Shown here: positions 1 to 64,000 of the stretch, piece after piece
How positions within the stretch are numbered: the stretch's first letter is position 1
How the letters are laid out: every line of letters begins with the position of its first letter
Source: Sphingomicrobium sp.
GTDB taxonomy: Bacteria; Pseudomonadota; Alphaproteobacteria; Sphingomonadales; Sphingomonadaceae
Reading direction: 5' to 3'
Length of the DNA stretch: 64,000 nucleotides
Assembly: GCA_051962455.1 (NCBI GenBank)
Contig: JBQCCG010000274.1
Span: forward strand, 1,465-65,464
Program-made: the position numbers and the translations under genes
The notes under the pieces: generated by a model
Database searches by the model: none
What the model was told of the DNA's origin: nothing
The model's input: the letters and a program-made list of their open reading frames with translations, nothing else

Positions 1-1
1 T

Positions 2-880
2 CGGGAATTCGGCCGAACCGTCGACGTCGCCACCTACGAATTCGAGAATCTTCCGGTGCAGGCGCTCGAGGTGCTCGGCGACAAGCTCAAGCCATCTACG
101 CGCTCGCTATCCGTTGCTCAGGACCGCGCCCGAGAGAAAGCCTTCATCGAGGGATGCGGAGCGCGGGTCGCTCAGTGGCGGGAGATTGGTAGCCTGGCAG
201 ACGTCACCGCGTCGGTGCTGAAGATCGGACTACCGCTCGTGCTCAAAACTCGCCGCTACGGCTATGACGGCAAGGGGCAGGCCTGGGTCCGTTCGCGCCG
301 AGAGGAGCAGGATGCCTGGAAGGCCATCGGTGAGGAGCCGGCGATCGCCGAATCGGGAATCGATTTCGTCGCCGAATTCTCGGTGATCATCGCCCGCTGG
401 GAGGACGGCGCGCACACCTTCTGGGACTCGCCAGAGAACGAGCATGGCGAGGGAATCCTCCGCCGCTCGACCGTCCCGTGCAGCGCTGCCATCGCCTCGC
501 AAGTCGCGGAAGCGCGGCAGGCGGCGCTCGGGATCGCCGAAGCGCTCGGTCATGTCGGCGTGCTCACCGTCGAATTCTTTGCCAGCAAATCCGGCCCGCT
601 GGTCAACGAGATCGCGCCGCGGGTCCACAACAGCGGGCACTGGACGATCGAGGGCGCGGTGAGCTCGCAGTTCGAGCAGCACATTCGCGCGATTTGCGGC
701 CTTCCTCCGGGGTCGACCGAGCTCGCCGGGCACGGCGCGGTAATGGATAATCTCATCGGCGCCGACGTCGAGCGCTGGCCCGAGCTGGTCGCCGAGCCCG
801 GGCTTCACGTGCATATCTACGGCAAGGGCGAGGCTCGCCCCGGCCGCAAAATGGGTCACGTCACGCGCGTGAGCCCGTAA
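2..880 (+). CDS. purK: 5-(carboxyamino)imidazole ribonucleotide synthase, 5'-truncated by the window edge
   Basis: The frame is open from base 2 and reads VDVATYEFENLP. ATP-grasp motifs KTRRYGYDGKGQ, NEIAPRVHNSGHWT and C-terminal RPGRKMGH are present. Confidence 0.95.
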   Translation, partial: REFGRTVDVATYEFENLPVQALEVLGDKLKPSTRSLSVAQDRAREKAFIEGCGARVAQWREIGSLADVTASVLKIGLPLVLKTRRYGYDGKGQAWVRSRREEQDAWKAIGEEPAIAESGIDFVAEFSVIIARWEDGAHTFWDSPENEHGEGILRRSTVPCSAAIASQVAEARQAALGIAEALGHVGVLTVEFFASKSGPLVNEIAPRVHNSGHWTIEGAVSSQFEQHIRAICGLPPGSTELAGHGAVMDNLIGADVERWPELVAEPGLHVHIYGKGEARPGRKMGHVTRVSP

Positions 881-1012
881 TTCCTCCCTGCGAGCGAAGC
901 TCGTGGGGAGGGGAACCAGCTAAGCTGGTGGAGGGGTAATTGGCTCAGCGCCAGGACCCCTCCACCATTCACTCTTTGGTGAATGGTTCCCCTCCCCAGC
1001 GAGGCTGGGGAA
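881..1012. repeat. Nested palindromic REP/RIME-like intergenic element between convergent purK and the M16 peptidase
   Basis: GGGGAGGGGAACCA (905-918) pairs with TGGTTCCCCTCCCC (984-997), and GGTGGAGGGG (927-936) with CCCCTCCACC (957-966). Short hairpins at 891-903, 916-928, 965-986 and 994-1010. Confidence 0.75.
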
Positions 1013-1021
1013 GAACTTAGG

Positions 1022-3868
1022 TTACTTCGCCCCAACCACCTCAACCGGAATGCCGAGCGGATCGAGCTGCGGCTTCACCTTGGCCGCATCGCCGATCACC
1101 ACCCAGGTCAGCTTGCTGGGATCGATCGCCGCCTTGGCCGCGGCATCGAGCTGGGCTGCCGTCAATGACCGGTAACGGCTCGCCAGCGTCTCATAATAAT
1201 TGTCGGGGCGGTGGTAGAGCACGTTCGCCTGCATTCCACCCATGACCGCCGCGGTGGTCTCAAAGTTGCCCGGAAGCTCGCGGATTGCGCCGTCGATGGT
1301 CCGGCTCAACTCCTCCGGCGTGACCCCTTTCGTGTTGAGGAAGGTGCTGATGTCGCTTCGCATCGCTGCGATCGACGGCCCCGTCTGGTCCGTCTGGACG
1401 GGCGCGTAGATGAGATAGGGGACCTGGTGCTGCGGCCGGCTGATGAAGCTCGCCACGCCGTACGACCAATGCTTCGTCTCGCGGAGATCCGTGTTGAGTC
1501 TCGAGAGGAAGGATCCGCCGAGCACCTCATTTGACTGCATCAATGCCGTGAGCTCGTCCGTACCCTGCACAGGCAGCAGCTCGCCGCCGAAAATCAGCGA
1601 CTGCGGCGTATTCGGCCGGTCGATCAGCAGGATTCGCCCGGTCTGCGGGGCAGTGGGCACGGCGAAATTCTTGGCCGGCTTCGGACCGCTCTCGCGCCAG
1701 TCGCCGAAACTCTTTTCGAGCAGTGATTTGACCGCGGCAAGGCTGGTGTCGCCGACGACGAAGATGGTCGCGTTGTCGGGCCTAAGCCAGGCATTATGGT
1801 AGGCGGTGAGATCGGCCGGCGTGAGCTTCGCGACCGCAGCCGGATCGCCGCTTCCGCTAAACGGCACGCCGTAGGGGTGGGCCTTGCCGTAAAGGATTGG
1901 TGGCAAGGTCCTGAGCGCGATACCGACGGGCTGCTTCGCTTCCGCAGCGATCGCAGCGAGCTGCTGATTGCGCACGCGATCGACCTCGGCTGGAGCAAAA
2001 GCGGGATGACGGACGATATCTGCCATCAGATCGATCGACTGCGGCAGGTTAGCCGTGAGCGCCGACAGATAGACGCTGGACCGATCCATGCTCGGGGAGG
2101 CGGAGATTGCCGCGCCGAGGTTCTCCTTCGCCTGAGCGATTTCGACCGAGCTGAATTTGTCGGTCCCCTCGTCGAGCATTCCGAGCATGAATGACTGCGT
2201 GCCGAGAGCGGACTTCGGATCGGATGCATTGCCGGCATCGAAGCTGATCGCGACGCGGACCACCGGCACTCCGGTGCGGCGTGCAAACAGGATCGGGATT
2301 CCGTTCGAAAGCGTCGCATGCTCGACGGTGGGGAATTTAAGGTCGGCGATCTGCCCCATCGGCGGCAGCTGCGAGCGGTCGATCGCGCTCGCTGTCGTTG
2401 TCACCGCGGACTTCGGAGCCGCTGTGACCTTCGCCCCGGCGCCTCCGCCGGCAGTGTCGCTCGCAAGCTTCGATTCCTCGTAAGGCTCGCGCTTGCCTGG
2501 CGCTAGCGTGAAGGCAAATACCGGTCGCGACAGCCATTTCTTTGCTGCCGCCTGCACCTGGGCGGGCGTGAGCGCCGCTTCTTCGTCGAGCTCCTTCTTG
2601 TAGAATCCGGGATCGTTCGCGAACACGGCACCGCGGGCGAGCGTCACCGCCTTGCCGCCAAACCCGCCAACCGATTCGAGACCCTTGATCGTCGCTGCGA
2701 TGTCGGCGGTCTTGGCGCGCTTGAGCTCCTCGGCGGTCGGACCATTCTTGATGAACTTCGCGATGACTGCGTCGACCTGCCGGCCGACCAGCTCCGGATC
2801 GACTCCGGGCTTCACGGTCGCTTCGACGGTGAACTCGCCCACTCGTTCATGAGGGTCGACCCCTGCCGAGACGGAGACTGCCGTCTTCTTGTCGCGGACC
2901 AATTCGTTGTCGAGCCGGGAGCTGGCGAGGCCGCCGAGAACGCTCGCCGCCATCTCCAGCGCAGCCTCGTCCTTGCTCGTCACTCCGGGCACCGCCCAGG
3001 TCCGGTAGATGGTCGTATTCGCGACCTCGTCATGAAAGACCTTGTGCACCGGAGCCTTCAGGGTCGGCACCGTCGCGGCTGCCGGGATCGACTTCGGCCC
3101 TGCCGGGATGCTGCCGAAATATTTCTCGACAAGCGGCTTCGCTTCGGCCTCTGTGATGTCCCCGGCGAGGACCAACACCGCATTGTTGGGGCCGTAGTGC
3201 GAGCGGAACCAGTCCTTCACGACCTCTAGACTGGCGTGGTCGAGATCGGTCATCGAACCAATGACGGTGTGATGGTACGGATTTCCAGCCGGGTAGAGAG
3301 TCTGTTGGACCGCATATTGCAGCAAGCCGCCCGGCTGATTGTCGTCACCGCGCTTTTCGTTCTGGACGACACCGCGCTGAATATCGAGCTTCTCTTGTGT
3401 GACCGCCGGCAGCAGATAGCCCATGCGGTCGGATTCCATGAACAGCGCACGGTCGAGCGCCGCCTTGGGCACCGTCTCGAAATAATTGGTTCGGTCGAAG
3501 TTGGTCGTGCCGTTGAGGTCGGTCGCGCCCATCGCCTGCATCGGGCCGAACCAGCTGGTGTCGCTGTGCTCCGAACCGCCGAACATCAGATGCTCGAACA
3601 GGTGCGCAAAGCCGGTGCGGCCGGCCGGCTCGTCCTTGGAGCCGACATGGTACCAGACGGAGATCGCCACCACGGGAGCCTTGTGGTCCTCATGAACTAC
3701 GACGCGCAGCCCGTTCTTGAGCGTGAAGGTCGAATAAGGGATCGAAACGTCCTTCACGAGCGCCGAAATCGGCGCGCCCTGCGGCAGTTCGGCGGCGGCC
3801 AGCGGCGCCATTGGCGGCGTGAGCATCGTCGCGGCGGCGAGCAAGGCAAAGTTGCTGAGGTAACGCAT
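1022..3868 (-). CDS. M16 family (insulinase/pitrilysin-like) zinc metallopeptidase, secreted, two-module, about 948 aa
   Basis: Inverted zinc motif HLFEH in GFAHLFEHLMF, LNGTTNFDRTNY, and duplicated M16 N/C modules. The start is reassigned to ATG 3868 (MRYLSNFALLAAA, signal-peptide-like); the ORF-track extension to 4393 overlaps the divergent gene. Confidence 0.9.
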   Translation of the reverse strand: MRYLSNFALLAAATMLTPPMAPLAAAELPQGAPISALVKDVSIPYSTFTLKNGLRVVVHEDHKAPVVAISVWYHVGSKDEPAGRTGFAHLFEHLMFGGSEHSDTSWFGPMQAMGATDLNGTTNFDRTNYFETVPKAALDRALFMESDRMGYLLPAVTQEKLDIQRGVVQNEKRGDDNQPGGLLQYAVQQTLYPAGNPYHHTVIGSMTDLDHASLEVVKDWFRSHYGPNNAVLVLAGDITEAEAKPLVEKYFGSIPAGPKSIPAAATVPTLKAPVHKVFHDEVANTTIYRTWAVPGVTSKDEAALEMAASVLGGLASSRLDNELVRDKKTAVSVSAGVDPHERVGEFTVEATVKPGVDPELVGRQVDAVIAKFIKNGPTAEELKRAKTADIAATIKGLESVGGFGGKAVTLARGAVFANDPGFYKKELDEEAALTPAQVQAAAKKWLSRPVFAFTLAPGKREPYEESKLASDTAGGGAGAKVTAAPKSAVTTTASAIDRSQLPPMGQIADLKFPTVEHATLSNGIPILFARRTGVPVVRVAISFDAGNASDPKSALGTQSFMLGMLDEGTDKFSSVEIAQAKENLGAAISASPSMDRSSVYLSALTANLPQSIDLMADIVRHPAFAPAEVDRVRNQQLAAIAAEAKQPVGIALRTLPPILYGKAHPYGVPFSGSGDPAAVAKLTPADLTAYHNAWLRPDNATIFVVGDTSLAAVKSLLEKSFGDWRESGPKPAKNFAVPTAPQTGRILLIDRPNTPQSLIFGGELLPVQGTDELTALMQSNEVLGGSFLSRLNTDLRETKHWSYGVASFISRPQHQVPYLIYAPVQTDQTGPSIAAMRSDISTFLNTKGVTPEELSRTIDGAIRELPGNFETTAAVMGGMQANVLYHRPDNYYETLASRYRSLTAAQLDAAAKAAIDPSKLTWVVIGDAAKVKPQLDPLGIPVEVVGAK

Positions 3869-4003
3869 CAGCTTGAATTCTCCGGCTAATTTTCCGAGCA
3901 GGAGCGCGAACTTAACGGCCAGAGCGGAGTGCGCAACAGTGGAGGGGCGATGGACCGGATTTTTCGATGAACGGATGGTTGAATCCAGCGCGGCTCTCGC
4001 GCG

Positions 4004-5056
4004 ATGCCGCGGGGCGCTGCTAAGCTGACCGGCGTGATTGACCTCGCCTCGCTTCAGCCGATCGCCGAATATGAAAATGTCGGCAGCACCGAGTTCCTCG
4101 AGACGATACGCCCGGCTGGACAGCCGGCGGTGCTTCGCGGCCTCGCCAGTGATTGGCCCGCGGTCCGCGCGGCTCGGCGCTCGGACGAGGAGCTGTTCGC
4201 TTATTTGCGCCGTTTCCGCTCCGACGAACCCGTTCAGCACATCGTCGGTGCGCCCGAAATCGAGGGCCGGTTTTTCTACAGCGACGATCTTCGCGGCTTC
4301 AATTTCCAGCGCGGCATGTCTCCGCTCGATCCGTTCCTCGACTGGCTGCTGCGGCAGAAAGCGAATCCGCGCCCCTATGCGGTCGCGGTGCAATCCCAGG
4401 ATGTGCCGAGGCTACTGCCGGGGTTCGAGCTCGAGAATCGAACCGACCTCGTCCGGCCGGGCGTAGTGCCCCGCGCCTGGCTCGGCAACGCGATCCGCGT
4501 CGCGCCCCATTACGACCTCACCGAGAATGTTGGGGTCGTGGTCGCCGGCAAACGCCGCTTCATTCTCTTCGCGCCCGAGCAGCTCAAGAATCTGTATCCC
4601 GGACCATTCGAGCTGACGCCCGCCGGGACTCCGATCAGCCTGGTCGACCCGCTCAATCCCGATCTCGACCGTTACCCGAAGTTCGCAGATGCTCTGAAGG
4701 AAGCGCAGTTCGCGGAGCTCGAGCCGGGCGATGCGATCTATATCCCCTTTTATTGGTGGCACGGCGTCGATTCGCTCGAGGCCGTCAACCTCTTCATCAA
4801 CTACTGGTGGACCGATGCGCAGCCTGGAATGGGCAATCCTTACGACGCGCTCGCTTACACCATGTTCGCAATCAAAGGCCTTCCTCCCGAGCAGCGCGCG
4901 GTCTGGCGAAACGTGTTCGACCACTATGTTTACGAAGTGAACGGCGACCCCGGCGCGCATATGCCCGAAGACGCACGCGGCATTCTCGGAGAACTCAATC
5001 CGGCGATGATTGACCGTCTTCGCGATTACCTGCGCCTGGTCCTGAAAAGGCTCTAG
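4004..5056 (+). CDS. JmjC/cupin-like (Cupin_8 type) Fe(II)/2-oxoglutarate oxygenase-like protein
   Basis: PHYD (HxD), VVAGKRRFILF and LEPGDAIYIPFYWWHGV (distal His) match JmjC-type cupins. The true start may be a few codons later. Confidence 0.8.
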   Translation: MPRGAAKLTGVIDLASLQPIAEYENVGSTEFLETIRPAGQPAVLRGLASDWPAVRAARRSDEELFAYLRRFRSDEPVQHIVGAPEIEGRFFYSDDLRGFNFQRGMSPLDPFLDWLLRQKANPRPYAVAVQSQDVPRLLPGFELENRTDLVRPGVVPRAWLGNAIRVAPHYDLTENVGVVVAGKRRFILFAPEQLKNLYPGPFELTPAGTPISLVDPLNPDLDRYPKFADALKEAQFAELEPGDAIYIPFYWWHGVDSLEAVNLFINYWWTDAQPGMGNPYDALAYTMFAIKGLPPEQRAVWRNVFDHYVYEVNGDPGAHMPEDARGILGELNPAMIDRLRDYLRLVLKRL

Positions 5057-5070
5057 AAAATTTTCACGGC

Positions 5071-5099
5071 TTGACGGGCCGGCGGCACGGCCGTTAGCT
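5071..5099 (+). promoter_or_regulatory. Putative sigma70 promoter of the leader/TBDR operon
   Basis: TTGACG (5071-5076), a 17-bp spacer and TTAGCT (5094-5099) predict a TSS at about 5106-5107. Confidence 0.6.
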
Positions 5100-5106
5100 C
5101 GCGCGC

Positions 5107-5223
5107 ATGATGTTCGTGCCGGCCACCGCAATGATTCCACCCGCTGCTCTCGAGCAGGGCTGCTGGTGGCGCTGGCATTCGGCACAGGCGGGCGCGCGCG
5201 CGTGGCGATGGCGTAAGAGCTAG
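5107..5223 (+). CDS. Trp-rich attenuator leader peptide, 38 aa: MMFVPATAMIPPAALEQGCWWRWHSAQAGARAWRWRKS
   Basis: Hand translation from ATG 5107 to TAG 5221-5223 gives 5 TGG codons (5164, 5167, 5173, 5203, 5209). The ORF lies between a promoter and an intrinsic terminator and is below the ORF-track cutoff. Confidence 0.75.
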   Translation: MMFVPATAMIPPAALEQGCWWRWHSAQAGARAWRWRKS

Positions 5224-5270
5224 GCTCTTAACCCACTCACTCGAAGCCCGCCCATCCGGCGGGCTTTTTT
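5140..5270 (+). promoter_or_regulatory. Ribosome-dependent transcription attenuator (protector/antiterminator/terminator)
   Basis: GGCGGGC (5187-5193) is identical to the terminator 3' arm and can pair with the 5' arm GCCCGCC (5246-5252). CCCGCTG (5140-5146) can pair with CAGGCGGG (5185-5192) with one bulge. Inner stems are 5200-5205/5233-5238 and TAAGAGC/GCTCTTA (5214-5230). Confidence 0.7.
5244..5270 (+). terminator. Intrinsic terminator (attenuator) upstream of the TBDR start
   Basis: Perfect 9-bp stem AAGCCCGCC-CATCC-GGCGGGCTT running into a T6 tract (5265-5270), ending 27 nt before ATG 5298. Confidence 0.85.
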
Positions 5271-5297
5271 ATTGCCCTCGCCACCCGAAGGTTCGTC

Positions 5298-8069
5298 ATG
5301 AAGCCTGCCCCTCGTGCGCTCTGCAGCGTCCCTGCTGCCGCATTGTTTGTCTGTTCCGCGCCCGCCCTGGCGCAATCGGCGCCACCCGATCAGATCGTCG
5401 TTACCGGGTCGCGATTGCCGGCGGGGGTGCGCGCCCCGACTCCGCTGACCGTGCTCGGCGCTCAAGCGATCGAGGATCGCGCACCGGCCACCATCGGTGA
5501 AATTCTCCAACAAATTCCGAGCTTCGGCGAGATCGATTCACCGAATACTGCCGGCGTCAATTCACGCGGCGGCGGGCAAATCAATCCCGACCTGCGCGGC
5601 CTCGGCGCGACCCGGACGCTCGTCCTCATCGACGGCCGCCGCCACGTACCGACTGCGACGAATGGCTCCGTCGACCTCAAGGTCGTCCCGACTCTGCTCG
5701 TCGATCGGGTCGAGGTCGTCACCGGCGGCGCGTCAGCAGCCTACGGTTCCGATGCCGTGTCGGGCGTGGTCAACATCGTCCTCAAGGACGACTTCAGCGG
5801 GATCCGCGGCACAGCCGACTACGGCATTTCCGAGCATGGCGACGGAGAGGAACGCCGGCTGTCGCTCGCCGGTGGCACCGCATTCGCGGGCGGCCGCGGC
5901 CACATCATGGCCGGCTTCGATTATGTGAAGATCGGCGGAATCGGAACGCAGCTTACCCGCGACTGGGGCCGGCGGGACGTCGGCCTGATCACCAATCCGA
6001 ACTTCATGGCCAACGGCCTGCCCAACTACATCATTTCGCCCAACGTCCATTCGGCGATCACCACTCCGGGCGGACTGATCGTCAGTGGACCCCTGCGCGG
6101 AATCGCCTTCGGACCTGGAGGGACGACCTACAATTATGACTTGGGTCAGGTCTTCGGCTCGACGATGATCGGCGGCGACGGCGCCAATCAGAACGAGAAC
6201 CTGCTCGCGCTGCTCGGAACCCCGATCGAATCCGTCAATGCACTCGCTTCGGCCAAGTTCGACGTGACTCCCGACGTCCAGCTCTACGCCGAGATATCGG
6301 GCGGATTTTCCGACACCGGTGGCGCAAGCCAGGAATCGCGCGATCGGGGCAATCTCTTAATCCACCGCGACAACGCCTTCCGCCCCGCACCCGTCCGTAA
6401 CCTGATGGTGGCCGACAACCTCCAGACGATCACCATCGGGCGGGTCAGCTACGACACGGGCAAGATCAAGCTTGATCGCGAGGACGGGACCTACGAAGCC
6501 GTCGCCGGAGTCACGACGCATTTCGGCGCGTGGACGGCCGACGCGTCCGTGCAATATGGCAAGAACGTCTATGACCTCGACTTCGGCCCGAACAACCGCA
6601 AGCAGAACGAATATCTGAACGCGGTCGACGCCGTCCTCGACCCGGCGACCGGCCACATCGTCTGCCGCTCGACGCTGACCAATCCCGCAAACGGTTGCAT
6701 CCCCGTCAACGTCTTCGGCGACGGCTCGCTGACGCTCAACCCCTACGTCAACGGGACCGCAGAGTTCCGGCTGGTGACGACCCAGGCCGTCGCCTCGGCG
6801 AACCTTCGCGGTACGCCATTTTCGACTTGGGCCGGCCCAGTCGCCCTCGCATTCGGGATCGAGGGGCGCCGCGATCATGCGGTAGGAACATCCGACGCGA
6901 TCTCGCAGCGGGTCAACGCCAACCGGTCGATCGGCGGGTGGCTGCTCGGCAATCAGCTTCCCGAGGTCGGCACGATCCGCGTCTTGGAGACCTATGCCGA
7001 GGCGCAGGTGCCGTTGGCGAAGGACATGCCTCTGGCCCGCGAGCTCAGCGTCAACGGCGCGATCCGCCGGACCCGTTATTCGCTGAGCGGCACGGTCTAC
7101 ACCTGGAAGGCCGGCGCTTCATACGTGCCCTTCTCTGGGCTTCGGCTTCGCGCCACTCGCTCGCGCGACATCCGTGCGCCGAACATCAGCGAATTGTTCG
7201 AGAATGGCGGGAGTTCGAACACCAACGTGTTCGACCCGGTGCTCGGCCGCGCCGTGCAGATCCGCGAGATCGAGGCGGGCAATCCAAACCTTAAGCCGGA
7301 GAAAGCCAACACGCTAACTGCCGGCGCGATAGTCCAGCCGGCATTCCTCCCGCGCTTCAGCGCCTCGGTCGATTACTACGACATCAGGATCAGGGACGCG
7401 ATCGCGACGCTCGGGGCTCCGACGCTCGCGCAGGGCTGCTTCGCCGGCAGCCAGCTCTACTGTCAGTCGATCACCTTCAACTCCGACGGAAGCATCGCCT
7501 TCATCGCCAATACGAGGCTCAATCTCGCGCAGGCGGCGACGCGCGGGATCGACTTCGAGCTCAACTACTCCCAGCCGCAAGTGTTCGGCGGAAAGCTGAC
7601 CACGAGGCTTCTGGGGACGCGGGTCCTGAAGCTGACCTCGACCACGCCGGCCGGAGTCCAGGACCGGCTTGGTCAGGTGAGCAATTTCAACCGGACGGCG
7701 GGCGTTCCCAAATGGGTCGGCGACGCCTTCCTCGATTACGATCGCGGACCCGTCCACTTCGGCCTGCAGGCGCGCTTCGTGGGCCCAGGTGTGTTCAGCA
7801 CGGTGCTTCACGACGGCAGCGGTCCCAACTCAATCAACCGCAACAGCGTCCCGGCCTTTCTCTATCTGAATCCCTCCGGCTCATACCGGTTCAGGCTCCG
7901 CGACGGCCGCTCGGTCGAGCTGTTCACCGCCGTCAACAACCTCCTCGACAAGGATCCGCCGATGATCCCGTCCGGCGCCGCCGGCGGCATCAACGAGAGC
8001 AGCACCAACGGCCAATTTTACGACGTCGTCGGCCGCTTCTTCCGATACGGCGCCCGCTTCAGCATTTAG
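5298..8069 (+). CDS. TonB-dependent receptor, 923 aa
   Basis: Signal peptide, TonB box DQIVVTGSR, plug motifs LRGLGATRTLVLIDGRR and RVEVVTGGASAAYGSDAVSGVVN, NPNLKPEKA, and a C-terminal beta-strand ending GARFSI. Confidence 0.95.
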   Translation: MKPAPRALCSVPAAALFVCSAPALAQSAPPDQIVVTGSRLPAGVRAPTPLTVLGAQAIEDRAPATIGEILQQIPSFGEIDSPNTAGVNSRGGGQINPDLRGLGATRTLVLIDGRRHVPTATNGSVDLKVVPTLLVDRVEVVTGGASAAYGSDAVSGVVNIVLKDDFSGIRGTADYGISEHGDGEERRLSLAGGTAFAGGRGHIMAGFDYVKIGGIGTQLTRDWGRRDVGLITNPNFMANGLPNYIISPNVHSAITTPGGLIVSGPLRGIAFGPGGTTYNYDLGQVFGSTMIGGDGANQNENLLALLGTPIESVNALASAKFDVTPDVQLYAEISGGFSDTGGASQESRDRGNLLIHRDNAFRPAPVRNLMVADNLQTITIGRVSYDTGKIKLDREDGTYEAVAGVTTHFGAWTADASVQYGKNVYDLDFGPNNRKQNEYLNAVDAVLDPATGHIVCRSTLTNPANGCIPVNVFGDGSLTLNPYVNGTAEFRLVTTQAVASANLRGTPFSTWAGPVALAFGIEGRRDHAVGTSDAISQRVNANRSIGGWLLGNQLPEVGTIRVLETYAEAQVPLAKDMPLARELSVNGAIRRTRYSLSGTVYTWKAGASYVPFSGLRLRATRSRDIRAPNISELFENGGSSNTNVFDPVLGRAVQIREIEAGNPNLKPEKANTLTAGAIVQPAFLPRFSASVDYYDIRIRDAIATLGAPTLAQGCFAGSQLYCQSITFNSDGSIAFIANTRLNLAQAATRGIDFELNYSQPQVFGGKLTTRLLGTRVLKLTSTTPAGVQDRLGQVSNFNRTAGVPKWVGDAFLDYDRGPVHFGLQARFVGPGVFSTVLHDGSGPNSINRNSVPAFLYLNPSGSYRFRLRDGRSVELFTAVNNLLDKDPPMIPSGAAGGINESSTNGQFYDVVGRFFRYGARFSI

Positions 8070-8084
8070 AAAAGGACACCCGCA

Positions 8085-9758
8085 ATGTCGCGTTCCATCA
8101 CGTTCGCCATCGCCCTGCTCAGCTCGTCCGCCGCACTCGCCGCTGCGCCGGCCGACCTCATCATCCGCGACGCGCATATCGTTACGGTCGACGCGGACTT
8201 CTCGATCGCGCAGGCAGCGGCGATTCAAGACGGGAAGTTTATCGCCGTCGGGACCGATGCCAAGGTTCTCAAGACCAAAGGTCCGAACACCCGCGTGATC
8301 GATCTGGATGGGCAGACCGTGCTCCCCGGTTTCAACGACACGCATGTCCACCTGACCGCCGGCGAGGACCTTCCCGTCCAGGTCGACCTCACGCACATTC
8401 GCTCGATCAGGGATATCCAGACGGCCCTTGCCGCGCGCGCGAAGCAGGAGAAGCCCGGCGACTGGATCGTCGGCACCCGCGGCTGGTGGGAGTATCAGCT
8501 CGCCGAAGGCCGGCTTCCGACCCGCTTCGATCTCGACACCGCAGCGCCGAACAATCCGGTCGCGATCCCCGGACCCCATTATGTGATCGTCAATAGCCTT
8601 GCGCTGAAGCTGGCCGGGGTCACTCGTGATACGCGCGATCCCCAGGGCGGCCAGATCTTCCACGATGCCAAGGGCGAGCCGACCGGGCTGCTGATGGACA
8701 ATGCGAGCCGCTTCGTCCGCAAGTTCATGCCCCGGCCAACCGAGGCGCAGAAGGAAGCGGGCCTCAAGCGCGTGCTGGCGCTGGTCAACAGCCATGGCCT
8801 GACCAGCGCTGGCGACCCGAGCGGCTCGCCAGCAGACGCGGCCCTGTTCCGCAAGCTGCGCGATGCAGGCCAGCTCACCGTGCGGGTGGATTTCGCCTAC
8901 AACATCGACCCCGCGGAGCCGCTCGATAAGGTCGAGGCGGAGTTGAACGCGTTACCCAGACCCGGCTCCGACGGCGAGGGAATGTTCCGCTCCGACGAGA
9001 TCGGCGAAACCGGCCTCGACGGCGCCGAGCTGACCGCGCTTCTCGAGCACGATTACCCGGGCAGGCCCGGGTACCGCGGCCTTCAGAAGGTTCCGACCGA
9101 ACAGTTTGAGAAGTTCGCCGCCCTCGTCGCGAAATGCGGCTATCGCCTGCGCCCGCACGCGGTCGGCGACGCTGCGATCGACGAAGCGCTCGACGCCTTT
9201 TAATATGCCAATACGCAAACCCCGATCACCAAGCGCCGCTGGATGATCGACCACGCATTCCTGCTCGAGCCGCAGCATTATGCGCGCGTGAAGCGCCTGG
9301 GCCTGATCATCAACTCGCAATACATGCACAATTACGAGCTGGGCGCTCTGATCCTGAAAGCGTGGAAGCGTCCGCTCGCCGACCGAAGCGAGCCCTACGC
9401 CGAATGGCTGAAGAATGGGATCATGTTCGCCGGCGGGTCGGACGGTCCGATCTCTTACTATGCCGAGCCCCTGCTCGAGATTTACGGCGAGGTGACCCGC
9501 GGTACGCAATGGGGCGGCAGGTTGGGTCCGGACCAGGGGATTTCGCGCGAGGACGCGATCCGCTCGATGACGATCAACGGCGCCTACACGACCTTCGAGG
9601 AGAACGTGAAAGGCTCGATCGAGCCGGGCAAGTACGCCGACTTCGTCATTCTCTCGGGCGATATACTGAAAGTGCCGGCGGAGAAGATCCGCGACCTCAA
9701 AGTGCTCGCTACCGTTCTGGGCGGCCGCACCGTTTACGGTTCGCTCGGAAAGCCGTGA
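8085..9758 (+). pseudogene. Secreted YtcJ-like (amidohydrolase_3) metallo-amidohydrolase with one in-frame TAA at 9201-9203 (nonsense allele or sequencing error)
   Basis: ORFs 8085..9203 and 9243..9758 are in the same frame and read DAF*YANTQTPITKRRWMIDHA across the stop. Motifs are DTHVH, PHAVGD, IDHA, GGSDGP and GSIEPGKYADF, with an N-terminal signal peptide. Confidence 0.8.
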
Positions 9759-9770
9759 AGGGGTCGAGGA

Positions 9771-10316
9771 TCAGGCCGTGCGCAGCGGACGCCGTTCGCG
9801 GCGACGGCGCAGAGCCAGGCCAATTCCGGCAAAGCCGAGGAGCATCAATGCCCAGGACGCCGGCTCCGGCACGGCGCCGGTCTGATAGAGAACGGCCGCC
9901 GATGAGGCCGGAATATTGAGCGAGATTGTGTTTGTTGGAGACGTGAAATCGAATTGGAAGAAACCAGTCGAATTGCCGACGCCGGAGCCGTTCCCGAAAT
10001 GGATACCGATGATCGTGTCGCCGAACAGCGTCGTGCCGAAGTTCAACACCGTGGCCCCGTTCAGGTCGTCAATCTTGGTGTAGTCGTTGAAGTTGGTAAA
10101 CGTGAGCCCGAGCGAGGCCAGCGCGTCGGTCTGCGTCGTCACGTCGGCAGGGCTGTTATCGAGCACGTTTCCGTCGAAAAATCCCGCGCATGCCGTCGCT
10201 CCCGAAACGAGGCTGAGCGACGAGCTGCAGTTCACCGGGTCTGCGGCGAACGCCGGACTGGCCGCCATCGCGGCTGATGAAAATGCCACTGCAAAAAGGG
10301 CTGAACGCAATCTCAC
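9771..10316 (-). CDS. PEPxxWA-CTERM sorting-domain surface protein, 181 aa
   Basis: Signal peptide, Cys pair near the N-terminus, C-terminal VPEPASWALMLLGFAGIGLALRRRR, and a GGAGG RBS upstream of the GTG. Confidence 0.9.
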   Translation of the reverse strand: MRLRSALFAVAFSSAAMAASPAFAADPVNCSSSLSLVSGATACAGFFDGNVLDNSPADVTTQTDALASLGLTFTNFNDYTKIDDLNGATVLNFGTTLFGDTIIGIHFGNGSGVGNSTGFFQFDFTSPTNTISLNIPASSAAVLYQTGAVPEPASWALMLLGFAGIGLALRRRRERRPLRTA

Positions 10317-10621
10317 GACTCGCCTCCACGCTCCGCAACATGTGCCAATGAAGGGTCTGAAATCGCCGTGTCGCGGTCATGGTTCCTAGTGCTGTTGCAT
10401 TTTTAATGGAGTCGCTAGGGCGACGGAAATCGTGACCGTTTCGGACCCGAAAAGGGCCGAAATCAGCCATTCCCATCATCATTGGAGAGCGCAGCATCTC
10501 GTTTGCAGTTCGGCCTGGCGCCAACGCGCAAGTAAAAAAACTGTTAACATTGGGCAAGGAATCTGGTTTACTGAGAGTTAATGGCCTCTCCGAGTCGGGG
10601 GCGTACATTCGGAGGTTGAAT

Positions 10622-11158
10622 ATGCGTAATCTTCTTATCGGTATCGCCGGCGCGACCGCGCTGGCCCTCAGTTCGGCGGCGAATGCCGGGATCACGATCG
10701 GTTCGACTTCCGGTCTGGCGGGCACTCCGATCGTACAGAACGGACCACCAATCACGGTAAGCTCAACGGTGGCTTCGACGCCTAGCGGCACCTTCGATGC
10801 ATGGTTTGAATTCACCAACGATGCAGCCGGCCTTTACAACATTGTGGTCAGCAGCAGCACGACTGGTGAAATCATCAACTACATCAAGCTGCAGACCAGT
10901 GGCGGCGGTACCACCTTGGACGAGATCCTTGGATCATCGGGCACGCTGAATTTCGATAACGTCTCGCTCGGGTCCGGTACCTATCGGCTCGCCTTCGGCG
11001 GTTCGGGCGCAGCGAACGCCGCCGCAACGGGCAACTTCACCTTCTATGTGCAGGCGGTTCCTGAGCCGGCAACGTGGGCGCTGATGCTGCTCGGCTTCGC
11101 CGGTGTCGGTGTCGCCATGCGCTTCCGCCGTCGTCCGGCCCTCGCGCAGGTCGCCTAA
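10622..11158 (+). CDS. PEPxxWA-CTERM protein, FxDxF-like family, paralog A, 178 aa
   Basis: GGAGG RBS then ATG 10622, signal peptide, FDAWF, and VPEPATWALMLLGFAGVGVAMRFRRR. Confidence 0.9.
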   Translation: MRNLLIGIAGATALALSSAANAGITIGSTSGLAGTPIVQNGPPITVSSTVASTPSGTFDAWFEFTNDAAGLYNIVVSSSTTGEIINYIKLQTSGGGTTLDEILGSSGTLNFDNVSLGSGTYRLAFGGSGAANAAATGNFTFYVQAVPEPATWALMLLGFAGVGVAMRFRRRPALAQVA

Positions 11159-11177
11159 TCGATCATCATTAACATTG

Positions 11178-11212
11178 GGGCGGTCCCGACCAGTTCGGGA
11201 CCGCCCTTTTTT
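11178..11212 (+). terminator. Intrinsic terminator after paralog A
   Basis: 12-bp stem GGGCGGTCCCGA-CCAGT-TCGGGACCGCCC followed by T6. Confidence 0.85.
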
Positions 11213-11394
11213 GCGGCTGCGACAGAGCGGCGGCCGACCGGGCAGGCGGGCCCACGAACGTCCAACTTTGGGACAAATCTCGGCGTGGGGGAAAACACCT
11301 ACGTAAATTAAATGGCTCGATTCAGCGGAACGAATCGGTTAACATATTGTTAGTTTGCTATCGTGGCGTTCGAGTTAATTGGCGGGAGGCGTAT

Positions 11395-11931
11395 ATGCGT
11401 AAACTGGTACTGTCCTTGGTCGGGTCCACCGCCCTGGCGTTCGGTTCGGCAGCAAATGCCGGCATCACAATCGGCGCCACGTCCGGTCTGGCGGCGACTC
11501 CAATCGTTCAAAACGGACCTCCGATCACGGTAAGCTTCACCGCGACAGCGATGCCGACGAATGCCTTCAGCGCGTGGTTCGATTTCACCAACGATGCGGC
11601 GGGCCTATATAACATCGTGGTCAGCAGCAGCACGAGCGGCGAGATGATCAACGACATCTGGCTGCAGAGCAGTGACGGCCTTACTACCTTGTTTTCCGCA
11701 AGCGGCTCGAGCAATTCGTTGAATCTCAATGGGGCTTCGCTTGGAGCCGGCGAATATCGCCTGGCCTTCGATGGCTCAGGAGCGACGAACGCCGCTGCGA
11801 CCGGCAACTTCACCTTTTACGTCCAGGCAGTTCCGGAGCCGGCGACGTGGGCGCTGATGCTTCTCGGCTTCGCGGGTGTCGGTTTCGCCATGCGCTTTCG
11901 GCGACGCCCGGTCCTCGCCCAGCTCGCCTGA
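11395..11931 (+). CDS. PEPxxWA-CTERM protein, paralog B, 178 aa
   Basis: GGGAGG RBS, ATG 11395, collinear with paralog A, VPEPATWA tail. Confidence 0.9.
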   Translation: MRKLVLSLVGSTALAFGSAANAGITIGATSGLAATPIVQNGPPITVSFTATAMPTNAFSAWFDFTNDAAGLYNIVVSSSTSGEMINDIWLQSSDGLTTLFSASGSSNSLNLNGASLGAGEYRLAFDGSGATNAAATGNFTFYVQAVPEPATWALMLLGFAGVGFAMRFRRRPVLAQLA

Positions 11932-11955
11932 AGGATCGAAAGGGAATGCCGCATG

Positions 11956-11988
11956 AGGGCGGTGCCGTCGGCGCCGCCCTTCTTCATT
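11956..11988 (+). terminator. Probable terminator after paralog B
   Basis: AGGGCGGTGCC-GTC-GGCGCCGCCCT followed by a weak tail TCTTCATT. Confidence 0.6.
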
Positions 11989-12170
11989 GAAGAACTGCGC
12001 AAGCCAGACGTTACAACAACAATAAGTCGCTTTCTGTTTCGGCGAGAGAGCATTCACCCTCGTGCCCGAAATACAACACAATCCACTTTAATTAAACAGC
12101 AATAGGAACAAAGGCGCTTTACTGCACATTCACCGGCGTCCGCTAAAAATCGAGACACCGGGAGGCCCAA

Positions 12171-12707
12171 GTGCACAAGCTATTTCTTACTGCTGTTGGC
12201 GCTACACTTGTAGCGACTGCGTCGATGTCGAATGCCGCGATCACAATCGGCACGACTTCAGGCCTGGCGGCCACTCCGATCGTCCAGAATGGGCCCCCGA
12301 TCACCGTCAGCTTCACGGCGAGCTCGACTCCGACCGGCACGTTCAATTCCTATTTTGATTTCATGAACGACGCCGCGGGCCTGTACAACATTGTGGTCAG
12401 CAGCAGCACGAGTGGCGAAATGATCTCCTACATCAAGCTGCAGACGATGGACGGTCTCACCGATCTGTTCACCGCGACAGGGTCATCAAATGTGCTCAAT
12501 CTGAATGGCGCATCACTCGGGGCCGGCGACTATCGCCTGGCCTTCGGCGGTTCGGGCGCGGCTAACGCCGCCGTGACCGGCAATCTCTCCTTCAATGTAC
12601 AGGCCGTTCCGGAGCCAGCGACCTGGGCATTGATGCTCCTCGGCTTTGCGGGCGTGGGTGTCGCACTGCGCCGCCGTCGCAGACCGCAACTGGCGCAGCT
12701 CGCTTAA
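12171..12707 (+). CDS. PEPxxWA-CTERM protein, paralog C, 178 aa
   Basis: GGGAGG RBS, GTG 12171, collinear with A and B, VPEPATWA tail. Confidence 0.9.
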   Translation: MHKLFLTAVGATLVATASMSNAAITIGTTSGLAATPIVQNGPPITVSFTASSTPTGTFNSYFDFMNDAAGLYNIVVSSSTSGEMISYIKLQTMDGLTDLFTATGSSNVLNLNGASLGAGDYRLAFGGSGAANAAVTGNLSFNVQAVPEPATWALMLLGFAGVGVALRRRRRPQLAQLA

Positions 12708-12731
12708 GCGACGGACAGTCGCTGGATCGAG

Positions 12732-12770
12732 GGCGGTTCGCGATTCCATCGCGGGCCGCCTTCTCTTTTT
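12732..12770 (+). terminator. Intrinsic terminator after paralog C
   Basis: GGCGGTTCGCGAT-TCC-ATCGCGGGCCGCC followed by TTCTCTTTTT. Confidence 0.75.
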
Positions 12771-12863
12771 AGTTATGACCCTGCCGGGCGATCGGCAGCA
12801 GCTGCTTCGCGCACCTTGAAATGGCGCACCGCCAAGCGCAGTTGGGCCGTGAAGGAGACTGCC

Positions 12864-13952
12864 ATGGCCACCCAGGCCGCTGAAAAGACCATTCTCGGCC
12901 TCGAGAATCCGATGGGGACCGATGGGTTCGAGTTTGTCGAATATACCGCGCCCGACATCGAACTGTTGCGTTCGCTGTTCACGAAGATGGGTTTCCCCGA
13001 AGTCGCCCGGCACAAGAGCAAGAACGTCACGCTCCACAAGCAGGCCGACTGCAACTTCATCATCAACGCCGAGCCGGGATCCTATGCCGAGGAATATGCG
13101 AGGGCCCATGGCCCAAGCGCTTGCGCGATGGCCTTCCGGGTCAAGGACGCGAAAGCCGCGCACGATCGCGCACTCAAGCTCGGTGCGACCAACGTCGAGG
13201 TGAAGAAGGGCGCCGGCGAGCTCGACATCCCGGCGATCGAGGGCATTGGCGGGTCGCGGCTGTTCTTTGTGGACCGTTATGGCAGTAACGGATCGATTTA
13301 CGAGGTCGATTTCGATTTCCATCCGGACTGGCGACAGCGGATGGCTCAAGCGGACTCGAAGCTGACCTACATCGATCACCTGACCCACAACGTGAACCGC
13401 GGGCGCATGGCGGTCTGGGCCGACTTCTATGAGCGGCTCTTCAACTTCCGCGAGATCCGCTACTTCGACATCGAGGGGAAGCAGACCGGCCTCTTCTCCA
13501 AGGCGATGACCTCGCCCTGCGGCAAGATCCGCATCCCGCTGAACGAGAGCCAGGACGACAAGAGCCAGATCGAGGAATTCCTGCGCGAATATAAGGGCGA
13601 GGGCATCCAGCACATCGCGCTCGGCACGTCCGACATTTACCAGGCGGTTGACATCATCAGGGCGCGCGGCATTCCCTTCCAGGATACGCCCGACACCTAT
13701 TACGAGTTGCTCCCCGAGCGCATCAAAGGCCACCAGGAAAGCATCCCCGAGCTGGAGAAGCGCCGAATCCTGATGGACGGCGCCCCGACCGAGGGGCAGG
13801 GCCTGCTGCTGCAGATCTTCACCCAGAATGTGATCGGTCCGATCTTTTTCGAGATCATCCAGCGCAAGGGCAACGAGGGCTTCGGCGAAGGCAATTTCAA
13901 GGCGCTGTTCGAGAGCATCGAACTCGACCAGATGCGTCGCGGGGTTATCTGA
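12864..13952 (+). CDS. hppD: 4-hydroxyphenylpyruvate dioxygenase
   Basis: NPMGTDGFEFVE, IDHLTHNV, GEGIQHIA, LLQIFT and FFEIIQRKGNEGFGEGNFKALFESIE. AGGAG RBS before ATG 12864. Confidence 0.95.
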   Translation: MATQAAEKTILGLENPMGTDGFEFVEYTAPDIELLRSLFTKMGFPEVARHKSKNVTLHKQADCNFIINAEPGSYAEEYARAHGPSACAMAFRVKDAKAAHDRALKLGATNVEVKKGAGELDIPAIEGIGGSRLFFVDRYGSNGSIYEVDFDFHPDWRQRMAQADSKLTYIDHLTHNVNRGRMAVWADFYERLFNFREIRYFDIEGKQTGLFSKAMTSPCGKIRIPLNESQDDKSQIEEFLREYKGEGIQHIALGTSDIYQAVDIIRARGIPFQDTPDTYYELLPERIKGHQESIPELEKRRILMDGAPTEGQGLLLQIFTQNVIGPIFFEIIQRKGNEGFGEGNFKALFESIELDQMRRGVI

Positions 13953-13966
13953 TAGGTCCGCTTGTC

Positions 13967-14067
13967 CTTCGATACGCCGCTGGCGCGTCTACTCAGGATG
14001 AGCGGAACTCCCAACAACACCGCTCATGCTGAGTAGCGGCTGAGCGAAGCGAAGGCGCGTATCGAAG
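13967..14067. repeat. Palindromic REP-like element between hppD and the thiolase
   Basis: CTTCGATACGC (13967-13977) pairs with GCGTATCGAAG (14057-14067). CTACTCAGGATGAGCGG (13989-14005) pairs with CCGCTCATGCTGAGTAG (14020-14036) with 1 mismatch. Confidence 0.8.
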
Positions 14068-14070
14068 CAC

Positions 14071-15273
14071 ATGACCGAAGCCTACATCTGCGACTACATC
14101 CGCACGCCGATCGGCCGCTACGGTGGAGCGCTCGCGCACGTCCGCGCCGATGACTTGGCCGCGATCCCGATCAAGGCGCTGGTCGACCGCAATCCGAACG
14201 TCGACTGGAGCGAGCTCGACGATGTGATCCTCGGCTGCGCCAACCAGGCGGGCGAGGACAACCGCAACCTGGCGCGGATGGCGGGACTGCTTGCCGGTCT
14301 CCCGGACAGTTCCGGCGGAGTCACCCTCAACCGCCTGTGCGGCTCGGGCCTCGACGCGGTCGCCATGGCCGCTCGGACGATCCGCGGCGGCGAGTCCGAC
14401 CTCATCATCGCCGGCGGCTCGGAAAGCATGAGCCGCGCGCCCTTCGTCATGACCAAGGCCACCTCGGCCTTCGACCGCAATGCCGAGATGTACGACACCA
14501 CCATCGGCTGGCGCTTCGTCAATCCGAAGATGAAGGCTATCTATGGCGACGATACCATGCCGAGCACCGGTGAGAATGTCGCGCAGGAGTTCCAGGTCAG
14601 CCGCGAGGACCAGGACGCCTTCGCGCTCCGCAGCCAGGAGAAGGCGGCGGCGGCCCAGGCGAACGGCCGGTTGGCGGCGGAGATCGTCCCGGTCGAGATT
14701 CCGCAGCGCAAAGGCGATCCGGTCATCGCCGACAAGGACGAACATCCGCGATCGACATCGATGGAAGCGCTGGCAAAGCTCAAGCCGATCGTGCGGCCTA
14801 GTGGCACCGTGACTGCCGGCAATGCGTCGGGCGTGAACGACGGCGCTGCCGGGTTGATTGTCGCGTCAGAGGAGGCTGCAAAGCGTAATCGCCTCACGCC
14901 CAAGGCTCGCATCCTCGGGGCAGCCGTCGCCGGTGTTCCTCCGCGCATCATGGGCATCGGGCCGGCGCCCGCGTCCGAGAAATTGATGAAACGGCTCGGC
15001 CTGAAGATCGGCGACTTCGACGTGATCGAACTGAACGAGGCATTCGCCGCGCAGGGGCTCGCCGTCCTCCGCCAGCTGGGCATTGCGGACGACGATCGGC
15101 GCGTGAATCCCAACGGTGGCGCGATCGCACTCGGCCACCCGCTTGCCATGTCCGGAGCCCGGCTTGCGCTCACCGCGACCGAGGAGCTTCAGCGGAGCGG
15201 CGGCAAGCTCGCGCTCGCGACCATGTGCATCGGCGTCGGCCAGGGAATCGCGCTCGCGCTCGAACGGGTGTAG
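14071..15273 (+). CDS. pcaF: 3-oxoadipyl-CoA / 3-oxo-5,6-dehydrosuberyl-CoA thiolase (PcaF/PaaJ type)
   Basis: RTPIGRYGGAL, GEDNRNLARM, NRLCGSGLDA (catalytic Cys), NEAFAAQ, GGAIALGHP and MCIGVGQG. Confidence 0.9.
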   Translation: MTEAYICDYIRTPIGRYGGALAHVRADDLAAIPIKALVDRNPNVDWSELDDVILGCANQAGEDNRNLARMAGLLAGLPDSSGGVTLNRLCGSGLDAVAMAARTIRGGESDLIIAGGSESMSRAPFVMTKATSAFDRNAEMYDTTIGWRFVNPKMKAIYGDDTMPSTGENVAQEFQVSREDQDAFALRSQEKAAAAQANGRLAAEIVPVEIPQRKGDPVIADKDEHPRSTSMEALAKLKPIVRPSGTVTAGNASGVNDGAAGLIVASEEAAKRNRLTPKARILGAAVAGVPPRIMGIGPAPASEKLMKRLGLKIGDFDVIELNEAFAAQGLAVLRQLGIADDDRRVNPNGGAIALGHPLAMSGARLALTATEELQRSGGKLALATMCIGVGQGIALALERV

Positions 15274-15282
15274 ATTGGTGCC

Positions 15283-15747
15283 ATGGCGACGCTGGCCACA
15301 GAACTCGACAAAGCGGCGATCATGGCCGTGCTCGAGACCGTGCCCGATCCGGAAATCCCGGTGCTGACCATCACCGACCTCGGGATCGTCCGCGGGATCG
15401 CCGAGAACCCACCGCGGGTGCTGATCAGCCCGACCTACACCGGCTGCCCGGCGACCGTCGCGATCGAGGCGATGATCCGCGAGGCGCTCGACAAGGCCGA
15501 CTTCGAGGAGGTGCACATCGAGCGGGTGCTGTTTCCGCCGTGGACGACCGACTGGATCAGCGAGCGCGGGCGCGAGCGGCTCCACGCCTACGGCATCGCT
15601 CCGCCGAGTCCGTCAGCGACGGCGGAATGTCCGCTGTGCGGCTCGAGCGACACGACCGAGGTCAGTCGCTTCGGCTCCACTCCGTGCAAGGCGCAGTGGC
15701 GCTGCAACGCCTGTCAGGAACCGTTCGAGCGCTTCAAGTGCCACTGA
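15283..15747 (+). CDS. paaD: 1,2-phenylacetyl-CoA epoxidase subunit D-like protein (DUF59 domain plus Cys-rich tail)
   Basis: VPDPEIPVLTITDLGIVR, PTYTGCPAT, PPWTTDWIS and CPLCGS...FGSTPCKAQWRCNACQEPFERFKCH. Confidence 0.9.
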   Translation: MATLATELDKAAIMAVLETVPDPEIPVLTITDLGIVRGIAENPPRVLISPTYTGCPATVAIEAMIREALDKADFEEVHIERVLFPPWTTDWISERGRERLHAYGIAPPSPSATAECPLCGSSDTTEVSRFGSTPCKAQWRCNACQEPFERFKCH

Positions 15748-15750
15748 GAT

Positions 15751-16227
15751 TTAGGGCTTAGCCCAAGCCCCTCCGCCGATGAGCGTTCGTATCGCGTGGA
15801 TCTTATGATCGGGACCGAACCGATAGAGTGTCACGCGACTTAAAGAGCCGGAATCAGCAACGTCCGGAGGAACCTTCGAACGATCTACGGAATCGAACTG
15901 CTCGACCACCATCAAGCTGTCATTCGCATGCCAATTGCCGCTAGAGGCGACTACGCGACCGTGGCCGATAGGCGCTGGCCCGAAGTGCCTGAGCCAATCG
16001 GCTTTTCCATCCGCGACCAGCTTGTCGTTGATGTAGACCCGAACATCGTTGGCAACAAAGTGCGACAGTTGCTCGCCGGCAGTCGGATCGACGCCTTTGT
16101 CGAGCGCGATCAAGTCGGCCTCGACGGTCACCCAAGCAGGCGGCGGAGGTGGAGATATCGCCTTCGCGCTCATCGTTGGAATCGCCAGCAGGACGACGGC
16201 CACGGCCAAAAAAGCGAATCTTACCAT
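15751..16227 (-). CDS. Secreted hypothetical protein, possibly NTF2/SnoaL-like, 158 aa
   Basis: ATG 16227 overlaps the dgoD end. Signal peptide MVRFAFLAVAVVLL. The segment FVANDVRVYINDKLVADGKADW resembles SnoaL-like proteins; the fold call is inference. Confidence 0.55.
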   Translation of the reverse strand: MVRFAFLAVAVVLLAIPTMSAKAISPPPPPAWVTVEADLIALDKGVDPTAGEQLSHFVANDVRVYINDKLVADGKADWLRHFGPAPIGHGRVVASSGNWHANDSLMVVEQFDSVDRSKVPPDVADSGSLSRVTLYRFGPDHKIHAIRTLIGGGAWAKP

Positions 16228-17372
16228 TCGGCAAAGCTCCCGTCCCTCGTCCGCCAGATCGGGTTGCGCCAGCGGTGGCGGTCCTTGTCGGATTCGCGCA
16301 CGGCGGCTTCGTCGATCTCGACCCCGAGCCCCGGCCCTTCCGGTACTGGCAAATAGCCGTGGACTGGGGTCAGCGCGTCCTTGTTGAGGACGAAGTTCAA
16401 CAGGTCGTGGCCGCCCGTGTTGTAGTGGATGCCGAGGCTGATCTCCTGGATCGCATGATTGGGCGTGCAGGCCGCGATCTGCAGGCATGAGCCGAGCGCC
16501 AATGGCCCCAGCGGGCAATGCTGCGCGACGGCAATGTCATAGGCCTCCGCCATCGCGGCGATCTTGCGCACCACGAGGATGCCGCCAGCGTGGCTGAGGT
16601 CGGGCTGGACGATGTCCACGGCGCCTTGCTCAAAGAAGGGCTTAAACTCCCACCGGTTGTATAGCCGTTCGCCGAGCGCGATCGGAGTCGATACCAGTCC
16701 AGCGATCTCCCGCAGCCCCTCCGGATTTTCTGAGAGCAGTGGTTCCTCGATGAACAGCAGCCCGAGGGGTTCAAGCACTTTGGCGAGCTGTTTGGCGACG
16801 GGGCGATGCACCCGCCCGTGGAAATCGAGACCGACATCCATCCCCTGCGCCTGCGCCGCCTGGACGCGCTCGACCACATCCTCGAACACCTTCGGTGTCC
16901 CGATCCAGTCGAGCTCCGCCGTCGCGTTCATCTTCACCGCGGTGAAGCCCTGTTGCTTTCGCACCTCGGCGGCTTCGGCGATCTCGTGCGGGCGGTCGCC
17001 ACCGATCCAGGCGTAGGAGCGGACCTGGTCGCGCACCTTGCCGCCCAGCATTTGCCACGCGGGCAGGCCGAGGGCGCGCCCCTTCAAATCTCACAGCGCC
17101 TGCTCAAGCCCGGACAGCGCCGACATGATCACCGCCCCTCCGCGATAAAAGCCGCCGCGAAATCCGACCTGCCACATATCCTCGATCGCGAAGGGATCGG
17201 CTCCGATGAACCGGTCGCGATAGACTTCGAATACTCCCTCGACCGCTTCGCTCCAGCCTTCGAGGCTCGCTTCGCCCCAGCCGATCGCCCCGTCGTCGCT
17301 CTCAACTCGGACGAACAGCCAGCGCGGCGGCACCATGAAGATTTCGATTCGGTCGATCTTGCGCGGAGTCAC
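16221..17372 (-). pseudogene. dgoD: Galactonate dehydratase, 383 codons, with an in-frame TGA at 17091-17093 (expected TGG)
   Basis: ORFs 17091..17372 and 16221..17087 are in frame and read SGLEQAL*DLKG, where the family has ALWDxKG. PPRWLFVRVE, DFHGR, FIEEP, LGERL, QPDLSHAGG and GIHYN are present. Confidence 0.9.
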
Positions 17373-18652
17373 GATTTCGCCTTGTCGGCTTGCGTGCCGC
17401 TTCCGCCATATTGCCGGCCGGCGGCATCATCCTCTTCCCCGTCCGGAGGTTCGCCGATCCTCTTGATCGGCACGATCAGGCAGACGCTCTGCGCCGGAAG
17501 GACGTTCCGCCAGTCCGCGATCAGCTGCTTGTACGCCTTGCCGACGTTGCGAATCTTGCGGTCGAGATCGAACAGGCCGAGCGGATTGACGTTGCCGTTC
17601 TGCTCGCGGAGCGCAGTTTCCCAGTCGACCTGGTCGGTGAGGCTGTACCAGGTGAACCCTACGGTCGGGATTCCGACGTTCCTCAGGCGCAGGACGTTGG
17701 CCCATTCCTTCCAGAGCCATTTGACGGCCTCGTCGCCGTGCTGCCCTTCCCACAGATTGGTCTCGGTGTGCATCACCGGGAGCCGGTAACGATTGTAATA
17801 CTGGCGCGTGATTTCGGCGTAACCGAACGTTTCGCCGGCCGCCACCGTATGGCCGTCGGCGAATACCCGGTGCTCATTGAGCTGATAATAGTCGTTCCCG
17901 AGGATGCAGTGCTGTTTCAGCCGGTGCTCGAGGAACCACTCATATTCCTCGCGGGTCATCCCGTTATCGAGCAGATACTGGTACATCCCGCTGTCGACCC
18001 GGCGCCCGTAATTGAGGTCCAGGCTCAGGAATCGCATCTGGTTGAGCACTTCGGCGCGGCCGATCGCTGCGGGAGAATCGGCGTGGTAATATTCCGAGGA
18101 TTCCGACTGAATGAAGATCGCGTCGTGTCGACGCTTCAGAATCTCGATCATCGCCATGACGTTCGCCTTGGCAATGTGCTTCAGAGCGGTGACGAACGAC
18201 TTGTCGTCTTTCTTCTGCTCATTCCACCAGCCGTACTTGGCCGAGAAAATTGAGCAGATCAGCATTTCATTGATCGGGGTATAGAGCTGCACCCAGGGGA
18301 AGCGCTCGGCGAATTCCCCGGCGTAGGCAGCGAACAGTCGCGGAAAGTCGGGGTTCTGGAAATTGCCGATCCAGTCGGGCACTCCGAAATGGCAAAGGTC
18401 GACGATCGGCGTGATGTCGCGCCGCTTCAGGTCCGCGAAGGTGAGGTCGGTGAATTCCCAGTCGAACTTGTTCGGGCCGAGGTAGGTCCGGTAGATCGGC
18501 GGTCCATAGCGCAGATAGTTGATTCCGATTTCCTGGACGCAGTCGAAGTCTTCGCGCCAGTGTTCATAGTGACCGCAGACCTGCATCTCGTCGACGCGGG
18601 TCTTGCCGTGGTTGATGGTCGGGATGCTGTTTTCGATCCCGGTCGCAAACAT
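17369..18652 (-). CDS. Glycoside hydrolase family 1 (beta-glycosidase)
   Basis: MFATGIENS N-terminus, LCHFGVPDW, TPINE (acid/base) and HTETN (nucleophile). The stop overlaps the dgoD start (GTGA). The RBS position suggests an original start at 18664, which now reads ATC. Confidence 0.8.
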   Translation of the reverse strand: MFATGIENSIPTINHGKTRVDEMQVCGHYEHWREDFDCVQEIGINYLRYGPPIYRTYLGPNKFDWEFTDLTFADLKRRDITPIVDLCHFGVPDWIGNFQNPDFPRLFAAYAGEFAERFPWVQLYTPINEMLICSIFSAKYGWWNEQKKDDKSFVTALKHIAKANVMAMIEILKRRHDAIFIQSESSEYYHADSPAAIGRAEVLNQMRFLSLDLNYGRRVDSGMYQYLLDNGMTREEYEWFLEHRLKQHCILGNDYYQLNEHRVFADGHTVAAGETFGYAEITRQYYNRYRLPVMHTETNLWEGQHGDEAVKWLWKEWANVLRLRNVGIPTVGFTWYSLTDQVDWETALREQNGNVNPLGLFDLDRKIRNVGKAYKQLIADWRNVLPAQSVCLIVPIKRIGEPPDGEEDDAAGRQYGGSGTQADKAKS

Positions 18653-18779
18653 GAAGTTGGCGATCGCTCAATCTCCTGCCGTTCTCTCCGGACCGGTTCG
18701 GTTGCGCCGAGCGCAGCGATAGCCTCGCGGTCAAAAAAGGAAACCTCGGACCCAAGTCGCGCCGTCGAGGTTTTCCGCT

Positions 18780-19676
18780 ATGGACGAAAAAAGCATGCGC
18801 TGGGCAGATGGTTTCATTGCTGTCGATTGGGGCACCACCAACAGGCGGGCCTATCTGATCGATTCTTCAGGACGGTGCTCGAACGAATTCGAGGACCAGA
18901 AGGGTGTTCTGTCGGTGCCCGCGGGCGGCTTCCCCGACGCCATCGCCGAGATCCGGCAGCGACTCGGGGACAAGCCGCTTCTGCTTGCCGGCATGGTGGG
19001 ATCCAACCGCGGCTGGAAAGAAGCGCCTTATGTGCCCTGCCCGGCAGGCATCGACGAGCTCGTCAAAGGACTGGTTTGGGCTGGCGAAAGGGAGGCGATT
19101 GTCCCCGGTGTTTCTGACCTGGAGGACGGTCGGGCAGACGTGATGCGCGGCGAGGAGGTGCAGCTCGTCGGAGCCGTCGCGGCTAGGCTCGTCGATCCCG
19201 ACGGTCTCGTCTGTCACCCCGGAACTCACAACAAATGGGCGACTCTTCGCTTCGGAAGGATCAGGGGTTTCCGCACGGTCATAACCGGCGAATTGTTCAG
19301 CCTCCTCAAGCAACACAGCATCCTCTCCGACCTGCTTCAGGGCAGCGTGGAACCCAACGACTCCTTCAAGGACGGCGCCCGCAGCGCCATCGAGACCGAA
19401 GCCTTGTCCGCACAGCTGTTCTCGGTCCGCGCCCGAGTGCTGCTCGGCCAGGCGAAGAAGGAGGACGCGGCGTCTTACGCGAGCGGGCTCCTCATCGGCG
19501 CGGATGTGCGGATCGGGCTCTCTTACCCAACCGGGGCCGACATCAGTATCGTCGGCCGGCCCGAACTGACCCGCCTTTATGCCGCCGCCATCGGTCAGGC
19601 GGGCCGGACATCCATCGAGCACGACGGCGAAAAATCCTTCCTCGCCGGCATTCATGAAATCGCGAAGAGGATCTGA
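18780..19676 (+). CDS. dgoK: 2-dehydro-3-deoxygalactonokinase
   Basis: AVDWGTTNRRAY, GMVGSNRGWKEAPY, DVMRGEEVQ, PGTHNKW and TGELF. The start may be ATG 18795. Confidence 0.92.
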   Translation: MDEKSMRWADGFIAVDWGTTNRRAYLIDSSGRCSNEFEDQKGVLSVPAGGFPDAIAEIRQRLGDKPLLLAGMVGSNRGWKEAPYVPCPAGIDELVKGLVWAGEREAIVPGVSDLEDGRADVMRGEEVQLVGAVAARLVDPDGLVCHPGTHNKWATLRFGRIRGFRTVITGELFSLLKQHSILSDLLQGSVEPNDSFKDGARSAIETEALSAQLFSVRARVLLGQAKKEDAASYASGLLIGADVRIGLSYPTGADISIVGRPELTRLYAAAIGQAGRTSIEHDGEKSFLAGIHEIAKRI

Positions 19677-19677
19677 C

Positions 19678-20307
19678 GTGAGCGCGAACGAGCTGCTGCA
19701 TCGCTACCTCGACGAGTGTCCGCTGATCGCCATCATCCGGGGCATCACGCCGGATGAAGCCCAGGCCATCGGCCATGCAATTTACGAAGGCGGCATCCGG
19801 ATCATCGAGGTCCCGCTCAATTCACCCGACCCGCTGAACAGCATCGAGCGGCTGGCGAAGAGATTCGGGGAGCAGATGCTGGTGGGAGCAGGCACGGTTC
19901 TGAGCGCAGCCGAGGTGGCGCGGGTCCAGGGCGCCGGGGGCCGGATCATCGTCTCTCCTGACACCAATACCGAGGTGATCTCGGCCACGGCCAAGGCGGG
20001 TTTGGTGTCGAGCCCGGGTTATTTCACCCCGTCGGAAGCCTTCACTGCGATTCGCGCCGGAGCCACCGCGCTCAAGCTCTTCCCCGCCGAGGGCGCTTCA
20101 CCCTCGGTCCTCAAGGCCCATCTTGCCGTGCTCCCGACGAATATCCCCTATTTCGCAGTCGGGGGAATCAAGCCGGACAATATGCGTCCGTGGCTAGAGG
20201 CCGGAGCGACCGGATTCGGTCTGGGCGGCGGGCTCTACAAGGCAGGCCAGACGCCTGCCGAAACTCTGGAGAAGGCGCGGGCCTATGTGGCGGGATTGAA
20301 GCGATGA
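19678..20307 (+). CDS. dgoA: 2-dehydro-3-deoxy-6-phosphogalactonate aldolase
   Basis: PLIAIIRGITP, IEVPLNSP, GAGTVL, LKLFPAE and AVGGI. GTG start 1 nt after the dgoK stop. Confidence 0.92.
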   Translation: MSANELLHRYLDECPLIAIIRGITPDEAQAIGHAIYEGGIRIIEVPLNSPDPLNSIERLAKRFGEQMLVGAGTVLSAAEVARVQGAGGRIIVSPDTNTEVISATAKAGLVSSPGYFTPSEAFTAIRAGATALKLFPAEGASPSVLKAHLAVLPTNIPYFAVGGIKPDNMRPWLEAGATGFGLGGGLYKAGQTPAETLEKARAYVAGLKR

Positions 20308-21233
20308 AGCCGATCAGGATCGCGATCATCGGCTATGGCAAGATCGCCGAGGACCAGCATGTCCCGTCGATCAGGGCGAATCCCCGCTTCGAGCTGGTCG
20401 CGACCTCCAGCCGATCGAGCAATGGCGTTGAGCAAAAGTTCACCGACTGGCGCGAGCTGATCCGCACGGTCGAAGGCCTGCAGGCTGTCGCGATCACTAC
20501 CCCTCCGGGTCCGCGGTACGAAATCGCGCGCGAATGCATTGCCGCCGGGCTCCACTGTCTGCTCGAGAAGCCGCCGACGGCGGGCCTAGCGGAGATAAAC
20601 GATCTCGCCTGCCTTGCCGATGCGAAGCAGGTCACGCTGTTCACGACGTGGCACGCGCAGCACCACTCTACCGTGGATGCCGCGGCGACGGCGCTCGCAG
20701 GAAAGCGCATCCGCTCCATGGAAATTACCTGGCATGAGGATGTGCACAAATGGCACCCCGGACAACTCTGGATCTGGCAGCCGGGCGGGTTCGGCGTCTT
20801 CGACCCGGGCATCAACGCCTTTTCCATCGCCACGAAAATCTTCCCCGGCGGCTTGTTCGTCCAGTCCGCCGAGTTGCAGGTGCCTTTGAACGCGCAGACG
20901 CCGATCGCGGCGGACGTCATCTTCTCCAGCCCCCAGGCTCATGGCCCGTTGCACGCAAGCCTGGACTGGCGGCGGACCGAGGGTGAGGAATGGACGATCA
21001 GCGTCGAGGCCGCCGACGGAACCACCATTCGCCTCGAAGACGGCGGGGCGCGGCTGATCGTCGGCGGCGAATCGAGCGCGGATAGTGGAATCGGTGAATA
21101 TCCGGACATCTACCGGACGTTCGTCCAACTGATCGACGAGCGCCGGAGCCTGGTCGACGTCGCACCGTTTCGTCTCGTCGCCGACTGCCTGCTCGTTGCA
21201 AGAACCACGAGGGTCGACCCGGTCCACGGCTGA
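20304..21233 (+). CDS. Gfo/Idh/MocA oxidoreductase, probable D-galactose 1-dehydrogenase
   Basis: AIIGYGKIAEDQH, LLEKPP, WHEDVHKWHPGQ and GGFGVFDPGINA. ATGA overlap with dgoA in a De Ley-Doudoroff context. Confidence 0.85.
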   Translation: MKPIRIAIIGYGKIAEDQHVPSIRANPRFELVATSSRSSNGVEQKFTDWRELIRTVEGLQAVAITTPPGPRYEIARECIAAGLHCLLEKPPTAGLAEINDLACLADAKQVTLFTTWHAQHHSTVDAAATALAGKRIRSMEITWHEDVHKWHPGQLWIWQPGGFGVFDPGINAFSIATKIFPGGLFVQSAELQVPLNAQTPIAADVIFSSPQAHGPLHASLDWRRTEGEEWTISVEAADGTTIRLEDGGARLIVGGESSADSGIGEYPDIYRTFVQLIDERRSLVDVAPFRLVADCLLVARTTRVDPVHG

Positions 21234-21298
21234 TGGAGCAACTTCAGCCGAGGGGCATTGTTGACCCGAAGGCCGGACCCAAGGCGTAACCAACACTA

Positions 21299-22075
21299 GT
21301 GCCGGTCGCAGGACCAATGGACGTGGCACAAGCAGCAACCGATGAATTGAGCAGGGCCGACGAGGCGTTCGCGGGCAACCGGCTGCTTTCGACTTTCTCA
21401 CGCGAAGCGCGTGCTCTGCTCGAACCTTATGGCGAATCCGTCGAGCTCGAGCCCGGCGAGGTCGTGCTGAGAGTGGGCGAAGACGTTCATTCGAGCCTCT
21501 TCCCCGTCGGTCCGACGATGATTTCGCTGACCGTCGAGCTCAGCGGCGGACGCTCTGCCGAAGTCGCATCGATCGGCCGGGAAGGCGCGGTCGGCGGGAT
21601 CGTCAGCTGCGGCCACGCGCCGGCTTACTCACGGGCGCAGGTGCTGGTGCCCGGTCCGGGGTTCCGTGTGCCGATGGAGGCGATCGAGGATGCCAAGAAG
21701 CGCTCTCCCTTCATCTCGAACCTGTTCTGCCGATTTTCGGACTATCTGCTAGCGGAGGTGATGCAGTCGGTCGTCTGCAACGCCTTCCACTCAATTCCGG
21801 AGCGGGCGGCGCGCTGGCTGCTCCAGGCGCAGGACCGCGCAGGTGATCGAATCGAGCTGACCCAGGAGGCCTTCGCCGGCCTGCTCGGCGTCCAGCGCAC
21901 GACAGTGAACGCGGTCATCCAGCAACTGTCGTCCGAGGGCCTGATCGCGACCGGAAGAGGCAGGATTTACGTCACCGATCGGGCCGGCCTGAAGCGCCGC
22001 GCTTGCGAATGCTATCAGCGGCTTGAGGACCATTTCGCGGCCGTGATCGGGACAACCGGGCGCGGAACAGCCTAG
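21299..22075 (+). CDS. Crp/Fnr family transcriptional regulator
   Basis: GNRLLSTF, cNMP-like domain with [13 protein letters not shown] and [20 protein letters not shown]. Confidence 0.88.
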
Positions 22076-23094
22076 CCGACGAACCTCCACGGCAGCGTCT
22101 CGCCGGCATGGAACGGCACGAGTCCATCGATTTCGTCGGGTACCTTCGTTGCCGCTTTCTCGAGCGTCACCGTGCCGTCGTTGAGCGGCAGACCAAAGAA
22201 ACTCGGACCATTGACCGACGCGAAAGCTTCCAGCCTGTCGAGCGCGCCTTCCTCCTCGAACACCGTCGCGTAGCTCTCCAGCGCGAAGGGTGCATTGAAG
22301 ATGCCCGCGCAGCCGCAGGCGCTCTCCTTGGCGTGGCGCGCGTGCGGCGCGCTGTCGGTGCCGAGGAAAATATTTGAAGCGCCCGAGGTCGCGGCCTTGC
22401 GCACCGCGAGCCGGTGCTTTTCCCGCTTGGCGACCGGCAGGCAGTAGGCATGTGGCCGCAGGCCACCGGCGAAGATCGCATTGCGGTTCATGATCAGGTG
22501 CTGGGGCGTCACCGTCGCTCCGACATTCGGCCCATTGGCGGCGACGAAATCGACGGCGTCGGCTGTGGTGATATGCTCGAGCACGATCTTCAACTTGGGG
22601 AAATCGTCGACCAACCGCCACAATATCCGCTCGATGAACACCGCTTCACGGTCGAACACGTCCACCTCCGGATTCGTCACTTCGCCGTGGACGCACAGGA
22701 CCATGCCGATGTTCTGCATCCACGCGAGCGCCGGATAGATATTGCGGATGTCGGTCACCCCGCTCGCGCTATTGGTGGTCGCCCCCGCTGGGTAAAGCTT
22801 GGCCGCGATCCAGATGCTCTCCTCAAACCCCCGTTTGAGCTCCTCCGGACTGGTCTGATCGGTCAGATAGCAGGTCATCAAAGGCGTGAAGCCCGGACCG
22901 GCCGCCGCGACAATGCGCTCTCGATATTCGGCCGCCGCCTCGGGTGTCGTCACTGGCGGCACGAGGTTGGGCATCACGATCGCCCGCGCGAACTGCCGGG
23001 CGGTGTACGGCGCAACCTTCCGGAGCATCTCGCCGTCGCGCAGATGGACGTGCCAGTCGTCGGGCCGGCGGATGGTCAGCGTTTGCGAAGCCAC
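22072..23094 (-). CDS. pyrC: Dihydroorotase (class II)
   Basis: [40 protein letters not shown] and GTDSAPH. Confidence 0.96.
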
Positions 23095-23117
23095 GGGCCG
23101 CTCCCTAACTGAAGGGC

Positions 23118-23831
23118 ATGACCCCGACCACCCTCAGCGATCGTGCCGTGATCCGGCTCTCCGGCGAGGGCGTGCGCGGGTTCGTGCAGGGGCTGGTCAC
23201 GAGCGACGTGACTGGATCGCTTCCGGTTTGGGCGGGACTGCTGACCCCCCAGGGAAAGTGCCTGTTCGATTTCATTATTTGGAGCGACGGCGAAGACCTT
23301 CTGCTCGACTGCGAAGCCGTCGCGGCCGATGATCTGATCAAGCGCCTGACCATGTACCGGCTGCGGCGGCCGATCCGCATCGAGCGCGACGGTAACCTCG
23401 CGGTGCACTGGTCGGAACGCACTGGCGAGGGCGTTCCGGACCCGCGGTTGCCGGCGCTCGGGGCCCGTTGGCTTGCCGCGGCCGATGAACCCGTCGCCGG
23501 CTGGCTCGAACGCCGCCTGCGCCTCGGCGTATGCGAAGGCCGCGCGGAGCTTGCCGACCTCCTCTGGCTCGAGTGCAACGCCGCCGAACTCAACGGGGTC
23601 AGCTTCAGCAAGGGCTGTTTCGTCGGACAGGAGAACACCGCGCGCATGAACTGGCGGCAGAAGGTCAACCGGCGGCTGTTCGTCGTGCTCGGAGGCGGAG
23701 GAGAGCGCTCGCGCGCCGAATATCCCGAGTTGGACCTGTCCGTGGTTCACGCGCGGGTGGATGCGATCCCGGGGAACGCCATCATCCCCGACTGGCTCAG
23801 ACCCGCGCTCGAAGTCTCCCCAGCCGACTGA
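23118..23831 (+). CDS. ygfZ: YgfZ/GcvT-like folate-binding protein
   Basis: LLTPQGK and the signature KGCFVGQE. Confidence 0.88.
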
Positions 23832-24072
23832 GCGAATAGATCGCGATCCCCGCCCAGACGACGTTCATCACGGCATTGGGAATCGCGCCATGCCACCATC
23901 CATTGATCACGAAGCCGATCGCTCCCGCGAGATTCATCAGTTGATAGGCTGCCGACTGGCCGGTTAGGCGGCCTGCGGAGAGCAGCGCGTAGGCCACGAG
24001 AATCAGAACCGCCCCGCCCCAGCCTGCAATCTCGACCAGCCAGCGGGTGAGGTCCCAGGCGGGCAAAGCCAT
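23797..24072 (-). CDS. Small membrane protein (CBU_0592-like), 91 aa
   Basis: Hydrophobic GWGGAVLILVAYALL and YQLMNLAGAIG. The ATG overlaps the acnA stop (TGATG). Confidence 0.65.
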   Translation of the reverse strand: MALPAWDLTRWLVEIAGWGGAVLILVAYALLSAGRLTGQSAAYQLMNLAGAIGFVINGWWHGAIPNAVMNVVWAGIAIYSLSRLGRLRARV

Positions 24073-26753
24073 CACGCGGCCGCGAGCCGCCTCAGCACGT
24101 ACTGCAGGATCCCGCCCGCCTTGAAATATTCGAGCTCGTTGTAGGTGTCGATGCGGCACCGCGCGGTGAAGCTGAACTCCTCGCCATTGTCGCGCTTGAC
24201 CTTCACTTCGACGTCCTGGCGCGGCCTCAGGTCGGCGATGCCGGTGATGGAATATTTCTCGCTGCCCGTGAGACCGAGGCTCGCCGCATTTTCGCCCTCG
24301 CGGAACTGCAGAGGGAGCACGCCCATTCCGACCAGGTTCGAGCGATGAATTCGCTCGAAGCTCTCGGCGATGACCGCCTGGACTCCCAGCAGCAAGGTGC
24401 CCTTCGCCGCCCAGTCGCGCGAGCTGCCAGTGCCATATTCCTTGCCGGCGACGACCACGAGCGGGCGGCCGTCCTGCTTGTACAGCATCGCTGCATCGTA
24501 GATCGGCATGATCTCGCCGGTCGGAGCGTAGCAGGTGAAGCCGCCCTCGACATTGTCGAGCATCCGGTTGCGGATGCGGATGTTGGCGAACGTGCCGCGC
24601 ATCATCACTTCATGATTGCCGCGCCGCGAGCCGTAGCTGTTGAACTCGCCGCGGCTCACTCCGTGCTCTAGCAGGTAGCGGCCGGCCGGACTGTCCGGCT
24701 TAATCGCTCCCGCAGGCGAGATGTGGTCGGTGGTGATTGAATCGCCGAAGATCGCCAGCGGCCGCGCACCTTCGATGTCCCGCGGCGGCGTCGGCTGCAT
24801 CGTCATTCCGACGAAATAAGGCGGGTTCTGGATGTAGGTCGAAAGCGCCGGCCAGTCGTAGGTCTCGCCGCCAGCCACCTCGATCTTCCGCCACCGCTCG
24901 TCGCCGCGATATACGTCGGCATAGCGCCGGCGGAACATCTCGGAATGGACATTCGCGTCGATGAGAGAGCGGATTTCCTCGTTGGTCGGCCAGATGTCTT
25001 TGAGATAGACCGGTTCGCCATTCGACGCAGTGCCGATCGGCTCCTTGACCATGTCTGAGCGGACGGTCCCTTTGAGCGCATAAGCGACGACCAGTGGCGG
25101 CGAAGCGAGATAGTTCGCCCGGCAGTCGGGCGACACCCTGCCCTCGAAATTGCGGTTGCCCGAAAGGACGCTGACCGCGACCAGGTCATGCTCGTTGATC
25201 GCTTTGCTGATCGGTTCCGGCAGCGGCCCCGAATTGCCGATGCAGGTCGTGCAGCCATAGCCGACGAGATCGAAGCCGAGCGCGTCGAGGTCGGCGCTGA
25301 GGCCGCTCTCATTGAGATAATCGGTCACGACCTGGCTTCCGGGCGCGAGGCTGGTCTTGACCCAGGGTTTCGGATGAAGCCCCCGCTCGCGCGCTTTCCT
25401 CGCCACGAGCCCAGCGGCGATCAGCACCGAGGGATTGGACGTGTTGGTGCAGCTGGTGATGGCGGCGATTGCGACGTCGCCATTGCCGAAATCGAAATCC
25501 TCCCCCTCGACTTCGAACCGGGGCTCCTTGCCCTTCCGGTAGGTATCCTCGAGGTCCTGATTGAACTTCTCGTCCACCTCGCTCAGCAGAACCCGGTCCT
25601 GCGGCCGCTTGGGGCCGGCGAGCGACGGCTCAATGCTGCCCATGTCGAGCTCGAGCGTATCGGTGAACAAGGGCTCCGGAGTCGACGCATCGCGCCACAG
25701 GCCCTGTATCCGCGCATAGGCTTCGACCAGTGCGATCTGATGATCGTCACGGCCGGTCAGCTTCAGATAATCGATCGTCCGCTGGTCGACCGGGAAGAAG
25801 CCGCAGGTCGCTCCATATTCGGGTGCCATGTTGGCGATGGTCGCGCGGTCGGCGAGCGGGAGATTGTCGAGCCCGGGTCCGTAGAATTCGACGAAGCGCC
25901 CGACCACTCCCTTCTGGCGAAGCATCTGCGTCACCGTCAGCACGAGGTCGGTCGCGGTGATGCCTTCCTTGAGCTGCCCGTCAAGGCGGAAGCCAACCAC
26001 CTCCGGAATGAGCATGCTGACCGGCTGGCCGAGCATTGCCGCCTCGGCTTCGATTCCGCCGACGCCCCAGCCGAGCACGCCCAGGCCGTTGATCATCGTC
26101 GTGTGGCTGTCGGTCCCGACCAACGTATCCGGGTAGGCAACAGTCTCGCCGTCCTGATCATCGCCGGTCCAGACCACCTGTCCGATATGTTCGAGATTGA
26201 CCTGGTGGCAGATGCCGGTGCCGGGTGGCACGACCTTGAAGTTGTCGAACGCCTGGCTGCCCCACTTCAGGAACTCGTAACGCTCCCCGTTACGCTGATA
26301 CTCGAACTCGACATTCTTCTCGAAAGCACGGGGGTTGCCGAACTCGTCGACCATCACGCTGTGGTCGATGATTAGGTGCACCGGGACGAGCGGGTTGATC
26401 TTCTGCGGGTCGCCGGCGAGCTTGGCCATCGCGTCGCGCATCGCCGCCAGATCGACGACCGCCGGAACGCCGGTGAAGTCCTGCATCAGCACCCGCGCCG
26501 GACGGTACTGGATCTCCCGGTTGATCCGCCGCTCCTTCAGCCAGTCGGCCATGGCCTGCAGGTCGTCACGAGTGACCGTCTGGCCATCCTCGAAGCGAAG
26601 CAAATTCTCGAGCAGCACCTTCATCGAGAACGGAAGGCGGGAAACGTCGCCGAGTGATCCGCCGGCTTTGCCGAGTGAGTAATAGGAATAACTCTTGCCC
26701 TCGACTTCGAGGGTCGAACGCGTGCGGAGGCTGTCCTGGCCGGTGGGGATCAT
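24072..26753 (-). CDS. acnA: Aconitate hydratase A
   Basis: [51 protein letters not shown] and [12 protein letters not shown]. Confidence 0.97.
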
Positions 26754-26948
26754 CGCTTTCCTTCGAGTTGCTTCGAGTGCGCGTCTGGATCTACGCGCAA
26801 GATGGGTGCGGCCGAGCCCTTAGCAACCCGCTTGGAACGCCGCAAACGCGGGCAAGTAAACGGTTTGTTGCGGCAAACGGAACAGCCGGCGCGGCGGACC
26901 GCCGCCCCGCCCCTCGCAATAGTGACGTACGCGCAATAAGTTCGATGA

Positions 26949-27170
26949 ATGACAGATGAAGGAACAAAGCTAACCGCCACTCGCGACAGTGATTATTTCC
27001 ACCGCCGGGCTGCGGAGGCGCGCGCCGCCGCCTGCTCGAAAGACCAGCCGCACCAGGCGGAGATCGCGGGGGAGCTGGCGCTTGCTTATGCCGCGCTCGC
27101 CCGGCGCCGCGCCAAAGCCGCCGCGGCGGCCGACGATCTGCCGGCAATCCCCCTCGAACAGCCCGCCTGA
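26949..27170 (+). CDS. Small hypothetical protein, 73 aa
   Basis: Ala/Arg-rich helical ORF (DYFHRRAAEARAAA) filling the gap between acnA and corA. Confidence 0.55.
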   Translation: MTDEGTKLTATRDSDYFHRRAAEARAAACSKDQPHQAEIAGELALAYAALARRRAKAAAAADDLPAIPLEQPA

Positions 27171-27180
27171 GCCAGCTGCC

Positions 27181-28158
27181 TTAGATCCAGCCGCGCTTCT
27201 TGAAATAGAGATACGGGCCCACGGCGCTCGCAAACATCAGCACAAGCGAGAGCGGGTAGCCGTAATGCCAGCTTAGCTCCGGCATGTAGTGGAAGTTCAT
27301 TCCGAAGATGCCGGCGATGAGCGTCGGCGGCAGGAACACGACCGCCGCCCAGGAGAATAGCTTCATCGCCGCATTCTGCTCAATGCTGATGAGCCCGAGC
27401 GACGCATCGAGCAGGAAGGTCAGGCTGTCGACCAGATAGCTCGTATGCTCAATCAATGCAGTCAGGTCGGTCGTGAGGCTCGCGAGATGATGCCGAAGCT
27501 CGGCCTGCTTCTCTTCGTGAACCAGGTTCGATCCACCGAAAAAGCTCAACATCCTCAGCGTGCTGACGGCTGAATAGCGAGTCTTCGTCAGCAACGTCTG
27601 CACGCGGCCAATGCGAGTGAGGAGCGCCGTCAGCTTCTTGACCGGAATTCGGCGCTCCTGCTGGCTCTGCGAAAAGATTTCCTGGCTCAACTCCTCCATC
27701 GAGGCGCTGACTCGCTCGATCTCGTCCGCGAGCCGGTCGATGATCGCGTCGAGCAGCCTAACCAGCGCCGTCGGACCGTCACGCACCAGATCGGGATCGC
27801 GGCGGGCGTGATTCTCGAACGTCCGGACCGGCTTAGGAGTCGCATAGCGGATCGTGACGAGGCGGTTTCCGGCGAGCACGAACCCAATCGGCGTGGTCGT
27901 CGGCAGATGTTCGTCGACGCCGCGCAAAGCGCTGACGGTCATGTAGAGCGCGCCCTTCTTCTCATAGAGGCGGCTCGACGGCTCGATCTCGGACATTTCC
28001 GCCCGCGTCGGCACATCAACCTCGATGCAGCGCTCGACCAGCTTCTCTTCCTCGGGAGTGGGTTCCTCCAGATCGATCCAGGTCGCTTCATCTGGAATCT
28101 TCTCCAGCTTCGGATCGACAATGCTCCCGTCGCAGCCGGGGCCGTAGGTGCGCAGCAT
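27181..28158 (-). CDS. corA: CorA family Mg/Co transporter
   Basis: WIDLEEPT, EIEPSSRLY, PPTLIAGIFGMNF (GMN signature) and two C-terminal TM helices. Confidence 0.93.
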   Translation of the reverse strand: MLRTYGPGCDGSIVDPKLEKIPDEATWIDLEEPTPEEEKLVERCIEVDVPTRAEMSEIEPSSRLYEKKGALYMTVSALRGVDEHLPTTTPIGFVLAGNRLVTIRYATPKPVRTFENHARRDPDLVRDGPTALVRLLDAIIDRLADEIERVSASMEELSQEIFSQSQQERRIPVKKLTALLTRIGRVQTLLTKTRYSAVSTLRMLSFFGGSNLVHEEKQAELRHHLASLTTDLTALIEHTSYLVDSLTFLLDASLGLISIEQNAAMKLFSWAAVVFLPPTLIAGIFGMNFHYMPELSWHYGYPLSLVLMFASAVGPYLYFKKRGWI

Positions 28159-28222
28159 GGCCGCTCTGTCGGCTGAACGGCATTGGTTTGCAAGGCGAGC
28201 AACTCTGCTAAGTTCGGAGGCA

Positions 28223-28777
28223 ATGCCGCGGCGCGCATGGCTCATTGCTCTCGTCATCGTTGCGGTCGCGGCGACGATCGAGCTGTCGTTCGGACGACAT
28301 CCGATCTGTACCTGCGGAACCGTCGAGCTGTGGGTCGGGGCGCGCGACAGTCCGAAGACCAGCCAAATGCTGCTCGACTGGTACAGCCTCAGTCATATCG
28401 TCCACGGATTGCTCTTTTATGCTGTGCTGTGGCTCATCGCGCGACGGTGGCCCATCCATCGCCGCTTCCTGGCGGCGCTATTGGTGGAGGCGAGCTGGGA
28501 AGTGATCGAGAACACGCCGTTCGTCATCAACCGCTATCGCGAAACGACGGCGGCGCTGGGCTACAGCGGCGACAGCATCCTCAACTCGATGTCGGATATC
28601 CTCATGATGGCGCTCGGATTCCTGCTCGCGCGCAAGCTGCCCGTCTGGGCAGCGGTCCTGCTGGTCATTGCCCTGGAACTTATCCCGTTGTTTGTCATTC
28701 GCGACAATCTCACGCTCAATATTTGGCAGTTGATCGCACCGAGCAAGGCGCTGGAAGCGTGGCAGGCGGCAGGGTAG
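28223..28777 (+). CDS. DUF2585 family membrane protein
   Basis: ICTCG, SQMLLDWYSLSHIVHG, WEVIENTP, GYSGDSILNS and IRDNLTLN. Confidence 0.85.
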   Translation: MPRRAWLIALVIVAVAATIELSFGRHPICTCGTVELWVGARDSPKTSQMLLDWYSLSHIVHGLLFYAVLWLIARRWPIHRRFLAALLVEASWEVIENTPFVINRYRETTAALGYSGDSILNSMSDILMMALGFLLARKLPVWAAVLLVIALELIPLFVIRDNLTLNIWQLIAPSKALEAWQAAG

Positions 28778-28824
28778 GGCGCCAATCGACAAGCGTATGT
28801 TGCGCCACCGACACTTCGAGGGAG

Positions 28825-29361
28825 ATGCAGTTGAGATTGGTTGCAATGTTGGCCGCCGCTCTTACTGCGGCGGTGATCCCCTCGGCGGCCGAGGCCGGTG
28901 AATTGTTCGGCGGCGTCTTTGTCCACGACGTCAAGACTCCGCTCGACAAGTCGGGAATCGAGAGCGGGATCGACTTCTCCGTCGGCTATCGCGGCGGCGC
29001 AATCGCGCATCTCTTCAGCGGCGTTCTTCAGCCCTATCTGTTCGGCGCTGTGAATAGTGCCGGCGACACGGACTACGCCGCCGCGGGCATCGCCGTGAAG
29101 TTCCCGCTCGGCCGCAAGTGGTACATCCGCCCGGGATTCGGCCTGGCGATTCACGATGGCTCGGCGGCAAAATATTATCGAAGCGACAAGATCGCGTTCG
29201 GCAGCCGGGTGCTATTCGAGCCGGAGCTCGGAATCGGTACCCGGCTCAATCGCAGGCTCAGCCTGGAGGCGAGCTGGATCCACATGAGCCACGCGCAGGT
29301 ATTCGGGAAGGAGAATCCCGGAATGGACAATATCGGAATGCGGCTCAACCTGGCGCTTTAA
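28825..29361 (+). CDS. Acyloxyacyl hydrolase / PagL-like outer-membrane beta-barrel protein
   Basis: Signal peptide, [12 protein letters not shown], and C-terminal WIHMSHAQ...NPGMD (H-x-S-x-A motif). Confidence 0.75.
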
Positions 29362-30755
29362 CGGCCGATCATTGTTTCGGGCTTGACGACTCGATCGAAG
29401 GTCGCCTCGTCGACGAGCCCGAGCTCCAGCCCCGCCTCCTTCAGAGTCAGCCCATTCTTGTGGGCGTGCTTGGCGATCGCGGCGGCATTGTCGTAGCCGA
29501 TCTCTGGCGCGAGCGCGGTCACCAGCATCAGCGAGCGATTCATCAGCTCCGCGATCCGTTTCTCATCGGGCTCGATGCCATCCAGCATCCGCGTCGTGAA
29601 ACTCTCGATTCCGGTCGACAGCAAGTTGATCGAGCGCATCACATTGGCGCCGATCACCGGCTTGAACACATTCAATTCCAGGTGGCCCTGCATTCCGCCG
29701 ATCGTCACTGCGACGTTATTGCCGGCGACCTGGGCGGCGACCATCGTCAGCATCTCGGCCTGAGTCGGATTGACCTTGCCCGGCATGATCGAGCTGCCGG
29801 GTTCATTCTCCGGAAGCTTCAATTCGCCGAGCCCGCAGCGGGGGCCCGAGCCCAACAGCCGGATGTCATTGGCGATCTTTGTGCAGGCAGTCGCGATCAC
29901 ATTGAGCTCGCCCGACAGCTCAACCAATGTGTCGTGGGCCGCCAGCTCGGCGAACTTGTTCGGCGCCGAGGTGAAGGGCAGCTGCGTCAGCTTGGAGACT
30001 TCCTTCGCGAATTCTTCGGCGAACCCCTTCGGCGCGTTGAGGCCGGTACCGACGGCGGTGCCGCCTTGGGCGAGCTGATAGAGGCGCGGAAGCACGCCCT
30101 CCACCCGGTCGATGCATGCCTGGACCTGGGCGGCATAGCCGGAGAATTCCTGCCCCAGCGTCAGCGGCGTTGCGTCCTGGAGATGCGTGCGGCCGATCTT
30201 GACGATCGAATCCCAGCGCTTCGCCTGGTCGGCGAGCCGCGCGTGCATCGTTTTGAGCGAGGGGATCAGCTTCATCTGCACCGCTCGCGCGGCGGCGATG
30301 TGCATTGCGGTCGGAAAGCTGTCGTTCGACGACTGGCTCTTGTTAACGTGATCGTTCGGATGGACCGGCTCCTTGCCGCCCCGTTTCCCGGTCAGGATCT
30401 CGTTGGCGCGGCCGGCGATCACCTCGTTTGCGTTCATGTTCGACTGGGTTCCCGAGCCGGTCTGCCAAATGACCAACGGGAATTGACTGTCGAGATCGCC
30501 CCGAGCGACTTCGCCTGCCGCCTGCTGGATCACTTCGGCGATGTTCGGATCGAGGCCGCCGATGCGGGCATTCACCCGCGCTGCCGCCTGTTTGATGAAG
30601 CCCAGTGCATGGACGATCTCGAGCGGCATCTGCTCCTTGGGTCCGAACGGGAAATTCTCGATCGACCGCTCGGTCTGCGCGCCCCAATAAGCGTCGGCCG
30701 GGACCTCGATCGGTCCGAAGCTGTCGGTTTCGGTGCGGGTCGCTGTGCCGGACAT
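29358..30755 (-). CDS. fumC: Class II fumarate hydratase
   Basis: [35 protein letters not shown] and [11 protein letters not shown]. Confidence 0.96.
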
Positions 30756-30766
30756 GATTCCTCTTC

Positions 30767-30849
30767 CGTCATGCTGAACTCGTTTCAGCATCCATTCGTT
30801 GTCCGGCGCACTGCTCGAAAATGGGCCCTGAAACAAGTTCAGGGCGACG
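30767..30849. repeat. CGTC-tagged palindromic REP-like element between fumC and sspB
   Basis: CGTCATGCTGAACTCGTTTCAG (30767-30788) is an imperfect inverted copy of CTGAAACAAGTTCAGGGCGACG (30828-30849). The element starts CGTC and ends GACG, and each arm has an internal hairpin. Confidence 0.8.
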
Positions 30850-30851
30850 CT

Positions 30852-31343
30852 TCACTTCTTCCGCGTGAAGTCGACGCTGACGACGTTGGATCCGTCTTCC
30901 TTCTTCTCGCCTTGAGCCGCTTGCGGACGGTCGTTTCCGGCTTTCTCATGTTCCTCAGGCAGCGGCTCATCCGCATTGGCCTGGAACGTCAAAGCGAACT
31001 CGACCGCGGGATCGTGGAACTGTGTGACGGCGCCGAACGGCACGTGGAGAGTCGCTGGAACCCCGCCGAAGGACAGCCCCACCGTGAAGCTATCGTCCTC
31101 GACCTTGAGGTCCCAGAAGCGATGCTGGATGACGATCGTCATCTCGTCGGGGAAGCGTTCGAGCAGGTGCTTCGGGATCGAAACGCCCGGCGCGCGAGTC
31201 TTGAATGTGATGTAGAAATGGTGCTCGCCCGGCAGAGCTCCCGAAGCTTCGACCTCCCCGAGCACCCGACCCACGACCGCGCGCAGCGCATCCTGCACGA
31301 TCTCGTCGTACGGGATCAGACTCTCGGGGGTCTCGTCGGTCAT
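30852..31343 (-). CDS. sspB: SspB family ClpXP adaptor (alphaproteobacterial type)
   Basis: YDEIVQDALR, HHFYITFKT, FPDEMTIVIQHRF, LSFGG and C-terminal VVSVDFTRKK. Confidence 0.92.
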   Translation of the reverse strand: MTDETPESLIPYDEIVQDALRAVVGRVLGEVEASGALPGEHHFYITFKTRAPGVSIPKHLLERFPDEMTIVIQHRFWDLKVEDDSFTVGLSFGGVPATLHVPFGAVTQFHDPAVEFALTFQANADEPLPEEHEKAGNDRPQAAQGEKKEDGSNVVSVDFTRKK

Positions 31344-31402
31344 GCCTTTGTGGTAGCGGGCCAACGAGCACGGTCAACCGGATTAATGTGCGGAGTCGTG
31401 AA

Positions 31403-31780
31403 ATGCCCATCGACGCCACTCAAGCCTATGACGAAAATAACATTTTCGCCCGTATCCTTCGCGACGAGATCCCGTCGAAGCGGGTTTATGAGGACGAGTT
31501 CGCGCTTGCATTCCACGACATCAACCCGCTGTCGCCGACCCACATATTGGTCATTCCCAAGGGACCGTACGTCTCGTGGGATGACTTCTCGGCAAAGGCT
31601 TCGGATGGCGAAATCGCGGGCTTCGTCCGTGCTGTCGGCAAGGTCGCTCGCGATGCGGGGCTGGTTGAGGACGGGTATCGGCTGCTCGCCAATACGGGCC
31701 TGAACTCCGGCCAGGAGGTGCCGCACCTCCATGTGCACATCTTCGCCGGCCGGCCGCTCGGACCGATGCTGGCGCGCTGA
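31403..31780 (+). CDS. Histidine triad (HIT) nucleotide-binding protein
   Basis: YDENNIFARIL, AFHDINP and GQEVPHLHVHI. Confidence 0.93.
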   Translation: MPIDATQAYDENNIFARILRDEIPSKRVYEDEFALAFHDINPLSPTHILVIPKGPYVSWDDFSAKASDGEIAGFVRAVGKVARDAGLVEDGYRLLANTGLNSGQEVPHLHVHIFAGRPLGPMLAR

Positions 31781-31881
31781 GTGGTTCAGCGGAGAGCCAC
31801 ATTCGCCAGTCGAAAGTGGATTGCCCTCGGCACGGCATCCGTTAGGGTCGCGCACAAATTCGAATTCCGGAGGGGAATGAA

Positions 31882-33525
31882 ATGGCCACTATAGCACCGC
31901 GCGCGCCGCGCCGCGGCAGGATCAAGCCACTCGACGAGATACTCGCGACGGCCGAAAAGAAGTCGCTCAAGCGCTCGCTCGGCGCTTTCCAGCTAACCCT
32001 GCTGGGGATCGGTGCGGTCATCGGCACCGGAATTTTCGTCCTGACAGCGACCGCAGCGCAAAAGGCTGGCCCCGGGATGATGGTCAGCTTCATGGTCGCC
32101 GGCGCGGTCTGCGCCGTGGCCGCGCTCTGCTATTCCGAGCTCGCGTCGATGGTGCCGGTTGCGGGCTCCGCCTACACTTACTCCTACGCCGTGATGGGCG
32201 AGATCGTCGCCTGGCTGGTCGGCTGGGCGCTGATCCTCGAATATGCGCTTGGCGCGAGCGCGGTCGCGGTCGGCTGGTCCGGTTTCATCACCGGTCTGCT
32301 GAACTCCATCGGGATACACGTGCCTCACGCATTGGCGGTCGGTCCGCCGATCCAATGGGGCTTCCTCCAGGGCGGCGAAGTCGGTGGCCTGATCAACCTG
32401 CCCGCCGTGCTGGTGGTGGCATTCGTCACGGCCCTGCTCGTCATCGGCACCAAGGAAAGCGCGACGTTCAACGCCATCCTGGTGCTCATCAAGGTCTCCG
32501 CGTTGACACTGTTCCTGGTCATCACCTTGCCGATGGTCAGCGGCCACATGAGTAACTTCCAACCCTTCGCACCACGTGGCTGGGGTAATCCTCTGAGCTC
32601 GTCAGGCACGGGTATATTGGGCGCCGCCGCGTCGATCTTCTTCGCCTATGTCGGCTTCGACGCGGTCTCGACCGCGGCCGAGGAAACGCGAAACCCGCAG
32701 CGCAATGTTCCGATCGGCCTGATCGGATCGCTGCTCATCTGCACGGTGTTCTACCTGCTCGTCTCGGCCGGCGTGGTCGGAGCTTATGGCGCGCAGCCGC
32801 TGCTCGATCCGGCAACAGGGATTCCGTTCAAGGAAGGCTCGCCGGAGCTTTATGCCGCCGCTGCCTGCCACGCCGCGAACGCCCCGACCGTATGTTCGAA
32901 GGAAGCGCTCGCTCACATTCTGCGCGAGGTGTCGAACCCGCTGTTCGGTAACCTGGTCGGCCTCGCGGCAGCCATTGCGCTGCCCTCGGTCGTGCTGCTG
33001 ATGATGTATGGCCAGACGCGAATCTTCTTCGTCATGGCGCGCGACGGACTGCTTCCCGAGCGCTTGTCGACCGTCCATCAGCGCTTTCGGACGCCGTATG
33101 TCGTGACGATCGTGACGGGTGTCGTGGTGGCAATCGCCGCCGCCTTCCTCCCGGTCGGCACGCTGGCGGATTACTCCAATGCCGGAACGCTCTTCGCCTT
33201 CGCCGCAGTATCGCTGGGCGTCATGATCCTGCGCAAGAAGGACCCGAACCGGCCGCGTCCGTTCCGCACCCCGGCGCTGTTCATCGTAGCCCCGCTGTCG
33301 ATCGCTGGCTGCGTGCTGCTGTTCATCAATTTGAACAATGAATCGAAGCTGCTGTTCGTCACCTGGACGGTAATCGGGCTCATCTTCTACTTCCTCTACG
33401 GCTATCGCCACAGCAACGTCGCTCGCGGCATCGTCGAGGTTCCGGAGGTCGCACCCGAAGCGCCAGGTTCGATCGGCATTGCGCCGATGCCGGGTGCGCC
33501 GGTTCCCCCGAAGGATCTGGGCTAA
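31882..33525 (+). CDS. APC-family amino acid permease (cationic amino acid transporter-like)
   Basis: GIGAVIGTGIF, CYSELAS, GSAYTYSY, FFAYVGFDAVST, RIFFVMARDGLLP and many TM segments. Confidence 0.93.
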   Translation: MATIAPRAPRRGRIKPLDEILATAEKKSLKRSLGAFQLTLLGIGAVIGTGIFVLTATAAQKAGPGMMVSFMVAGAVCAVAALCYSELASMVPVAGSAYTYSYAVMGEIVAWLVGWALILEYALGASAVAVGWSGFITGLLNSIGIHVPHALAVGPPIQWGFLQGGEVGGLINLPAVLVVAFVTALLVIGTKESATFNAILVLIKVSALTLFLVITLPMVSGHMSNFQPFAPRGWGNPLSSSGTGILGAAASIFFAYVGFDAVSTAAEETRNPQRNVPIGLIGSLLICTVFYLLVSAGVVGAYGAQPLLDPATGIPFKEGSPELYAAAACHAANAPTVCSKEALAHILREVSNPLFGNLVGLAAAIALPSVVLLMMYGQTRIFFVMARDGLLPERLSTVHQRFRTPYVVTIVTGVVVAIAAAFLPVGTLADYSNAGTLFAFAAVSLGVMILRKKDPNRPRPFRTPALFIVAPLSIAGCVLLFINLNNESKLLFVTWTVIGLIFYFLYGYRHSNVARGIVEVPEVAPEAPGSIGIAPMPGAPVPPKDLG

Positions 33526-34517
33526 GGCAACAGCTCGCCGGCGAGCGCCCTGAGGTCCTTCTCGGGGCGCGCGCCATAGTGCTGGATGACCTCGGCTGCC
33601 GCGATCGCGCCCAGGCGGAGCGATTCCTCGAGGCTTTTGCCTCGCGCAGTTCCAAGCAGGAACCCGGCGGCGAAGAGGTCACCGGCGCCGGTGGTATCGA
33701 CCAGCGAGTCGATCGGCTCCGCTGGAACATAGGCGCGCTCGCCGTTGCGAATCGCCAAGGCCCCGTCCTCGCTTCGGGTGACGACCAGTGTTTCGACCCT
33801 GGGCGCCACCTCCGCAACGGCGGTCTCGAGGTGGGCGACTCCGGCAAGCGCCTCGATCTCCGCCTGGTTGGCGAAGAGAATGTCGATCCGGCGATCGTCG
33901 AGCAGCTGACTGAATCCGCTCCGATGGCGGTCGACGCAGAATGTGTCGGAGAGGGTGAACGCCACCTTCCGCCCGGCCGCACGGGCGACCTCAATCGCTC
34001 GGACCATCGCATAGCGGGGGGTCTCGGGATCCCACAGATAGCCCTCGAGATAGAGGATCGCGCTGTCGCGGATTTGCTCCTCGTCGAGCGCGGTCGCCGG
34101 CAGGTGCTGCGCCGCTCCCAGGAATGTGTTCATCGTCCGGTGCCCATCGGGAGTCACCAGGATCATCGAACGAGCGGTCGGCTGGCCCACGTCCGCAGCC
34201 GGGGTAATGAACTCGACTCCCGCGTTCGTGAGGTCGTGCCGATAGAAAGCGCCCAGCTGGTCGGGCGCGACCTGGCCGATGAACCCTGCGCGGCCGCCCA
34301 GAGCCGCGACGCCGGCAGCCGTATTCCCTGCCGAACCTCCGCTCACCTGATGCGCCGGGCCCATGTGAGCGTAGAGCCGCTGCGCCTCTTCGGCATCGAT
34401 CAGCCGCATCGAGCCCTTGCTCAGGCCCTCTGCACTCAGAAACTCGTCTGTAGCATTGGCGATCACGTCGACGATGGCATTGCCGATGCACAGGACATCG
34501 AGGCGCGGGTCGGGCAT
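33522..34517 (-). CDS. PfkB-family adenosine kinase-like carbohydrate kinase
   Basis: IGNAIVDV, SGGSAGNT, RTMNTFLGA, LYLEGYLWD and DTTGAGDLFAAGF. Confidence 0.9.
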   Translation of the reverse strand: MPDPRLDVLCIGNAIVDVIANATDEFLSAEGLSKGSMRLIDAEEAQRLYAHMGPAHQVSGGSAGNTAAGVAALGGRAGFIGQVAPDQLGAFYRHDLTNAGVEFITPAADVGQPTARSMILVTPDGHRTMNTFLGAAQHLPATALDEEQIRDSAILYLEGYLWDPETPRYAMVRAIEVARAAGRKVAFTLSDTFCVDRHRSGFSQLLDDRRIDILFANQAEIEALAGVAHLETAVAEVAPRVETLVVTRSEDGALAIRNGERAYVPAEPIDSLVDTTGAGDLFAAGFLLGTARGKSLEESLRLGAIAAAEVIQHYGARPEKDLRALAGELLP

Positions 34518-34609
34518 CCGGGTCTCCAACGGGGGAAAGCGCGCGCCTAGCCGCCTGTTCAGCGCGCCGCAACATTGCCTCCGCGACGAACCCAATGCAT
34601 CGTCCGCTC

Positions 34610-34960
34610 ATGCGCCGCCTCATCGCCCTTTCGCTCACGCTCGCCGTCGCCGCCTGCGCGCCCCGCCCGCAGCAGGCGCCCGCTCCCGAACCCGCTCCCC
34701 AGCCGCAAGAGGCGGGCAGCCTCGTCGGCCTGACTCCGCAGGAGCTCGTCGGACGCTTCGGCCGACCGGCGCTGCAGATCCACGAAGGCAGCAGCCTCAA
34801 GCTCCAGTTTCGCGGCAGCCGCTGCGTGCTCGATGCTTATCTGTATCCGTCCGGCAGCCCGAACACGCTCAAGGTCACGCATGTCGATACGCGCCTCCGA
34901 TCGGGCGGCGATGTCGGTCAGACGACTTGCGTCGCCTGGCTCGCGCAGGAAGCGAGCTGA
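34610..34960 (+). CDS. Hypothetical lipoprotein
   Basis: Signal with lipobox MRRLIALSLTLAVAA-C, a Pro-rich linker and CVLDAYLY. Confidence 0.7.
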   Translation: MRRLIALSLTLAVAACAPRPQQAPAPEPAPQPQEAGSLVGLTPQELVGRFGRPALQIHEGSSLKLQFRGSRCVLDAYLYPSGSPNTLKVTHVDTRLRSGGDVGQTTCVAWLAQEAS

Positions 34961-35994
34961 TCCATCGCCCAGCGCGCGGTTTCGGCGATCGCCGGCTCGG
35001 GATCGTCGAGGTGCGGTCTGATCGATTTTAGCAGTGCCGGGTCCGCGCTATTGCCCGCGGCGATCAGGCAGTTGCGGATCATGCGCTTCACGCCGATCCG
35101 CTTGATCGGCGAGCCGGCGAACATCTCTCGGAAGGCCGCGTCGTCGAGCGCCAATAGATCGGCGAGCTTTGGTGCCGCGAGCTCCGCGCGCGGCAAGAAC
35201 GCACGGTTTGCGGCCGCGGCATCGGCGAAGCGGTTCCACGGACAAACCGCCAGGCAATCGTCGCAGCCGTAGATGCGGTTACCCATCATCGGCCGGAGCT
35301 CGACCGGGATCGCACCCTCATGCTCGATCGTGAGATAGGAGATGCAGCGCCGCGCATCGATCCGGTGCGGTCCCATGAATGCCTGAGTTGGACAGGAGTC
35401 GAGGCATCGCGTGCACGATCCGCAATGCTGACCCTGATCGGCGGGAACATCGGGCTCCAGCTCGAGGCTGGTCAGGATCACGCCCAGGAACAGCCAGCTG
35501 CCATGCTCGCGGCTGATCAGGTTCGTGTGCTTGCCTTGCCAGCCGATCCCCGCCGCCTGCGCCAGCGGCTTCTCCATCACCGGCGCAGTGTCGACGAACA
35601 CCTTCAGCTCGGACGGCGCCTGGTCGATGATGAACCGGGCGAGGGCCTTGAGCGCCTTCTTGACCGTCTTGTGATAGTCGCCGCCCTGCGCATAGACCGA
35701 GATGCGCCCGACCTCCGCGTTCTCGGCCAGCGCGAGCGGGTCTGAAGCCGGCGCATAGCTCATTCCCAGCGCGATCGCCGACTTCGCATCCGGCCACAAC
35801 GCCAGCGGAGACACGCGGTGATGCGCCCGCGCCTCCATCCACCCCATCGTTCCGTGATGCCCGGCTTCGAGCCATTTCTTAAGCAGGAGTCCGGCCGAAT
35901 CGGCGGCGTCGGCGCGTGTGAAGCCGCACGCGGCGAAACCCAGCCCTTTCGCTTCCGTTCTTATTGCTTCCTCAAGGCTTTGGCCCTTATGCAC
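34918..35994 (-). CDS. queG: Epoxyqueuosine reductase
   Basis: YAQGGDYH, FVDTAPVMEK, GWQGKHTNL, CGSCTRCLDSCPT, CISYLTIE and IYGCDDCLAVCPWN. Confidence 0.95.
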   Translation of the reverse strand: MHKGQSLEEAIRTEAKGLGFAACGFTRADAADSAGLLLKKWLEAGHHGTMGWMEARAHHRVSPLALWPDAKSAIALGMSYAPASDPLALAENAEVGRISVYAQGGDYHKTVKKALKALARFIIDQAPSELKVFVDTAPVMEKPLAQAAGIGWQGKHTNLISREHGSWLFLGVILTSLELEPDVPADQGQHCGSCTRCLDSCPTQAFMGPHRIDARRCISYLTIEHEGAIPVELRPMMGNRIYGCDDCLAVCPWNRFADAAAANRAFLPRAELAAPKLADLLALDDAAFREMFAGSPIKRIGVKRMIRNCLIAAGNSADPALLKSIRPHLDDPEPAIAETARWAMDQLASCASQATQVV

Positions 35995-35998
35995 GGGC

Positions 35999-37009
35999 GT
36001 GCACTTACCCGTTCGCCCTGAGCCTGTCGAAGGGCTGCCTTTGAATTCTTTAGGAAAAACAGTGCTTCGACATGCTCAGCACGAGCGGTTTGCAGTGGAA
36101 GCCACCGATCTCGTCAAGGATTTCGGCGAGACCCGCGCGGTCGACCGGGTCAGCCTTCGGGTTCCGACCGGCTCCATCTACGGACTCCTCGGACCCAATG
36201 GAGCGGGCAAGACGACAACCCTGCGAATGCTGCTCGGGATCATCGATCCGTCGAGCGGCACGCGCCTCGTGCTCGGCCGCGACCGGCCGCTCGATGCCGC
36301 GCCGGAGATCGGCTATTTACCCGAAGAGCGCGGGCTCTATCCCGCCATGCACGCGCGGGAAGCGATCGCCTTCATGGGCGCTCTCCGCGGGCTGCCCCTC
36401 GCCGAGGGGCGGCGACGCGCCGATGCGCTGCTCGCCGAGCATAATCTTTCCGACTGGGGCAAGAAGCCGATCCGGACACTCTCGAAGGGCATGGCGCAAA
36501 TCGTCCAGCTCCTCGGGACGATCATCCACAAGCCGAGGCTGATCGTTCTCGACGAACCCTTCGCCGGGCTCGACGCGATCAACCAGGGGCGGCTCGAAGA
36601 GCTGATCCGGCGAGAGACGCGCGCCGGAGTGACGGTGATCTTTTCGACCCACGTCATCGCCCATGCCGAGCGGCTGTGCGAGGAGATCGCGATCATCGCG
36701 AAAGGCAAGGTCGTGTTCGACGGCCGGGTCGATGAGGCGCGCTCCCGCCTTCGGCCGATCGTTCGAGTGCGGACTCGGGCGAGCGACGGTCCCTGGCGTT
36801 CCGCGATCCCGTCAGCTGCGCGGCGCGAGGGCGATGAATGGGTGTTCGAGCTTCCGGAAGGTGGGCCCGAGCCTTTGCTGAAAGCGCTGATCGACGGCGG
36901 AGCGGGAATCGTGACGCTGGCGATCGAGCGTCCCGGGCTGCACGACGCGTTCGTGGCGATAGCGGGAGACAAAGCGGCTGCTGAAATGACGCAGGAGAAG
37001 GTGCAATGA
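35999..37009 (+). CDS. ABC transporter ATP-binding protein; start uncertain (GTG 35999 or GTG 36095)
   Basis: Walker A GPNGAGKT, signature LSKGM, Walker B IVLDEP and FSTH. Confidence 0.9.
   Translation: MHLPVRPEPVEGLPLNSLGKTVLRHAQHERFAVEATDLVKDFGETRAVDRVSLRVPTGSIYGLLGPNGAGKTTTLRMLLGIIDPSSGTRLVLGRDRPLDAAPEIGYLPEERGLYPAMHAREAIAFMGALRGLPLAEGRRRADALLAEHNLSDWGKKPIRTLSKGMAQIVQLLGTIIHKPRLIVLDEPFAGLDAINQGRLEELIRRETRAGVTVIFSTHVIAHAERLCEEIAIIAKGKVVFDGRVDEARSRLRPIVRVRTRASDGPWRSAIPSAARREGDEWVFELPEGGPEPLLKALIDGGAGIVTLAIERPGLHDAFVAIAGDKAAAEMTQEKVQ
36009..36088. repeat. Palindromic REP-like element between or inside the 5' ends of queG and the ABC ATPase
   Basis: CCGTTCGCCCTGAGCCTGTCGAAG (36009-36032) is an imperfect inverted copy of CTTCGACATGCTCAGCACGAGCGG (36065-36088). 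It shares CTTCGA and CTCAGnAnGAGCGG with the 13967 element. Confidence 0.8.
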
Positions 37010-38202
37010 TGCGCTTTTTGCGCTCAGCGTTCGTAATCGCCCGCCGCGACTTTTCCGCGACAGTTCTGTCCAAGACCTTCATCTTTTTCCTGCTCGCGCC
37101 GCTTTTCCCCGCCGCCATGGGAGGATTGTTCGGCGGCATCGGGGCACGAGTCGCCAGCCAGGCCGAGCGTCCAGTCGTCGCCGTCGTGGCCCCGAGAGCG
37201 GAATTCGAGCGGCTGGTCGCAGCGCGGGACGAGATGGCCTCGGCAATCGGCGACGAGGCGATGGTGAAGATCGTCGGGGTCTCACCCCAGCCCGATTTTG
37301 CAGCTCAGCAAAAGCGCCTGCTTGCGAGCCACGATCCTCCGATCCGCGCGGTGCTGAGCGGCGGACTCGATCACCCCCGGCTGGTCGGCGCTCTCAGTGA
37401 TCCCGCAACGGTGGGCCAGCTGAAGCTGCTGATTGCCGATGCTCGCGCGGGCAATGTCGTCAAAACGCCAGATATCCCTGTGACCGACGTCCATGTTTCG
37501 TCGGGTTCGCTCGAATCTGATCGGATGAATACCGCCTGGATCGCGCAGGCCGGCTTGTTCTTCCTGACGCTGATGCTGTCGACGATGGTCATGTCCCAGC
37601 TGATCGAGGAAAAATCGAACAAGGTCATCGAGGTGATTGCCGCGGCAATGCGGATCGATGCGATGTTCGTGGGAAAGCTGTTCGCAATGCTGGCGGCTTC
37701 CGTCCTCGCGTTGGTCGTGTGGATCTCGGCCGGGGCGCTTTTGCTCCAGATGGTGAAGCATGGCGGCGTCCAGTCGCTCCCGGCGCCTGCCGTCGGTTGG
37801 CCCGCCTTTCTCATCCTCTCGGTGATCTATTTCGCCATGAACTATCTGCTGTTCGGCGCCGCGTTCCTGATGATCGGCGCGCAAGCGTCCACCGCGCGCG
37901 AAGTCCAGACCATGTCTCTGCCGGTGACCTTTGCGCAAATGCTGATCTTCGCCTTCGCCGCGACGGCGATCAACGGGTTGAATTCGCCGGCAGCCTTGGC
38001 AGCCGCGGCGTTCCCGCTTTCGTCACCGCTGACGATGCTGGCCCGCGCCGCCGAGCAATCGGCATTGTGGCCGCACGTGGTCGCCATCCTGTGGCAGGCC
38101 TTGTGGGTCGCGCTGATCCTGCGCTTCGGCGCCAGGCTGTTCCGAAGGACAGTGCTGAAGTCGGGACCGCGGCTGCCATGGTGGCGGTTCGGCCGGGCTT
38201 AG
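37006..38202 (+). CDS. ABC-2 type (NatB-like) permease
   Basis: ATGA overlap with the ATPase, IEEKSNKVIEV, GKLF and FPLSSP. Confidence 0.88.
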   Translation: MMRFLRSAFVIARRDFSATVLSKTFIFFLLAPLFPAAMGGLFGGIGARVASQAERPVVAVVAPRAEFERLVAARDEMASAIGDEAMVKIVGVSPQPDFAAQQKRLLASHDPPIRAVLSGGLDHPRLVGALSDPATVGQLKLLIADARAGNVVKTPDIPVTDVHVSSGSLESDRMNTAWIAQAGLFFLTLMLSTMVMSQLIEEKSNKVIEVIAAAMRIDAMFVGKLFAMLAASVLALVVWISAGALLLQMVKHGGVQSLPAPAVGWPAFLILSVIYFAMNYLLFGAAFLMIGAQASTAREVQTMSLPVTFAQMLIFAFAATAINGLNSPAALAAAAFPLSSPLTMLARAAEQSALWPHVVAILWQALWVALILRFGARLFRRTVLKSGPRLPWWRFGRA

Positions 38203-38945
38203 GCGAGGGCCGCGGCCGCCATCTCGGTCAGCTTGGCCATCAGTGCCCGGTGCGGAAACGGGCCGTGGCTGATCCGCGCGACCCCCGTCGCCGCAAGTTG
38301 CGCGTTTGACGGGCAGCCCGGAAACGCCATGAAGTTCACCGGCAGCGGCGAGTTCGCGCACACGCGCTCGAGCAGCTTCAAATCCGAAAGCAGCGGAACG
38401 AAGAAGCCGCTCGCGCCGGCGTCGGCGTAGGCCCTCGCGCGCTCCAGCGCCTGATCGATCATCGCCTCGTCGTGAGCTTCCCTGGGCGCCTTCAGGAAGA
38501 TGTCGGTCCGGGCATTAATGAAGAAATCCGCGCCCGCGCCCCGCCGTGCCGCGGCAATCCTCGCCGCCTGGTCGGCAATCGAATACAGCCGGTCCGTTCC
38601 GACGACCTGATCCTCGAAATTGCAGCCGACGGCTCCTGCCGCCTTCAATCGGCTGAGGTTGTGCTCCACCGTGCCGGGGTCGCTCGCATAGCCGCCCTCG
38701 AAGTCGACGGTGACGGACAGGTCGACGGCTCGAACGATCCACTCCGCATTCTGAAGCGCGAACTCCAGCGGCAATTGTTCGCCATCCCTAAAGCCGTTCG
38801 CCGCCGCGACCGACGCGCTGCCGGTGGCGATCGCCTTGGCACCCGATTTGGCGACGGCGTCGGCGCAGCCTGCATCCCACACGTTGAACAGAACCAGCGG
38901 ATTGCCTGGGACGTGGAGATTTGCGAACTCTTCGAACTTGCTCAT
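38199..38945 (-). CDS. Isocitrate lyase / PEP mutase family protein
   Basis: LFNVWDAG, IATGSASVA, VTVDFEGGY, GCNFEDQ, INARTD and YADAGASGFFVP. Confidence 0.9.
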   Translation of the reverse strand: MSKFEEFANLHVPGNPLVLFNVWDAGCADAVAKSGAKAIATGSASVAAANGFRDGEQLPLEFALQNAEWIVRAVDLSVTVDFEGGYASDPGTVEHNLSRLKAAGAVGCNFEDQVVGTDRLYSIADQAARIAAARRGAGADFFINARTDIFLKAPREAHDEAMIDQALERARAYADAGASGFFVPLLSDLKLLERVCANSPLPVNFMAFPGCPSNAQLAATGVARISHGPFPHRALMAKLTEMAAAALA

Positions 38946-39068
38946 TGGCGGAAGCTCCTTTGGCACCATCCAATAGATGCATTCCGCTGGTTGTAGCTGC
39001 AAAATCCGACCGCGAAGCGACAAGTTGGGCTTATCGTTCTGCAGGCGAAGCTGCTAATCGCGGGCGCG

Positions 39069-40085
39069 ATGGCGGAGACAATTCTTGACCGGCCGGCGCT
39101 GCTCGAAAGCCTGAGCGAAGCGGCGCTGATCGCCGCCGACTGGCGCGTGCAGTGCACCAACGCGGCCGCTCGCGCGCTGCTCGGCGAGCGCATCGAAGGC
39201 GCGACGCTGGACAGCGTGATCTCCCACCCGGCGGCGATCGAAGCGCTCGAGCGGGGCGCTGGAGATGAACCGGAAGATGTCGAATTGACCGGCCTCGACG
39301 GCTCGCGCCGCTCCTGGCTGATGCGCACCGCCCAAATCGCCGACGGCGCGTACCTAATCCGTTTTCTAGACCGCAGCGAATCGCGCGCTGCCGAGCAGAT
39401 GCGTGTCGACTTCGTCGCCAATGCCAGTCACGAACTGAGAACCCCACTCGCTACCCTGATCGGCTATGCCGAGACCCTGCGCGAACGGGCGGATGAGATC
39501 GATCCCGAGACCCGCGAACGATTCCTCGCTGTCGTCCATGACGAGGCGCGGAGAATGCAGCGCGTGGTCGAGGACCTCATCTCTCTGTCGCGGATCGAGG
39601 CGGAGAAGTTTACGGAGCCCACCGACGCCGTCGCGCTCGAGCCGGTGATCGATCACACGCTCGAAAGCGCCCGCCGAATCGCCGATGAGCGCGGCTCGGC
39701 GCTTGTGCGCGATGTCGAACAGGACCTTCCCCACGTCGCGGCCGACGGAAGCCAGATCCTCCAGTTGCTCGACAATCTGGTGATGAATGCGCTTCGCTAT
39801 GGCGAGCCGGGAACGCCGGTCACTGTCACCGCTTACGCGGAGGGGGCGATGGTGCATCTGACCGTCAGCGATGAAGGCGAAGGCATCGCGCCCGAACATG
39901 TGCAGCGCGTGACCGAGCGCTTCTATCGGGTCGACAACAGCCGGAGCCGCTCGCTCGGGGGAACCGGTCTCGGCCTGTCGATCGTCAAGCACATCGTCGA
40001 GCGGCACCGCGGCCGGCTAAACATCGAGAGCGAGGTCGGGAGGGGCACCAGCGTCCATGTCCTCCTGCCGGTCGCGGTTTCATAA
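39069..40085 (+). CDS. phoR: Phosphate regulon sensor kinase, PAS plus HisKA plus HATPase, no TM segment
   Basis: DFVANASHELRTPL, DNLVMNALRY, DEGEGI, RFYRVD and GGTGLGLSIVKH. It is adjacent to phoB/pst. Confidence 0.88.
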   Translation: MAETILDRPALLESLSEAALIAADWRVQCTNAAARALLGERIEGATLDSVISHPAAIEALERGAGDEPEDVELTGLDGSRRSWLMRTAQIADGAYLIRFLDRSESRAAEQMRVDFVANASHELRTPLATLIGYAETLRERADEIDPETRERFLAVVHDEARRMQRVVEDLISLSRIEAEKFTEPTDAVALEPVIDHTLESARRIADERGSALVRDVEQDLPHVAADGSQILQLLDNLVMNALRYGEPGTPVTVTAYAEGAMVHLTVSDEGEGIAPEHVQRVTERFYRVDNSRSRSLGGTGLGLSIVKHIVERHRGRLNIESEVGRGTSVHVLLPVAVS

Positions 40086-40094
40086 AAGTGTCAT
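40077..40094 (+). promoter_or_regulatory. Pho box upstream of phoB, overlapping the phoR stop
   Basis: GTTTCAT-AAAA-GTGTCAT matches the CTGTCAT-N4-CTGTCAT 11-bp repeat. Confidence 0.65.
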
Positions 40095-40119
40095 GCATGC
40101 TCGGTAGGAGAGGCTCGCC

Positions 40120-40812
40120 GTGACCAAGCCGACGCTCCTGCTCGTCGAAGATGATCGAGCCCTCGCCGACCTGTTGACCTGGCATTTCACCCGGGAAGGT
40201 TATGAAATCGTCCGCACCGCCGACGGGGACGAGGCGCTGCTGCTTGCCCAGGAGCGGACTCCTGACCTCGTGATCCTCGACTGGATGATCGAAGGCGTGA
40301 CCGGAATCGAGGTCTGCCGCCGACTTCGCCGAAGGAGCTCGACCGCACAGGTGCCGATCATCATGCTGACCGCGCGCGGCGAGGAGAGCGACCGGATCCG
40401 CGGACTCGAAACCGGCGCCGACGATTATGTCACCAAGCCGTTCAGCCCGCGCGAGCTGATTGCCCGCGTCGGCGCGGTGCTCCGCCGTATCCGGCCCGCG
40501 CTCGCCGGCGAGCAGCGGGTGTTCGGCGACAACGAAATGGACGTCGATGCCCCACGCGTCCGCCGCGGCGGGCAGGCGGTTCAGCTCGGCCCCACCGAAT
40601 TCCGGCTGCTCCGGCACTTGATGGAGCAGCCCGGCCGTGTCTTCTCGCGCGAGCGGCTGCTCGATGCCGTCTGGGGGCATGATCCCGACATCGACACGCG
40701 CACCGTCGACGTGCATATCCGACGGCTGCGCAAGGCGTTGAACGAAGGGCATAAGCCCGACGTGATCCGAACCGTCCGGTCGGCCGGCTATTCGCTCGAT
40801 AGCGAAGCCTGA
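40120..40812 (+). CDS. phoB: Phosphate regulon response regulator
   Basis: LVILDWM, IIMLTARGEESDRIRGLETGADDYVTKPF, LGPTEFRLL and RTVDVHIRRLRKAL. Confidence 0.93.
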   Translation: MTKPTLLLVEDDRALADLLTWHFTREGYEIVRTADGDEALLLAQERTPDLVILDWMIEGVTGIEVCRRLRRRSSTAQVPIIMLTARGEESDRIRGLETGADDYVTKPFSPRELIARVGAVLRRIRPALAGEQRVFGDNEMDVDAPRVRRGGQAVQLGPTEFRLLRHLMEQPGRVFSRERLLDAVWGHDPDIDTRTVDVHIRRLRKALNEGHKPDVIRTVRSAGYSLDSEA

Positions 40813-40815
40813 ACG

Positions 40816-40844
40816 CTGTCACAAAAGTGAAATAGCGGAGTCAC
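40816..40844 (+). promoter_or_regulatory. Pho box(es) upstream of pstS
   Basis: CTGTCAC-AAAA-GTGAAAT-AGCG-GAGTCAC gives three 11-bp units, with a possible -10 TAGTCT at about 40860. Confidence 0.7.
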
Positions 40845-40886
40845 TGTTCCGCCGCCGGGTAGTCTTACGACGCGCTTCGAACATCA

Positions 40887-41945
40887 ATGGAGGAATGCGT
40901 GAAAGCGATCACGGGGATCGTCTTGGCGGCGGCGCTGATGACGGCTGGCTGCGGAAGTCAGAGCGGCAACAACGCGGGCCAGGGTAGCGGCTCTTCGGCA
41001 CACCAAATCACCGGCGCCGGCTCGACTTTTGTCTATCCGGTTCTGTCGGCCTGGGCTTCGGATTACAGCAAACAAGCCGGGGTCCAGATCAACTATCAGT
41101 CGATCGGCTCAGGCGGCGGAATTTCGCAGGTGAAGGCCGGCACGGTCACCTTCGGCGCAACCGACCAGCCGCTCGCGAGCGACGAGCTTGCAAAGAGCAA
41201 CCTCGCGCAATTCCCGATCGTCGTCGGCGGCATCGTTGCGGTCGTCAACGTCTCGGGTCTCGCCGCCGGCAAGCTGAAGCTCACGGGTCCGCTGCTCGCG
41301 GACATTTTCGCGGGCAAGGTCAGGAACTGGAATGATCCGGCGATCGTGAAGATCAACCCCGGCGTGAGCCTGCCGAACGCTGCGATTGCGGTCGTGCACC
41401 GCTCCGACGGCTCAGGCACCACTTTCAACTTCACCCATTATCTTTCGCAGGTCAGCCCTGCCTGGAAGAGCGGACCGGGCGAAGGGAAGACGGTCTCCTG
41501 GCCGACTGGCGTTGGCGGCAAGGGCAATGAGGGCGTCGCGGCCTATGTGAAGCAGCTGCCGAACTCCGTCGGCTATGTCGAATATGCCTATGTCGTGCAA
41601 AATCGCATGACATACGCGCTTCTCCAGAACGCGGCCGGACAGTTCGTCGCTCCGAGCGCAGATTCCTTCGCCGCGGCGGCTGCAACCGCCGACTGGAACA
41701 AGGCGAAGGACTTCAACCTGGTGATGACCAATGCACCGGGCGCGAATGCCTATCCGATCGCTGCGAGCACCTTCATACTTCTCCCTAGGCAGCCGAAGGA
41801 CAAGGTGAAGTCGGATGCGGCCATCGCCTTCTTCAAATATGCGCTCGAAAATGGCCAGGGCCAGGCGAAGAAGCTCGATTATGTACCGCTTCCGGACACG
41901 CTGGTCCGGCAAATCGAGAGCTATATCGCCGCTACGGTCAAGTGA
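40887..41945 (+). CDS. pstS: Phosphate ABC transporter substrate-binding protein, lipoprotein signal
   Basis: ITGAGSTF, YQSIGSGGG, HRSDGSGTT, GKGNEGV and IGYVEY-like motif. Lipobox LMTAG-C; probable start GTG 40899. Confidence 0.95.
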   Translation: MEECVKAITGIVLAAALMTAGCGSQSGNNAGQGSGSSAHQITGAGSTFVYPVLSAWASDYSKQAGVQINYQSIGSGGGISQVKAGTVTFGATDQPLASDELAKSNLAQFPIVVGGIVAVVNVSGLAAGKLKLTGPLLADIFAGKVRNWNDPAIVKINPGVSLPNAAIAVVHRSDGSGTTFNFTHYLSQVSPAWKSGPGEGKTVSWPTGVGGKGNEGVAAYVKQLPNSVGYVEYAYVVQNRMTYALLQNAAGQFVAPSADSFAAAAATADWNKAKDFNLVMTNAPGANAYPIAASTFILLPRQPKDKVKSDAAIAFFKYALENGQGQAKKLDYVPLPDTLVRQIESYIAATVK

Positions 41946-42901
41946 ACGCCCCAGCCATTATCCCAATCCGGAGCTCCAGCTCCGCGGACCGCCTGTTTCA
42001 CGCTGTCACCGCTGGCGCCGCGTGGCTCGTGCTCGTCATCCTCGGCGCTGCGGCTGTGTCGATGGCGTGGGGCGGCCGGCTCGCGTTCGAGACCTTCGGC
42101 TGGCGGTTCATCACCAGCCGCGATTGGGACGCGGTCGCCGGCCAGTTCGGCGCCTGCGTTCCGATCGTCGGCACGCTGGTGACTTCGGCTATTGCTCTCA
42201 TGATTGCCGTCCCGATCAGCATCGGCATCGCATTGTTCCTGACCGACATCGCACCGCGCTGGTCTCGCGGACCGATCCGCACGGCAATCGAGCTGCTCGC
42301 CGCCATTCCCAGCATCATCTACGGCATGTGGGGACTGTTCGTGTTCGCGCCCTTCATGGCCGCCCATGTCGAACCGTGGCTCTCCGCGAAGCTCGGGCCG
42401 CTGCCAATGGTCGGCGTCCTGTTCGCCGGACCCCCGATCGGCATCGGGATGCTGACCGCCGGAATCGTGCTCGGGATCATGATCATCCCCTTCATCTCGG
42501 CGGTCGCCCGCGATGTGTTCAACGCCGTTCCGGCCTCGCTGAAGGAAGCCGCCGTCGCGCTCGGTTCGACCCGGTGGGAAATCCTCAGCCGGGTGACCCT
42601 GCCCTACACGCGCTCGGCGATCGTCGGCGCAATCTTCCTCGGACTGGGACGCGCACTGGGGGAGACGATGGCGGTGACTTTCGTCCTCGGCAACGCGCAT
42701 GACCTCTCAGCCTCGCTGCTGATGCCGAGCAATTCCATTGCCGCCGCGATCGCCAACGAGTTCACCGAGGCCGACACCGACCTCTACCGGTCCTCGCTCA
42801 TCGCTCTCGCATTCCTGCTGTTCGTCGTCACCCTCCTCGTTCTCACAGCCGCGCGGTTGATGCTGATGCGGATCGGTCGCGCGCACGGGAGGACGCACTG
42901 A
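41942..42901 (+). CDS. pstC: Phosphate ABC permease PstC
   Basis: [23 protein letters not shown] and [10 protein letters not shown]. Confidence 0.95.
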
Positions 42902-43734
42902 TGGTCCTGCTTCGGCGCAAGCTCGTCGACTTGGTCGCCCTGCTGTTTGCGACGGCCGCGACACTGTTCGGCCTTGTCTGGCTCGTCTGGATCCTGTGGA
43001 CGACGGTGAGCCAGGGAGCAGCCGCCCTATCCCCGGCACTATTCACCCAAATGACCCCGCCGCCGGGAGAGAGCGGAGGCTTGCTGAACGCGCTTTACGG
43101 AAGCGCGGTCATGGTTCTGCTCGCCCTCATCATCGGTACGCCGGTCGGCATCGCCGCCGGCACTTATCTCGCCGAGCACGGCCGTCATTCACGGCTCGCC
43201 GCGACCGTCAGCTTCATCAACGACGTCCTGCTCAGCGCTCCATCCATCGTCATTGGCCTCTTCGTCTATGAGCTCGTCGTGCGCCCCTCAGGCCATTTCT
43301 CGGGATTCGCGGGCGCACTCGCGCTCGCAATCATTCTCCTGCCGATCGTTGTACGAACGACCGATGAAGCGCTGCGGCTGGTGCCGAACACGATGCGCGA
43401 AGCCGCGTTCGCGCTTGGCATGCCCGCATGGCGAGTCACTTCGCGGGTCATCTACAAGGCGGCGCTGAGCGGCATTGTCACCGGGGTGCTGCTCGGACTG
43501 GCCCGAATCGCCGGCGAGACCGCTCCGCTGCTTTTCACCGCGTTGAACAACCAGTTCTGGAGCGCCAGCCTCGGCCAGCCGCTCGCCAACGTGCCCGTCG
43601 TGATCTTCCAATATGCAATGAGTCCCTACGACGAATGGCACGCGCTCGCCTGGGCCGGCGCGCTGATCCTCACGGCGTTCGTACTCGGACTGAACCTGCT
43701 CGTGCGCTTTCTCGCACGCAGGGGGAGCAGATGA
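42901..43734 (+). CDS. pstA: Phosphate ABC permease PstA
   Basis: [26 protein letters not shown] and [10 protein letters not shown]. Confidence 0.95.
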
Positions 43735-44531
43735 TCTCTATGCTCGAACCACAAACCCGGACGGAGACCGTCGCCGGCCCACCGAAGATCGACATTCGCG
43801 GACTGGAGTTTTTCTACGGCAAGACCCGCGCATTGAACGCGGTCGACCTCGCGATCCCGGAGCATGCGGTGACGGCGGTCATCGGACCGTCGGGGTGCGG
43901 TAAATCGACCCTGCTTCGCACGATCAATCGCATCTACGAGCTCTATCCCGACCAGAAGGCCACGGGCGAGATCATGATCGACGGCCGCGACGTCCTCGAT
44001 TCGGGCTATCCGCTTACCCGGCTGCGACGCAACATCGGCATGGTCTTCCAGAAGCCGACGCCGTTCGCGACGAGCATTCGCAAGAACGTCGCCTTCGCCC
44101 TCTCCTATTACGAACGGCTGCCAAAGCGCGAGCTCGCCGACCGTGTCGAGGACGCGTTGAAGCAGGCGGCACTGTGGGATGAAGTGAGGGACAAGCTCGA
44201 TACCAGCGCGCTGGCGCTGTCGGGCGGCCAGCAGCAGCGATTGTGCATCGCGCGGACGCTCGCGGTTCGGCCCGAGATCATCCTGCTCGACGAGCCGACC
44301 TCGGCGCTCGACCCGATCTCGACGGCCAAGATCGAGGAGCTGATCGACGACCTCCGCCAGCGCTTCACCATCGTCATTGTTACTCACAACATGCAGCAGG
44401 CGGCGCGCGTGTCGCAGCGGACCGCCTTTTTCCATCTGGGTGAGCTGATCGAGGTCGGCGACACCTCACAGATCTTCACCAACCCCCATGTCCAGCGCAC
44501 CCAGGACTATATCACCGGCCGCTACGGCTGA
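43731..44531 (+). CDS. pstB: Phosphate ABC ATPase PstB
   Basis: [41 protein letters not shown] and [10 protein letters not shown]. Confidence 0.96.
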
Positions 44532-44545
44532 GCGGAGCGAACCGA

Positions 44546-45220
44546 ATGCAGCAGATGCACGGACACACATTGAAAGCGTTCGATCAGGACCTCGCCGAAC
44601 TTCGCGGCCTGATCACCGACATGGGCTCGTTCGCCGAGGCAGCGATTGAAGAGGCCATGCGCTGCCTGGTCGAGCACGATGTTGCTGCGGCGGGACAATT
44701 GGTCGAGGCCGATGTCCAGCTCGACGAACTCGAGGCGGAAGCCGAGCGGCGGGTCCTGGAGTTGATCGCGCTCCGCGCCCCAATGGCCGACGATCTGCGC
44801 GACGCCATCGCCGCGCTCAAGATCGCCGGCGTGGTCGAGCGGATCGGCGATTACGCCAAGAACATCGCACGGCGGGTACGAAGGCTTCCCGAAAGGAAAG
44901 AGATCGAGCCGTTGTCCCTCCTGCCCGAGATGGCGAAGATCGCATCCGGCATGGTCCATGACGTGCTCGGCGCCTTCGCGGCACGGGACGCCCAGTTGGC
45001 GCAAGCCGTATGCCTCCGCGACGACGCGCTCGACGACTTTTACGAGAGCATCTTCCGGACGCTCCTCACTTACATGATGGAAAATCCGCAGAACATCGGC
45101 CCGTCGACCACGCTGCTGTTCGTCGCCAAGAACCTTGAACGGATCGGGGATCATGCGACCAATATCGCCGAGATGGTCTATTTCGCCGCGACCGGCGAGC
45201 AGCTGACTGAAGTAGATTAA
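44546..45220 (+). CDS. phoU: Phosphate signalling protein PhoU
   Basis: HTLKAFDQDL, APMADDLR, ERIGDYAKNIA and LERIGDHATNIAE. Confidence 0.95.
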   Translation: MQQMHGHTLKAFDQDLAELRGLITDMGSFAEAAIEEAMRCLVEHDVAAAGQLVEADVQLDELEAEAERRVLELIALRAPMADDLRDAIAALKIAGVVERIGDYAKNIARRVRRLPERKEIEPLSLLPEMAKIASGMVHDVLGAFAARDAQLAQAVCLRDDALDDFYESIFRTLLTYMMENPQNIGPSTTLLFVAKNLERIGDHATNIAEMVYFAATGEQLTEVD

Positions 45221-45286
45221 CGGGCGAGGCGCGAATGAAACGGCCCGCCGTCTCCGGCGAGCCGCTCCGTTGCCCAGCGAATTACC

Positions 45287-46300
45287 TCACTTGATGTTCG
45301 TACCGACATAGCCCTGGATCATCTTCACGAGGCCGGCCGGCAGCGGCACGTAGTCGAGACTCAGCGCCTGCGGCTGTCCCTTGCTGAGCGCCCATCCGAA
45401 GAATTTGCGCGCCTGCTGACTCGTCGCGGCATTCTTCGGCTGCTTGTACATCAGCACAAAGGTCGTCGCGGCGATCGGATAGGAGTTCGCGCCCGGCGCA
45501 TTGGTCATCACCAGGTAGAAATCTTTCGCATGCGCCCAGTCGGCCGTTGCCGCGGCCGCAGCGAAGCTCCTGGCGTTTGGAGCGACGAACTTGCCCGCGG
45601 CGTTCTGCATCAAGGTGTAGACCATGTGATTCTGGAGCACGTAGGCATATTCGACATAGCCGATCGAATAGGGGATCTGGTTGACGTAACCGGCAACCCC
45701 CTCGTTGCCCTTGCCGCCGATTCCGCCGTTCCAGGCAACCGTTGTGCCCTCGCCGAACCTGGCCTTCCAGCCTGGGCTCACCTGACTGAGGTAGTGGGTG
45801 AAGTTGAACGTCGTGCCCGAGCCGTCCGACCGGTGAACCGGCGTGATCTCCTTCGCCGGAAAGTGCACGCCCGGATTGAGCTTGGAGATGCGCGGATCGT
45901 TCCACATCTTGATTTCGCCCGCGTAGATTGCAGCGAGCAGCGGACCGCTCATCTTCACCTGGCCAGGATGCGATCCGGGGATGTTGATCACGGGGACGAT
46001 CCCACCAATCACGACTGGGAATTGAGCCAGACCGGCAGCCTGCAATTCTTCGGCTGAAAGCGGCTTGTCCGTCGCGCCGAAGTCGACGGTTCCCGCCTTG
46101 ATCTGAGCGATCCCGCCGCCGGAACCGATCGACTGATAATTGATCTCGTCGCCACCCGCTTTCTTGAAGTCCGAGGCCCATTTGGAGAGCACAGGATAGA
46201 CGAAGGTCGAGCCTGCACCGGTGATACCGGCATGAGCCGGAACGGCGATCATCGCCGCCGACGCGGCGAGAAACGCGATCGAACGAGTAAGCATATTCAT
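45287..46300 (-). CDS. pstS: Second phosphate-binding protein PstS, soluble periplasmic signal
   Basis: ITGAGSTFVYP, YQSIGSGGG and HRSDGSGTT. Signal ends AHA with no lipobox Cys; ATG 46300. Confidence 0.93.
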   Translation of the reverse strand: MNMLTRSIAFLAASAAMIAVPAHAGITGAGSTFVYPVLSKWASDFKKAGGDEINYQSIGSGGGIAQIKAGTVDFGATDKPLSAEELQAAGLAQFPVVIGGIVPVINIPGSHPGQVKMSGPLLAAIYAGEIKMWNDPRISKLNPGVHFPAKEITPVHRSDGSGTTFNFTHYLSQVSPGWKARFGEGTTVAWNGGIGGKGNEGVAGYVNQIPYSIGYVEYAYVLQNHMVYTLMQNAAGKFVAPNARSFAAAAATADWAHAKDFYLVMTNAPGANSYPIAATTFVLMYKQPKNAATSQQARKFFGWALSKGQPQALSLDYVPLPAGLVKMIQGYVGTNIK

Positions 46301-46478
46301 TTGGGTGTCCCCCGAGGTGATGAATTGGCGACGGCGATCGCCACCGCCTTCGAGGGTACGGCCGCTCAGGGACAAGGATGTGACCGCTCGGTTGCGGTTT
46401 GATTGCGGCCCTGACGAGACTGGCCATCCTTCGATACGGCAAGGGCGCGGCCGGCAAGAGAAACGGCCATGGAAGCGG

Positions 46479-46507
46479 CTGTAACAAAAGTGACCGACAG
46501 CCGTCAC
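46479..46507 (+). promoter_or_regulatory. Pho box array between divergent pstS2 and the porin
   Basis: CTGTAAC-AAAA-GTGACCG-ACAG-CCGTCAC, in 11-bp periodicity. Confidence 0.6.
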
Positions 46508-46604
46508 AGCTTCGTTCGCCTTGGCCGGTTAACGGCAGAGTCGAGTTTACGAACTCGCCTTTGAAGCGCTCCACGGGGGGGCGGTAAAAGAAGGGGCCCA
46601 TCGA

Positions 46605-47957
46605 ATGAAAGTCTGTCATCGGCTCGCCGCCGGAGCCGCCGTCGCAGCCCTCGCCGTGACGGGCGCAGCGTCGGCTGACGCCAAGCCGCGCAAACATGCA
46701 ACGGTTCACAAAGCCGACCCGCGCGACGCCGAGATCAAGGCGCTCGAAGCCAAGGTCGACGCATTGACCCAGCGGCTCGATGCCCAGGAAGCTGCGCAGC
46801 AGTCGGCCGCTCAGCAGGCTCAGAGCGCTCAGGCAGCCGCGGCGGCGGCGCAAACGCAGGCCGCGACCGCGCTGACCCAAACCCAGGCGGCGCAGGCCCA
46901 GGTCGCGACCGTCGAGAACGAAGTGCCGCCGCTCGAAAAGGCGGTCCACAGCGGGTGGTTCGCCAACACGTCGATCAGCGGCAAGGGCTTTTTCAACGTC
47001 AGCAATATCAGCCACAAGCGCGACGGAGTCGATCAGACCGACAATGGGACCGAAGCCGAACTGAAGCGCTTCTATGTCAGCGTCGACCACAAGTTCAGCG
47101 ATGTCTTCTCGGCAGACATCACGACCGACTTCCGTTACGGAACGAACGGCACGACCAACGACGTGCTCATCTACCTCAAAAAGGCCTACTTCCAGGCGAA
47201 GCTGAACCCCGCCTTCACTGTCAGGGTGGGCTCGGCCGATCTGCCGTGGGTGCCGTTCGTCGAAGGGATCTACGGCTACCGCTTCATCGAAAATACGCTC
47301 ATCGACCGGACGAAGTTCGGAACCTCAGCCGACTGGGGCGTCCACGTGCTGGGCAGCTTTGCCAATAATCTCGTCAGCTACCAGGTCTCGGCGGTGAACG
47401 GCTCCGGCTACAAGACACTCGCGCGCAACTCGGACACGATCGATCTCGAAGGTCGCGTCAGCGTGAATCCGATCAAGCCGATCACCCTCGCCGTGGGCGG
47501 CTACAGCGGCAAGCTCGGCAAGAGCTCCGACAACAACGCGATCACCCATCGCGCGACGCGCTTCAATGCGCTTGCCGCCTACACCGACAAGCGCGTCCGC
47601 GCCGGCGTCGAATATTTCGCTGCGAAGAACTGGAACAACGTCAATACGGCGGGCACCGACAAATCGAACGGCTGGTCCGCGTTCGGATCATTCGCCTTTA
47701 CACCCCAGATTTCCGCTTTTGGCCGCTACGACTGGGTGAAACCGAACAGTGAGACCAACCCCAACCTGCACGACCATTATTACAATGTCGGCGTCGACTA
47801 TAAGCCGCTTCCGCCGCTTGACATTGCGCTCGTTTACAAGCGCGATCGGGCCAACAACGGCTTCCTCCCGACGTCGAACGGCACGATCGGCGGCATCAAC
47901 AATCTTACCAATGGCACCTACAGCGAGATCGGCATTTTCGGTCAGTTCGTCTTCTGA
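46605..47957 (+). CDS. Outer-membrane porin, probable phosphate-selective (OprO/OprP-like)
   Basis: Signal peptide, coiled-coil N-terminus (EIKALEAKVDALTQRL), amphipathic beta-strands, C-terminal Phe (GQFVF) and Pho context. The specificity call is inference. Confidence 0.75.
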   Translation: MKVCHRLAAGAAVAALAVTGAASADAKPRKHATVHKADPRDAEIKALEAKVDALTQRLDAQEAAQQSAAQQAQSAQAAAAAAQTQAATALTQTQAAQAQVATVENEVPPLEKAVHSGWFANTSISGKGFFNVSNISHKRDGVDQTDNGTEAELKRFYVSVDHKFSDVFSADITTDFRYGTNGTTNDVLIYLKKAYFQAKLNPAFTVRVGSADLPWVPFVEGIYGYRFIENTLIDRTKFGTSADWGVHVLGSFANNLVSYQVSAVNGSGYKTLARNSDTIDLEGRVSVNPIKPITLAVGGYSGKLGKSSDNNAITHRATRFNALAAYTDKRVRAGVEYFAAKNWNNVNTAGTDKSNGWSAFGSFAFTPQISAFGRYDWVKPNSETNPNLHDHYYNVGVDYKPLPPLDIALVYKRDRANNGFLPTSNGTIGGINNLTNGTYSEIGIFGQFVF

Positions 47958-47975
47958 TCTGTTCCAGCAAAGGCG

Positions 47976-48013
47976 AGTGCGCGCGACGGCAGGCGTCGCG
48001 CGCCCGCACTTTT
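47976..48013 (+). terminator. Terminator hairpin between the convergent porin and a hypothetical gene
   Basis: 10-bp stem GCGCGCGACG-GCAGG-CGTCGCGCGC, outer AGTGC/GCACT, then TTTT. Confidence 0.65.
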
Positions 48014-48341
48014 ATTGAGCGTAGGTATAGATCACCTTGGTGACGGCGTAGGTCGTCGGGTCGACCTCATAGAGGTAGCCGTTGTCATAGACGTACCGGT
48101 CTGTCGAACCGAGCTTGTAATAGGTCACCACCGGCTGCGGGATGTCGGTCAGCGTCGTGTAGGTATAGTTCGGCCCGAACACGTAGCCGACCTTGTACGG
48201 CGGCGTGCCCTTGACCCGGTGCATCGACAGGCAAACGCCATTGTCCCACTTGGTGCAGACGTAAGTTTTGGCGTTTGCAGGAGCAGTCGAAGCGACCAAT
48301 GCAGCACCGGAGAGTGCGAGAAGAAGCACTTTCATTTTCAT
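48012..48341 (-). CDS. Small secreted Tyr/Thr-rich hypothetical protein
   Basis: Signal peptide, Cys pair (CTKWDNGVC), RYVYDNGYLYEVDP and a GGAG RBS. Confidence 0.7.
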   Translation of the reverse strand: MKMKVLLLALSGAALVASTAPANAKTYVCTKWDNGVCLSMHRVKGTPPYKVGYVFGPNYTYTTLTDIPQPVVTYYKLGSTDRYVYDNGYLYEVDPTTYAVTKVIYTYAQ

Positions 48342-48437
48342 TCTCCCTCGTCAAATTTCCCGCGCCCCGCCGCGCCTGTCAACGGCAATCAAATCACGAG
48401 TTTCCCAGCGTTTCGGCAACAATACGAATGGCTTGTT

Positions 48438-48842
48438 CTATTTTCGGAGCAGCTGCGTAAGCGCTTCTTCGACGGCGCCGAGGGTGTAGGGCTTCTGAAG
48501 GCGCGGGCGGTCCCGCCATTTCTCAGGCATGTTCCAGTCGGCATAGCCGCTGGTCAGGATGAAGGGGACGCCCCTGGCCGCGAGCGCCTCGCAGAGGGGA
48601 AAGACCCGCTCTCCGCGGATGTGGACGTCCATTAGCGCCGCGTCGAGGTCTTCGCTTTCGATCATCTCGCGGGCCGCGGCCATGTTCGGCGCGGGCCCGA
48701 CAACCTCGCAACCAAGCTCGTGGAGAAGGTCGGCCGTGAACGGCCCGACCACGGGCGAATCCTCGACGATCAGAATCCGGCGGCCGGCAAGCTGGACCGC
48801 GGCCTTGGAGCTGGTCTTAGTGGACGAACCTCGCGACGACAT
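48438..48842 (-). CDS. Single-domain response regulator (FATGUY-like); start uncertain
   Basis: RILIVEDS, AALMDVH, PFILTSGY (resembles the PFxFATGY motif) and LQKP. Confidence 0.82.
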   Translation of the reverse strand: MSSRGSSTKTSSKAAVQLAGRRILIVEDSPVVGPFTADLLHELGCEVVGPAPNMAAAREMIESEDLDAALMDVHIRGERVFPLCEALAARGVPFILTSGYADWNMPEKWRDRPRLQKPYTLGAVEEALTQLLRK

Positions 48843-49620
48843 CGCGATAGGAACGCGAGACCTTCACCTGCGCTCCCGAGTCCAGCACGAGAAAGCACTC
48901 GCCGTTGGTGTGCGGCTTCACCTGTCGCACCAGGTCGAGGTTGACGATGGTCGAGCGGTGGACGCGCTGGAATCGTCGCGGATCGAGCCTTTTTTCGAGG
49001 TCCTTCATCGTCTCGCGGAGGATCAGGGTGTTGTCGCCCGTCTGAATGCACATGTAATCGCCGGCGGCGTCGATCCGCTCGATCGTGTCGACATCGACGC
49101 GGAAGATCTGCCCCTGGTCCTTGATGTTGATCATCTTCTCGTAGCGGTTGGCGGCGTGCGCGTCGGGCGTGGCCTCGGCCAGTTCCTCGGCAGCCTCGGG
49201 CGCATGTTCGGCGAGCGCTTCCTTGAGCCGCTCGGATTCCTCCGCGCTGCGCTTTTCGTTGAGCCGCTGGCGAACCCGGTCCATGGTGGCGGCAAGGCGG
49301 TCTTCGTCGACCGGCTTCATCAGATAGTCGACTGCCTGGGCATCGAATGCCCGCAGCGCATGCTCGCCGTAGGCCGTGACGAACACGAACAATGGCGGCT
49401 CGACGTCCATCAGCCCCTGAATGACCGAGAAGCCATCGAAGCCCGGCATCTGGATATCGAGGAAAACGAGATCCGGCTTGTTCGTCTTGATCTGGCGAAT
49501 CGCCTCGCGGCCGTTCGCCGCGGTTGCAACCACATCTACGTCATCGAAGGCTTGCAACCTCAGCTGCAGACCCTGCGTCGCAAGGGGCTCGTCGTCGACC
49601 AATATGGTCCGGATGGTCAT
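48817..49620 (-). CDS. LytTR family response regulator
   Basis: ILVDDEPLA, VFLDIQMPG, FVTAY, AVDYLMKP, AAGDYM and FQRVHRSTIVN. Confidence 0.93.
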   Translation of the reverse strand: MTIRTILVDDEPLATQGLQLRLQAFDDVDVVATAANGREAIRQIKTNKPDLVFLDIQMPGFDGFSVIQGLMDVEPPLFVFVTAYGEHALRAFDAQAVDYLMKPVDEDRLAATMDRVRQRLNEKRSAEESERLKEALAEHAPEAAEELAEATPDAHAANRYEKMINIKDQGQIFRVDVDTIERIDAAGDYMCIQTGDNTLILRETMKDLEKRLDPRRFQRVHRSTIVNLDLVRQVKPHTNGECFLVLDSGAQVKVSRSYRDVVARFVH

Positions 49621-50789
49621 CAGGCCTTGTCTCCGGTCTCGTAGGGAATGTCGATGATAACGCTAAAGCCCCCTCGGTCGTTCTTTCTGGTCTAGAAACG
49701 ATGTGCGGCGCCATAGGCCTGCGACAGTCTGTCGCGGATGTTCGCCAGTCCGACTCCGGTCGACGGGCTCGCGGCGACTTCGGCGCCGTCGTCGTTTCCA
49801 TTGTCGGCCACTTCGATTCTGACCGCCTGCCCTTCACGGCTCGCGGTGATCCAGATATCCGCCCCGTTCTCGGCTGGTGTCACCGCATATTTGATCGCAT
49901 TCTCGATCAGCGGCTGGAGCAGCAGCGACGGCAGCCTCGCGCCGATGGTTTCCGGTTCGATTCGGAAGTGCGGCCTCAAGCGGTCCTCGAACCGCATTTT
50001 CTCGATTTCCAGGTACAGCTTTAGAGTCTCGACTTCTTGGGCGAGCGTTACCTTGCCCGCGGGCTCATTAACCAGCGTGTAACGCAGGAATGAGGAAAGC
50101 CGCGCCAGCATCGCGTTCGCCCGCTCGGTCTGCTTCAGAAGCACGAGCGTCGAGATCGAGTTCAGCGTGTTGAACAGGAAATGCGGGTTGAGCTGATAGC
50201 GCAGCATCGCGAGTTGCGCGCTCGACGCCTGGCTCTCCAGTTTTTCGTGCGCCCGGATCTGGTCTTCTAAAAGAAGGAAGTAATTGATCCCGTAATAGAG
50301 CGCGGTCCACGCCGTGAGCAGCGCGAAATCGAGCAGAATCGCGCCGAGATACTGAACTCCTTCGGGCCGGAATTCCGGCTTCAGGAACGTCGCGACGCTC
50401 CACGTTTCGATGATCGAGAAGGTGCCGGCCGCAATGAGCACGGTCGCGAGCGACAGGACCAGCGTCCAGATCGGCTTCATCCTGATGATCCGCCGATAGA
50501 GCGAAGCCATCAGCAGCGTCAGCGAATAGCCTGTCGCGGTCAGCAGCACCGTGTGGACTAGGAACATCCAACCCATACTGTTTGCGAAACCGGAGATCGC
50601 GCGGAGGAAGAAGTAGCCGCTCCAGCCGATCGACTGGAGGATCCAGAATGCGCGGTTCTTGTCGTCGAAGAACGGACGGTCGAGCCCCATGCCGCGCGCA
50701 AATGGCTCCGCCGGCGACTTGATCTTCTTGTCGGACGAGCGCCTTTGCGGGGCCGCCTGTCGCTCCAGGGTCGCACTATCCGTCGCCAT
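49620..50789 (-). pseudogene. LytS-type sensor histidine kinase with an in-frame TAG at 49692-49694, 23 sense codons before the natural stop
   Basis: LRYQLNPHFLFNTLNSI, LQPLIENAIKY and GVGLANIRDRL. The frame continues RF*TRKNDRGGFSVIIDIPYETGDKA to a TGA at 49620-49622 that overlaps the LytTR ATG. Confidence 0.8.
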
Positions 50790-50922
50790 GGCGCCGGATA
50801 TAGAGGGGCTCTCCGACCAATGCGAGCGCGGGCCTTCAACGTCGCGCTTTGGCTCGCTGGCGAGACCAGACGTAACCAGCGTTAATAATTCGAGGTAAAG
50901 TTGCGGCTGGAAGTGGCACTTC

Positions 50923-50938
50923 TTAACCGGGCCTCAAC
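50923..50938 (+). promoter_or_regulatory. Possible CtrA-like site upstream of the GGDEF/EAL gene
   Basis: TTAA-CCGGGCC-TCAAC has one mismatch to TTAA-N7-TTAAC. Confidence 0.3.
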
Positions 50939-50981
50939 TCTCTTTGCATAAGCCGCTGTCCACACCTTTGGCGGCGCGCGG

Positions 50982-53318
50982 ATGTATCAAGCACCTGATC
51001 GTTATAAGCGTTTGGTTTCGGCCCGGCTTCCGGGCGGGGAGTCGGCTGGTCTCGCGGCCGGCGAGGACGATTCCGAGAACTCGCCGCTGCGCGATGTTCA
51101 ACTCATTTCACGCGCCCAGCTTGCCCCCTTCTTCGCCGCCGCGAACCTCACCGCCGCGCTGATCATGCTGGTCGACCTCTGGGGCGCCGTGCCTTCCGCC
51201 TGGCTGCTGCCGTGGGCTGGAGCCGTCGCCGCGGTGAACCTCGTGGCGATGCACATTGCGCGCACCCAGTCGATCACCTGCGTCGGCCGATCCGGCCACC
51301 GGGTTCCCTACTGGCAGCTGGTCGGGGATGTCGCCCTCCGCGCCGTCACCTTCATCAGTCTTCCACTCTACCTCTTCCCGAGATTCGATCCGGGCACCCA
51401 GGCGATCGCCGCGTCCGTCATGGCGGGGCTCGGCGTCGCGGGGCTCGGGCTGGTGGTCATCCCGCAATGCGCCATCACCTGGATGATCGGCTTCACTTGC
51501 GGAGTTGGCGGAGCGCTGGTCCTCGCGAGACACGCAGTCCCGTTTCAGCACATGCTCTCGATTCTCTTCACCCTCGGCGTGGCGATTATCGGCGTGATGA
51601 CGGTCGCGCGCTGGGCGTTCCATCAGCTCAAGACCAATGCCGACGTCGGCAGCCAGAGCGAGAGCGCGAGCCTGCTGCTGCAGGAATATGAGCACCGCGG
51701 CGTCGGCTGGCTCTGGTCGGTCGATGGGGACAATCGCGTAACCTACATCAGCACCCGAATGAGCACGATGCTCGGAAAACCCGGCAGCCAGCTGCTCGGC
51801 CACTCGCTTCCGGCTCTTCTCGGCGGCCACGCCGAGCTCGGTCGCGTCCTGCTCGAACAGCAGTCATTCACCGCCCTGGAGATGGAACTGGCCACGCCGC
51901 GCGGCGTGCGTTGGATTTCGATGACGGGAGATCCGATCATCGACACCGCCGGACGCTTCGAGGGATTCCGGGGCGTGGGCTCGGACATCACCGAGGTCCG
52001 CCAGACCCAGGAGCGGCTGACGCACCTCGCCAATGTCGACGTTCTTTCGGGGCTGCCCAACCGCGGTCGGGTGCGGCAGCTCCTCGGCGAGGCACTGCGC
52101 GGCGCAACGGGTGGCAATGTCCCGTGCGCGATCATGTTCCTCGACCTCGATGGTTTCAAACCGGTCAACGACACCTTTGGTCACCCCAAGGGCGACGCCG
52201 TGCTTCGAGCCGTTGCGAAGCGGCTGGTCGACGAAGTCGCAAACGAAGGGACCGTCGGCCGAATGGGCGGCGACGAATTCGCGATCGTCATCAATGACGC
52301 GCAGAGCCGCCGTAAGATCGAAGGGCTCGCCGAGCGCATCATCCAGTCGATCAGAGAGCCGTACATGATCGATCAGACAGAGATCCGAATCGGCGTATCG
52401 CTCGGTTGCGCATTCGGCCCGATCGACGGCGCCACTGTCGACGATCTGATCCTCAAGGCCGACCTTGCGCTCTATGAAGCGAAGGACGCGGGTCGCGGCT
52501 GCGCGCGCTACTTCTCGTCGGAGCTGCAGTCCGAACAAGAGGATCGGGTGCGGCTTGAATCGGACCTCCGCTCGGCGATCGCGGCGAAGCAATTCCACCT
52601 CCTCTATCAGCCGCTGATCAGCGCCAAGACGCAGAAGCTCGTCGGCTTCGAGGCCCTGATCCGCTGGAATCATCCGCAGCGTGGGCTGGTGCCCCCTGGA
52701 GTCTTCATTCCCGTCGCAGAGGAAGCCGGGCTCATGCCGGCGATCGGCGAATGGGTGATCGACGAAGCCTGTCGGGCCGCAGCGACCTGGCCGGAGCCGA
52801 TCACTGTCGCGCTCAACGTCAGCCCGAAGCAGATCATTCAGCCGAATCTGCCGAACCTCGTCAGCGAGGCGATCGCCCGTCACAAGGTGCCCGGCAACCG
52901 AATCGAGCTGGAGGTGACCGAGGGTGTGTTCCTCGGTGACAACGGCACTACGCTCGACGCTCTGAAGCGGTTGCGCGCGCTTGGAGTCGGCATCGCGCTC
53001 GACGATTTCGGCACCGGCTATTCGTCGATCGGCTATTTGAACAAGGCCGTGTTCCACAAATTGAAGATCGACGGCAGCTTCGTCCGCGAGGCTGGCTCAC
53101 GACCCGAGAATGTCGCGATCATCCAGTCGATCGTTCAGCTCGCCAAGAGCTTCCGCATGAACGTCACCGCGGAAGGCGTGGAGACCGCCGAGGACTTCGA
53201 GCGCATGCGCGATCTCGGCTGCGACACGATTCAGGGTTATCTCTTCGGAAAGCCGCTCCCCTACGACCGGGCGAATCAAATGGTCATGGGTCTCAGCGCC
53301 AAGCGCATGGCCGGCTAG
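50982..53318 (+). CDS. Membrane-bound PAS-GGDEF-EAL diguanylate cyclase/phosphodiesterase
   Basis: N-terminal TMs, PAS-like segment, DLDGFKPVND, GRMGGDEF, YQP, FEAL, LDDFGTGYSS, KIDGSF and EGVET. Confidence 0.93.
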   Translation: MYQAPDRYKRLVSARLPGGESAGLAAGEDDSENSPLRDVQLISRAQLAPFFAAANLTAALIMLVDLWGAVPSAWLLPWAGAVAAVNLVAMHIARTQSITCVGRSGHRVPYWQLVGDVALRAVTFISLPLYLFPRFDPGTQAIAASVMAGLGVAGLGLVVIPQCAITWMIGFTCGVGGALVLARHAVPFQHMLSILFTLGVAIIGVMTVARWAFHQLKTNADVGSQSESASLLLQEYEHRGVGWLWSVDGDNRVTYISTRMSTMLGKPGSQLLGHSLPALLGGHAELGRVLLEQQSFTALEMELATPRGVRWISMTGDPIIDTAGRFEGFRGVGSDITEVRQTQERLTHLANVDVLSGLPNRGRVRQLLGEALRGATGGNVPCAIMFLDLDGFKPVNDTFGHPKGDAVLRAVAKRLVDEVANEGTVGRMGGDEFAIVINDAQSRRKIEGLAERIIQSIREPYMIDQTEIRIGVSLGCAFGPIDGATVDDLILKADLALYEAKDAGRGCARYFSSELQSEQEDRVRLESDLRSAIAAKQFHLLYQPLISAKTQKLVGFEALIRWNHPQRGLVPPGVFIPVAEEAGLMPAIGEWVIDEACRAAATWPEPITVALNVSPKQIIQPNLPNLVSEAIARHKVPGNRIELEVTEGVFLGDNGTTLDALKRLRALGVGIALDDFGTGYSSIGYLNKAVFHKLKIDGSFVREAGSRPENVAIIQSIVQLAKSFRMNVTAEGVETAEDFERMRDLGCDTIQGYLFGKPLPYDRANQMVMGLSAKRMAG

Positions 53319-53431
53319 GGACTCGACCAGCCGTCGATTTTTCAAGACTTTGCATTGGCTTGGGTTAAGTTACAATCTCAGCCTTTCGAGCGGGGGATGG
53401 ACTTCTGCAGCAGCTGATCACTCCGCAGAGC

Positions 53432-55051
53432 TTGTTTAAATACCAGAGCGGTCGAGTGATCGCCCTCGGCCGGGTGATGCTCGCGACCTTGTTCCTGCTG
53501 GCCATCTGGTTCGACAGCAGCGAACAAGTGTCGTCATTCGCCGGCACCTACCTGCTACTCATCCTGTACGCGCTGCTGGCGATCGTCATCGCCGTTGCCA
53601 CTTGGCGCAATTGGTGGCTCGATGCGCGTCTCGCAGTAGTCACGCACGGCATCGACATGGCGGTCTTCACGGCGATCGTCTTTTCGACCAATGGATCGAC
53701 GAGCCCGTTCTTCCTGTTCTTCGTCCTCCCGCTGCTGTCCGCTGCAATTCGCTGGAGCTGGCGCGAGACCGCGCTCACGGCTGCCGCGCTCGTCCTGCTC
53801 TACTTCACCGCGGGCCTGCTCGTCGCAGGCACTCAATCGTTCGAGCTCGAGCGGTTCATTGTCCGCAGCGGACACCTGATGATCTTGTCGCTTCTGCTCA
53901 TCTGGTTTGGAATCAACCAGTCCTCGACTCGCCTCGCACTTCGCGTCGATGATTTCGACAAGGGAGGTGTGGAAAAGGAGAACCCGCTTCGTCGAGCCCT
54001 TCAACTTGCCATCGATGCTACGCACGCGAAGGCGGGGGCGCTGATGGTTGGTCCCGTGGGCGAAGATCCGTACGATGGCTACAGCATCATTGACTCTGCG
54101 CCGCGCAGCTTCACTGTCGATCGGGCACTTGTGCATGACGCAAGCCCCTCCGTCTTCCTCTACGACATGGCCAGAGATCGCGCGATCACGCGGGTTCCGG
54201 AAGGGCGCTTCCAGTTCGAGAGCGCCTATGACCTCGTCGATCCGGACGAGGCGCATCGGCTTGGGCTCACATCCGGACTGATCACCGAAGTGAAGACGGA
54301 GACCCAGCATGGATGGCTGGTGCTTTGGGACGTGCCGGAGATGTCGGCTGATTTCATCGATCTTGCGCGCGAGCTCGGACAATCCGCCGGCGCAATCCTA
54401 GATCGACATTTGCTGCTGAACGCGATCGAGAGCGGCGCGGCGGCGCGAACCCGCCTGTCGCTTGCGCGCGACGTGCACGACAGTGTCGTGCAATTTCTGG
54501 CCGGCGCTTCGTTCCGGATCGAAGCGTTGAAGCGCTCGGCTCGCTCAGGTGTCGCAATCTCGGCAGAACTCGACGAACTGAAGCGGCTAATGCTGGAGGA
54601 ACAGGGTGAGATCCGCGGCTTCGTGATGGCGCTTCGGCGCGATCACGACGTCGATCATGCAGAAGCGGTCGCAGAGCTTCGGGCGCTTGCGGAACGGCTG
54701 AGCCAGCAATGGTCGGTCGATTGCCGGATCAATGCAAATGGCGCGCGCGCGTCGATTCCGATCCGACTCCAGCTGGACCTTCAGCAACTGCTTCGTGAGG
54801 CAGTGGCGAACGCCGTACGCCACGGGGGCGCGAAGCGCATCGATGTGGGTTTGTCGGTCCGCGGCAATCGGCTTCAGCTCAGCGTCGCGGACAACGGCTC
54901 TGGCTTTCCCAAGGGAAAAGGCGAGGCGGTGCCGCAGCCGTGGTCCCTGAAAGAGCGTGTCGAACGCGCCAACGGTTCAATGCGGTTGGTTTCTGCGCCT
55001 GGATCGACCAATATCCTCATCAGTCTGCCACTCGCCGGAGCCGCCGCATGA
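53432..55051 (+). CDS. Membrane sensor histidine kinase, HisKA_3 (NarX/UhpB-like)
   Basis: Multiple TMs, ARDVHDSVVQ, REAVANAVRHG and VADNGSGF. Confidence 0.88.
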   Translation: MFKYQSGRVIALGRVMLATLFLLAIWFDSSEQVSSFAGTYLLLILYALLAIVIAVATWRNWWLDARLAVVTHGIDMAVFTAIVFSTNGSTSPFFLFFVLPLLSAAIRWSWRETALTAAALVLLYFTAGLLVAGTQSFELERFIVRSGHLMILSLLLIWFGINQSSTRLALRVDDFDKGGVEKENPLRRALQLAIDATHAKAGALMVGPVGEDPYDGYSIIDSAPRSFTVDRALVHDASPSVFLYDMARDRAITRVPEGRFQFESAYDLVDPDEAHRLGLTSGLITEVKTETQHGWLVLWDVPEMSADFIDLARELGQSAGAILDRHLLLNAIESGAAARTRLSLARDVHDSVVQFLAGASFRIEALKRSARSGVAISAELDELKRLMLEEQGEIRGFVMALRRDHDVDHAEAVAELRALAERLSQQWSVDCRINANGARASIPIRLQLDLQQLLREAVANAVRHGGAKRIDVGLSVRGNRLQLSVADNGSGFPKGKGEAVPQPWSLKERVERANGSMRLVSAPGSTNILISLPLAGAAA

Positions 55052-55665
55052 CCCGAGTATTGCTCGTCGACGACCACCCGATGATTGGCGCCGCGCTTGA
55101 GATGCTGCTGCGCGATTCGGACTATGAGCTTCTCGGGCGGGCCCGCACCGCAGCCGAGGCCACAAAGCAAATCGCCGCGCTCAAGCCCGACTTGCTGCTG
55201 CTTGACGTGCACTTGCCCGATGGCTCCGGACTCGACGTGCTACGGCGTTTGAAGAATGGCCGTTCGCGCCCGAAGGTAATCCTGCTGACCGCCGGCATGG
55301 ACGAAGCTCAGCTGCTTAGCGCAGCAGAGCTCATGCCGCAGGGGATGATTCTGAAAACCTCCGATCCGGCTCTGCTCACCGGCTGCATGGACGCGGTTGT
55401 CGCTGGCGACCGTTGGGTTGACCCCGAGATCGCAGAGCGTACCCGCCATGCGGAGGATCGGGCGGCGTCGGCTCCCCCGCTGACCCGGCGCGAACGCGAG
55501 CTGATCGACCTCGTTCGGCAGGGGCTCAGGAACCGTGATATTGCGGCTGAGCTCGGGGTGACGGAGGGGACCGTAAAGGTCTATCTCCACGCGATCTTCG
55601 ACAAGCTTCACGTGGAGAATCGGACCGAGCTTGCGCTCAAGGCCGCCGAGCTGATCCGTCGATAA
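55048..55665 (+). CDS. NarL/LuxR family response regulator
   Basis: VLLVDDHP, LLLLDVHLP, LTRRERELI and RNRDIAAELGVTEGTVKVYL. ATGA overlap with the kinase. Confidence 0.93.
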   Translation: MTRVLLVDDHPMIGAALEMLLRDSDYELLGRARTAAEATKQIAALKPDLLLLDVHLPDGSGLDVLRRLKNGRSRPKVILLTAGMDEAQLLSAAELMPQGMILKTSDPALLTGCMDAVVAGDRWVDPEIAERTRHAEDRAASAPPLTRRERELIDLVRQGLRNRDIAAELGVTEGTVKVYLHAIFDKLHVENRTELALKAAELIRR

Positions 55666-55666
55666 C

Positions 55667-57601
55667 CTAAATCTGAAGTTGGCTGCCCAGCTCGACCACG
55701 CGGTTGGTCGGCAGTCGGAAGAACTCCATCGCGCTTTCCGAGCTCTTGAGCATCAGCGCGAACAATTTCTCTCGCCATAACGCCATGCCCGGCCGCTTCT
55801 TCGAGGCAATCAGCTTCTGCCGCCCGAGGAAGAAACTGGTGCTCATCATGTTGAATGGCTCGCCGCAGGTCTTGATCAGGGCGAGGTCGCGGGGAATGTC
55901 GACCTCCTCCATGAAGCCATAATGGAGAACGACGCGGTAAAATCCCTGACCCGCCTCGTGTACCTCGACGCGCCGCTCCGCCGTGACGTGCGGGACATCC
56001 TCCACTTTGACGTTGAGGATCAGCACGCGCTCGTGGAGCACCTGATTGTGCTTCAGATTGTGGAGCAGGGCGGCAGGGACCACGTCCGAGGAGGTCGAAA
56101 GAAATACGGAGGTCCCGCGAACACGGTGAACGGATGTCGCTGCCGATTTTATGAAGACTGGCAGCGGAAGGGCCGACTCTGACAGCCGTTGGCGCATCAG
56201 CTGGCGGCCCTTCGCCCAGGTCGTCAGAAGCGTGAAGATAATAAGACCGACGAGGATCGGGAACCAAGCGCCTTCGAAGAGCTTCATGAGGCCGGAGGTC
56301 AGAAATAGAACATCGACGGTCACGAATACCGCAAAGCCGACACCAGCCTGCCACAGCGGCGCTCGCCAGATACGAAAGATGACCACATACTGCATCAGCG
56401 TCGTGATGAGCATCGTGCCGACGACCGCGAGGCCATAGGCCGGCAGCATGTTGGCCGAGTGACGGAAGGCGATCACCAACAACGCGACCATGATCGCGAG
56501 CACCCAATTCACGCTGGGCACGTAAATTTGACCCCGTGCTCGCAAGGAGGTGTGCGTAATGCGCAGCCTCGGAATAAATCCGAGCTGGATCGCCTGCTGG
56601 GTGACCGAATAGGCGCCGGAGATCACCGCCTGGCTCGCGATGATCGTCGCCAGCGTCGCGATAATGAGCAATGGGATCGTGAGAGTCGGCGGAACCATGT
56701 GGAAAAATGGATTGTCGACGAATTCCGGGTGCTGAATGAGCATCGCCGCCTGGCCCATATAGTTGAGCAGGAGCGCGGGCATGACGATGTACAACCACGA
56801 AAGCGTGATCGGTCTCCGGCCGAAATGGCCCATGTCGGCGTAGAGCGCCTCGGTCCCCGTAATCGCGTAGACTACTGCGCCGAGCGACAAGAATGAGTAG
56901 ATCGGGTGTGCAGCGAAGAACCCCCAGATGTAGGTCGGGCTGAGGGCCTGCAGCACTTGCGGATGCCCCAGGATCTGATGACAGCCCATCGTTGCAATCG
57001 CGGCGAAATACAGCAGCATCACTGGCCCGAACATCTTACCAACGCGGTCCGTGCCGTTGCGCTGAATGGCGAACAGGCTGACTAGGATCGTGAGCGCGAT
57101 CCACACGATGTACGGCTGGAACGATGCGCTGACGACGCCGAGGCCTTCGACCGCCGAAATGACAGAGATTGCTGGCGTCAGCATCGCGTCCGCAAAGAAC
57201 AATGCGGTCGCGAACAGCGCGCCGATCAGGAGCCAGCGCTGCGGCGCCTTCGCGCCAAGCCGGCGCTGGATCAGCGCGTATAGCGCGAGGCTTCCTCCTT
57301 CGCCGTTATTGTCGCAGCGCATGACGATGAAGACATATTTGATCGTTACTACGAAAACGAACGACCAGAAGATCAGGCTGACCAGCCCGTAGAGGTCAGT
57401 GATGTTGACGCCGAGATGATAGCGAGGGTCCATCGTCGCCTGTAGGGCGTAGAGCGGCGAGGTTCCTATATCGCCATACACAACGCCGATTGCCCCCAGC
57501 ATCAGCTTCGGGAGCGCTTCCTTAGGCCCGTGATGCGGCGGAGCCTCGCTCCCGGCTGCTAGCAAATTGTCGGCGGTGATGACGTCGTTCACCCGCGCCA
57601 T
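55667..57601 (-). CDS. kup: KUP/HAK/KT potassium transporter
   Basis: GVVYGDIGTSPLY, DNNGEGG, LTPAISVISAVEG, GTEALYADMGHF, GQIYVPSVN and HYGFME. Confidence 0.95.
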   Translation of the reverse strand: MARVNDVITADNLLAAGSEAPPHHGPKEALPKLMLGAIGVVYGDIGTSPLYALQATMDPRYHLGVNITDLYGLVSLIFWSFVFVVTIKYVFIVMRCDNNGEGGSLALYALIQRRLGAKAPQRWLLIGALFATALFFADAMLTPAISVISAVEGLGVVSASFQPYIVWIALTILVSLFAIQRNGTDRVGKMFGPVMLLYFAAIATMGCHQILGHPQVLQALSPTYIWGFFAAHPIYSFLSLGAVVYAITGTEALYADMGHFGRRPITLSWLYIVMPALLLNYMGQAAMLIQHPEFVDNPFFHMVPPTLTIPLLIIATLATIIASQAVISGAYSVTQQAIQLGFIPRLRITHTSLRARGQIYVPSVNWVLAIMVALLVIAFRHSANMLPAYGLAVVGTMLITTLMQYVVIFRIWRAPLWQAGVGFAVFVTVDVLFLTSGLMKLFEGAWFPILVGLIIFTLLTTWAKGRQLMRQRLSESALPLPVFIKSAATSVHRVRGTSVFLSTSSDVVPAALLHNLKHNQVLHERVLILNVKVEDVPHVTAERRVEVHEAGQGFYRVVLHYGFMEEVDIPRDLALIKTCGEPFNMMSTSFFLGRQKLIASKKRPGMALWREKLFALMLKSSESAMEFFRLPTNRVVELGSQLQI

Positions 57602-57718
57602 GTGCGGCTGCTGGTCATAAAGATTCCATGTGGATTGGCTAAACGGTAGATGACCTGTCCGTTAAATGCCGACGCCGCACTCTCGACGCGCGCAAGGCTC
57701 GGGAGCACTTATGCAGCC

Positions 57719-59242
57719 ATGACGGACCTCGTCAGCCAGAGCGAAGAAGTGCGGACCGCCCGAATAGAGACCTATGTGGGCGCGATCGCGATGGTCGCGG
57801 TCTCGACGCTCCTCGGTATTTGGATCGCGCCGCGCTGGGGCACCGCGCCGGTCGACATGATCTACCTGCCCGCCGTGCTCGCAGCCGCGGCCCTCTGGGG
57901 ACTTGGACCGGGTGCAGTTGCAGGTGTTGCCGCGGCGGTTGCTTACAATTTCTTCTTCAACGAACCCGTACACACGCTGAGAATGAACCGGCTGACCGAT
58001 GTGGTCACCGTTCTCGTTCTGCTCATCGTGGCGCTGGTCACCAGCAAGCTCGCCTCGGGAATTCGCGACCAAGCTCGTCTCGCCGCAAGCCATGCAGCTC
58101 GCAATGCCACCGTCGCGGGATTCGCAGGCAAGCTCCTGCCGTCGAGCACCGAGGAGGAGATAGCAGGCACGGCATGCACCGAACTTCGCCGGCTGTTCGC
58201 TTGCAACGCCCTGCTGGTCTCTGGACTTCCGCAGCCGCGGATCGTGGCCGCGGTTCCGGAAGGGAACCGACTCACGCCAAGCGACATTGCGGCGGCAGCA
58301 CTGGCGCTCGAATCAGGGCAATCGGCGGGCCGCGGAACGCCGCGCATCCAGCCGGCCGAGTGGGTGTTCTATCCAATCCGCTCCGGCGCGGCCGTGCTCG
58401 CCGCGGCGGGGCTTGCCCGCGATGACGGTGTTCCACCGGTCAGCGATGCGGACCTTCCGCTGCTGGGTAATTTGCTCGATCAGGTCTCGCTCGCGCTGGA
58501 GCGGGCGCGCGCCGAAGCCGACAGGCGGGAGGTGATCACGCTACGCGAGCGCGACCGGCTCCGCTCGGCTCTCCTCTCGTCGGTAGGTCACGATCTCAGG
58601 ACCCCGCTCACTGCGATCCTGGGCGCGGCCGCCGAGCTCCGGCGAGGGAAGGCGAAGGACCCGCAGCTCCTGGCGACGATCGAAGGCGAGGCAGGCAAAC
58701 TCGAGCGCTACATCTCCAACCTGCTCGACATGGCGCGAATCGAATCGGGGTCCGTCAATCTCAAGATGGAGCCTGTCGACCTCGTCGATGTGGTCTCCGC
58801 GGCACTCAAGGATGTGCGGCCAGCGCTGGGATCGCGTGAAGTCGCGGTCCACCTTCCGGCGGACCTGCCACTAGTCCGCGGCGATCCGCAACTGTTGCAC
58901 CATTGCCTGATCAACCTCATCGACAATGCCGCGAGATATTCGGGTGAAGGCGGCAGCATCGGTATCGCCGCCGTTCAGGCTGATGGGGAAATGAGGCTGA
59001 CGATCGAAGACGAAGGCCCGGGATTGCCGGTCGATCGCGAGCGCTCGCTCGACGCTTTCACTCGAATCGAGGGGTCGGACCGGAAAGGCGGTGCCGGCCT
59101 TGGCCTTGCAATCGTCAAGGCGTTCGCCGAGGCGATGGGCGCGGGCGTCGTCGCCGGAAACCGGAGCGGCGGACCGGGTGCGAGCTTCACGCTCAGATTC
59201 CCCGCGGCGTTGCTCGTCGAGGAACCAGCGAATGCCGGCTAG
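57719..59242 (+). CDS. KdpD-like sensor kinase (DUF4118 TM domain, GAF-like, HK) lacking the N-terminal KdpD/Usp domains
   Basis: YNFFFNEPVHTL, LLSSVGHDLRTPL, NLLDMARIESG, NLIDNAARY and GAGLGLAI. Confidence 0.85.
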   Translation: MTDLVSQSEEVRTARIETYVGAIAMVAVSTLLGIWIAPRWGTAPVDMIYLPAVLAAAALWGLGPGAVAGVAAAVAYNFFFNEPVHTLRMNRLTDVVTVLVLLIVALVTSKLASGIRDQARLAASHAARNATVAGFAGKLLPSSTEEEIAGTACTELRRLFACNALLVSGLPQPRIVAAVPEGNRLTPSDIAAAALALESGQSAGRGTPRIQPAEWVFYPIRSGAAVLAAAGLARDDGVPPVSDADLPLLGNLLDQVSLALERARAEADRREVITLRERDRLRSALLSSVGHDLRTPLTAILGAAAELRRGKAKDPQLLATIEGEAGKLERYISNLLDMARIESGSVNLKMEPVDLVDVVSAALKDVRPALGSREVAVHLPADLPLVRGDPQLLHHCLINLIDNAARYSGEGGSIGIAAVQADGEMRLTIEDEGPGLPVDRERSLDAFTRIEGSDRKGGAGLGLAIVKAFAEAMGAGVVAGNRSGGPGASFTLRFPAALLVEEPANAG

Positions 59243-59924
59243 CCCGATCAAAATCCTCGTGGTCGACGACGAACCGCAGATCCGCACCTTGCTGAAAGTG
59301 ACGCTCGGCCGTGCGGGTTATGCCGTCGCTGAGGCGGCTGATGCACGTCAGGCGCTGAACGCCAAGTCCATCGACAAACCGGACCTCGTGCTGCTCGATC
59401 TCGGCCTGCCGGACCGCGACGGTCTGGAGCTTGTCCAGTCGCTTCGCGCTGAACCGCGCTCTGCGCTGATCGTCATTTCGGCGCGCGACCAGACCGAGCA
59501 GAAGGTGGCGGCACTCGACCTCGGCGCGGACGACTATCTCACCAAGCCGTTCGACACAGAGGAGTTGCTTGCCCGAGTGCGTGCTTCGCTGCGGCAGCGG
59601 CTCGCGTCCGAAGCCGAGCGCCAGGTCGTCGAGGCCGGACCGGTCACGATCGACCTGCTCGCGCGGAGCGTCCGCCGGAACGGCGTCGAGGTCCACGTGA
59701 CGCCAAAGGAGTGGAACCTGCTTGCAGAACTGTCCAAGCACCCCGGACGTGTGCTCACCCATGAGATGCTGCTTCGCTCGGTCTGGGGGCCGGCGCATGT
59801 GGGCCAGACCGAATATCTACGGGTCGCGATCCGATCGCTCAGGCAGAAACTGGAGGAAGAGCCGGCGCAGCCCAAGCTGATCGTCAATGAACCGGGCGTG
59901 GGGTACCGGCTGCTCGCCGGCTGA
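59232..59924 (+). CDS. kdpE: KdpE-like OmpR-family response regulator
   Basis: VVDDEPQIR, LDLGLPDRDG, KVAALDLGADDYLTKPF, VWGPAH, YLRVAIRSLRQKLE and NEPGVGYR. Confidence 0.85.
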   Translation: MPASPIKILVVDDEPQIRTLLKVTLGRAGYAVAEAADARQALNAKSIDKPDLVLLDLGLPDRDGLELVQSLRAEPRSALIVISARDQTEQKVAALDLGADDYLTKPFDTEELLARVRASLRQRLASEAERQVVEAGPVTIDLLARSVRRNGVEVHVTPKEWNLLAELSKHPGRVLTHEMLLRSVWGPAHVGQTEYLRVAIRSLRQKLEEEPAQPKLIVNEPGVGYRLLAG

Positions 59925-60554
59925 CTATTTCGCCTTCTTCGGCTTCGCTTCGTCGGGCCCATAGATTTTGAGGAACGCATCGGTCGCCTGCGTGGCGATC
60001 TTCTTCACGTCCACGTCCTCCGGGCCGGAGATCGCGCCGATCAGGCGCCGTTCGAACAGGTCCTGATCGTTAAGCCCCTTCCAGTGCATCAGCACCGTCC
60101 AGGGGTCGGCGCGCTTCAGCCGGCCTTGATCCATCAGCAGCTCGATCTGCTTCGCGATGTCTTCGAAATGCGGCCTTATGATCGTCTCGTAGAACTCCTT
60201 GCCCATGGTCGAGCCCGGCGGCTGGTTGACGATGGCGCGGATGTTCGCGACCGGCAAAGAGGAGAGGCGCTTGTTGTGATAAGCGATGCCGAGCTTGATC
60301 AGGCCGTCGCGCAGGTCCTCCTCCTCGACCAGTTCGTGCATGATGCGGTCGAACTCGGTCGCGATTTCGCACTGGATGACCGCCCGCAGCAGGCACTCCT
60401 TGGACGGGAAATAGCCGTAGAGCGTCGCCTTCGAGCCGCCGAGTCGCTCCGACAGCGCGGCCATCGAGCAGCGATCGTAGCCGTGCTCCTGAAATAGCTC
60501 GGCGGCAATGCGAACGATCTCGTCGCGCTTTTCTTCGGTCCGGACCCGGCCCAC
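59925..60554 (-). CDS. TetR/AcrR family transcriptional regulator
   Basis: AAELFQEHGY and GGSKATLYGYFPSK HTH, divergent from the efflux operon. Confidence 0.92.
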   Translation of the reverse strand: MGRVRTEEKRDEIVRIAAELFQEHGYDRCSMAALSERLGGSKATLYGYFPSKECLLRAVIQCEIATEFDRIMHELVEEEDLRDGLIKLGIAYHNKRLSSLPVANIRAIVNQPPGSTMGKEFYETIIRPHFEDIAKQIELLMDQGRLKRADPWTVLMHWKGLNDQDLFERRLIGAISGPEDVDVKKIATQATDAFLKIYGPDEAKPKKAK

Positions 60555-60579
60555 GCTTAGCTAACTCCCTGAAATTTAA

Positions 60580-60650
60580 TAACTGTACATGCCAGTTCAG
60601 TTATGCGTTGACAAGACTCGACTCGATAACTAAACCGTACGGTACAGTTA
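60580..60650. promoter_or_regulatory. Two 24-bp palindromic TetR operator candidates flanking a TTGACA promoter
   Basis: TAACTGTACATG|CCAGTTCAGTTA (60580-60603) and TAACTAAACCGT|ACGGTACAGTTA (60627-60650), with TTGACA at 60608-60613. Confidence 0.7.
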
Positions 60651-60691
60651 CACCAACGCGCACGCCGCGTCAAAAAAGGGACGACACCGAA

Positions 60692-62164
60692 ATGAACCGC
60701 CTCCGGGCAACGCGGCTTGGCCGCGCAGGCCTCCTATTGCCTATGCTCCTGGCGACCGCCTGCGCGGCGGCGCCGGACCTCGGCGGCAAGCCGGTTCCCG
60801 CCGCCGCGAGCAGCTACGCCTCCGCGCAGTCGCTGAGCGGCGCGCAATCCGCGTGGCCGTCCGATTGCTGGTGGAAAGCCTATCGCGACCCCCAGCTCGA
60901 CTCGCTGATGGGCGTGGGCCTCGCCGGCTCGCCCGACCTCGCGGCCGCGGTCGCTCGCTTCCGCACCGCCCAAGGCTATGCGCAGCAGGCCGGCGCAGCG
61001 CTGCTTCCGAGCGTGGACGCGGTCGGTTCGGTCGACGAGCAGAAGCAGAGCTACAATCTCGGCGCGCCCGTCCCGCACGGCTGGCATGCGACCGGCACCG
61101 CAGCGCTCAGCTTCAACTTCGATCTCGACCTGTTCGGCAAGAATCGCGCTGCCCTGCGCGCGGCGAACAAGGACGCCGATGCGGCTCGCTTCGACGTCGA
61201 GGAATCGCGTCTCCTGCTGACGACCGGGATTGCATCGACTTACGCCGATCTCGCTTCGCTTTATGCGCAACGCGACAATCTCGAAGCCGCGCTCGATATC
61301 CGCTCGCAGACTCTGAAGTACGTCAAGGCGCGCTACGACGCCGGGCTCGAGACCATCGATTCCGTCCGCCAGGCCGAAGCGCGCATCCCCGAGACCCGCA
61401 GCCAGATCGCCGCCACCGACGAAGCCATCATGCTCGACAAGCACGCGCTTGCCGCGCTGGTCGGTCAGGGACCCGATCGCGCGCTGTCGATCGGCCGCCC
61501 GGCGACCGGTTCGCTTCAGGCGCAGGGTATCCCCGCCGACGCCTCAATCAACCTCATCGGCCGCCGCCCGGACGTCGCCGCGGCACGTAGCCGCGTCGAA
61601 GCCGCCGCCGAGCGGATCAAGGAAGCGCGCGCTGCTTTCTACCCCGACATCAATATTGGAGCGCTGCTCGGCTTCCAGTCGCTCGGCTTGGGCAGCCTGT
61701 TCGCCAGCGGCTCCCACTTTGCGAGTGCGAGCCCCGCCGTGACCTTGCCCCTGTTCCACGGCGGCGCGCTCCAGGGCCAGTACCGCGGCCGCCGCGGTGA
61801 GTATGATCAGGCCGTCGCTGTTTACGACGGCCAGGTCGTGCAGGCGCTGCGCGAGACCGCCGACACGCTGACGAGCGAGAAACAGCTCGATGTGCGTCTT
61901 TCCGAATCGCGCAGCGCTCTGGCCGCCTATGAAGACGCCTTGCGCGTCGCCCGCGGCCGCTACGAGCAGGGCCTCACCACTTACCTGACCGTGCTCACGG
62001 CCGAGGAGAGCGTGGTCAACGCGCGCCTCGCCGTCGCCCAGCTCGAATCCCGCGCCTTCACCCTCGACGTCCAGCTGGTCCGCTCACTCGGGGGTGGCTT
62101 TGCCATCCCCGACGACAAAAGTGGCGGATTCTCGGCCGGACCGCTTGCCCTTTCGGAGAAATAA
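60692..62164 (+). CDS. NodT/TolC-family efflux outer-membrane lipoprotein
   Basis: Lipobox LATA-C, WWKAYRDPQL, DLDLFGK, RRPDVAAA, LPLFHGG and RSLGGGF. Confidence 0.92.
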   Translation: MNRLRATRLGRAGLLLPMLLATACAAAPDLGGKPVPAAASSYASAQSLSGAQSAWPSDCWWKAYRDPQLDSLMGVGLAGSPDLAAAVARFRTAQGYAQQAGAALLPSVDAVGSVDEQKQSYNLGAPVPHGWHATGTAALSFNFDLDLFGKNRAALRAANKDADAARFDVEESRLLLTTGIASTYADLASLYAQRDNLEAALDIRSQTLKYVKARYDAGLETIDSVRQAEARIPETRSQIAATDEAIMLDKHALAALVGQGPDRALSIGRPATGSLQAQGIPADASINLIGRRPDVAAARSRVEAAAERIKEARAAFYPDINIGALLGFQSLGLGSLFASGSHFASASPAVTLPLFHGGALQGQYRGRRGEYDQAVAVYDGQVVQALRETADTLTSEKQLDVRLSESRSALAAYEDALRVARGRYEQGLTTYLTVLTAEESVVNARLAVAQLESRAFTLDVQLVRSLGGGFAIPDDKSGGFSAGPLALSEK

Positions 62165-62166
62165 TC

Positions 62167-63342
62167 ATGGCCGAACGTGATCCCCAGGAAATACTGACGG
62201 CGGAGAGCCGTCCAGTCGAGCCCACCCCGGCGGAAGCCGAGGCTGTCGCGAAGACCGCCGATCCGCGTCGGAAGAAGGTGATGCTCGGCCTCGCCGGCGC
62301 AATCCTCCTCGCCGGCGGCGGTTGGTACATGTTCCACGACACCGGCCACGTCTCGACCGACAACGCCTATGTGAGCGCCGACAGCGCCCAGGTGACCCCG
62401 TTGGTCTCGGCCGCGGTCGCCGACGTGCCGGTCGTGAACACCCAATATGTCCACAAGGGCGACGTGCTGCTTCGCCTCGACGATAGCGACGCTCGCCTCG
62501 CGCTCGAAAAGGCCGAAGCCGCCTATCTGAAAGCGCGACGTGAATATGTGCAGTCGTCGGCGACCAGCGGGTCGCTGGCGGCGCAGGTCGGCGCCCGGCA
62601 GGCTGACATCGGTCAGGCCGAGGCCCAGCTCGTCGCCGCACAATCGGCGGTGGAGAAGGCGAAGGCCGACCTCGACCGCCGCGAGCATCTCGCTGGCGAC
62701 GGCTACGTCAGCAAGGAAGAGCTGACCAGCTACCGCAACGCTTTCGTCTCCGCTCAGGCCAGCGTCCGCGAAGCCCAGGCGGCGGTCGCGCAGGCTCAGG
62801 CTAGCCGCGGCGCGGCGCAGCAGAGCTATGCCGCCAACCAGGCGCTGATCGCCGGCACCTCGATCGACACCAACCCCGATGTCGCCGCCGCGAAGGCAGC
62901 ACTCGATCAGGCTCGCCTCGATCTCCAGCGGACGGTGATCCGCGCTCCGATCGACGGCGTGGTCACCAACCGGCAAGTCCAGGTCGGCCAGCGGATCGCC
63001 GCCGGCAATCCGGTGATGACCATCGTCCCCGTCGGATCGGTTTACGTCGATGCCAACTTCAAGGAGGGCCAGCTCTCCCGAGTCCGTCCAGGGCAGCCGG
63101 CCGAGCTGACCAGCGACCTCTACGGCGGCAAGACCGTCTTCCACGGCCGAGTGATGGGATTCGCCGGCGGCACCGGCTCGGCCTTCGCTTTAATCCCGGC
63201 GCAGAACGCGACCGGCAACTGGATCAAGGTGGTGCAGCGGTTGCCGGTGCGGATCGCGCTCGATCCAAAGGAGCTGGCGGCCCACCCGCTGCGGGTCGGC
63301 CTGTCGATGGAAGCGACCATCGACGTGTCGGACAAGAACTGA
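62167..63342 (+). CDS. emrA: EmrA/HlyD family membrane fusion protein
   Basis: STDNAYV, IRAPIDGVV, VDANFKEGQL and NATGNWIKVVQRLPVRI. Confidence 0.92.
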   Translation: MAERDPQEILTAESRPVEPTPAEAEAVAKTADPRRKKVMLGLAGAILLAGGGWYMFHDTGHVSTDNAYVSADSAQVTPLVSAAVADVPVVNTQYVHKGDVLLRLDDSDARLALEKAEAAYLKARREYVQSSATSGSLAAQVGARQADIGQAEAQLVAAQSAVEKAKADLDRREHLAGDGYVSKEELTSYRNAFVSAQASVREAQAAVAQAQASRGAAQQSYAANQALIAGTSIDTNPDVAAAKAALDQARLDLQRTVIRAPIDGVVTNRQVQVGQRIAAGNPVMTIVPVGSVYVDANFKEGQLSRVRPGQPAELTSDLYGGKTVFHGRVMGFAGGTGSAFALIPAQNATGNWIKVVQRLPVRIALDPKELAAHPLRVGLSMEATIDVSDKN

Positions 63343-64000
63343 TGGCGACCGCCGCCCCAGCTCCGGCGCCGAGCGTGATGCCGTGGAGCACGGTGCTGCT
63401 CGCGGGGCTCGTGCTCGCGCTCAGCAACTTCATGGTCGTGCTCGACATCACCATCGCCAATGTCTCGGTCCCGCACATCGCGGGCGGCCTCGGAATCTCG
63501 CCGAGCGAGGGCACGTGGGTGATCACCTCCTACGCCGTCGCCGAAGCGATCTGCGTCCCGCTCACCGGCTGGCTCGCCAAGCGGTTCGGCGAAGTGAAGG
63601 TGTTCGTCGCCGGAATGGTCGGCTTCGGCCTCTTCTCCTTCCTGTGCGGCACCGCCCCCACATTGGGAGCGCTGGTTGCATTCCGCATCGGCCAGGGCCT
63701 CGCCGGCGGGCCGATCATGCCGATCAGCCAGACGCTGCTGCTGCGCATCTTCCCCAAGGACAAGCATGCGATGGCGATGGGCATCTGGTCGATGACCACC
63801 ATCACCGCGCCGATCTTCGGCCCGATCCTCGGCGGAGTGATCAGCGACAATTGGGGCTGGAACTGGATCTTCTTCATCAACGTGCCGATCGGCATGGCCT
63901 GTTCGCTTGCCGCCATCGCGCTGCTCCGCAAGGCGGAGTCGAAGACCGAGCGGATGCGCGTCGACGTCGTCGGTCTCGGATTGCTGGTCGCCGCGGTCGG
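63342..64000 (+). CDS. emrB: EmrB/QacA DHA2-family MFS efflux permease, 3'-truncated by the window edge
   Basis: Hand translation from ATG 63342 gives NFMVVLDITIANVSVPHIAGGLG, WVITSYAVAEAI and GPILGG. It is missing from the ORF track because there is no stop in the window. Confidence 0.92.
   Translation, partial: MATAAPAPAPSVMPWSTVLLAGLVLALSNFMVVLDITIANVSVPHIAGGLGISPSEGTWVITSYAVAEAICVPLTGWLAKRFGEVKVFVAGMVGFGLFSFLCGTAPTLGALVAFRIGQGLAGGPIMPISQTLLLRIFPKDKHAMAMGIWSMTTITAPIFGPILGGVISDNWGWNWIFFINVPIGMACSLAAIALLRKAESKTERMRVDVVGLGLLVAAV

Follow-up and report, generated by a model that had tools for sequence, protein, structure and literature searches.

The operon of a TonB-dependent receptor and a periplasmic YtcJ-like amidohydrolase in a Sphingomicrobium sp. 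is probably controlled by a ribosome-mediated attenuator of the trpL type, which would sense charged tRNA-Trp. This reading is drawn from sequence comparison and folding within and beyond a stretch of 64,000 nucleotides (the window), whose organism is known solely from soil metagenomes. Searches for sequencing runs led to soil-metagenome DNA contigs alone, and two RNA runs had no reads on the region. The original prediction had recognised a trpL-type layout at this locus, and its elements are indeed there and conserved: a translated Trp-rich ORF, a terminator just ahead of the structural gene, and an alternative partner for the terminator 5′ arm. The features of the locus are as follows.

5071-5100, plus strand: promoter, with -35 element TTGACG at 5071-5076, a 17-nt spacer and -10 element TTAGCT(C) at 5094-5100
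5107-5223, plus strand: leader ORF from ATG 5107 to TAG 5221-5223, 38 codons, five of them Trp, MMFVPATAMIPPAALEQGCWWRWHSAQAGARAWRWRKS
5164-5175, plus strand: Trp cluster 1, TGG TGG CGC TGG (WWRW), the proposed ribosome stall site
5187-5193, plus strand: region 2, the antiterminator 5′ arm, GGCGGGC, the same as the terminator 3′ arm at 5258-5264
5187-5252, plus strand: predicted antiterminator hairpin, 66 nt, with the base GGCGGGC:GCCCGCC
5202-5205 with 5237-5240, and 5209-5211 with 5233-5235, plus strand: middle pairs of the antiterminator, GUGG:UCAC and UGG:CCA
5203-5214, plus strand: Trp cluster 2, TGG CGA TGG CGT (WRWR), within the antiterminator 5′ arm
5214-5220 with 5224-5230, plus strand: apical stem of the antiterminator, its loop being the stop codon TAG at 5221-5223
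5243-5270, plus strand: intrinsic terminator, stem 5243-5252 / 5258-5267, loop CATCC, T6 at 5265-5270
5271-5276, plus strand: conserved ATTGCC directly past the T tract, with TTG invariant and CC nearly so
5287-5291, plus strand: GAAGG, the likely Shine-Dalgarno sequence of the receptor gene
5298-8069, plus strand: TonB-dependent receptor of 923 aa, the first structural gene (Pfam Plug and TonB_dep_Rec_b-barrel)
8085-9758, plus strand: YtcJ-like amidohydrolase (Amidohydro_3), the second gene, with an N-terminal signal peptide and with Pfam and PDB matches

The promoter, the leader ORF, the GGCGGGC arm and the terminator are found again at 33 related loci, and the conservation of the unit as a whole implies more than chance. 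Genome assemblies provided 16 TonB-dependent receptor loci whose sequence extends upstream of the gene and which were reached through the receptor protein, not via the leader; the unit is conserved in 13 of them. The cultured isolate Sphingomonas flavescens (CP133016.1) also carries it (locus L140, 5779-5975), as do 19 metagenome contigs. These 19 are the true leaders among 120 stretches returned by a pattern scan, the rest being chance matches in GC-rich coding sequence, and since the pattern included the conserved motifs, these contigs lend the motifs no independent support. Matched against the loci, a nucleotide profile of the leader gives E values from 2e-29 to 8e-48, at one copy per locus. 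One further profile match of 29.6 bits, in L055, was rejected as it sits in the 3′ end of a 467-aa gene. The upstream neighbours vary and include a cupin gene, a divergent M16 peptidase and a divergent acyl-carrier-protein-like gene (assigned by eye), among others; hence, the leader unit is not the end of an upstream gene. This rules out, for example, a terminator belonging to the upstream cupin gene, for the unit also follows genes that are unrelated or divergently transcribed. Downstream, wherever the contig extends far enough, the leader is followed by the same receptor and then by the amidohydrolase.

A sigma70-like promoter had been predicted at 5071-5099 and is present there. All 29 aligned leaders share its TTGAC and the TA of the -10 element, at a fixed spacing and with a variable spacer sequence. 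A generic sigma-70 scan did not flag 5071-5100, a promoter that resembles the Caulobacter-type consensus TTGACGS / GCTANAWC. No Shine-Dalgarno-like sequence was seen upstream of the leader ATG, and the leader mRNA is probably leaderless because the ORF begins 7 nt downstream of the -10 element. The 38-codon ORF with its five Trp codons was also correctly identified. Five TGG codons in one ORF of this length are not compelling alone in GC-rich DNA; among the relatives, 28 of the 29 aligned loci and L140 have a homologous ORF, 35-38 codons long and with 4-6 Trp (11-17%).

The Trp codons lie 48, 51, 54 or 57 nt from the ATG, i.e., in four length classes that are always multiples of three, and the alignment of the peptides shows an N-terminal half that diverges together with Trp positions that vary little or not at all. 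Cluster 1 retains two to three Trp codons in every sequence, a fourth Trp stands two codons past the cluster in several lineages (WWRWSW, WWRWQW), and the Arg codon of the cluster varies synonymously between CGC and CGT. The varied N-terminus, the kept frame and the gained Trp codons together argue that the leader ORF is translated and that its Trp codons matter. Thus the leader ORF and the Trp codons, on whose conservation in orthologs the original prediction hung, are both conserved. In every sequence, 11 nt separate the end of cluster 1 from region 2, and the proposed stall site at 5164-5175 is placed 12-23 nt upstream of the GGCGGGC arm, so that a ribosome stalled there would leave the arm free. 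From cluster 1 to the stop codon there are 15 codons, a fixed number, and AG and WRWR[KR]x-stop are conserved in the peptides. Cluster 2 is invariant at the nucleotide level with the sole exception of L010, and both of its TGG codons are base-paired in the predicted antiterminator fold. A pairing of cluster 1 with 5′-proximal sequence is predicted nearly everywhere and was rejected, as it comprises 9.7 pairs against 8.8 in shuffled upstream sequence.

The identity of the GGCGGGC arm at 5187-5193 with the terminator 3′ arm is borne out, and the arm is near-invariant in the relatives, at a fixed distance to both Trp clusters. When transcripts are cut off ahead of region 4, their lowest-energy fold pairs it with 5246-5252 (GCCCGCC) in 23 of 29 sequences. 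The original prediction had taken the antiterminator to be a 7-bp arm; the arm stands, but rather as the base of a longer hairpin of 66 nt (5187-5252). On folding, this segment forms a single hairpin in 29/29 sequences and holds the stop codon within its apical loop in 28/29. Covariation of the stems, another expectation, is seen in the apical part of the hairpin. Compensatory changes occur in five of the seven pairs of the apical stem, where 22 double-change cells stand against 6.5 ± 3.7 in shuffled alignments (0 of 500 shuffles reach 22; slid controls give at most 9), but the switch pairings themselves (regions 2:3 and 3:4) are invariant in the alignment, so covariation cannot confirm them.

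The terminator is also where it had been placed, as a perfect 9-bp stem with T6 located 27 nt ahead of the receptor ATG at 5298. Its arms AAGCCCGCC and GGCGGGCTT form nine perfect pairs, or ten over 5243-5267 according to the scan tool. All of its cells are pairable across the 29 sequences, and it is part of the lowest-energy fold of the full leader in 25 of them. The 64-kb window has four hairpin-plus-T-run terminators on the plus strand and none on the minus strand, only two of which have a stem of at least 10 pairs; no other leader copies or attenuator-like terminators were found in it. Between the ATTGCC past the T tract and GGCGATGG of cluster 2 a helix is conceivable (97.8% of cells pairable against at most 59% in slid controls), which was not retained, as it carries no covariation.

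The predicted logic is as follows. Transcription would begin at the leader ATG (5107) or right beside it, and the ribosome would translate the 38 codons of the leader. As the polymerase moves on, 5187-5252 could fold as the antiterminator, the base of which consumes the terminator 5′ arm. When Trp is plentiful, the ribosome would trail the polymerase through GGCGGGC and cluster 2 up to the stop codon, occupying or unwinding the whole 5′ arm; GCCCGCC would then be free for the downstream GGCGGGC, and transcription would terminate at about 5268 in the T tract, with the receptor gene 27 nt past the tract. Under a shortage of charged tRNA-Trp, the ribosome would stall at cluster 1 with its leading edge just short of 5187, the antiterminator would form, and the polymerase would read through into the operon. 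The location of the stop codon in the antiterminator loop implies that a translating ribosome would have to unwind the 5′ arm. We infer both the stall and the direction of the response. When a ribosome is represented by masking cluster 1, only 15/29 sequences show the antiterminator in the lowest-energy fold of their truncated transcripts, steric effects being outside the folding. A ribosome parked at the stop codon would not cover GGCGGGC itself, and therefore the OFF state has to be explained by steric effects, by unwinding or by a helix that regions 1 and 2 might form. Such an E. coli-style helix was considered and set aside; 88.5% of its cells are pairable, and it shows no covariation. This simple model does not accommodate the second Trp cluster (5203-5211), at which a stall would favour termination.

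The regulated genes are a receptor and a hydrolase, neither Trp-biosynthetic nor tRNA-charging, unlike the usual targets of attenuators, and no tryptophan genes were found by Pfam annotation across 14-38 kb of the window. Receptor orthologs with 73-91% identity lie downstream of the leader wherever the locus has enough downstream sequence, and GAAGG, GAAAG or GAGAG is conserved 6-9 nt upstream of the receptor ATG. The amidohydrolase gene of the window is interrupted by an in-frame TAA at 9201-9203, and four public runs have G instead of T at 9201. A frameshifted or split gene was rejected, there being one frame with this single in-frame TAA, and the ORF at 9134-9919 is an out-of-frame artefact. 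In the relatives, the amidohydrolase is intact, about 550 aa long, and starts 15-70 nt after the receptor gene. No characterised close relatives of the receptor or of the hydrolase were found, and their connection with tryptophan metabolism is indirect. Mature receptors contain 6-7 Trp when encoded behind the leader and 10-12 in three orthologs that lack it, a deficit of about 40% in a contrast of one clade with three outgroups; likewise, the amidohydrolase has 6-7 Trp with the leader and 9-10 without (8 in L007, whose ORF is over-extended). The low Trp content of both proteins may be a hint of expression under Trp shortage.

Taken from the sequences, these features suggest a scavenging system that would be turned on under tryptophan shortage. 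As to its likely role, we infer that an amide or peptide containing Trp would be imported and hydrolysed in the periplasm, to salvage the tryptophan. A full pathway of this sort at the outer membrane is put forward tentatively, with somewhat more doubt than belief. In it, the receptor would import a Trp-bearing amide or peptide, the YtcJ-type amidohydrolase would free the tryptophan, and uncharged tRNA-Trp would switch the operon on, through an antiterminator that forms by default, a leaderless mRNA and a stop codon in the loop, with products that would themselves have evolved towards a low demand for Trp.

Other readings of the same leader have to be weighed against a Trp-sensing attenuator. 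It is unlikely that the leader is a generic translation-coupled attenuator, which would report leader translation as such (general starvation or ribosome availability) and keep its TGG codons for UGG:CCA helices, not for tRNA-Trp. The pairing of both cluster 2 TGG codons with CCA/CAC in the antiterminator fold would agree with it, as would the ability of cluster 1 to pair with an upstream CCACC-like sequence and the invariance of the conserved core at synonymous positions as well. Cluster 1, however, is fixed while its possible partners shift in sequence or position, and the pairing is no better than in shuffles; additional Trp codons arose at new positions beside it, validated trpL peptides typically have WWR and RWRWR motifs, and the Trp-poor regulated proteins point to Trp specifically. 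A nascent peptide that senses free tryptophan in the manner of TnaC, possibly besides tRNA-Trp sensing, is given little credence. Here, the Trp/Arg-rich peptide would, at high Trp, arrest the ribosome on the stop codon or close to it, so that the antiterminator is kept open and termination enforced. It would agree with the conserved amino acids of the C-terminal half of the peptide with the fixed 15 codons between cluster 1 and the stop and with a stop codon at a structurally critical place, and it would give cluster 2 a role. TnaC is marked by W12, D16 and a Pro at its C-terminus ahead of the stop, and regulates through blocked release and Rho. None of the 29 peptides has this signature (there is neither a Pro before the stop nor a conserved Asp), synonymous sites of the conserved stretch are also conserved, which indicates constraint at the RNA level, and there is an intrinsic terminator in place of a Rho site, with no sign of Rho involvement.

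The complete promoter and the strong terminator, which would release an RNA of about 160 nt, could also be those of a small gene in its own right or of a dual-function small RNA; the receptor would then be transcribed separately and the adjacency would reflect shared function or trans-regulation, as with rnTrpL of Sinorhizobium. RNAs derived from attenuators can act in trans (PMC6614838). A separate gene or RNA of this kind is considered very improbable, as the T tract stands about 27-29 nt from the receptor ATG in most loci, the gap between them has a Shine-Dalgarno-like sequence and no promoter-like hexamers, a terminator arm duplicated as an antiterminator would be pointless for a free-standing gene, and the leader is never without the receptor in the loci examined that have enough downstream sequence. 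Least credible of all is a functional Trp/Arg-rich peptide (antimicrobial-like, signalling, or a precursor of a modified peptide) that the receptor and the hydrolase would import or process. The cationic WWRW...WRWRK composition is like that of Trp/Arg-rich antimicrobial peptides, and the C-terminal half is conserved, yet the N-terminal half is unconstrained, there is no signal peptide, and no export or modification gene is conserved in the vicinity. Moreover, a terminator between the precursor and its partner genes and a duplicated arm are hallmarks of attenuation.

Compared with known systems, the Trp-sensing attenuator favoured here is nearest in Rfam to Trp_leader (RF00513), a match of 24.4 bits (E 0.012) that aligns UGGUGGCGC and the GCCCGC...GCGGGCUUUUUU terminator. 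The gathering score of this family is 41, hence by the rule of Rfam the leader is not a member, and a scan of the window at gathering thresholds gave no match. The likeness to E. coli trpL lies in the short leader ORF, in the adjacent Trp codons followed by Arg (UGGUGGCGC here), in the GCCCGC...GCGGGC terminator with its U-run and the alternative pairing of its 5′ arm, and in the same predicted logic by which a stall at the Trp codons would lead to read-through. In contrast to E. coli, where the leader has 14 codons and controls trpEDCBA, the present one has 35-38 codons with two Trp clusters, spans region 2 and ends in the antiterminator loop, lacks a Shine-Dalgarno sequence on an mRNA that is probably leaderless, and is followed by a transporter and a hydrolase. 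The trpL-trpE(G) attenuator of Sinorhizobium meliloti is also ribosome-dependent, senses Trp and belongs to the same bacterial class (PMC6614838, PMC7298713). It differs in that a 14-aa peptide precedes anthranilate synthase there, against 35-38 aa ahead of non-biosynthetic genes here. The rnTrpL RNA and the peTrpL peptide of S. meliloti derive from trpL, and the terminated leader RNA of the present locus could in principle act in trans. In Pseudomonas aeruginosa, trpL1 and trpL2 have been proven to be Trp sensors by Trp-to-Ala substitutions, and their peptides contain RWRWRA (PMC13434334). This motif is close to the AWRWRK (GCG-TGG-CGA-TGG-CGT-AAG) and the WWRW of the present leader, whereas the P. 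aeruginosa leaders have a single Trp cluster each and control trpE and trpGDC.

Control of TonB-dependent receptors by leader RNAs is itself known, for example from the cobalamin riboswitch with btuB and the TPP riboswitch with a Shewanella receptor (PMC2659441). There, as is predicted here, a cis-acting 5′ leader RNA turns the receptor on when the supplied nutrient is lacking, but the riboswitch leader binds the metabolite, while the predicted sensor here is the ribosome translating Trp codons. Likewise, the TRAP and T-box leaders of Firmicutes place tryptophan uptake genes, and not biosynthesis alone, under the control of Trp status. Their sensors are an RNA-binding protein or an uncharged tRNA on the leader, and their targets are inner-membrane permeases of Gram-positive bacteria.

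The textbook role of leader-peptide attenuators is to regulate the synthesis of amino acids. Nearly all of their targets in a comparative survey were biosynthetic enzymes (PMC3766115). The original prediction knew of no described Trp attenuator on a TonB-dependent transporter, and searches of Rfam and the literature have likewise found none on such a receptor. An attenuator in this position would extend the mechanism to the import of nutrients across the outer membrane, and were the salvage reading true, it would be the first amino-acid leader-peptide attenuator known on an outer-membrane transporter. The architecture departs from the E. coli model in three ways: there is probably no 5′ UTR, the ORF stops inside the loop of the predicted antiterminator, and the Trp codons form two clusters. 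Leaderless mRNAs are frequent in Alphaproteobacteria, and this architecture could show how attenuation is built on them. The presence of the element in the cultured S. flavescens (CP133016.1) makes experiments feasible. For the orphan receptor-hydrolase pair, which is common in soil Sphingomicrobium, the leader is a testable clue to the cargo, namely a tryptophan-yielding compound, and the salvage reading, if true, would give this orphan receptor family a cargo class.

The element upstream of the TonB-dependent receptor (TBDR) gene is predicted, from its sequence and modelled folding, to work as a trpL-type attenuator. Its promoter, leader ORF, antiterminator arm and terminator were all recovered as the original prediction placed them, by reading of the sequence from 4700 to 5600 and by a terminator scan; with the adjoining genes (Pfam) they are as follows.

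1022-4393, minus strand: two-unit M16 peptidase
4004-5056: Cupin_8 (JmjC-like) protein
5071-5076 and 5094-5099: promoter elements TTGACG and TTAGCT, 17-nt spacer
5107-5223: 38-codon leader ORF with five Trp codons, peptide MMFVPATAMIPPAALEQGCWWRWHSAQAGARAWRWRKS
5164, 5167, 5173, 5203, 5209: leader Trp codons
5187-5193: antiterminator arm GGCGGGC, same sequence as the terminator 3' arm at 5258-5264
5243-5267: terminator stem, with T6 at 5265-5270 and then 27 nt to the receptor ATG at 5298
5298-8069, plus strand: TBDR, 923 aa
8085-9758, plus strand: Amidohydro_3 protein

Our own scan of the 64-kb window for hairpins followed by a T run found four on the plus strand and none on the minus strand, with stems of at least 10 pairs in two. 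The leader promoter has -35/-10 elements that we take to resemble the Caulobacter consensus. Since every leader ATG follows the -10 element at 7-9 nt and lacks an upstream Shine-Dalgarno sequence, the mRNA is probably leaderless and the peptide probably translated from it in that form.

The ORF and its Trp codons are conserved in orthologs. A receptor-protein alignment, blind to the leader and with one genome per species, gave 18 orthologous receptor loci, 16 of them with the region upstream of the gene. The leader unit was present in 13 of these 16, i.e., in all 13 with receptor identity of at least 75%, and also in the cultured isolate Sphingomonas flavescens (CP133016.1; L140, 5779-5975). 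It was absent from L013, L014, and L018 (receptor identity 61-65%), where only a plain promoter-like region lies upstream. Another 19 leaders came from metagenomes screened with a DNA pattern, and they are informative only on the variable parts and on gene linkage because they were selected using conserved motifs; the remaining 101 matches were rejected as chance matches within coding sequence. A TBDR ortholog followed the leader in 16 of the 17 metagenome contigs checked (the 19 minus L129 and L134), and the exception, L044, ended 222 nt beyond the motif. Searched with a nucleotide profile of the leader, each locus gave a single match (E 2e-29 to 8e-48), and the 64-kb window contained no further one. 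Receptor homologs with source names belonged to Sphingomicrobium or Sphingomonas, and DNA near-identical to the window was present in many soil and rhizosphere metagenomes.

The leader peptides are 35-38 aa long with 4-6 Trp each. Their alignment shows almost no conservation over the first half; M1, W23, W33, R34, and W35 are invariant and W20, A28, G29, and R36 nearly so. The first Trp cluster (cluster 1, WWRW, 5164-5175) stands 48, 51, 54 or 57 nt from the ATG, every value a multiple of three. The Arg codon of this cluster shows synonymous CGC/CGT changes or replacement by Cys or His with the flanking TGG codons kept, and several lineages have gained an additional Trp two codons beyond it (WWRWSW, WWRWQW, WWRWRW). 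Such a pattern fits selection on the Trp codons themselves. In L010 (4761-4960), GGG replaces the second TGG of the second cluster (cluster 2, WRWR, 5203-5214) and the stop codon is missing, so that the leader ORF continues in frame into the receptor gene; the assembly coverage is 2.6x, and either a sequencing error or decay of this copy is the probable cause. Against a near-identical public contig, 17 differences were found in 11.6 kb, five of them inside 38 nt of the leader (5140, 5147, 5148, 5157, and 5177, giving P12A, A14V, and H24R, with Q17 silent). All five lie in the variable part around cluster 1 and leave the Trp codons unaltered, and strain-level variation seems to concentrate at 5140-5177.

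When the whole leader was folded, the lowest-energy structure contained the terminator in 25 of 29 aligned sequences. In transcripts ended just before its 3' arm, GGCGGGC paired with GCCCGCC (5246-5252) in 23/29, and the segment from one to the other, folded by itself, formed one long hairpin in all 29. Within this antiterminator hairpin (5187-5252), a conserved CCAC or UCAC pairs with the GUGG that contains the first TGG of cluster 2, and the stop codon lies in the loop of a variable apical stem (28/29). After realignment of the segment with a covariance model, compensatory changes were counted in five of the seven apical pairs. Double-change cells numbered 22, whereas shuffles gave 6.5 +/- 3.7 (with 0 of 500 reaching 22) and slid registers at most 9; as the realignment was guided by the structure, these counts lean towards the hairpin. 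Stem covariation is thus seen in the apical stem but not in the 7-bp antiterminator base or the terminator, both of which are invariant, so that it speaks neither for nor against them.

Other pairings were weighed. That of cluster 1 with upstream C-rich sequence is possible but unsupported, as shuffled controls do equally well. An E. coli-style helix between cluster 1 and GGCGGGC is possible (88.5% of cells pairable) and unsupported. Likewise, cluster 2 (GGCGAUGG) and the conserved UUAUUGCC after the T tract are pairable in 97.8% of cells, with covariation absent and the pairing unsupported; it could arise in read-through transcripts. The ATTGCC directly after the T tract (5271-5276) is kept in nearly all leaders.

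In the attenuation proposed here, the antiterminator hairpin would be the default, formed once transcribed. A ribosome keeping pace with the polymerase would cross its 5' arm and reach the loop, where the stop codon lies, thereby blocking the hairpin and letting the terminator form. With a ribosome held at cluster 1, the leading edge would fall at about 5176-5186, immediately before GGCGGGC; the antiterminator would then form and the polymerase read through. A stall at cluster 2 (5203-5211) would favour termination, and the strict conservation of this cluster is better explained by base pairing inside the hairpin or by a role not yet visible.

The predicted logic is that of E. coli trpL, whereas the geometry differs, as the ORF here extends into the antiterminator with no stop before GGCGGGC. 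RWRWR-type motifs also occur in validated trpL leader peptides of Pseudomonas (PMC13434334). No Rfam threshold was reached in the window. The leader comes closest to Trp_leader (RF00513), scoring 24.4 bits where the gathering score is 41; it is predicted to act like a trpL attenuator and lies outside that Rfam family. Amino-acid attenuators control mostly biosynthetic genes in a comparative survey (PMC3766115), and receptor genes under riboswitches, e.g., cobalamin and TPP, are known (PMC2659441). Full-text searches of literature mostly outside subscription journals found no TBDR under attenuator, leader-peptide or tryptophan-starvation control, in line with the original statement that no described Trp attenuator of such a transporter was known; this negative does not prove the arrangement new.

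Several neighbouring genes may be mentioned. The M16 ORF is very long (up to 1123 aa from the first start codon), and its true start is probably further in, since its 5' part overlaps the Cupin_8 gene. A divergent secreted-type M16 peptidase adjoins the leader in five loci, which may hint at peptide scavenging. Small PEP-CTERM/PEPxxWA-CTERM sorting-signal proteins cluster on both strands at 9771-12707, with a strong 12-bp terminator (11178-11206), and similar genes lie downstream of the operon in L001, L002, and L140. At 3 kb past the operon is the gene for a 4-hydroxyphenylpyruvate dioxygenase of aromatic amino-acid catabolism (12816-13952), and at 31882-33525 that for an amino-acid permease; no tryptophan biosynthesis genes were found in 14-38 kb of the window.

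In loci with enough downstream sequence, a YtcJ-like amidohydrolase (~550 aa with signal peptide) always follows 15-70 nt after the receptor gene. Its nearest solved relatives, 3icj and 3igh, are uncharacterised metal-dependent hydrolases, and NCBIfam gave weak, sub-threshold matches only. The window copy has an in-frame TAA (9201-9203) at a codon that is GAA or GAT (Glu/Asp) in all relatives. Position 9201 is G rather than T in near-identical contigs from four independent public runs of soil and rhizosphere, so the stop is private to the window sequence, being either an assembly error or a nonsense mutation particular to this strain. The receptor and hydrolase pair is also present in orthologs without the leader, and these loci carry a second amidohydrolase paralog downstream (L014, 3956-7232, tandem, 56% identical; L013, 10915-12045, 33% identical).

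Among the window and L001-L018, mature receptors contain 6-7 Trp with the leader against 10-12 in the three without it, and the hydrolase 6-7 (8 in the over-extended ORF of L007) against 9-10. At receptor alignment column 394, all three outgroups have W and all leader-bearing sequences A. This contrast, being of one clade against three outgroups, is only a hint that the proteins may be needed during Trp scarcity. The receptor and hydrolase would together import a Trp-yielding amide or peptide and hydrolyse it in the periplasm.

Follow-up and report, generated by a model that had tools for sequence, protein, structure and literature searches.

A tryptophan-rich leader and putative attenuator upstream of a TonB-dependent receptor-amidohydrolase operon in a soil Sphingomicrobium

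The window, a stretch of 64,000 nucleotides from a soil Sphingomicrobium, contains a TonB-dependent receptor (TBDR) gene at 5298-8069 followed by an amidohydrolase gene at 8085-9758. Both genes and all features described below lie on the forward strand. The TBDR stop codon, TAG, ends at 8069 and the next ATG begins at 8085, leaving an intercistronic spacer of 15 nt (8070-8084, AAAAGGACACCCGCA) with the ribosome binding site AAAGGA at 8071-8076. These coordinates confirm the spacing and binding site given in the initial annotation, and a terminator scan found no terminator-like site in the spacer. Each of the 20 related loci whose sequence extends beyond the TBDR 3' end has the two genes side by side, 14-35 nt apart (L060, whose contig stops within the TBDR gene, is outside this count), so the pairing is not due to chance. 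A promoter-like element, a leader ORF, a putative attenuator, the TBDR gene and the amidohydrolase gene probably form one operon, which contains no inner-membrane transporter gene.

The TBDR (923 aa) matches the Pfam plug (PF07715, E 1e-20) and barrel (PF00593, E 8e-32) families and possesses a signal peptide ending in ALA-QS, a TonB-box-like DQIVVTG, a plug domain and a 22-strand-type barrel. Its gene is preceded by the Shine-Dalgarno sequence GAAGG (5287-5291), read from the sequence 6 nt 5' of the ATG and kept in most orthologues. Among the more than 7,800 homologues found, the nearest are from Sphingomicrobium and Sphingomonas. The protein did not match a characterised subfamily, and every NCBIfam score was far under its cut-off.

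The second gene, of 557 codons, encodes a predicted periplasmic, metal-dependent amidohydrolase of the YtcJ-like group (PF07969, Amidohydro_3), covering model positions 1-295 and 310-472 of 472 (E 4e-56 and 7e-34). The metal-binding motifs noted in the initial annotation are H87-x-H89 (DTHVH), H358 (HAVGD), H390 (IDHA) and D453 (GSDGP), which align with DSHLHL, HAIGD, IEHA and STDSP of PDB 3ICJ; the ligands are invariant across 22 homologues. The signal peptide also noted there is borne out by the N-terminus, MSRSITFAIALLSSSAALAAAP, where a basic n-region, a hydrophobic core and an A-x-A site form the pattern of a probable Sec signal peptide. The N-terminus differs among orthologues, and this pattern is kept. 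The nearest solved relatives, 3ICJ and 3IGH (nearest PDB entries at E ~1e-19), are both uncharacterised, and the AF2 model of the enzyme has a pLDDT of 43. As had been stated, characterised YtcJ-like enzymes cleave amides: the N-substituted formamide deformylase NfdA, the Streptomyces epsilon-lysine acylase Sm-ELA and the metal-dependent bile-salt hydrolase BwBSH1 (COG1574 / cd01300 / PF07969) are all C-N amide hydrolases, acting on N-substituted amides or acyl-amino compounds. The present enzyme shares with them the Pfam family and the predicted binuclear-metal ligands. It is 31.6% identical to a plasmid homologue annotated nfdA, and likewise to homologues from linuron-degrading Variovorax. 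No annotated plasmid homologue exceeds about 38% identity, and, unlike NfdA, Sm-ELA and BwBSH1, the present enzyme is exported and linked to a TBDR.

Codon 373 of the enzyme gene (9201-9203) is an in-frame TAA in the window; the reading frame is not shifted, and the stop cuts off H390 and D453. If this were a real nonsense mutation, the system would be decaying in this genome and the TBDR alone would be functional there. The TAA is present in the window sequence, and nine further positions differ from other samplings of the population, as expected of a distinct strain or assembly. Against decay, the lesion is a single base: position 9201 is G (GAA, Glu373) in a near-identical contig (L010) and in four independent soil metagenome runs, and a database entry (P0122) is an intact protein of 557 aa with ~100% identity. 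The remaining ORF is identical and undamaged, as it would be had the mutation arisen very recently or were the TAA an error of assembly or consensus calling. Decay is therefore considered possible but rather doubtful.

Transcription into the TBDR gene must cross an intrinsic terminator, upstream of which lies a translated-looking ORF of 38 codons plus TAG (5107-5223, MMFVPATAMIPPAALEQGCWWRWHSAQAGARAWRWRKS). It contains five Trp codons in two clusters, UGG UGG CGC UGG at 5164-5175 and UGG CGA UGG at 5203-5211, which make up its conserved part, and is the richest in Trp among the 211 short ATG ORFs of the window. A promoter-like element at 5071-5099 consists of a -35 TTGACG (5071-5076), a 17-nt spacer and a -10-like TTAGCT (5094-5099). 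It was not called by a generic sigma-70 scan, and TTGAC occurs at a fixed distance 5' of the leader ATG in 13 of 13 distinct orthologous leaders. Because only 7 nt separate the element from the ATG and there is no Shine-Dalgarno sequence, translation of the leader probably starts on an mRNA with little or no 5' untranslated sequence (leaderless or near-leaderless). The 5' part of the ORF is hypervariable in length, and the distance from the ATG to the Trp cluster is divisible by 3 in each of the five length classes (75, 87, 90, 93 and 96 nt), so that every variant, including the L135 class, is in frame.

The RNA around the Trp codons can be drawn as a set of mutually exclusive helices. In helix 1:2 (5166-5199), a predicted anti-antiterminator or pause helix from the RNAalifold consensus, Trp cluster 1 (5166-5175) pairs with GCGGGCGCGCG (5189-5199); pairing holds in 93% of cells, and covariation support is lacking because the helix hardly varies. 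In the predicted antiterminator 2:3 (5187-5252), GGCGGGC (5187-5193) pairs with the terminator's 5' arm, GCCCGCC (5246-5252). Strand 2 duplicates strand 4 of the terminator; the helix is invariant, likewise with 93% of cells paired. The terminator (5243-5276), found by the terminator scan, comprises a stem-loop at 5243-5267 (GAAGCCCGCCC-AUCC-GGCGGGCUUU), a T-run at 5265-5270 and a conserved ATTGCC at 5271-5276. It is kept in 13 of 13 leaders with 97% of cells paired. Only 22 nt lie between ATTGCC and the TBDR ATG (the terminator ends about 22-25 nt 5' of the start codon), too short a stretch to hold a second promoter. RNAalifold also pairs UUAUUGCC with Trp cluster 2, and a small hairpin, AGAGC-UAG-GCUCU (5216-5228), holds the leader stop codon in its loop; it shows two-sided changes in three of five pairs, which is not significant against shuffles. 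Covariation in the leader helices is not significant, the helices being invariant, and the structure is proposed from complementarity and conservation only.

A search of 4,227 Rfam families in E-value mode placed RF00513 (Trp_leader) first, over the full model, with 24.4 bits (E 0.004) against a gathering score of 41, so the leader is not a member of that family; no other Rfam family scored notably on it. The alignment runs through UGGUGGCGC and the GCCCGC terminator. The leader resembles E. coli trpL in its short ORF, its tandem Trp codons followed by Arg (UGG UGG CGC), its mutually exclusive 1:2, 2:3 and 3:4 helices and its GCCCGC(C)...GCGGGC U-run terminator. It differs in its longer peptide (38 rather than 14 aa), its second Trp cluster (WRW) just ahead of the stop, its apparently leaderless start without a Shine-Dalgarno sequence, and its targets, which are an outer-membrane transporter and a hydrolase in place of the trp biosynthetic genes. 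An alternative is that the element is an untranslated structured RNA, whether riboswitch-like, protein-bound or an sRNA gene with its own terminator, and that the UGG triplets are incidental to G-rich strands. The G-rich blocks do participate in the predicted helices, and invariance reaches synonymous positions (CGA is always CGA). This reading sits poorly with an invariant ATG at a fixed distance from the -35, an ORF that is open and stops three codons past the last Trp in 12 of 13 leaders, five in-frame length classes (chance about (1/3)^4) and Trp_leader as the one notable Rfam match, and it is judged very improbable.

Based on these features, the leader is likely a real ribosome-mediated Trp attenuator. 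When charged tRNA-Trp is scarce, a ribosome would stall at cluster 1, as in the E. coli trp attenuator, leaving strand 2 free to pair with strand 3; the terminator would be blocked, allowing expression of both genes. With abundant Trp, the ribosome would reach the stop codon, 1:2 would re-form behind it and 3:4 would terminate, releasing a leader RNA of ~165 nt. In folds of transcripts that end before strand 4, the antiterminator forms in most of the 11 leaders modelled and for most ribosome positions. In equilibrium folds of the full leader, the terminator is always retained; like other attenuators, this one would have to work under kinetic control. In Sinorhizobium meliloti, trpL of trpE(G) (rnTrpL / peTrpL) is likewise a ribosome-dependent Trp attenuator whose terminated leader RNA could persist as an sRNA (PMC6614838, PMC7298713). 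That alphaproteobacterial leader differs in encoding a 14-aa peptide 5' of a biosynthetic gene, and it is compared with the present one by design; the RNA terminated here could also persist as an sRNA.

The second cluster misfits the simple model: stalling at the first Trp codon of the invariant UGG CGA UGG would place the ribosome over strand 2 and favour termination, and the folds show the antiterminator blocked when the A site is there. The starvation model explains neither this cluster beside the stop nor the conserved C-terminal peptide AG.RAWRWR[KR]x-stop; both could instead belong to an arrest peptide of the TnaC kind, which would sense free Trp and induce the genes when Trp is in excess, or to a general read-out of translation stress. 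The operon would then still be a catabolic system for taking up aromatic amides, like the MarR-type relatives described below, and not a scavenging one. The S. meliloti attenuator, in the cited accounts, reacts to translation inhibitors too, and the MarR-type relatives look catabolic. Nevertheless, the 1:2 / 2:3 / 3:4 layout, the Trp codons in strand 1 and a terminator that is intrinsic and not of the Rho type make up the classical starvation design, and conservation of the peptide is inseparable from that of the RNA. The composition of the proteins also fits expression under Trp scarcity, not excess. TBDRs of the leader clade contain 4-8 Trp (mean 6.4, n=118) versus 8-13 (mean 11, n=22) in the distant clade, a comparison of one clade with another that is not phylogenetically independent. 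In the leader clade Trp is depleted more than any of the other 19 residues (ratio 0.60), and at seven alignment columns it is found in many distant-clade proteins and never in the leader clade, with no reverse case. Similarly, the amidohydrolases contain 6-8 Trp versus 9-10 in their MarR-type orthologues. An arrest peptide or stress read-out is thus thought quite improbable, and under Trp attenuation the receptor-enzyme pair is probably switched on when Trp is short.

The leader ORF and terminator are present in all 15 loci whose TBDR is at least 74% identical, including cultured Sphingomonas flavescens (CP133016), and in several different neighbourhoods, the upstream neighbours being Cupin_8, an M16 peptidase, a PP-binding/aminotransferase pair or unrelated genes. 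Conservation of the leader, TBDR and amidohydrolase as a triad, raised in the initial annotation, thus holds in the close orthologues and fails in six distant pairs from related Sphingomonadaceae (TBDR 60-67% identical; L138-L142, L009), where leader and terminator are absent and protein Trp content is normal. Gene order and tight spacing are the same there, and the first amidohydrolase (A1) is the orthologue of the present enzyme (71-74% identical). In four of the six, a MarR gene adjoins the TBDR gene, and a conserved operator-like motif is common to those four. Four of the six combine the TBDR with two or three amidohydrolase paralogues bearing signal peptides and an aromatic-acid-type MFS transporter (330-378 bits against TIGR00895, AAHS/PcaK). 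These MarR-type loci were found in the present analysis and are known from their genes alone; L009 is a reduced form. Because the distant orthologues lack the leader and mostly have MarR instead, the attenuator is probably a lineage-specific rewiring of a putative aromatic-amide uptake locus, and the leader-type pair descends from, or is sister to, the MarR-type loci. The operon would be a cut-down, re-regulated derivative of such MarR/TBDR/multi-amidohydrolase/AAHS-type MFS loci.

In the proposed function, the TBDR would bring a scarce amide-bonded compound across the outer membrane, and the Sec-exported, binuclear-metal amidohydrolase would cut it in the periplasm. Because the operon has no inner-membrane transporter, the useful product, Trp or a Trp precursor, is proposed to be taken in by a housekeeping permease. 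A role in acquiring Trp or a Trp precursor is considered slightly more likely than not; that the ligand is specifically an acyl-, aroyl- or formyl-Trp conjugate is a tentative idea. Of the system originally proposed, Trp-starvation control is upheld by the conserved leader anatomy, the terminator and the Trp-depleted proteins, while the Trp-conjugate ligand stays a proposal. The MarR-type context suggests aromatic-acid amides, so a Trp-precursor amide (for example one yielding anthranilate) or an aroyl-Trp conjugate is as plausible as N-acyl-, N-formyl- or indole-acetyl-Trp. A related alternative keeps induction by Trp limitation and has the imported amide release, in place of Trp itself, a precursor of Trp or some other aromatic acid (anthranilate or an indole-type acid, for instance); the clade would have retained the ancestral MarR-type substrate and changed only the timing of expression. 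Specificity is often kept at the identities seen between the two groups of orthologues, and the aromatic-acid/H+ symporter-like MFS in four of the six distant loci and MarR in at least four are both typical of aromatic-acid pathways. Anthranilate, moreover, is an aromatic acid and a Trp precursor alike. The leader-type operon, however, lacks the AAHS MFS and the extra amidohydrolases, which would be odd if an aromatic acid were the valued product, and this alternative is regarded as unlikely. Loss of the MFS hints that what the leader clade seeks is the substrate's amine or amino-acid half.

The use of a nutrient-specific upstream element or regulator to name the cargo of an orphan TBDR has precedents. 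The cobalamin riboswitch upstream of btuB is a cis element of this kind. A TPP riboswitch lies upstream of the TBDR SO2715 in Shewanella (PMC2659441), and TBDRs of the HutC and HypR regulons are predicted to take up histidine and hydroxyproline in Sphingomonadales, Caulobacterales and Alteromonadales (PMC5343134). The known cases depend on riboswitches or protein regulators, with catabolic regulons for the amino acids, whereas the sensor here would be tRNA-Trp charging, read by a translating ribosome and signalling demand rather than supply. An earlier published description of a Trp-attenuated TBDR-amidohydrolase operon was not found in the literature. Overall, a Trp-attenuated operon that scavenges Trp or a precursor from an imported amide is the best explanation of the whole, held with about even confidence, and the leader points to such scavenging without proving it.

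The TonB-dependent receptor (TBDR) and the YtcJ-like amidohydrolase of this window are encoded in tandem on the plus strand. The TBDR gene (5298-8069) encodes a protein of 923 aa with plug and barrel domains, and it is followed, after an intercistronic spacer of 15 nt (AAAAGGACACCCGCA), by the gene for an enzyme of the Pfam family Amidohydro_3 (8085-9758). The initial annotation had described a closely spaced pair whose enzyme carries a signal peptide and metal-binding motifs, and all three observations were correct: the spacer is of the length reported, the N-terminus of the enzyme is Sec-type, and the metal ligands align with those of PDB 3ICJ. A gap of 241 nt separates the start of the TBDR gene from the end of a gene for a Cupin_8/JmjC-like protein (4004-5056, plus strand), which lies directly upstream of the promoter of a Trp-rich leader. 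On the other side, the transcription unit stops after the amidohydrolase, where it meets the end (9771) of a convergent PEP-CTERM gene. In a homologue search, the closest relatives of the TBDR came from Sphingomicrobium MAGs and Sphingomonas flavescens, and the window is Sphingomonadaceae DNA.

The operon consists of the TBDR and the hydrolase only, with a cis-acting attenuator in the place of a regulator. A four-component TBDR nutrient utilisation cluster, comprising a TBDR, a periplasmic hydrolase, an inner-membrane transporter and a regulator, is therefore incomplete in the window; no inner-membrane transporter is found near the operon, the closest permease lying at a distance of 22 kb. The ORFs scanned from the first 38 kb of the window include no trp biosynthetic genes. 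The Cupin_8 gene was considered as a member of the system and rejected. It is upstream in just 5 of the 15 loci of the leader-bearing type described below and is thus probably unrelated to the operon. Several other neighbours were recorded. A large, two-unit M16 (insulinase-type) peptidase with a signal-like N-terminus is encoded at 1022-3766 on the minus strand, and in two other loci, L002 and L003, an M16 peptidase gene adjoins the leader upstream, in divergent orientation. Directly downstream of the operon, four small paralogous proteins are encoded in a row; they are secreted and bear PEP-CTERM sorting signals (…VPEPATWALMLLGFAGVG…RRRP), and their genes are at 9771-10316 (minus strand) and at 10550-11158, 11347-11931 and 12171-12707 (plus strand). 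The row is arranged likewise in the near-identical Logan contig L010, and S. flavescens (L131) has two such genes downstream. Genes for a 4-hydroxyphenylpyruvate dioxygenase, a thiolase and a PaaD-like protein at 12816-15747, 3-6 kb downstream of the operon, belong to aromatic amino-acid and phenylacetate catabolism; no link to the operon was found.

The TBDR itself matches the plug model PF07715 over residues 46-157 (E = 1e-20) and the barrel model PF00593 over residues 370-882 (E = 8e-32). Read by eye, the protein has a putative signal peptide with the end ...APALA/QS and, after it, a DQIVVTG similar to the TonB-box consensus. Among the NCBIfam models, none for a characterised substrate subfamily (siderophore, haem, B12 or Xanth-Caul) was matched; the best score was 84 bits against a cut-off of 317 bits and all matches mainly covered the plug region. 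The protein remains an orphan TBDR.

The amidohydrolase matches positions 1-295 and 310-472 of the 472 positions of the PF07969/COG1574 model, in two ORF halves, and its orthologues are named 'predicted amidohydrolase YtcJ' by JGI. The ligands HxH, His, His and Asp (H87, H89, H358, H390 and D453) are invariant in 22 homologues. The initial annotation had called for a repaired enzyme, and the ORF is indeed interrupted; the cause is an in-frame TAA at 9201-9203 (codon 373) rather than a frameshift, which was ruled out. This stop removes H390 and D453. In L010 the codon is GAA (Glu), and this base is the sole difference between that contig and the window across the 1,674 nt of the gene; the G is also found in four independent soil metagenome runs. 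The stop is thus private to the window sequence; it stems either from a nonsense mutation of very recent date or from an error in the consensus. Searching the PDB returned uncharacterised relatives only, the homologues from linuron-degrading Variovorax are about 32% identical, and an AlphaFold2 model was unusable (pLDDT 43), the alignment behind it being shallow, with identities of 84% or more. Among plasmids, the leader DNA had no match, and the protein search found paralogues only, at no more than 38% identity; the Novosphingobium record carried no annotation. Characterised YtcJ-like enzymes are C-N amide hydrolases, namely NfdA, the epsilon-lysine acylase and the metal bile-salt hydrolase.

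The leader ORF (MMFVPATAMIPPAALEQGCWWRWHSAQAGARAWRWRKS, 5107-5223, plus strand) contains five Trp codons in two clusters. Trp thus accounts for 5 of its 38 codons, compared with 1.4% in the all-frame translation, making it the most Trp-rich of the 211 short ATG ORFs in the window; 4-6 Trp codons are present in each of 13 orthologous leaders. A promoter-like TTGACG-N17-TTAGCT lies upstream and ends 7 nt before the ATG. No Shine-Dalgarno sequence is present just upstream of that ATG, and translation of the leader therefore probably starts on a leaderless mRNA. In the alignment of the 13 distinct leaders (alignment A1), the first 17-19 codons or so are hypervariable, and the conserved elements are the ATG, [W]WRW, GGCGGGCGC, UGG CGA UGG CG, the terminator and an ATTGCC after it. 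The distance from the ATG to the motif falls into five length classes, 75, 87, 90, 93 and 96 nt (one of them from L135), all multiples of three. These in-frame lengths, the invariant ATG and a stop codon kept three codons past UGG CGA UGG CG in 12 of 13 leaders argue, indirectly, for translation of the ORF. The UGG CGA UGG itself (5203-5211) is identical at the nucleotide level in 12 of the 13, the Arg codon CGA included; the remaining leader, L134, has UGG CGA GGG. At 5872-5960 of that locus, WRGR replaces WRWR in the leader (TGGCGAGGGCG) and the usual stop codon is lost, a difference that is either natural or an error in the MAG. Compared with all four metagenome runs, the window has 10 differing positions over 5071-9758, five of them within the 38 nt from 5140 to 5177. 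The changes there affect the N-terminal coding part of the leader (P12A, A14V, H24R and one synonymous change), matching its hypervariability between species.

An intrinsic terminator follows the leader. It consists of a stem-loop at 5243-5267 (plus strand), with a 10-bp stem that includes seven G-C pairs, and a T-run to 5270, and it is conserved in 13 of 13 leaders. The TBDR ATG (5298) is 22 nt past the ATTGCC behind the T-run, which leaves no room for another promoter. With the terminator this close to the start codon, expression of the TBDR depends on read-through. Upstream of the terminator, the RNAalifold consensus pairs the first Trp cluster (5164-5175) with GCGGGCGCGCG, forming the predicted 1:2 helix of a trp-type attenuator. 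Strand 2, GGCGGGC (5187-5193), has the same sequence as the 3' arm of the terminator and is therefore complementary to the 5' arm, strand 3 (GCCCGCC, 5246-5252). When transcripts were folded up to, but not including, strand 4, most of the 11 modelled leaders formed the antiterminator helix 2:3; it failed to form mainly when a modelled ribosome sat on the first Trp codon of cluster 2 and covered strand 2. Only these truncated folds are informative, as equilibrium folds with ribosome masks always keep the terminator. The positions of the helices are paired in 84-90% of cases, compared with 26-58% when the partner is slid. The strands are conserved and the helices invariant; because the helices never vary, their covariation is not significant.

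Based on these pairings, a ribosome stalled on cluster 1 would leave strand 2 free to form the antiterminator, permitting read-through, and unhindered translation would allow helix 1:2 to re-form and transcription to terminate. This classical reading does not account for cluster 2, with its rare CGA codon, or for a small hairpin at the stop codon. In the RNAalifold prediction, cluster 2 pairs with UUAUUGCC just past the U-run of the terminator (5269-5276), a helix that could form in read-through transcripts only. At gathering thresholds, no Rfam family matched anywhere in the whole window. The best of 4,227 families in E-value mode was RF00513 (Trp_leader), which scored 24.4 bits over the full model, with the match running through UGGUGGCGC and the GCCCGC of the terminator. 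While the element works like Trp_leader, it falls below the gathering score of 41 and is no member of that family. RNA-type sequencing runs yielded fragments only, with no read-out of attenuation.

The initial annotation had tied its proposal of Trp scavenging to conservation of the leader, receptor and enzyme together. Orthologous loci were drawn from species-representative genomes, metagenome contigs and Logan assemblies. Of the loci that include the DNA upstream of the TBDR and have a TBDR identity of 74% or more, 15 of 15, among them S. flavescens CP133016, have the leader before the TBDR gene, and the amidohydrolase follows in 14 of the 15, that is, on every contig reaching past the TBDR. 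The upstream neighbours vary and include Cupin_8, the M16 peptidase, a PP-binding/aminotransferase pair and unrelated genes, so the leader travels with the gene pair and not with the neighbourhood. In a metagenome-wide search for the double Trp-cluster pattern, only two of the listed matches whose loci were fetched (L060 and L098) had the GCGGGCG core and a terminator; the others among them were due to chance. The association does not extend to all carriers of the gene pair. Six loci (L009 and L138-L142) with TBDRs 60-67% identical to that of the window retain the TBDR-amidohydrolase pair, and the leader and terminator are absent from them.

In four of these six loci (L009, L138, L141 and L142), a MarR gene adjoins the TBDR gene, and an operator-like motif, ATTTCA(A/T).C(C/T)TAAAA, closely follows a TTGACA box in the DNA before the TBDR gene (L009, 4560-4620; L138, L141 and L142, about 4900-4960). 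Just upstream, on the far side of MarR, a RidA (Ribonuc_L-PSP) gene is shared by L009, L138 and L142. L138-L142 encode two or three paralogous amidohydrolases, each bearing a signal or lipoprotein peptide, as well as an MFS transporter that scores 330-378 bits with the aromatic-acid/H+ symporter model, PcaK being the next best. Thus, L138, L141 and L142 possess all four components of a utilisation locus, and L139 and L140 lack only an adjacent regulator. The window amidohydrolase is the orthologue of the first paralogue, with 71-74% identity. Given this gene content, the attenuated operon looks like a reduced and re-regulated form of an apparent aromatic-amide uptake and catabolic locus.

The encoded proteins differ between the two clades in their Trp content. 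TBDRs of the leader clade contain 4-8 Trp residues (mean 6.4, 0.69%, n = 118), compared with 8-13 in the distant clade (mean 11, 1.15%, n = 22) and an average of 1.45% in the proteins of the window. When one clade is compared with the other, no other of the 20 residues is as depleted in the leader clade as Trp (ratio 0.60). Seven alignment columns have Trp in many of the distant TBDRs and never in the leader clade, and there are no columns of the reverse kind. The amidohydrolase follows the same trend, with 6-8 Trp residues in the leader clade versus 9-10. Proteins made during starvation for an amino acid are expected to be poor in that amino acid (cognate bias), and the depletion therefore fits, indirectly, production in Trp starvation, with the caveat that it contrasts a single clade with one other.

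In conclusion, expression of the operon depends on passing a Trp-codon attenuator, and the operon encodes an active transporter of the outer membrane and an exported metal amidohydrolase. The regulatory half of the original proposal is strongly supported by comparative sequence evidence; the half concerning the ligand is a hypothesis. Under this hypothesis, Trp limitation would induce the operon, the TBDR would import an amide, the enzyme would cleave it in the periplasm, and the product would be taken up by a housekeeping permease. The MarR and AAHS context of the relatives suggests, by analogy, a substrate with an aromatic-acid moiety. The leader clade has lost the MFS transporter, a hint that the product wanted there is the remaining half of the substrate, an amine or an amino acid such as Trp; aroyl- or acyl-Trp conjugates would fit this. 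An amide yielding anthranilate or indole, instead of a Trp conjugate, is a live alternative as the cargo. The ligand hypothesis can be tested directly, because Sphingomonas flavescens (CP133016), which carries the operon, has been brought into culture and its genome is complete.

The leader-peptide attenuator, the TBDR and the YtcJ-like hydrolase are each of a known kind; their combination was not found described. Full-text literature searches turned up neither a Trp leader ahead of a TBDR gene nor this gene pair. The closest precedents are TBDRs under riboswitch control (PMC2659441) and those predicted to be members of the HutC and HypR amino-acid catabolic regulons (PMC5343134). We tentatively propose, with slightly less than even confidence, that this is the first TBDR uptake system wired to the charging of tRNA-Trp by a leader-peptide attenuator. 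It would be demand-driven, importing an amide conjugate and releasing Trp, or a precursor, in the periplasm, and it would have arisen when an attenuator replaced the MarR operator of an aromatic-amide catabolic locus, whose proteins were then purged of Trp.

Apart from those for iron and B12, most TBDRs lack a known cargo, and their regulation is among the few clues to it. If true, the proposal would provide a ligand class for an orphan TBDR that is abundant in soil Sphingomicrobium. An attenuator before a TBDR would also extend leader-peptide attenuation from biosynthetic operons to scavenging at the outer membrane. Moreover, one set of transporter and enzyme under either MarR or attenuator control offers an evolutionary pair for the study of regulatory rewiring and amino-acid economy. 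For the organisms themselves, it would mean that oligotrophs of the soil actively gain the costliest amino acid, or a precursor of it, from conjugates.
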